A DNA stretch of 23,520 nt, from contig PRDI01000090.1 of assembly GCA_003345595.1 (NCBI GenBank), positions 1 through 23,520 on the forward strand, in the 5' to 3' direction. Position numbers and translations under genes: made by a program. The notes under the pieces were generated by a model, which worked only from the letters and a program-made list of their open reading frames with translations, had not been told where the DNA came from and made no database searches. Below, in pieces: positions 1 to 23,520 of the stretch; the first letter of the stretch is position 1, and each line of letters begins with the position of its first letter. The DNA is from Candidatus Thorarchaeota archaeon. GTDB taxonomy: Archaea > Asgardarchaeota > Thorarchaeia > Thorarchaeales > Thorarchaeaceae.

Positions 1-882
1 GTGAAGGAGCTATATGGCAAGCTCAGACGTGTTGAAACCCGAAGAAGAGGAGTAGTAGCAGTAGGTGCAGTGGCCCACCCCCAATTTGTCTATGAGGCAG
101 TGACCGATGCACAGGCGGGTGCTTTGATACTGCACAAGGAACTCAACAACGGGAAGATTGAGCTGCTAGCGCGTGGCGCAGTGTTGAACGTAGACGATTG
201 TGTTGGCTGCAGTCTCTGTGCACAACAATGCCCCCGTGGTGTTCCGCTGATGGTGGAGCAGACGGAGGCAGAAACAAAGAGCGAAGAGCAGAAGATACTC
301 TTCAAGGCCAAGATTGACACGCTGAACTGCCATGCATGCGGCGTCTGTCAGAGTCTCTGTCCTTCCGCCGCCACACAGCTGAACTTCTTATCCAACGAGC
401 AGCTTTGGTCCGAGATTGAGGGCAACCTAGAGGGCGCTGGACCCGAGTACCCAATAACCATCTGTTTCTACTGTGAGGAATGTTCTGTTTCTACTATTGA
501 CATAGTCGGGACGAGGAGGATGGAGTATTCTCCAAGCACTCGTCTGATTCCTGTCCCTTGTGCTGGCAGGGTCTCAATCGTCGACATCCTGAAGGCATTC
601 GAACACGGAGCGAGCACCGTAATGGTTGCGTCTTGTGAGACAGATCGCTGTCATATGGCTGGTACCGGCAACGAGATAGCGCAGATACAGGTTGATGTTG
701 CTCGTGAGATACTCAACGCCATTGGGTGGCAGGGTGAGCGTGTGGAGATGTTCAGGATGTTCAGCGCCGAGCCTGAGAGATTCACTAACGCAGTAGGGGA
801 GATGGTCCGGCGCGCTAAGGAGCTTGGTCCGACTCCTGTTCATCTCGGGACCGCTGGCAAGTGGGCGGAGGTGCATACATGA
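1..882 (+). CDS. 5'-partial HdrA-like (heterodisulfide reductase A C-terminus) / 2x[4Fe-4S] ferredoxin / MvhD (FlpD) fusion
   Basis: The N-terminus KLRRVETRRRGVVAVGAVAHP resembles the HdrA C-terminal FAD segment (KLRPVET..GIFLAG). Two ferredoxin motifs follow (CVGCSLCAQQCP, CHACGVCQSLCP), then MvhD motifs CEECS, RLIPVPCAGRV, SCETDRCH and ERVEMFRMFSAE. The ORF runs off the window edge. Confidence 0.85.
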   Translation: MKELYGKLRRVETRRRGVVAVGAVAHPQFVYEAVTDAQAGALILHKELNNGKIELLARGAVLNVDDCVGCSLCAQQCPRGVPLMVEQTEAETKSEEQKILFKAKIDTLNCHACGVCQSLCPSAATQLNFLSNEQLWSEIEGNLEGAGPEYPITICFYCEECSVSTIDIVGTRRMEYSPSTRLIPVPCAGRVSIVDILKAFEHGASTVMVASCETDRCHMAGTGNEIAQIQVDVAREILNAIGWQGERVEMFRMFSAEPERFTNAVGEMVRRAKELGPTPVHLGTAGKWAEVHT

Positions 883-3143
883 GCGCCGTTGAAGTGGTCA
901 AGGAGATGGCGCCAAAGCGGCGTCGTATGATGGACATGGTCCTGACGCTTGGTGGGCTCAAGGAGGAGTCTGCCGTACCTGCCAGCAGAATTGCAGTAGA
1001 AATCGAGAACCTCAGACGTGGGATTGGGCCCTTCATCGAGCCCATTGTTGCATTTCCCAGTTCTTACTTTGATGCCTTCTTTGAAACAGCATCGCGGACT
1101 GGGCTGTTAGCACAGATAGCTGAGAAGTCCATCTTGGTCGATGCCATCGCCAACTTTGAGAAGGCTTCTGAGAGAATAGAATCAAAGGGGCTTCTCGGCC
1201 TTCTCGATGCACTGAGATCATCATTAGCGGCAAAGAAACGCAGTGGCGCTGAGAGCCGTCAACCATCGGTGATAGACGTTGATAGCATTCTGAGATCAAT
1301 GCCCGACTTGATTACCAGAATGGAATCCGTAGTCGTGGAGTATGAAGAGAAGGCCAAGTCAAATGCTGTCGGTGCTACTGCCGAGTTGAACACACTCATT
1401 GACTCTCTCTTACAGGCGACTGCCCACATTCAATCAAACCCAGACACGGGCCTTGATGCATTGCAGAAGATTGGGACAAAGACAAGGTATGGTCCGTTCC
1501 TGCGTGCTTCTGCCCAAGTCAAGCGCGGGAGAAGAGAGGGCAGGATTGAGGACTCTCGAGTGCTACAGCTGGTATCAGTGAATATCCTTACAGAACTATA
1601 TCGCGGCATAATTCTGTTCATTCTGAACAGCATGGGGTCGAAGACAGCCGTACAGCTGGCTACTCTGATGAGGGTTTCACCAGAGACCGTGCAATCAGCA
1701 GTCGTGTCCATGATTCAGAGGGGAGAGATTGAGATGGCCGGTCTGGAAGGTGACTCTCCGGTCTTCGCACGGGTGCTTGCAGCTACTCCTGCCACGACAC
1801 TTGTATTGAAGCGAGTCATTCAACAGTTTCGTGGAGTCGTCAGATCACTAAAGGGCAGTACGCAGGACTCCGCCAAGGTCTCCTTGGACAGGCTTGGGCC
1901 CATACTAGAGAAGCTACAGCTGCTTGGTGAGTACGACGAAACAAGGCTCTCAGACAATGTCGACACACTCAGGAAGGCTGTGGACTCGATGACGGAGGGG
2001 GTGCTGCAGTCACAGGGCACAGGGAGCTCAGACGACCTGCGTCTACTTGTGTCTGCAGGCCTCGAAGCTTTCACAAGATTCAGGCTCAAGATAGCTCTGG
2101 AAAAGGGTCCAAAGCTAGTGTCTGAAGCGAACGTATACGGCGAGAAGCTGAACCCTGAAACCTATGACAGGATGGTTGCCACCTACCTCGATAATGAGCT
2201 CGAGCGTGGCATGATACTAGTCCTGATTCGTGATATCGGTGCCATGACTGCCCATGATCTAGCCCGGAAGACACACATCCCCCAGAACCGTGTATTTCAG
2301 CATCTGCTGATATTGAAACGCAACGAACTGCTCACCGCAGTGGGCGAGTCCCATGGATATGTCCTGTATGACGTTCCTCGAACTCCTAACGAGGCTGAAA
2401 TCACAATCAGGACCGTCAGCAGTTTGGCTCCTCAGCTCTCGACTGCAAAGGCCGAGATCAATAGCATACTGAGCGACTTCAAGGCCGCAGACATAGGACG
2501 ACTTGTAGGCTCTCTAGATGCTTTCTCAAAATCATGTGACAAGATGCTGAAGATTCGAGTCGGCGGCCAAGTCGTTGCCGAGTCGGTACTCAAAGGCGTT
2601 GAAGAGAAGATCAAGTCCGCCGTTCTTCTGGCCTATCGTGCTCGTGCCAAGATTCCCAGCACAAAACCCAAGGTCACTGTAGACGACTTGGTGGAAGTGG
2701 ATGTACCGTCAGTCCTAGATGAATACCGTGATATGATGGGATACGCCCCGCTTCTGGGGTTCGGCACAATAGACTGGGAGCCTTCAAGGTGCCTTGGATG
2801 CAAGTCCTGTCAGATTTCATGTCCTGAACACGCAATCGAGCTGAAGCCCAATATTGATGTCTCCAGCTACTTTGACTTCCCTGAGGACGCACTTCAGAAG
2901 CTTCCAGTCAACAAGGCTCTGTTCTATAGAACAGTCCGTAGTCTGGCAGTTGCACGACCGACAACAAGTATCCCGCTGAAGAAGGATGCTCCCGGCTTTG
3001 GCAAGGTCGAAACCGATCTCTGGCTCTGTGTGGCTTGTCGGACCTGTGTCAGACGCTGCCCTGGCCCTGAAGGCGGCGCACTTGAGCTGGATCTGAAGTG
3101 GAGCCTGCCTGAGGTCGTCAAGCAAATGACGGCCAAAGCTTGA
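879..3143 (+). CDS. Large helical protein with two winged-helix-like modules and a C-terminal 2x[4Fe-4S] ferredoxin domain
   Basis: ATG at 879 overlaps the upstream stop (ATGA) and follows GGAGGTG. wHTH-like segments: ILFILNSMGSKTAVQLATLMRVSPETVQSAVVSMIQRGEI and ILVLIRDIGAMTAHDLARKTHIPQNRVFQHLLILKRNELL. Fe-S motifs: CLGCKSCQISCP and CVACRTCVRRCP. Confidence 0.8.
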   Translation: MSAVEVVKEMAPKRRRMMDMVLTLGGLKEESAVPASRIAVEIENLRRGIGPFIEPIVAFPSSYFDAFFETASRTGLLAQIAEKSILVDAIANFEKASERIESKGLLGLLDALRSSLAAKKRSGAESRQPSVIDVDSILRSMPDLITRMESVVVEYEEKAKSNAVGATAELNTLIDSLLQATAHIQSNPDTGLDALQKIGTKTRYGPFLRASAQVKRGRREGRIEDSRVLQLVSVNILTELYRGIILFILNSMGSKTAVQLATLMRVSPETVQSAVVSMIQRGEIEMAGLEGDSPVFARVLAATPATTLVLKRVIQQFRGVVRSLKGSTQDSAKVSLDRLGPILEKLQLLGEYDETRLSDNVDTLRKAVDSMTEGVLQSQGTGSSDDLRLLVSAGLEAFTRFRLKIALEKGPKLVSEANVYGEKLNPETYDRMVATYLDNELERGMILVLIRDIGAMTAHDLARKTHIPQNRVFQHLLILKRNELLTAVGESHGYVLYDVPRTPNEAEITIRTVSSLAPQLSTAKAEINSILSDFKAADIGRLVGSLDAFSKSCDKMLKIRVGGQVVAESVLKGVEEKIKSAVLLAYRARAKIPSTKPKVTVDDLVEVDVPSVLDEYRDMMGYAPLLGFGTIDWEPSRCLGCKSCQISCPEHAIELKPNIDVSSYFDFPEDALQKLPVNKALFYRTVRSLAVARPTTSIPLKKDAPGFGKVETDLWLCVACRTCVRRCPGPEGGALELDLKWSLPEVVKQMTAKA

Positions 3144-3231
3144 TTGGTTATATTGGAATGCTGTCACTTCGTAATTGACTTATACCTCCACAGTCTGTCC
3201 AACAACAAGCACAGTAGCTGGAGGAGCAGAC

Positions 3232-4431
3232 ATGATAGACTTCACGCTCACCAATGAACAGATCACGCTGCAGAAGAAGGCGAGAGAATTCGCTCAGAAG
3301 TATATGATTCCCTATGCCCATTACTACGACAAGACTGGCGAGTTTCCACTGCCAATAATCAAGAAGTGCTGGCAAGAAGGTCTCATGAACTTGAGCATAC
3401 CTAAGGAGTATGGGGGTCCTGCTCTAGGAGTCGTTGACATGTGTCTAGTTGTCGAGGAGATGGCTGCTGGGTGCGCAGGCATGACTACGAGCATCTATGC
3501 GAATTCGTTGGGTGCAGAACCGATACTCGTGGCAGGTACCAATGAACAGAAAGAGAAGTATCTCAGGCCGCTCACGAAAGACCTGAAGTTCATTGCCTTT
3601 GCATGTTCAGAACCTGGAATGGGGAGTGATGTAGCCGGTATCCAGACCAAGGTCAGAAAGGATGGTGATAACTACGTCCTGAACGGCGCCAAGTTCTGGA
3701 TAACAAATGCACCATATGCTGACACCTTTACCGTCATTGCCAGCCTTGACCCGAGCCAGCGACACAAGGCCCTGTGTGCATTCATTGTTGATGCCGACAC
3801 ACCAGGAGTGAAGACGGGTAAACCCGTTGAGAAAATGGGCCATCGCGCTTCTGTGACCTCATCTGTCATGTTCAAGGAAGCGAAAGTTCCTGCAGAGAAT
3901 CTACTGGGGTCTGAGGGAACGGGGTTTCTAACTGCAATGGCCACATTCGCTATGACGCGGCCTGCAATTGCAGCGTTTTCGACAGGTCTCGCGAGAGCAG
4001 CTATGGAGTATGCGCGCGAATACGTCAACAAGAGAGAGGCATTCGGGGAGAAGCTGCGCAAGTTTGAGGTTATCCAGTTCAAGCTAGCTGAGATGTACAT
4101 GAAGATTGAGGCATCAAGGCTGCTTTATCTCAAAGCTGCGTGGGAGGCGGACACAAGCGGCGATTCCACTGTTCCTGCAAGTGTGGCCAAGGCCTATGCC
4201 ACAGATGCAGCAATGTGGGTTGCCAGTGAGGCAGTACAGGTCCATGGAGGATATGGTTACATCGACCAGTATCCGCTGGAGAAGCTCTTTCGCGATGCCA
4301 AGCTCTACCAGATATACGAGGGCACCAGCGAGATACAGCGGCTCATACTTGGTCGCCACGTCCTAGATGGCTACGACCCAGCCATGGAGAAGGTTCCCGG
4401 GTGGGGATCCATGACCCCGCCGGACTTCTAG
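3232..4431 (+). CDS. Acyl-CoA dehydrogenase
   Basis: GGAGGAG RBS before ATG 3232. Motifs: MIDFTLTNEQ, FACSEPGMGSD, LNGAKFWITNA, KMGHRAS, REAFG, VQVHGGYGY, FRDAKLYQIYEGTSEIQR. Confidence 0.95.
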   Translation: MIDFTLTNEQITLQKKAREFAQKYMIPYAHYYDKTGEFPLPIIKKCWQEGLMNLSIPKEYGGPALGVVDMCLVVEEMAAGCAGMTTSIYANSLGAEPILVAGTNEQKEKYLRPLTKDLKFIAFACSEPGMGSDVAGIQTKVRKDGDNYVLNGAKFWITNAPYADTFTVIASLDPSQRHKALCAFIVDADTPGVKTGKPVEKMGHRASVTSSVMFKEAKVPAENLLGSEGTGFLTAMATFAMTRPAIAAFSTGLARAAMEYAREYVNKREAFGEKLRKFEVIQFKLAEMYMKIEASRLLYLKAAWEADTSGDSTVPASVAKAYATDAAMWVASEAVQVHGGYGYIDQYPLEKLFRDAKLYQIYEGTSEIQRLILGRHVLDGYDPAMEKVPGWGSMTPPDF

Positions 4432-4460
4432 AGAGAAATACCACTGCATTCGTTCTCTCT
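4430..4460. terminator. Inverted repeat between convergent genes (possible terminator hairpin)
   Basis: agagagaa (4430-4437) / ttctctct (4453-4460), right after the acyl-CoA dehydrogenase stop. Confidence 0.35.
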
Positions 4461-4532
4461 TCACATAGTCATGCAAACCGTGTCACTGGACTGATGTGGG
4501 CTCTTGCACCGTGATAGGTCCTGATACAGTTC

Positions 4533-4964
4533 CTAGATTTCCGGCGGCTTGATGCCCGCAGATGACATGAGCATGAATATCTGTCCTCGATGATGTATCT
4601 GCTCCGTCAATACATTCCATAGAGCATCTCCATAAGTCCGCGGGCGCCCCGCGAACTCCCTTGTCTTAGACATGAAGTCGACGGTTTCATGGGCAAGAAG
4701 ATCCTCTAGGATGCGTTTCTGGTTCTGGACAGTAACTAGCATTCTATCCAACTTTTTCTGGGTTTCTTTCTCACTTTTGCCCCCTAATATGAACTCAACA
4801 AGATCACGGTTGAAGACATCAATGACATGCACCAATATCTCGCGAATAGACCTAGCCTTCTCTGAGCACCTGTAGTCAGCCGTCTTCTCATTCAGTCGCT
4901 GAATCGCATCTTCAAGCGTACCAAACACTTCTCCCCAGTAGGGGAACATGCTCTTCAGGTCCAT
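4533..4964 (-). CDS. DinB/DUF664-family four-helix protein
   Basis: SIREILVHV and LTEQIHHRGQIFMLM...GIKPP are typical DinB metal-binding motifs. Start uncertain (4964 or 4976). Confidence 0.8.
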   Translation of the reverse strand: MDLKSMFPYWGEVFGTLEDAIQRLNEKTADYRCSEKARSIREILVHVIDVFNRDLVEFILGGKSEKETQKKLDRMLVTVQNQKRILEDLLAHETVDFMSKTREFAGRPRTYGDALWNVLTEQIHHRGQIFMLMSSAGIKPPEI

Positions 4965-5055
4965 ATCTTCGCACATTGCAGTGACCAATCTGCTTACATC
5001 GTGTTTGCTGAAGAACGATTCGCTCGCGTTCTGCGGTCATCAAGGGGAAAGCGCT

Positions 5056-5871
5056 GTGCCCGAACTACCAGACATTGTCGTTCTTGCAGAAAGCATGGAC
5101 AAGGCTCTGAGAAACAGACTGATTGAGGATGTCACAGTCAATCAGCCCAAGTGTCTCAATGTAAGTGTGCGAAGGTTCGCAAATCAGGTGAGGGGCCGTC
5201 GCTTCGAGCGTTCCAGTCCGCGTGGCAAGTGGGTGCTGTCAGACTTGGACACGAAATGGACGTTAGCCTTCAATTTGGGGATGGGCGGGGAAATCAGATT
5301 ACACACTAAGAACGAGGAGCCAGAAACAAAGAGGGAGAGGGTGGTTCTCCGGCTTGATGATGGGCAACAGGTTTGGATTCATCACTGGTGGTTCGGTCAT
5401 GTACATCTCGTTCCAAAAGGGCACCTTGGTTCTCACCCTCAGATAGGGCGTCTGGGTCAGGAACCGCTAGCCGATGGTTTCACAGCAGACATCCTCCATC
5501 ACATGCTTGAAGGAAGACGTGGTTGGATCAAGAAGTACTTGCTCGACCAGAGTTTCATCGCAGGGATAGGAAACGTCTACATTCAGGACGTGCTCTGGTA
5601 CGCACGACTGCATCCAAAGAGGAGTGCAGGCTCTCTCACACGACCGGAAGTCGAAGGCCTCCATCAAGCAATCCAACGTGTCTTGAACGAGGGGATCAGC
5701 TACGGAGGAGGACCGGGAGAGCAGGATATCTGGGGCAACAAGGGGCGATATCAGGAGCACTTCATGGTTGGCTACAGAACCGGCAAAGCGTGTCCTGAGT
5801 GCGGAACCCCTGTAGAGGAGCTACGTGTCGGTTCGACGACCAGCTACATCTGTCCAAAGTGTCAGATCTAG
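5056..5871 (+). CDS. Fpg/Nei (MutM-like) DNA glycosylase/AP lyase
   Basis: GTG start gives the catalytic N-terminal PELPD. Also RGKW, LGMGG, the H2TH motif LLDQSFIAGIGNVY and the zinc finger CPECG...CPKCQ. Confidence 0.92.
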   Translation: MPELPDIVVLAESMDKALRNRLIEDVTVNQPKCLNVSVRRFANQVRGRRFERSSPRGKWVLSDLDTKWTLAFNLGMGGEIRLHTKNEEPETKRERVVLRLDDGQQVWIHHWWFGHVHLVPKGHLGSHPQIGRLGQEPLADGFTADILHHMLEGRRGWIKKYLLDQSFIAGIGNVYIQDVLWYARLHPKRSAGSLTRPEVEGLHQAIQRVLNEGISYGGGPGEQDIWGNKGRYQEHFMVGYRTGKACPECGTPVEELRVGSTTSYICPKCQI

Positions 5872-5985
5872 TGCTTACACTCTGGTCTTGTGGCGCTCCG
5901 CACTGGTTGTCCAGTACACAAACACTGTCCCGACAATGCAGATTTATGCAAGTCTAGGCGAGAAATCCAGAAGGTGATGGTTTTC

Positions 5986-6378
5986 ATGCTGATTAAGCAT
6001 CTACGGGAGTGCGCTGAGATCACCGCCATAGATGACACTCGTCTGCGCGAGCTTCTGAATCCACTACACGACAAGCGCGACGCGAAGCTGGGATACAGTC
6101 TTGCTCACGCCACTGTCAAATCGAAGAGAAGCACACTGCCGCATCGAATCAAAACGTCGTCCGAAGTGTACTATCTGTTGAAGGGACGCGGCATCATGCA
6201 CATTGATGATAAGACTGCGGAAACAGGCCCGGGTGATACAGTGTACATTCCCCCGGGTTCGGTCCAATACATAGAAAACACCGGGAACGAAGATCTATCT
6301 TTCCTATGCATAGTCTACCCGAGCTGGCGGGCAGAGGACGAGGAAGTGGTGCAGGTCACGGCAAAACCGCACCGCTAG
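5986..6378 (+). CDS. Cupin domain protein
   Basis: AAGGTGA RBS before ATG 5986. Motifs: YSLAHA, PHR..SSEVYYLLKGRGIMHID, GDTVYIPPGSVQYIENTG..LSFLCIV.P.W. Confidence 0.88.
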   Translation: MLIKHLRECAEITAIDDTRLRELLNPLHDKRDAKLGYSLAHATVKSKRSTLPHRIKTSSEVYYLLKGRGIMHIDDKTAETGPGDTVYIPPGSVQYIENTGNEDLSFLCIVYPSWRAEDEEVVQVTAKPHR

Positions 6379-6486
6379 TAGAAGTGTTCATTCGGCTTCT
6401 TGTTTTGTTGCAGACAGCGCTTGTCTTTGAGCTCGTCCGAGAGCATCCTTCTAGAAGACGCTCTCAGACGATACATGAGAAGCGGC

Positions 6487-7677
6487 TCACTTCACTTTCT
6501 GGGCGAACTCCTTGCCCCACTCGTAAGCCTTGTCCAGTTCCTCTTTCGTAGGCACCCACTTGACCGTAAACGGCTCCATGATCACTTGCATCTTGCCCCG
6601 TTCCATGGCCTCTTGGATCTTCTTGACGGCACCGCCGCTCCAGCCATAGGAGCCGAATGCCGCACATTTCTTGCCTTCGGGTTTTAGGACTTCGAGATCG
6701 GACAGTATAGGGGCAACAGTGGGCAGAATCTCGTTATGGAGAGTGGAGCTACCCACCAGGATACCCTTTGCCTCAAGCAACTCAGCCATTGTGTCACTAC
6801 GATCACTGTGCGGGATTAGCCGAAGCAGAGGTGTCAGGCCCTCATCCCTGATTCCTTCAGCTATGGCTCTGGCAAGCTTTGTCGTGCTCTGCCACATGGT
6901 GTCCCATGTGATCACTACCTTGTCTGTGGTCCGTTCACCCTTTGCCCACTGGAGGTACCTAGTCACGATCTGAAGCGGGTCCTTTCGCCAGATGAGACCA
7001 TGTGACGGTGCTATGATCTTGATTGGAAGCTTGAGCTCGAGCACTTCCTCAATCTTCCTCTGGACCTGTCTGCTCAGAGGCCACAGGATATTCGCATAGT
7101 ACTTCTCAGCCTCCCTCCAGAGCACGTACTGGTCCACCTCGTCCGCGTACCGCTCCTCTGAGGCATAGTGCTGGCCAAACGCATCATTAGGCATCAGCAG
7201 CTGCTCTTCAACATAGTAAGTGAACATGCTCTCTGGCCAGTGAAGCATCGGGGCCTCATAGAACCGCAGAGTCTTTCCTCCAAGGTTGATCTCATCCCCT
7301 GTCTTCACAGTCTGAATCTTCCACCCGTCCCGGTAGTGCTTCTTCAGCGCATCAATCGCCCTTGCAGTACACACGAGGGTGGCGTTTGGCACTCTCCTCA
7401 GCACTTCTGGAACTGCGCCCGAGTGGTCTGTCTCCGTATGGTTCGAAATCATGTAGTCAATCTTCTGAAGGTCAACTATCCTTGATATCCTGTCAAACAT
7501 CTCCTCGGCAAATGGTCCGTAGACAGCATCTACAAGTGCAATCTTCTTGCCGACCACCAAGTATGCGTTGTACGTGGTACCATGGTGCACTGTGTAACTG
7601 TAACCGTGAAAGTTGCGTATATCATGGTCTATTGCTCCGACCCAATAGACTCCCTTCATTATCTCGAAAGGTTTCAT
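6487..7677 (-). CDS. fprA: FprA-type flavodiiron protein (O2/NO reductase)
   Basis: GTTYNAYLV, NHTETDHSG, PMLHWPESM, NDAFGQH, IAPSHG, and a flavodoxin domain (TMWQST, AFGSYGWSGGAV). Confidence 0.95.
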   Translation of the reverse strand: MKPFEIMKGVYWVGAIDHDIRNFHGYSYTVHHGTTYNAYLVVGKKIALVDAVYGPFAEEMFDRISRIVDLQKIDYMISNHTETDHSGAVPEVLRRVPNATLVCTARAIDALKKHYRDGWKIQTVKTGDEINLGGKTLRFYEAPMLHWPESMFTYYVEEQLLMPNDAFGQHYASEERYADEVDQYVLWREAEKYYANILWPLSRQVQRKIEEVLELKLPIKIIAPSHGLIWRKDPLQIVTRYLQWAKGERTTDKVVITWDTMWQSTTKLARAIAEGIRDEGLTPLLRLIPHSDRSDTMAELLEAKGILVGSSTLHNEILPTVAPILSDLEVLKPEGKKCAAFGSYGWSGGAVKKIQEAMERGKMQVIMEPFTVKWVPTKEELDKAYEWGKEFAQKVK

Positions 7678-7791
7678 TCTGGGATTCCTCGAGTGATGTT
7701 ATACTCACTTCAAAATAAACCAGACAGTTCGGGCAGAGAATCAGGGGGACTGTTAGCACGCATCTTTGAATGGTCTTGGCCTGTCCGGGAA

Positions 7792-8616
7792 TCATTCTGT
7801 GAACTTCACGACTCGAACGAGCCACTCTTCTACGAGAGCGTTGAACAGATCGCTCTGTTCAATCTGCAGATTATGTCCCGCTAAATCTAGGACGGCAAAC
7901 GATCCTCGGGGGTAGCTCGCGAGTATGCCCCATGCATCCTGATACCCCACTGTGGAGTCCTGCCGCCCAACGACAATCAGCGTCGGTGCATGGAATGTTC
8001 CCACAGCCTCATCAACATCGAAGGAGAAACCGTAGGCTTCTGCTCTTATCTTGTCCACGAATGATTTGTTTGCGCTTCTCAAACCGAGAAGTATCTCTTT
8101 CTGGAACCGTTGCCAAATCCATGGTTCTTCAACAACAGCAATCGACCCAAACTCGCTTGCATCTTCCGGTTTCAGACTAGACATCAGGGTTGGATCATTG
8201 ACGAGTGTTATTTGGGGCGGCACAACACGTTTCTGCGCGTCAGCGACAATCAGAGGGCATATGAGAAGCAGTCCGTCAACCAAATCGCGTTTGCGGGAAA
8301 CCACCCCTCTCGCAATGTATGCACCATAGGACTCGCCAGCCAGTGCAAATCGTTGTCCTGGTATAACTGCATCAATGAACTCAAGAACGACCTCTAGCAT
8401 CTGGTCCGAGCTGGAAATCCAGTCCGCGGCCTGCGATTTTCCCATCCCTGGCAAATCAAAGTATATCCGTTTCCAAACTCCACCGAATCCGGCTACAGGC
8501 TCCATGCAGCCTATCATCACGCGACGGTCGAGAGGGAATCCATGTATACTGATGAGAGGTCTTCCCTTGCCGTGGATCTCGTAGTCAATCGTGACATTCT
8601 CAAGCCTGCACTGCAT
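7792..8616 (-). CDS. Alpha/beta hydrolase
   Basis: IHGFPLD, YFDLPGMGKS, nucleophile elbow GESYG, PTLIVVGRQD, AGHNLQIEQ. Start at ATG 8616. Confidence 0.92.
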   Translation of the reverse strand: MQCRLENVTIDYEIHGKGRPLISIHGFPLDRRVMIGCMEPVAGFGGVWKRIYFDLPGMGKSQAADWISSSDQMLEVVLEFIDAVIPGQRFALAGESYGAYIARGVVSRKRDLVDGLLLICPLIVADAQKRVVPPQITLVNDPTLMSSLKPEDASEFGSIAVVEEPWIWQRFQKEILLGLRSANKSFVDKIRAEAYGFSFDVDEAVGTFHAPTLIVVGRQDSTVGYQDAWGILASYPRGSFAVLDLAGHNLQIEQSDLFNALVEEWLVRVVKFTE

Positions 8617-8858
8617 CCTTCTAGCCCCATTCGCTTTCCGCAATTGCGTGAGCCGTGATATGTGCCTGCTGGTCGTTTCAGATATGGTGGTATGGTATAT
8701 TAGGCAATATGAGTTACCGAAACACAACTGGTGGTCTGCGGGCTCTGGGGGATTGTATGAAACTCGGCGCCAACAGGTCTTGTTGAAGCGCAAGGACTTG
8801 CACGTCCGCCAGTCTTATCTTAGAGAAGTAATACAGTATCGGATTTGAAGGTGAAACT

Positions 8859-9413
8859 ATGCCCCCACACTGTGACACTATGGACGGACCTGTGGTCAAA
8901 GCTGCGAAGATGGCCCTTGAGAAGGGCAATGCGAATCTGATTCTGCCATGGGCACCAGAGAAACATGAAACCGAGATCAAAAAAGCGTTTGAAAGAACGC
9001 TCCGGGTCAGAAAACTTGGAAAAGACGCTGCAGAACTTGCAGACTACTGGTTCTATGAAACAGTCGTTCGTTTGCACCGAGAGGGAGAAGGTGCTCCCTA
9101 TACAGGACTTAAGCCGGCAGGACTTGACTGGGGACCGGTTGTACCAAGAGCGGAGAAGGCCATTGAACAGGGCAATGCAAAGGAAGTCATAGCATTTCTG
9201 ACACACACCGTGGAAGAGGAGCTGCAGGAGCGGTTCAAGCATGCCCTAGCCAAGAAGAGCTACACTGTGGACGACGTGCGTACAGCAAGAGAGTTTGTGC
9301 ATGCATACTTGGGTTTCGTTCTCTACTCCCAGCACCTGTATACCAGCATCAAGGGTGGCGGTGAGCACGGTGAGGAAGGAGAGGAAACCGGCGGGCACGA
9401 ACACAAACACTAG
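8859..9413 (+). CDS. DUF6448-like protein with N-terminal HCD motif and His/Glu-rich tail
   Basis: GAAGGTGA RBS. Motifs HCDTMDGPVV and FYETVVRLHREGEGAPYTGLKPAG. Tail GGGEHGEEGEETGGHEHKH. Confidence 0.8.
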   Translation: MPPHCDTMDGPVVKAAKMALEKGNANLILPWAPEKHETEIKKAFERTLRVRKLGKDAAELADYWFYETVVRLHREGEGAPYTGLKPAGLDWGPVVPRAEKAIEQGNAKEVIAFLTHTVEEELQERFKHALAKKSYTVDDVRTAREFVHAYLGFVLYSQHLYTSIKGGGEHGEEGEETGGHEHKH

Positions 9414-9595
9414 TGTCGCCCAAGTGAATGACAAGAAATCCAGAAGAAACCCATGAAGCACCCATCTGCGTCATTTACGGTGCTATCCGGCAATCAGATG
9501 GGCCGGACCTGTCCAGTGGTGAGGGTACAGTGTTCGCTGACCAGAAGAGGCAAAAGGCATCATGGCCGTAGTGGTCCACTGGAAGGAGAAAAGAG

Positions 9596-10180
9596 TTGGT
9601 CAACAGGGGAATACAGGCAACTGTCTTGGTAGTGGTAGTCGTTTCAGCTGCGTTTGCAGGACTTGTATACACTGGCTGGATTGATCTGCCCGGCTTGGGC
9701 GGAGAGTCACGGATATCATCCATTCGAATGTGTGGTAACACGTCGGATGTACTGTACCCGGAACTCATGGATGCCACATTCTCTCCGGATTCTTTCGGTG
9801 GGTGGCTTGTCACAGCATCTTTTGTCAATGACTCTCTTGGTCCGTACAATGCGACACTATATGATGCAAGCTTCACAGCAAGTGCTACTGAAGTGGAAGA
9901 CATCAACAATGCCTTGCACGATGGACTGAGCCAGACTTATGCTTCAAATGACTCATTTGCTGGCGTATTGCCACATATTGCATTCGACATGCTGATTTCC
10001 TACAAGGATGGTACATGGATCTACGTAATCAAGTTCCTGACTGTGAAAGGGCACATCATGACCCGGAGCGGTTCGGGAACGCCAGACACGCAACTGACTT
10101 CCGACCTTCTCGAGCCGGGGAGCGCCCTTGACGGGCTGATTCTGGCAATCAACGACGTGTTTGCCAAATACTTGGGCTAA
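9596..10180 (+). CDS. Hypothetical membrane-anchored/secreted protein
   Basis: AAGGAG RBS and TTG start. N-terminal hydrophobic helix (ATVLVVVVVSAAFAGLVY) followed by an acidic Ser/Thr/Asn-rich domain with N-x-S/T sequons. Confidence 0.7.
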   Translation: MVNRGIQATVLVVVVVSAAFAGLVYTGWIDLPGLGGESRISSIRMCGNTSDVLYPELMDATFSPDSFGGWLVTASFVNDSLGPYNATLYDASFTASATEVEDINNALHDGLSQTYASNDSFAGVLPHIAFDMLISYKDGTWIYVIKFLTVKGHIMTRSGSGTPDTQLTSDLLEPGSALDGLILAINDVFAKYLG

Positions 10181-10350
10181 CGAGGTGAAGCCGCATGGCC
10201 GACGGACTACTTGAAAGTCCTGATGGGGTTTCGTGATCCTTTGCTTATCTAGGGAGAGGAGTCTGTGACTCTCATGGTCAATGCACTTTGTACGTATTTT
10301 GCTGACCAGAAAGAAACACCCGGAAGGTCATCTAAAGTCGCTACACGCAC

Positions 10351-10698
10351 CTAGACCGAGTGACTGGTCTTACAGTCCTCGAAGATATCTCCGAACGCAT
10401 GATAGAAGTAGCGGCGTGCCTCCACGAGACCTTGCTTGCCCGTTTCTGTCAGAGTGTAGACGACTTGTTTTCCATCCGAGGTCCCGTCAATCAACTTGCG
10501 GACGGCTAAGTCCCTGAGTGCGGGGTAGATGGTGCCCGGGGTCGGTCGGCTTCCACGGCGTTCGGCAATTCGTCTTGCGAGTTCCTGTCCGTTCATGGGC
10601 TTCTTGCTCAATTCCCATAGAATCTGAAATGAGAGCATACCACGCATGTCACAACACGATGGCGGACAGCATTCTTCCGAATCCGGGACCCGTGACAT
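10351..10698 (-). CDS. PadR-family transcriptional regulator with Cys-rich N-terminus (CCPPSCC)
   Basis: RGMLSFQILWELSKKPMNGQEL...PTPGTIYPALRDL...VVYTLTETG is the PadR wHTH signature. ATG at 10698. Confidence 0.88.
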   Translation of the reverse strand: MSRVPDSEECCPPSCCDMRGMLSFQILWELSKKPMNGQELARRIAERRGSRPTPGTIYPALRDLAVRKLIDGTSDGKQVVYTLTETGKQGLVEARRYFYHAFGDIFEDCKTSHSV

Positions 10699-10704
10699 AA
10701 GTCG

Positions 10705-10752
10705 TATTGGGTGACCAATATATTTATATCTTGTTGTATCGGGCATCCAATA
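10705..10752. promoter_or_regulatory. Divergent padR/arsM promoter with two TATTGG-N4-CCAATA operator palindromes flanking a TATA-like box
   Basis: tattgg-gtga-ccaata (10705-10720, perfect) and tatcgg-gcat-ccaata (10737-10752, one mismatch), 32 bp apart, with TATTTATAT between them. Confidence 0.7.
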
Positions 10753-10790
10753 ACGTGATATCTGGCACCCTGTAATGTGGTGGTCATTGA

Positions 10791-11537
10791 ATGAGAGCCA
10801 AAGGTGAGTCTGTTAAGAAACATGTGCAGGAGCACTACTCCGCTGTAGCGAAGAGGGCCGAAGCCCCATGTTCGTGTTCGTGCTGCGGACCAGTGTCCAA
10901 GGAGCAGTACGCTGAGATGATAGGTTACACGAAGACCCAGCTTGCCGCACTGCCTCAAGGCGCTATGGCAGCCAGTGCAGGATGTGGTAACCCAGCTGCT
11001 CTTGCTGGACTGAAACAAGGAGAGGTCGTCCTCGACCTGGGATCCGGTGGCGGCATTGATGTATTCCTGGCCGCAAGGGCGGTGGGCCCCACTGGCCGAG
11101 CAATCGGCGTGGACATGACTCAGGACATGATTGACTTGGCCAAGAAAGGCGCAGAGGAAATGGGACTTGGCAACGTCGAGTTCAGACTGGGTGACATCGA
11201 GAGCCTGCCTCTGGAAGACGATACCGTCGACGTAATCATATCTAACTGCGTCATCAATCTCGCGCCCGACAAGGACAAGGTGTTCAAGGAGGCCTACAGG
11301 GTCCTGAAGCCGGGTGGAAGGCTCATGGTTTCAGACATCGTGACAAAAGGGGAACTACCAAAGGTCGTTAGAAACGATCCGGACGCGTGGGCTGGATGTG
11401 TGGCAGGAGCTCTTGATGAGAAAGTATACCTGAGCAAGATCCGTGCCGCAGGGTTCCATGATGTCAAGGTTGTTTCCAAGAAACCGTTCGTGGAACTGGT
11501 GTACAGTGCTGAGGTAGAGGCACACAAGCCTGCCTAG
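10791..11537 (+). CDS. arsM: Arsenite S-adenosylmethionine methyltransferase
   Basis: [56 protein letters not shown]. Confidence 0.92.
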
Positions 11538-11540
11538 AGT

Positions 11541-11699
11541 ATGAGAAGGAGGAAAACCAAGGTGAGGTCAAAGCAAGATAAGTCCAATCGAGAAACTCGG
11601 CTGTACGACCAAGAGAAACTCGGACTGCAGGACAGCACTGAGAAAGGCCGTAGTCACGCATCATGCTGCACGGTACCAAGCAGTATCTGGGTCGTCTAA
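11541..11699 (+). CDS. Putative small protein (45-52 aa) with vicinal Cys-Cys, downstream of arsM
   Basis: ATG 3 nt after the arsM stop, or in-frame GTG 11562 after AAGGAGGA. Translation: MRRRKTKVRSKQDKSNRETRLYDQEKLGLQDSTEKGRSHASCCTVPSSIWVV*. Confidence 0.45.
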   Translation: MRRRKTKVRSKQDKSNRETRLYDQEKLGLQDSTEKGRSHASCCTVPSSIWVV

Positions 11700-11700
11700 G

Positions 11701-11858
11701 CTGTCTTCTCTCCTATTCCGGGGTCATGTTCCTCGTACAACATCATGTCAGGGTGGACAGAATGACTGACGGATTTGTGATTTGAAACAAGTCCGAAACG
11801 GTGTGCCCGGGCTGTTCTGACGCCGGGCATTGCTTCATCTTCGCCACAGGGAAGACAG
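11701..11858 (+). ncRNA. Candidate multibranch structured RNA element (unknown family)
   Basis: Closing stem ctgtcttc/gaagacag plus four internal hairpins (see findings). Confidence 0.3.
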
Positions 11859-11928
11859 AGCACAAGTGAAAGATTATATGCCGCATCGGACCTCGCCGAC
11901 TCGCGCCCGTCTGGATGGTTGACTTCCG

Positions 11929-12339
11929 ATGCCTCCAAAAGACATGAACCTCATTGTGCTCGGATGCATGCAATGCATGTACAACGCCGCTGACTTAGCG
12001 GGAACGATGAAGATACAATATGATGTGAGCGCCAGAATCATCCGAATGCCATGCACTGCACGTCTCGACATCAACTTCATTCTGAAAGCGTTACAGGAGG
12101 GTGCAGACGGCGTGCTGGTTGTGGGCTGTCATCCGGGCGACTGCGCCTACAAGACGGGAAACTTGGGTGCAGAGAGGAGGGTTCGTTTTGCCAGGAAACT
12201 GATCGGCCAGCTAGGCCTTAACGAGGGGCGCGTGAAGATGGTGTTCGTGAGTGCCGCGGAGGGCGACAAGTTCGCGGCCGAAATCAACCGGTTTGCAGAC
12301 GAGGTTAGGAAGATAGGACCGAACCCAGTGCGCCTGTAG
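11929..12339 (+). CDS. mvhD: Stand-alone hydrogenase iron-sulfur subunit MvhD/FlpD
   Basis: CMQCMYNAADLAG, RMPCTARL, GADGVLVVGCHPGDCAY..GN, VSAAEG.KF, GPNP. Confidence 0.92.
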   Translation: MPPKDMNLIVLGCMQCMYNAADLAGTMKIQYDVSARIIRMPCTARLDINFILKALQEGADGVLVVGCHPGDCAYKTGNLGAERRVRFARKLIGQLGLNEGRVKMVFVSAAEGDKFAAEINRFADEVRKIGPNPVRL

Positions 12340-12355
12340 GGGAAAAGGGAAGTAC

Positions 12356-13681
12356 GTGGCTGAAGAGCACGAGAAGACTGGTTGGCTTCTCAGGGAGAAT
12401 CCAGTCATAATCAACATGTTCACAGCTATCTTCACATTGGGGCTGATGAGTGGTCTTCTCCGCTTCCTGTTTCCTTTCCAAGTACTGGATCTGGGGGGTT
12501 CTGAGGCACTCATCTCTTGGGGCAGCGCCTTCTCGTCGATGGGACAGATTGTCGGCCTACTAGTTGTCAGCAGACTAGTACACGAAAGAAGGAACACCCT
12601 TCTTGTCGCTGGCGGACTACTATCATTGTTTGCCCTGATTGTTGGAGTTACTTCGGATAGTACCGTTCTGGCAGTGGCACGCATCACGGAGGGCGTGGGG
12701 TCTGGTCTTCTCATCATTCTGATCATCCGCGTATCGGCAGAGTTTGGTCCCTCCCGTGGCGAGAGTGTTGGTACTCTTCTAGCAGCGATGTTTCTCGGGT
12801 CTGCGATTGGCCAGGGGCTCGCAGGATGGGCCGTGGAATATCTTGCCCTCCTCATAGCGGCGAGCCAGACTCGGGTGATCATGTTAGTCGGGGCTGCGAT
12901 GTCCGTTCTCTCAGCCGCTGTTCTTGTCATCACGGTGGCACGGGGTGTTGGAGGAGTGGCCAAGCATACTGCGCTCTCAACACACGCGCCCGGTCACACG
13001 CATATCCGTGTTCTTGCGAAGATCGTGTCATCAAGACGAGTCTTGATCCTTGCCTGTGTCTATCTGATTTACGATTTCTCACATGGTATCTACACGCCGG
13101 GTCTCTCAATACTGTTTGAAGGAAATGGAATCCCAATGGAGCAAATCGGGCTCGGATATCTAGTCGGCGACATTGTGTGGGGCATCGTGCAGGTGTACGC
13201 AGGCCGGTATGTGGACCGTGTCGGACACCTAGGCCCTCTGCTCATGAGTCTGATTCTGAAGGGCGCTACAGTCATGCTGTATCCAGGCGCATCGTCCTTC
13301 CCGCTGCTGACGTCCCTTCTCATAGTCGCAGGTGTTTCTGAGGGCTTCCTTGAACCTTCAAGAAACGATGCCGCGATGAGCTTTGCTGGAACGACCGAGT
13401 TAGTTCACGATCACCCACATCACTACCTGGCTCGTGCACAAGGGTTGTCCATCTCTCTGGCAAGCCACAAGCACGAGCATGTCCATACTACCGGCTCCAG
13501 TGAAATCGTGTCCTTCCTACAGACAATAGGCATCGCGGGATTTGCGGTGGGCTCTACAGCAGGTGCTTGGCTACTCTCGCAGGGTTTCATCTTGGCCGAC
13601 TTGACTCTCATAGGCGGAGTACTGCTGATCTGTGCAGGACTGCTGTCAGTCGGACTGCATCAACGTAGATTTTCCTCCTAG
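12356..13681 (+). CDS. MFS transporter with His-rich loops
   Basis: About 12 hydrophobic segments, motif-A-like GRYVDRVG, ARITEGVG, and His clusters HTALSTHAPGHTH and HDHPHHY...HKHEHVH. Confidence 0.85.
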   Translation: MAEEHEKTGWLLRENPVIINMFTAIFTLGLMSGLLRFLFPFQVLDLGGSEALISWGSAFSSMGQIVGLLVVSRLVHERRNTLLVAGGLLSLFALIVGVTSDSTVLAVARITEGVGSGLLIILIIRVSAEFGPSRGESVGTLLAAMFLGSAIGQGLAGWAVEYLALLIAASQTRVIMLVGAAMSVLSAAVLVITVARGVGGVAKHTALSTHAPGHTHIRVLAKIVSSRRVLILACVYLIYDFSHGIYTPGLSILFEGNGIPMEQIGLGYLVGDIVWGIVQVYAGRYVDRVGHLGPLLMSLILKGATVMLYPGASSFPLLTSLLIVAGVSEGFLEPSRNDAAMSFAGTTELVHDHPHHYLARAQGLSISLASHKHEHVHTTGSSEIVSFLQTIGIAGFAVGSTAGAWLLSQGFILADLTLIGGVLLICAGLLSVGLHQRRFSS

Positions 13682-13787
13682 TTGCGTTTTGTCGCCTCTT
13701 GTTTCCGGCTCTTTGACCCGTCGTTGGAGGAACATACGCTATAGTTTAAATGGCGAAGCGACACTCTTCACAATAGTTAATGAGAAG

Positions 13788-14786
13788 GTGCTGAAGACGA
13801 TAGTAGCCTCCCTAGTCGTGTCACTGCGCGAGGGCATTGAAATCGCCCTGATAGTTGCCGTGATCTTGTCATACCTACGAAAGTCGGACCTCCTGAACCT
13901 GGGCAGATACGTTGCTGTGGGGGTCATCCTTGCCGCTTTGACAAGCATCGGGGTGGCGTTGGTAATGGCCGCTGTGTGGGGTACATTCGAGGGACCGGGT
14001 CTCTCAGTGTTTGAAGGCGTGGTTGTCCTTGTGGCTGCCGTTCTACTTACTTCAATGATACTCTGGATGTGGAAGTCAGGCGGAAGGATTTCGTCTGAGA
14101 TAGAAGCGTCGGCAGGGAGGCAAGCCGGCCTGCGTGGCGGTATTGGGTTGCTTCTAGTGAGCTTTGCGCTCATACTGCGTGAGGGCGTTGAGCTTGTTCT
14201 CTTCTCAATGGCACTGGCAGTGGAGGATGCGTTCCAGACCTACGTTGGGATTGGTGCAGGTCTGTTTCTGGCAACAATAGCAGGTTTCGGCATATATCGT
14301 GGGTCGTTTCACATCAGTCTTCGTTCTTTCTTCAAATGGACGTCCGCCTTCCTCATCCTCTTCGCAGCTGGAATGGTGGCATATGGGATACAAGAGCTGC
14401 AGGATGGAGGGCTACTCCTGATAGGTCCACTTCAGCTGTGGAATATCAACCCGCCCCTACTTCCCGATGGCAGTTATCCTTTGCTTCACGAAGATGGGCT
14501 AATCGGGGGTCTGGCCAAGTCTTTGTTTGGCTACGATGGAAACCCCTCAGCATTGGAGGTACTCGGATATCTGTCCTACATCCTCATAGTGTCCGCGTAC
14601 TATCTACGGAACAGACCTATCAAGGACTCGGGGAGGAAACTATCTGAGGCCCCCTCGCAGCAACCTGTCATCTCGAAGCAAATGCCGCCACAGATGAATC
14701 CATATGTGCATCGACCGAACTTCCATTCAGCCCTCTTCTCTCCATTTCAACGGAGGGGGAACCAGCGTACATCAATTCGCACATAG
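13788..14786 (+). CDS. FTR1/EfeU-family high-affinity iron permease
   Basis: Two RExxE motifs (LREGIE, LREGVE), FFKWTSAFLILFAAGM, LFGY..NPS.LE. Start at GTG 13788 or ATA 13800. Confidence 0.92.
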   Translation: MLKTIVASLVVSLREGIEIALIVAVILSYLRKSDLLNLGRYVAVGVILAALTSIGVALVMAAVWGTFEGPGLSVFEGVVVLVAAVLLTSMILWMWKSGGRISSEIEASAGRQAGLRGGIGLLLVSFALILREGVELVLFSMALAVEDAFQTYVGIGAGLFLATIAGFGIYRGSFHISLRSFFKWTSAFLILFAAGMVAYGIQELQDGGLLLIGPLQLWNINPPLLPDGSYPLLHEDGLIGGLAKSLFGYDGNPSALEVLGYLSYILIVSAYYLRNRPIKDSGRKLSEAPSQQPVISKQMPPQMNPYVHRPNFHSALFSPFQRRGNQRTSIRT

Positions 14787-14806
14787 AACAGAGGGGCACG
14801 GAAATA

Positions 14807-15658
14807 GTGTCAAAGACTAAGAAACAGCAGAATGAAGGAGCGTTGAAGTTTCAGAAGCAAAAGATCACGCTCAAAGACCGAATACATGCACTGATTGCAG
14901 ACAGCAAGATTTGCGAGTTGGCGTTTGACGAACTTGAGAATGACATTGAAGTCAAGACGATGCTTGAAGACTCCAACAGAATGGCGATCGACAGACTGAG
15001 CTTTTCGGACCATGGCCACACACACTCGCTAGTTGTCACTATGAACGGGATTCAGCTTCTGCGCACACTGAGACCGGGTGTAGAGCCCTCGATAGTACAG
15101 GAGCAAACTGGCACATTCGAGGACTCAGAGCTTGTTGTCTTGCTCGCCTGTTATCTGCACGACATAGGAATGAGCGTGCACCGCGAGAGACACAATGAGT
15201 TCTCTCTGATGCTAGCAACACCCATAATCAACAGGATCTTGGAGAAGGTGTACCCGAACGACCGACACAAGCAGGTCCACATCAGAGGACACGTACTTCA
15301 CGCAATTCACAGCCATGACAAGATGATAACACCAAGCACGGTCGAAGCAGGTGTCGCTGGTGTGGCAGACGCACTTGACATGACAAAAGGCAGAGCACGC
15401 ATCCCATTTGAAGCGGGAAGTGTCAATATCCACTCTGCGTCAGCCATGGCAATCAACAGTGTCGAGATCAAGAAGGGTGAAACCAAGACCGTGAGGATTG
15501 AGATTTCCATGAGCAATGCCACTGGCATCTTCCAGATTCAAGAACTCCTTGAAAAGAAGATACGAAACGCCAAGCAAATCCTCGACCACATAGAACTGTA
15601 TGCCGTCATGTCCAAGACGGAGGATCGCATACTGGGGAAGGAACTCAGAGTTCTGTGA
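14807..15658 (+). CDS. HD-domain phosphohydrolase (COG3294-like)
   Basis: RLSFSDHGHTH, YLHDIGMSVHR, HAIHSHD, ADALDMTKGRARIPF, IHSASAMAI. Confidence 0.88.
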   Translation: MSKTKKQQNEGALKFQKQKITLKDRIHALIADSKICELAFDELENDIEVKTMLEDSNRMAIDRLSFSDHGHTHSLVVTMNGIQLLRTLRPGVEPSIVQEQTGTFEDSELVVLLACYLHDIGMSVHRERHNEFSLMLATPIINRILEKVYPNDRHKQVHIRGHVLHAIHSHDKMITPSTVEAGVAGVADALDMTKGRARIPFEAGSVNIHSASAMAINSVEIKKGETKTVRIEISMSNATGIFQIQELLEKKIRNAKQILDHIELYAVMSKTEDRILGKELRVL

Positions 15659-15708
15659 AAAATGGTCGAGCACACCTTCCCTGAAGGTGACAGTCACCAA
15701 GGTTAAGA

Positions 15709-15796
15709 CCTAGAAGACTGTGCACTCACACGCTGGAGTGCCCGCCAGAACCTGGCAACTTTCAAGCTGAAAGCACGGGTCACTGCGTGTTCTAGG
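15709..15796. ncRNA. Candidate structured RNA (three-way junction) in the HD-JAMM intergenic region
   Basis: Nested stems cctagaa/ttctagg, acacgc/gcgtgt, agtg/cact, cccg/cggg, enclosing hairpins ccag-aac-ctgg and ctttca-agc-tgaaag. Confidence 0.4.
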
Positions 15797-15849
15797 CTTG
15801 CGTAGGCACTGGTGAAATCGAGAAGACTGTACAGATGGAGCCGGCCCAT

Positions 15850-16263
15850 ATGAGTAAGGTCTTACACTTGTCAGTGGAAAACGTTGCCAAGCTCTACAGT
15901 CATGCTCAAGACTGTCTACCCCTGGAATCTGCTGGTCTTCTCTTTGGCCATCTTGGGGGAAGCGTTGTCACAGTCACACGAGTCGAACTCCTGAAGAATG
16001 CTCTGCGGTCAAGGATCAGGTTCGAAATAGATCCTGTGACCGAATATGAGCTGTTGTTGGATGCTGAAACACGCGGCGAAGAACTGGTTGGGATATTCCA
16101 CTCTCACCCTGCACCGCCCCAGCCATCGGAAGCAGACCTCCAGAACATGAGTCTTAACCCGGTTGTGTGGCTGATAGCATCGAGGACCACGGGGACTTGG
16201 TTGAGTCGCGCCTTTGTACTGAGAAGGAGAAAAGCAGTCGAAGTACCTGTCATCCTGTCCTGA
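15850..16263 (+). CDS. JAMM/MPN+ (M67) metalloprotease
   Basis: PLESAGLLFG and GIFHSHPAPPQPSEADL match E...HxH-x7-S-x2-D. Start 15835 or 15850. Confidence 0.9.
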   Translation: MSKVLHLSVENVAKLYSHAQDCLPLESAGLLFGHLGGSVVTVTRVELLKNALRSRIRFEIDPVTEYELLLDAETRGEELVGIFHSHPAPPQPSEADLQNMSLNPVVWLIASRTTGTWLSRAFVLRRRKAVEVPVILS

Positions 16264-16270
16264 GCAGGCG

Positions 16271-16582
16271 CTATCGTTTTAGTCCTTTCAGCGTGCCTGA
16301 CGTCTGCTCTGGTTCAAATGAAACTTGAGTGCCGTCAATCGAAGACAGGAGCGCTGCCGATGCGAGCACGTTGTCCACTGACTCCGCATTGCACTGCAAG
16401 ATACCCAAGCCGCTCTCCTCATCATAATCATTTATGAAGAGTCTGGAGTCTGCCACGGAGGTTTCACCAAAAAGTGAGAGAAAGCTCTTCCAGATGGCAG
16501 TTGACAGGCGCCGGGCGTCAATGGGCGGACCGACCCTGTGAAGATGAAAGAGCACATATCTCCTTCTTATCGTCCTGTGCAT
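16271..16582 (-). CDS. rnp2: RNase P protein component Pop5/Rpp14 family
   Basis: RRRYVLF, LSLFGE, GILQC, TSGTLKGLK. The ATG lies 1 nt after the Rpp30 stop. Confidence 0.85.
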   Translation of the reverse strand: MHRTIRRRYVLFHLHRVGPPIDARRLSTAIWKSFLSLFGETSVADSRLFINDYDEESGLGILQCNAESVDNVLASAALLSSIDGTQVSFEPEQTSGTLKGLKR

Positions 16583-16583
16583 C

Positions 16584-17270
16584 TTATCCGTCCTCCTTGA
16601 CAATCTCGACTCCAGGGGACACGGATTCTGTTCTCATCTTATGCTCTGAAGCAGCCACTATCTGGTCTGGGACAGAATAGGCCGCTTCCCTTGATTGTCG
16701 CCTGTCCATCCCAAGTAGCGTGCCCACAAACCACATCGCCGATGGTGCTCTCATCAGAATCGGTTCTGTGGCTCCACTGGAGAGAACTATGTGCATGCCT
16801 GCATGCATGGCAGTAGTCACTGATTCTCTGTATACTCTGAGTATCTTGGACCTGTCCAATCCAGACGATGCAAGGAGGGGTGCAATCGGAATCTCTAGGG
16901 CAATCCCGGCTTCAGCTGCCAGAGTCGCAGTGCTCTCTCTAATCACATGGTCCTTCGTTGGTTCGCTGAGTGTCAACAGATCCACCCTTCGGTCTCCTGC
17001 AGCCCAGTTGGAAATCTCGGTGTCCCGCATAGGCACCGAGAGTATCACTGACTGTTTCCTGACGTGCCCGACCTGTTTCCTGAGCGTGTCCAGTTTCTTT
17101 CCCTCGAGGTCTATCCTAGCTAGAATGACTACTCCACTGTCAGTCCTTATCATCGGGCTGCCAAGAGGCAGTGATACGGCAAGCCCTGTGAAACCTATCT
17201 TGCGGGCCATGTCTACGAATGTGTCCATCTTCTCCAGACTGGTAACCCTAGCATTCAAGTCCACAGGCAT
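16584..17270 (-). CDS. rnp3: RNase P protein component Rpp30 (p30)
   Basis: VDLN, ARKIGF, RVDLL, IALEI, IVLSSGA....MRAP, LLGM. Conserved operon context. Confidence 0.85.
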   Translation of the reverse strand: MPVDLNARVTSLEKMDTFVDMARKIGFTGLAVSLPLGSPMIRTDSGVVILARIDLEGKKLDTLRKQVGHVRKQSVILSVPMRDTEISNWAAGDRRVDLLTLSEPTKDHVIRESTATLAAEAGIALEIPIAPLLASSGLDRSKILRVYRESVTTAMHAGMHIVLSSGATEPILMRAPSAMWFVGTLLGMDRRQSREAAYSVPDQIVAASEHKMRTESVSPGVEIVKEDG

Positions 17271-17275
17271 CTGGT

Positions 17276-17734
17276 TCAGTCCCCTATTTCTGTCAGGAGG
17301 CCCTCAATGAGCGACGCGGCGGTCTCTTGAGTGCATCGTGGATACTGCTGGATATGTACCTTCACACTTATCATATCCGGTCCTGTGGCCAGTTTCAGGT
17401 GACCAAGGTAGGCAGCCTGTTTGTCGATCCTGACAAATAGCACACATCGTTCATCAATGCGCTGCATCAGTGTCGCGGCTAAAGTCCTCCTGTCATCGGA
17501 TGACAGTTCTCTCAATAGGTGGCGGACCGCCGTTTCACAGGGCGACTTAGCACGAAGAACTGCGGAGATCACGGCAATTGTGGTCCGGTTGTACCCTTCC
17601 GCCATCTGAGTCTCGACCTTAACCCGACCACGCAGTTCCTCGGGGAACACATTGAGGACCGCAGTACTGACTCTCTCTAGGATCTCTGTTGGACGAGAGT
17701 GACCGCGTGCCTCAAACTCGGCAAAGTACGACAT
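17276..17734 (-). CDS. Predicted RNA-binding protein (COG1325/DUF54-like)
   Basis: H..TE...V..A..N, AEGYN, LFVRIDKQAAYLG. Lies between rpl15e and rpp30, as in many archaea. Confidence 0.8.
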   Translation of the reverse strand: MSYFAEFEARGHSRPTEILERVSTAVLNVFPEELRGRVKVETQMAEGYNRTTIAVISAVLRAKSPCETAVRHLLRELSSDDRRTLAATLMQRIDERCVLFVRIDKQAAYLGHLKLATGPDMISVKVHIQQYPRCTQETAASLIEGLLTEIGD

Positions 17735-17763
17735 TTTGGATGACCCGGAGGTATTGGCACAGG

Positions 17764-18345
17764 CTACTTTCCGAGGTTATGCTTCGCCCGGAGTGACGGT
17801 CTCATCTTCTCAGCTCCGCGACCCCTGTTTCTCAGGCCCCTGCTTCTCTTGCCAGCAGAAGAGAGTCCTCGACTCACACGACCTTTCTGTACAGGGTCAC
17901 AGATCCAGTTGATATCCGGATCGTTATAGATTACTGGATGGATGGGGTCTACCAAGATACACTCGTACCAGACCCATTTGCTGTCGTTGCCCACCCAATA
18001 GGAGTTAAGTAGACGCAGATTGGGGAACTTCTTCGCTACTCTCTCTTCAGCGATCCAGCGACGTGATTTCTGGGGGGTGTATCTGACAACACCCATGGCC
18101 CTTGGCTTTCGTCCTGCCTTTGGTCGTATCTTCTCACGAGGACCTCGACCTGTCCTGACTCTTACGACCACATACCCCTGCTTGGCCTTGTAGCCGAGCT
18201 CGCGTGCTCGTCCAAGCCTAGTCGGGTGTTCCAGCCTTACGATACTTTCCTGCTTTCTCCAGACTATCAGTCTGTTACGGATGGTTTCAGTTCGCTCTGT
18301 CTGCTCTTCCATCCATGATTCATTCATGTGCTTGTAAGCTGACAT
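17764..18345 (-). CDS. rpl15e: 50S ribosomal protein L15e
   Basis: MSAYK, PTRLGRARELGYKAKQG, IAEERVAKKFPNLRLLNSYWVG, ILVDPIHP, RGLSSAGKRSRGL. Confidence 0.97.
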   Translation of the reverse strand: MSAYKHMNESWMEEQTERTETIRNRLIVWRKQESIVRLEHPTRLGRARELGYKAKQGYVVVRVRTGRGPREKIRPKAGRKPRAMGVVRYTPQKSRRWIAEERVAKKFPNLRLLNSYWVGNDSKWVWYECILVDPIHPVIYNDPDINWICDPVQKGRVSRGLSSAGKRSRGLRNRGRGAEKMRPSLRAKHNLGK

Positions 18346-18376
18346 CTATCTACTTCCTTTGCAGTGAATCAAATCG

Positions 18377-18437
18377 CTTTGTTTGTGGTTCAGCCCTGAG
18401 GGCCACATCCCATGCGGACGCATCCGCCAACACAAAG
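18377..18437 (-). ncRNA. eL15 ribosomal leader-like structured RNA in the rpl15e 5' UTR
   Basis: Minus strand: CUUUGU-GUUG-[GCGGA-UGCG-UCCGC]-AUGGGAUGU-[GGCCC-UCA-GGGCU]-GAACCA-CAA-ACAAAG. The GGGAUGUGGCC...GGCUGAACC core is recalled from archaeal rpl15e leaders. Confidence 0.7.
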
Positions 18438-18482
18438 GAATGGTTGCAGTCGAGAACCCGTGGCCAATCCACTGACTCGACC

Positions 18483-18544
18483 GCAGGCCGTTCTGGGAGC
18501 TTTACTTAAAGATGTAACGATTGGGCTCCCAGACGCGGCCCTGC
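18483..18544. repeat. Long inverted repeat enclosing the putative rpl15e TATA box
   Basis: tctgggagc (18492-18500) / gctcccaga (18525-18533) plus ggccg/cggcc and gca/tgc. The loop contains TTTAAGTA on the minus strand. Confidence 0.55.
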
Positions 18545-18553
18545 TATGTGGTT

Positions 18554-19471
18554 CTACTTTCCAGTGAGCTCCTTGATGACCTTGTCAACAGTCAGTTCTC
18601 CGATCCTCACTTGGGCCTCAAGTGTGGATGAAGCAATATGCGGGCTTGCGACTACTTTCGGATGCTTGACGAGCTTCCAGTCTTTCGGTGGCTCGTCGAC
18701 GTATACGTCCAGACCTGCACCTGCGATCGTTCCGGCGTCAAGAGCCTTCAGCAGAGCCGCCTCATCCACGATCCCGCCTCGGGAAGTGTTGATTATGTAG
18801 GCGGTCTTCTTCATGCGGGCTAGCTCCTTCTCACCAATCATGCCCTTTGTCTGAGGGACCAGAGGGACATGCAGAGTCAGGAAGTCCGACTTCTCTATTA
18901 TGTCCTTGAGTTCGGAACGCTTTATGCCCAAGTCCTTGCAGGCCTTGTTGATGTCAATCACATCATAGGCCAGCACATCCATGTCAAAGGCCTTCGCTCT
19001 CTTTGCCACCTCTGCTCCGATTCTGCCCAAGCCAATGATGCCTAGGGTCTTCTTGTACAGCTCTGTGCCCTCCAGTTTCTTCTTCTCCCACTTCTCTTCT
19101 TTCATCGTGTGGTCTGCCGTCGGGAGAAACCTGATCAACGAGAGCATGAGTCCAAAGACCAGCTCGGCCACTGAAACAGAGGGCCCCTCAGGAGTGTTCA
19201 ACACCTTGATACCTTTGGCTTTCGCGGCTTCAGCGTCCACATTGTCAAGGCCCACTCCTGCCCTGACTATCAGTTTCAGCTTGTCTGCAGCAGCGATGAC
19301 CTCCTTGGTCACCTTCGTTGCACTTCTGACTACTATGCATTCAAAACCCTTGATCTGTTTCTCCAAGGGCCCATCAGTTTCAGCCTTTCTGACTACAATC
19401 GTCAGTCCTGCTTTCTCCAGCCTCTTCTGGGCGGACTCGGAAATGGGATCTGCAATCAACACACGTGCCAT
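18554..19471 (-). CDS. D-3-phosphoglycerate dehydrogenase-like D-2-hydroxyacid dehydrogenase
   Basis: MARVLIADPI, VVRSATKVT, RAGVGLDNVD, SVAEL, GIIGLGRIG, NTSRGGIVDE, GLDVY..EP, SPHIASST.EAQ. No ACT domain. Confidence 0.92.
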   Translation of the reverse strand: MARVLIADPISESAQKRLEKAGLTIVVRKAETDGPLEKQIKGFECIVVRSATKVTKEVIAAADKLKLIVRAGVGLDNVDAEAAKAKGIKVLNTPEGPSVSVAELVFGLMLSLIRFLPTADHTMKEEKWEKKKLEGTELYKKTLGIIGLGRIGAEVAKRAKAFDMDVLAYDVIDINKACKDLGIKRSELKDIIEKSDFLTLHVPLVPQTKGMIGEKELARMKKTAYIINTSRGGIVDEAALLKALDAGTIAGAGLDVYVDEPPKDWKLVKHPKVVASPHIASSTLEAQVRIGELTVDKVIKELTGK

Positions 19472-19571
19472 GGTTCTTACCCTCCGATTTGGGTGTGCGC
19501 AGACCAAGCTTGCTCCGTCTTAAGCTTGGCGACCAAAGAGTTTCTTAAGGTCCTGCTTCTCTTCCAGACTC

Positions 19572-20156
19572 ATGAAGCGGCAACTGGAGCCTTCAAATTC
19601 GGTTGTACCCTGCCCAGCTGTTCTCGTGAGCGTCAGGGGACCTGACCGGCCAAACATAATCACTCTGGCCTGGGCGGCCAATGTGTGCAGCGAACCACCC
19701 ACAGTCGTCGTGGGCATTCGACCAAGACGTTATAGTCACGGGCTCGTGAAAGAGGCCGGTGACTTTGTTGTCAACATCCCTTCAGCTGACCTGCTTGAGG
19801 CAACCAAGCTGTGTGGCACGAAGTCAGGAAGGGACATGGACAAGTTTGCTGTCTCTCACTTGACTGCGGAGCCCTCGACCAAGGTCACATCTCCCATGAT
19901 CAAAGAGTGCCCCATCAACATTGAGTGCAAGACAAAGCAGGTCATCACACTAGGAAGTCATGACCTCTTTATCGCAGAAGTTGTGGCAGTCCACATCGAT
20001 GAGTCTGTGCTTGACGAGAAGGGCAACTTCGACGCAGCCAAGGCGAAGTTGTTCGCTTTCCTTCCTCTGACCGGAGATTACTGGGCACTCGGAGAGGCAC
20101 TTCGCGAGTCACCACCTGCCGGCTCTGCGACCACCAAGAGGCGCGGGCGTCGATAG
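19572..20156 (+). CDS. Flavin reductase-like (DIM6/NTAB) family protein
   Basis: PCPAVLVS, PNIITLAW, FVVNIP, CGTKSGRDMDKF, ECPINIECK, LGSHDLFIAEVV. Confidence 0.92.
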   Translation: MKRQLEPSNSVVPCPAVLVSVRGPDRPNIITLAWAANVCSEPPTVVVGIRPRRYSHGLVKEAGDFVVNIPSADLLEATKLCGTKSGRDMDKFAVSHLTAEPSTKVTSPMIKECPINIECKTKQVITLGSHDLFIAEVVAVHIDESVLDEKGNFDAAKAKLFAFLPLTGDYWALGEALRESPPAGSATTKRRGRR

Positions 20157-20183
20157 ATCTTGAACTGCGAATGTCATGTTGGC

Positions 20184-20215
20184 CTGTCGAGTCCAAAACC
20201 TGTAAGACTCGACAG
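20184..20215. terminator. Perfect 10-bp inverted repeat between convergent genes
   Basis: ctgtcgagtc (20184-20193) / gactcgacag (20206-20215). Confidence 0.55.
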
Positions 20216-20232
20216 CCATAGTGTGGGGGCGC

Positions 20233-21450
20233 TCACTTTGTCCCCTTGGCGCTTACAATCTTGATGACATCACCGTTCTTCAAGACGGTCTTGTCAGAGA
20301 TTCTCATCTTCGTACGCGCGTCAATCGCATGTATGAAGCTCTCCATCAGGTCCGTATGGATGACCCCTGCGAACTCCTTTGCCGTTATGCCCTCGGGAAC
20401 CAGAAAGACATCTGGCAGGACATTCCCATCTCCATCAGTGAGTGAGTTCGGGTCGTGGACCGGATAGACGGCTATCATATGCAGGTACTCAAACACAGCG
20501 CGGTTGAGTATGCCCTGTACTCCCGTCCCTCCATACTTTTTGAGAAGGTCCTTCTTGAGCTTCTCCAGCTGCGCAAGTTCATTAGCTTTCAGTCGTTCTG
20601 GCTGAAGGATCTGGAAATCATCATTCCCTGGTATGTATTTTATGACTCCCCTCTTGTCCATGTCCCTGAGTGCTTTCTCAGCCAAGGCACTCACGGGCAC
20701 AACTAGGGTGTCCGGGAATGTCTGTTGCAGTTTCTTGAGGTTCTGTTCTGCGGTTGGGCGATCAATCTTGTTCGCCGCTATAATTATCGGTTTGGCCACC
20801 TTGCGGAGTACTCGAACGAACTTCCTTACGTCATCGTTTGTCCAGACGTCCGCCGTTTCGACCTTCAGACCCGATTCTCTTATGGCCTTCAGGATATGCC
20901 CCCTGCTGATGTTTAGGCCTGTAAGCTTCTCGAGAAGCAGCTCGTCGACCTTCGCACCCTCCGCTCTCACTCGTCCAGAGATCCTCCTCCAGTCCTTCTG
21001 CACTATCGCAAGCATCCACTCGGTTATCTCCTCCTCAAGGAACCTCACATCCTCAAGTGGGTCATGAGTCCCTGCTGCGACTTCTTGTCCCTCCGAGTTC
21101 GTAGAGCCGCTAGTGTCCACAATATGAATGAGGACATCGGCCTGTCTCAGGTCGTCTAGGAACTGGTTTCCCATGCCCTTTCCTTCATGTGCGCCAGGGA
21201 CAAGGCCCGCCACGTCGATCAGCTTGATTGGTATCATCCTTACACCATCGACACAGGCCGAGTTCTTTGGATTGTCCGTGACGCCAAAGGCTCTGCATGC
21301 ACACGGTGTACGCACGTAGGTGACTGCAACATTCGCCTGGATTGTCGTGAAGGGATAGTTGCCTACCTTGAAGTCGGTCATACATGCCGCGTTAGTGAAC
21401 GAGGTCTTACCAGACGAAGGTTTTCCAACGATGCCGACACTGAACCCCAT
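20233..21450 (-). CDS. ychF: Archaeal YchF/OLA1-related Obg-family NTPase
   Basis: GIVGKPSSGKTS, NYPFTTI, IDVAGLVPGAHEGKGMGNQFLDDLRQAD, ANKID, and a TGS-like C-terminus. Start 21450 or 21459. Confidence 0.93.
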   Translation of the reverse strand: MGFSVGIVGKPSSGKTSFTNAACMTDFKVGNYPFTTIQANVAVTYVRTPCACRAFGVTDNPKNSACVDGVRMIPIKLIDVAGLVPGAHEGKGMGNQFLDDLRQADVLIHIVDTSGSTNSEGQEVAAGTHDPLEDVRFLEEEITEWMLAIVQKDWRRISGRVRAEGAKVDELLLEKLTGLNISRGHILKAIRESGLKVETADVWTNDDVRKFVRVLRKVAKPIIIAANKIDRPTAEQNLKKLQQTFPDTLVVPVSALAEKALRDMDKRGVIKYIPGNDDFQILQPERLKANELAQLEKLKKDLLKKYGGTGVQGILNRAVFEYLHMIAVYPVHDPNSLTDGDGNVLPDVFLVPEGITAKEFAGVIHTDLMESFIHAIDARTKMRISDKTVLKNGDVIKIVSAKGTK

Positions 21451-21792
21451 GAGAACCATCACTCACATTGTGGACTCCCTATCAGTGGCGAGAGATAAAC
21501 TTCTCCAATGGTATCTCATAGAAGACGAATCTCTCACTGGTCCAACTGCATGCTCCTGCATGTCATCCTCCTCGCGACAACCCCACGAACCACTTTATTC
21601 CCGCTGTCCGTTTGTTAAGTCCGGTGAGTGTGCGTTTGCCCGCTTGCCTCTCAGTATTCGGTTGACGGGCGGCACACACTCCGGTCATCCTTCGCATGTG
21701 ACCAGAGGGGGCCTTCAAGGACCACCTAGGGATAGCGTCAGATACGACTGCGACTTATATGTGAAGAACGCGGAGGTTCGTTTGTGGAGCAA

Positions 21793-22221
21793 ATGGCTAT
21801 CCAATCGGGTGTGTCCACTAGCATGGAATTGGTCAGCGACTACATACTTGTAAGAAAACCCGCATTACCTCGATGGTGGGACCCCGTATCTAGACCCCAT
21901 GTAGCTGTCATCATTGAAGACCCCGCCTCCGGCCGCGTCCAGAGGTACTACTTGTCACAAGGCGGTCAGCTAGCACCAGACGGCCGCACGCCTCTTGAGG
22001 TCACAGACATAGATGCGCTGCCAGACGGTACACTCCTCGAGGTCCGGTTCAATGCGATGAAGGCCAACCTGTTCAGGCTTGAGATGATGGACTGTGTGCC
22101 GTGTTGGAGATGGGTTGGCCGTTGCAGAGGGCTGCCGGGTTTTGACAGTGATGGGATCGACTGGACACGTCTCATGGACGGCATTGAACTCTATCAGCTC
22201 AATGGCTTTGTCGCGAACTAG
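21793..22221 (+). CDS. Hypothetical protein (orphan)
   Basis: ORF of about 140 codons filling the intergenic space, with TATA-like TTATAT near 21755 and GGAG before ATG 21793. No recognisable motif; start uncertain. Confidence 0.45.
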   Translation: MAIQSGVSTSMELVSDYILVRKPALPRWWDPVSRPHVAVIIEDPASGRVQRYYLSQGGQLAPDGRTPLEVTDIDALPDGTLLEVRFNAMKANLFRLEMMDCVPCWRWVGRCRGLPGFDSDGIDWTRLMDGIELYQLNGFVAN

Positions 22222-22458
22222 AAACCGCCTAACAAAGACCATTTTCACACCTGCTATCCTAGTTGTTGTTGTCGAGTTCAGAAGAGGCTCATCAAGACCA
22301 ACTACTGTATACTGCATCTCTCCATACTGCTCTCAGTATCCGACAACAGCATTACTGCCTGCATCCTCTTGCTTAGAAAGGGGCCTTATTATGCAGGCTG
22401 AATTGGTATCACAGCGGGTCGGTTAGGCTACCAAACATGAAACACGTGGTGCGGGAAA

Positions 22459-23514
22459 ATGATGTCGGACGAATCTGGAATTCTTCAGAAGCATTTTGAC
22501 GACGCAGTCGTGATGTCACGTCGCTATCGAGTGCCAGCAGGCAAACGCGATGCAGTCCTTGAGAAGGTCGGACAATTCATAGAGGAGTCTGGAAAGGATG
22601 AGAAGCGTCCTCTCACTGTAGTGCTGGACTGGGGTACGATATTCGATAATCAGTACGACATCGAGATCTGCAGGCCGGTGAAGAGGAAATCGTCTGGCAA
22701 AGGGCTCTCGACGAAGACTCTGCAGGGTGGCGATGCTTTCACACTGACGCACACCGGTTCTCCTGATGGAATGAAAGAGAAGTACCAGAAGCTCATAGAA
22801 CACATGAGAGCGCGCGGTCTCCGAACATGGGAGTCTGGGAGGGAGATCTACCACGTGTTCGATTCCACCCACCCAGAGAGGAATCAGGTAGAGATAGTCT
22901 CCATGATACATGATTGGACGGGCATGCTCAAGAGTGGTCTTGAGCGTGTGGCGGGCAGGAATGTCGCTGACAAGGTCATGGCCGAGGCTCTCGGCTTCAC
23001 ATATGAAACCAAGCATCCAGAGAGAAAACGTTGGGTCGGTGAAATGGTTGAGCGGATGGACAGTCTTCTGGATGAGAAGCAGAAGTATGAAGTCCTGTCC
23101 TGTTGCGCAGACAAGTTCCCTGTAGAGCGAATCAAGAATCTTAGGGGCATCTTCGAACGCAACCATAGTGTTGACGAAGTTCTTGCTGCGGTACAGGCGG
23201 ACAGATACTGGTATGCTCATCCCAAGCGAGAGGGCAATCTCATAATCGAGACCAAGCTCCCATACGATGAGGAGGCTCATGCGAAGGCCAAGACGGACGA
23301 GGAACGAAGAAAGGCCGCCTGTCACTGCAGTATGATAAGGGACAACATGGACGGTCTTTCGCCAACTTACTGCTATTGTGGGGCAGGATGGTACAGACAG
23401 CTCTGGGAGGGTGTGCTTGGAAGACAACTGGAGATTGACCTCGTGAAGACAGTTGTCAGGGGCGATGATGTCTGCCAGTTCGCAATCCACTTGCCGCCTG
23501 ACCTAGTGCCATAG
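22459..23514 (+). CDS. GyrI-like small-molecule-binding domain fused to a Cys-rich DUF6144/V4R-like domain
   Basis: N-half: DIEICRPV, THTGSPD..KEKYQKL, GREIY. C-half: SCCA, CHCSM, TYCYCGAGWYRQLWEGVLGR..EIDLVKTVVRGDDVCQFAI. Confidence 0.8.
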   Translation: MMSDESGILQKHFDDAVVMSRRYRVPAGKRDAVLEKVGQFIEESGKDEKRPLTVVLDWGTIFDNQYDIEICRPVKRKSSGKGLSTKTLQGGDAFTLTHTGSPDGMKEKYQKLIEHMRARGLRTWESGREIYHVFDSTHPERNQVEIVSMIHDWTGMLKSGLERVAGRNVADKVMAEALGFTYETKHPERKRWVGEMVERMDSLLDEKQKYEVLSCCADKFPVERIKNLRGIFERNHSVDEVLAAVQADRYWYAHPKREGNLIIETKLPYDEEAHAKAKTDEERRKAACHCSMIRDNMDGLSPTYCYCGAGWYRQLWEGVLGRQLEIDLVKTVVRGDDVCQFAIHLPPDLVP

Positions 23515-23520
23515 TAGGCA

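Follow-up and report, generated by a model that had tools for sequence, protein, structure and literature searches.

The 23,520-nucleotide stretch of a Candidatus Thorarchaeota contig that we analyzed (the window) encodes a small PadR-family regulator with two adjacent Cys-Cys pairs in its N-terminal tail, and this gene is divergent from arsM, which encodes a predicted arsenite methyltransferase. Because the tail, the linkage to arsM, and the operator are all conserved, the view that this is a Cys-tagged PadR module dedicated to arsM is well supported, in line with the regulator-operator-target set put forward in the initial annotation of this DNA, and on the comparative evidence the module is real and conserved. 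We consider it reasonably probable, given these comparisons, that the PadR protein acts as an autorepressor dedicated to arsM and is released by a trivalent metalloid bound at its CC-x3-CC tail. The genomic context suggests that this ligand is probably As(III) rather than another thiophilic species.

The padR-arsM pair and its predicted shared promoter

The regulator gene (positions 10351 to 10698, minus strand) encodes 115 aa and matches the Pfam PadR profile (PF03551) with 44.4 bits against a gathering cut-off of 27 (E-value, 1.7e-11), the match covering residues 42 to 107 of a longer open reading frame (ORF). That longer frame, which reaches position 10746, was rejected as the coding sequence: it would cross an operator, and PadR homologues begin 8 to 10 residues ahead of the first cysteine, in agreement with a start at 10698. 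On these two grounds we assign the start codon to the ATG at 10698, from which the N-terminus translates as MSRVPDSEECCPPSCCDMRGM... (MSRVPDSEECC...). An AF2 model of the monomer (96 sequences; mean pLDDT, 85.5) places helix α1 at residues 18 to 30, α2 at 37 to 48, α3 at 54 to 66, a wing at 70 to 83, and a long α4 at 85 to 112, and this combination of a winged helix-turn-helix with one long C-terminal helix is the one that defines the short PadR subtype. The top Foldseek matches to the model were all PadR proteins with a probability of 1.00, among them TA0346 (3elk), RosR, Rv3488, and LmrR. In Foldseek and profile searches the regulator was 15 to 32% identical to short PadR proteins, and no match reached into the Cys tail. 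Pfam and NCBIfam searches of the regulator found no HTH_5 domain (PF01022), the domain of ArsR/SmtB proteins; by family, the regulator is a PadR protein rather than an ArsR/SmtB protein.

The partner gene (positions 10791 to 11537, plus strand) encodes 248 aa and matches the NCBIfam arsenite methyltransferase model NF008823 with 331.5 bits (332.8 in the genome search) against a cut-off of 263, and it is the only copy in the genome above that cut-off. Its cysteines align with the GCG, NCV, and EC motifs of the solved structures 5evj and 4kw7/4fr0: GCGNP, SNCVINL, and AGCVAGAL pair with GCG, SNCV, and GEC, respectively (5evj, 4kw7), and an N-terminal CSCSCC falls in the Cys44 region of the structure alignment. 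The As(III)-binding cysteines are, as we take the CmArsM numbering to be, Cys44, Cys72, Cys174, and Cys224. The window protein is without the C-terminal domain that is present in the solved algal enzymes, and judged from these alignments it is a complete short-form ArsM, an S-adenosylmethionine-dependent As(III) methyltransferase for which methylation of As(III) is predicted. For short ArsM enzymes in anaerobes, the name "arsM" may not mean arsenic in vivo. An inventory of the host genome found one PadR of the Cys-tailed kind, one arsM above the cut-off, and one acr3, the last on a different contig. The initial annotation had described a Cys-rich PadR-family gene divergent from arsM, and both halves of that description were borne out by the profile scores and by the CCPPSCC sequence encoded at 10651 to 10671.

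That annotation had also counted as part of the module a Cys-Cys micropeptide encoded right after arsM. The 52-codon ORF containing SCCT is present (positions 11541 to 11699, plus strand) and has no Pfam match; a tblastn search with the 52-aa peptide against 80 related loci found a similar stretch in one alone, L003, the nearest relative (92 to 95% protein identity for padR and arsM). In L003 an ACG stands in place of the ATG of the ORF, the frame is cut three codons short by a TGA, and the pN/pS ratio between the window and L003 is 0.60 for this ORF, compared with 0.07 for arsM and 0.11 for padR. The substitution pattern, together with the absence of the ORF from the 79 other loci, makes a functional peptide unlikely, and on these grounds the micropeptide was rejected; the ORF is unlikely to be a gene and does not belong to the module. 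As a separate observation, a GTG at 11562 preceded by AAGGAGG is kept in both the window and L003 and could start a 45-codon version.

The two divergent genes are spaced by 92 bp. Between them lie the two TAT(T/C)GG-N4-CCAATA palindromes, spaced 32 bp apart and flanking a single TATA box, that had been described initially, and all three elements were recovered. The candidate operator O1 (TATTGGGTGACCAATA, positions 10705 to 10720, without strand) is flanked by the TATA box and, 7 nt away, by the padR ATG, and the candidate operator O2 (TATCGGGCATCCAATA, positions 10737 to 10752, without strand) lies on the arsM side, 7 nt past the TATA box, at the predicted arsM transcription start. The TATA box (positions 10723 to 10730; TTTATATC on the plus strand and GATATAAA on the minus strand) is read directly from the DNA, with TTTATAT at 10723 to 10729, and would serve as a promoter shared by both genes. 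Its center is about 27 nt ahead of the padR ATG, which is the TATA-to-ATG spacing of a leaderless transcript in archaeal promoters, and the padR mRNA is therefore probably leaderless; arsM would have a leader of about 39 nt from its predicted start, with GGTGG 8 nt before its ATG.

By chance, 0.02 matches to TAT(T/C)GG-N4-CCAATA would be expected in the window, and 2 were found; the 2.73-Mb genome has no further strict sites beyond O1 and O2. A search for a wider regulon with a looser operator pattern returned nine sites in the genome, none of them near acr3, and added no targets. The loose site with the best fit to the family consensus, on contig C104, was rejected as an extra target, as it lies inside a membrane-protein gene.

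We compared the spacer with those of related loci: a one-genome-per-species scan of 185,579 species yielded 230 relatives, and the analysis was confined to the best 80 loci. In nearly all of these best 80 of 230, the padR-arsM spacer holds two to three copies of a 14-mer, ATYGG-N4-CCRAT, of which one or two lie farther from padR, toward arsM. The geometry of the padR-proximal copy is fixed in most of them: in 64 of the 80 it ends 7 to 8 nt before the start codon, with a TATA box (TTTAAAT or ATATAAA) 2 to 3 nt upstream of it, and O1 shows exactly this order of TATA box, operator, 7 to 8 nt, and start codon. A footprint alignment with the three closest loci (L003, L005, and L006) showed O1, O2, and the TATA box retained amid diverging flanks, the TATA box being invariant in the four related loci. 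Database gene calls that are over-long render the operator as "IGHPI", which provides an independent sign of its conservation. The palindrome, taken for an operator in the initial annotation, is retained in the intergenic regions of homologues and found nowhere else in the host genome. These candidate PadR operators sit at a fixed distance from the start codon, and their sequence is unlike that of the classical PadR operator, ATGT-N8-ACAT.

Conservation of the tail and of the linkage to arsM

The CCPPSCC tail (residues 10 to 16; codons at positions 10651 to 10671, minus strand) lies directly before helix α1 and is the proposed sensor site. A homologue search of 5.8 billion proteins gave 1081 relatives, and the tail was scored in the best 120 of these, of which about 115 carry CCPP[DSAEG]CC followed by DMRG; the few without it resemble N-terminally truncated gene calls. 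The CC-x3-CC cluster noted at first in this one protein is therefore kept among its homologues. Among 96 aligned homologues, no substitutions occur at C11, P12, C15, or C16, and C10 and P13 show at least 90% conservation; the C-terminal cysteines differ from homologue to homologue. The five other PadR paralogues in the host genome align to the profile only from position 19 onward and so are without the Cys tail. In the AF2 model, which is of the apo form, the tail has a pLDDT of 47 to 59, and residues 1 to 17 are of low confidence.

The pairing of padR with arsM is near-obligate. The best 80 of the 230 loci carry titles from Thorarchaeota, Hermodarchaeota, "Promethearchaeota", Bathyarchaeota/Bathyarchaeia, Thermoproteota, and Methanomethylicota, and in 78 of them an arsM-like match lies divergently upstream of padR, including one locus (L067) where arsM is reduced to an 82-aa remnant; the other two (L028 and L041) have no arsM match and other neighbors instead. 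By ORF clustering across the 80 loci, padR and arsM are the only genes shared among them, and no other conserved neighbors were found, the remaining ones being lineage specific (aspartyl protease, hydrolase, TBP, M50 peptidase, flavin reductase, and nitroreductase). The linkage of homologues to ars genes that the initial annotation had anticipated holds for arsM and not for acr3, which is on another contig. An ArsR-family gene with a CQC motif and a true HTH_5 domain lies 2.7 kb from acr3 (L083, positions 6935 to 7231), and this gene, rather than padR, may encode the true As(III) sensor of the genome.

The distribution of the two genes was surveyed in 400 genomes from the phylum of the host. 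In the host's family (n = 85), PadR is present in 62 genomes and arsM in 62, with both in 60, neither in 21, PadR only in 2, and arsM only in 2, and some of these single-gene cases lie at contig ends or in incomplete genomes; in a second family (n = 19), the two occur together in 18. Pairwise distances among the PadR proteins and among their ArsM partners are correlated (Pearson, 0.78). Since the surveyed genomes are kin, these counts overstate independence, and they demonstrate co-inheritance and co-loss rather than independent events. In one 99%-complete genome from which arsM has been lost, what is left of PadR is missing its first CC pair, and the operators are gone as well.

A proposed mechanism and its rivals

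We propose that one PadR dimer would occupy each 14- to 16-bp palindrome and repress both its own gene and arsM. A dimer at O1 would separate the shared TATA box from the padR start, where a leaderless mRNA probably begins, and a dimer at O2 would separate the same box from the arsM transcription start that we predict. Occupancy of both sites would shut TBP, TFB, and RNA polymerase out of the promoter in both directions. An operator placed between TATA box and transcription start would occupy the position at which archaeal repressors block polymerase recruitment. The flexible CC-x3-CC tail abutting α1 of the winged helix would be the sensor, with three or four of its thiols chelating a metalloid in the trivalent state, for which As(III) is the likeliest candidate and MAs(III) and Sb(III) are possible ones. 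Metalloid binding would order the tail, shift α1 or the dimer geometry, and free the DNA, allowing both arsM and padR to be transcribed.

The regulators found beside arsM in sister lineages bear on the role of the tail. We expected ArsR beside arsM in the other Asgard lineages and did not find it there; AbrB-type and MarR-type proteins take this place. In Asgard families without the Cys-tailed PadR, a 96- to 105-aa AbrB/SpoVT-type protein precedes arsM on the same strand and carries a CC-x8-10-CC N-terminal tag directly before its DNA-binding domain. A profile of this protein had matches in 56 of the 400 genomes, all of them outside the two families that carry the PadR, and by coordinate comparison about 50 of the 56 genes adjoin arsM. 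At three further loci, a MarR protein with ACCCS and NCC motifs lies ahead of arsM. Within the PadR clade itself, more distant members keep the operator type and differ in tails and partners: a 9-Cys tail occurs with a heavy-metal P1B-ATPase, a CCRPPECC tail with a thioredoxin-like protein, a CC-x5-CC tail with a nitroreductase, and a single-Cys form with a Rieske-like protein (CxH...CxxH by eye), and several distant relatives are on contigs too short to show their neighbors. Taken together, the ArsM cysteines, the AbrB and MarR partners, the variant tails, and the natural loss described above suggest that the tail does the sensing and that CCPPxCC is the version of it tied to whatever induces arsM. 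A broader reading, to which we would give a little less than an even chance, is that ArsR-independent arsenic sensors arose on three or more occasions in sediment archaea, through placement of a portable tag of vicinal Cys pairs before a PadR (CC-x3-CC-DMRG), an AbrB/SpoVT (CC-x8-10-CC-K/H-VE), or a MarR (ACCCS plus NCC) domain, each locked to arsM, and that changes of the tail within the PadR clade retarget the same operator system to other metals, as the 9-Cys form beside the P1B-ATPase might exemplify.

The same repressor and operators could instead answer to a different signal, the tail sensing Cu(I), Cd, Hg, Se/Te species, or an oxidant or electrophile by way of disulfides, and the ArsM-like enzyme acting in the corresponding stress response, perhaps through methylation of a thiol or of a metalloid other than arsenic. 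Cu(I), Cd, Zn, or Hg would suit four cysteines just as well, as would disulfide formation or an Fe-S cluster. The Cys tails of distant relatives that adjoin the P1B-ATPase, the thioredoxin-like protein, and the nitroreductase make the PadR clade as a whole look like a general soft-metal or redox sensor family; RosR, an oxidative-stress regulator, is among the nearest structural relatives; and NCBIfam lists selenoprotein variants of the ArsM-type methyltransferase family. However, the tail found together with arsM (78 of 80 loci) has exactly the CCPPxCC form, other targets being paired with variant tails, and the partner enzyme passes the arsenite methyltransferase cut-off with all of the conserved cysteines present. 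Vicinal Cys pairs, moreover, mark the proven As(III) site of the bacterial repressor MarR_ars, and they also mark the As(III) sites of the A. ferrooxidans and C. glutamicum ArsR proteins. We therefore prefer trivalent metalloid sensing and regard another signal as a rather unlikely alternative.

We consider a structural or cofactor-binding role of the four cysteines, as in a zinc knuckle or an Fe-S cluster, improbable; such a role would make the protein a constitutive autoregulator or a sensor of the O2/NO type, with control of arsM independent of the substrate of the enzyme. Four invariant cysteines per monomer would fit a Zn(Cys)4 or [4Fe-4S] site, and the hosts are anaerobes rich in Fe-S proteins, the window itself encoding FlpD/MvhD and flavorubredoxin. 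Yet AF2 gives the tail no fixed structure, and adjacent Cys-Cys pairs split by Pro-Pro-x (Cys-Cys-Pro-Pro-x-Cys-Cys) are an unusual spacing for a Zn-ribbon or Fe-S site. The similar double-CC tag on the unrelated AbrB scaffold beside arsM is also hard to square with a structural role. It is very improbable that the adjacency is without regulatory meaning, with PadR regulating itself or distant genes and arsM a passive neighbor, for although the loci come mostly from related lineages, so that synteny could be inheritance alone, and a few are without arsM, padR and arsM stay together in Asgard, Bathyarchaeia, and Methanomethylicota while all other neighbors change, operators also lie on the arsM side of the TATA box, the genome has no other strict operator and its one good loose match is intragenic, and padR and arsM are gained and lost together within the host's family.

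Comparison with known arsenic sensors and PadR proteins

To our knowledge, the only arsenic-responsive repressors are ArsR/SmtB proteins and, recently, one MarR subfamily. Literature searches with coverage largely outside subscription journals returned no description of a PadR arsenic sensor (arsenite, arsM, Asgard) and none of an AbrB protein with an arsenite methyltransferase. If true, a PadR-type arsenic sensor would be a third scaffold and the first specific to archaea, and it would reveal how arsM is controlled in the Asgard and Bathyarchaeia archaea of anoxic sediments. That arsM also has AbrB and MarR partners bearing Cys tags suggests that sensing resides in a short, transferable Cys motif and not in any one fold. 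The set is small and complete, comprising a 115-aa protein, a 14-bp operator, and a single target, and would suit EMSA, structural work, and biosensor design.

Like the ArsR/SmtB proteins (R773 ArsR, A. ferrooxidans ArsR, and C. glutamicum ArsR1), the PadR regulator is proposed to be a small dimeric winged-helix autorepressor of an arsenic gene that uses clustered or vicinal cysteines; CgArsR1 uses an N-terminal Cys-Cys pair. Unlike them, it does not belong to the HTH_5 family, has another operator, and carries its cysteines as a four-Cys tail, and its target would be arsM alone, whereas that of ArsR/SmtB proteins is an efflux operon.

A precedent for a non-ArsR winged-helix repressor responsive to As(III) is MarR_ars, which combines a vicinal Cys pair with a third cysteine. 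AdMarR_ars of Achromobacter was shown experimentally to be a repressor released by As(III)/Sb(III) through Cys36, Cys37, and Cys157, and this bacterial protein binds its own promoter and that of its target, arsV, which it controls (bioRxiv 10.1101/2021.08.12.456183). The Cys sites of MarR_ars lie inside the MarR fold, whereas those of the PadR regulator lie in an N-terminal tail, and MarR_ars is known from experiment and the PadR regulator from sequence.

Among PadR proteins, the short members TA0346 (3elk), LmrR, Rv3488, and RosR share the fold and size of the regulator. The ligands known for PadR proteins, drugs or phenolics, occupy the dimer interface. The regulator described here differs from the characterized PadR proteins in its operator (ATYGG-N4-CCRAT), in its N-terminal Cys tail, and in its predicted target, arsM.

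PadR relatives with altered cysteine tails

P0133, a distant relative of the Cys-PadR regulator (loci L109 and L110, 3001-3456), has nine cysteines in its tail, NCCSNPFCECSPGHCHCTPTSCSCDMRG, and an operator of the same type as that of Cys-PadR. Its gene diverges from one for a small membrane protein, with an HMA/YHS P1B-type metal ATPase encoded after the latter; given this neighborhood, P0133 is possibly a heavy-metal-sensing PadR. Another PadR variant (L101, 2588-2920) has a CC-x5-CC form of the motif (CCPEKPDCC), and its divergent partner, across two intervening operator copies, is not arsM but a nitroreductase-family gene (1938-2516); in this genome arsM is paired with an AbrB-type protein rather than with the PadR variant. 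A PadR homologue is also present in genome G387, which is 99% complete and has no arsM (L102, 3045-3848). It has lost the first cysteine pair (NPDCCDMRG) and no operator sites were found at this locus; since its reading frame is open far upstream, the gene is either in decay or part of a fusion.

Genes around the PadR-arsM pair and elsewhere in the host genome

Within the small ORF right after arsM (11541-11699), a GTG at 11562, preceded by AAGGAGG, is shared with the nearest relative. A 45-codon form of the ORF could begin at this GTG, though the substitution pattern argues against coding for this ORF, the shorter version included. Further downstream (11929-14786) are genes for a stand-alone FlpD/MvhD-like iron-sulfur protein, for an MFS transporter and for an EfeU/FTR1-type iron permease. 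The permease ORF overlaps the MFS gene at the latter's end, and at other loci the PadR-arsM pair has none of these three as a conserved neighbor. A DUF6448 protein (8859-9413; 193 bits) ends in a His/Glu-rich stretch, HGEEGEETGGHEHKH, possibly a metal-binding tail.

The single acr3 copy of the host genome lies on a different contig (C21; L083, 3144-4280) and is followed in the same orientation, ∼2.7 kb downstream, by an ArsR-family (HTH_5) gene carrying a CQC motif (6935-7231); a ferredoxin-like gene and three DGC-domain genes, one also with GCV_H, lie in between. The host cell may have one arsenic sensor for efflux and a second for methylation.

AbrB- and MarR-type proteins beside arsM

In Asgard families without Cys-PadR, an AbrB/SpoVT (MazE_antitoxin) protein of 96 to 105 aa with an N-terminal CC-x8-10-CC tag is encoded immediately 5' of arsM on the same strand (alignment A6: L086, 2211-2501; L090, 3368-3667; L091, 2185-2475; L093, 3592-3882; L100, 2264-2563; L097, 2208-2471; L087, 3428-3646; L103, 3471-3734). 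Our survey of the phylum recovered this Cys-tagged protein in 56 of 400 genomes, adjoining arsM in ∼50 of these 56; it was absent from every PadR-bearing family. We consider it a candidate second non-ArsR arsenic regulator; a literature search found no paper on such an arsM neighbor. Three further Asgard genomes encode a 159-aa MarR with ACCCS and NCC motifs upstream of arsM (L088, 3449-3928; L094, 3541-4020; L095, 4352-4831). This arrangement is similar to the published idea of MarR_ars, a bacterial MarR repressor released by As(III)/Sb(III), but differs in being archaeal.
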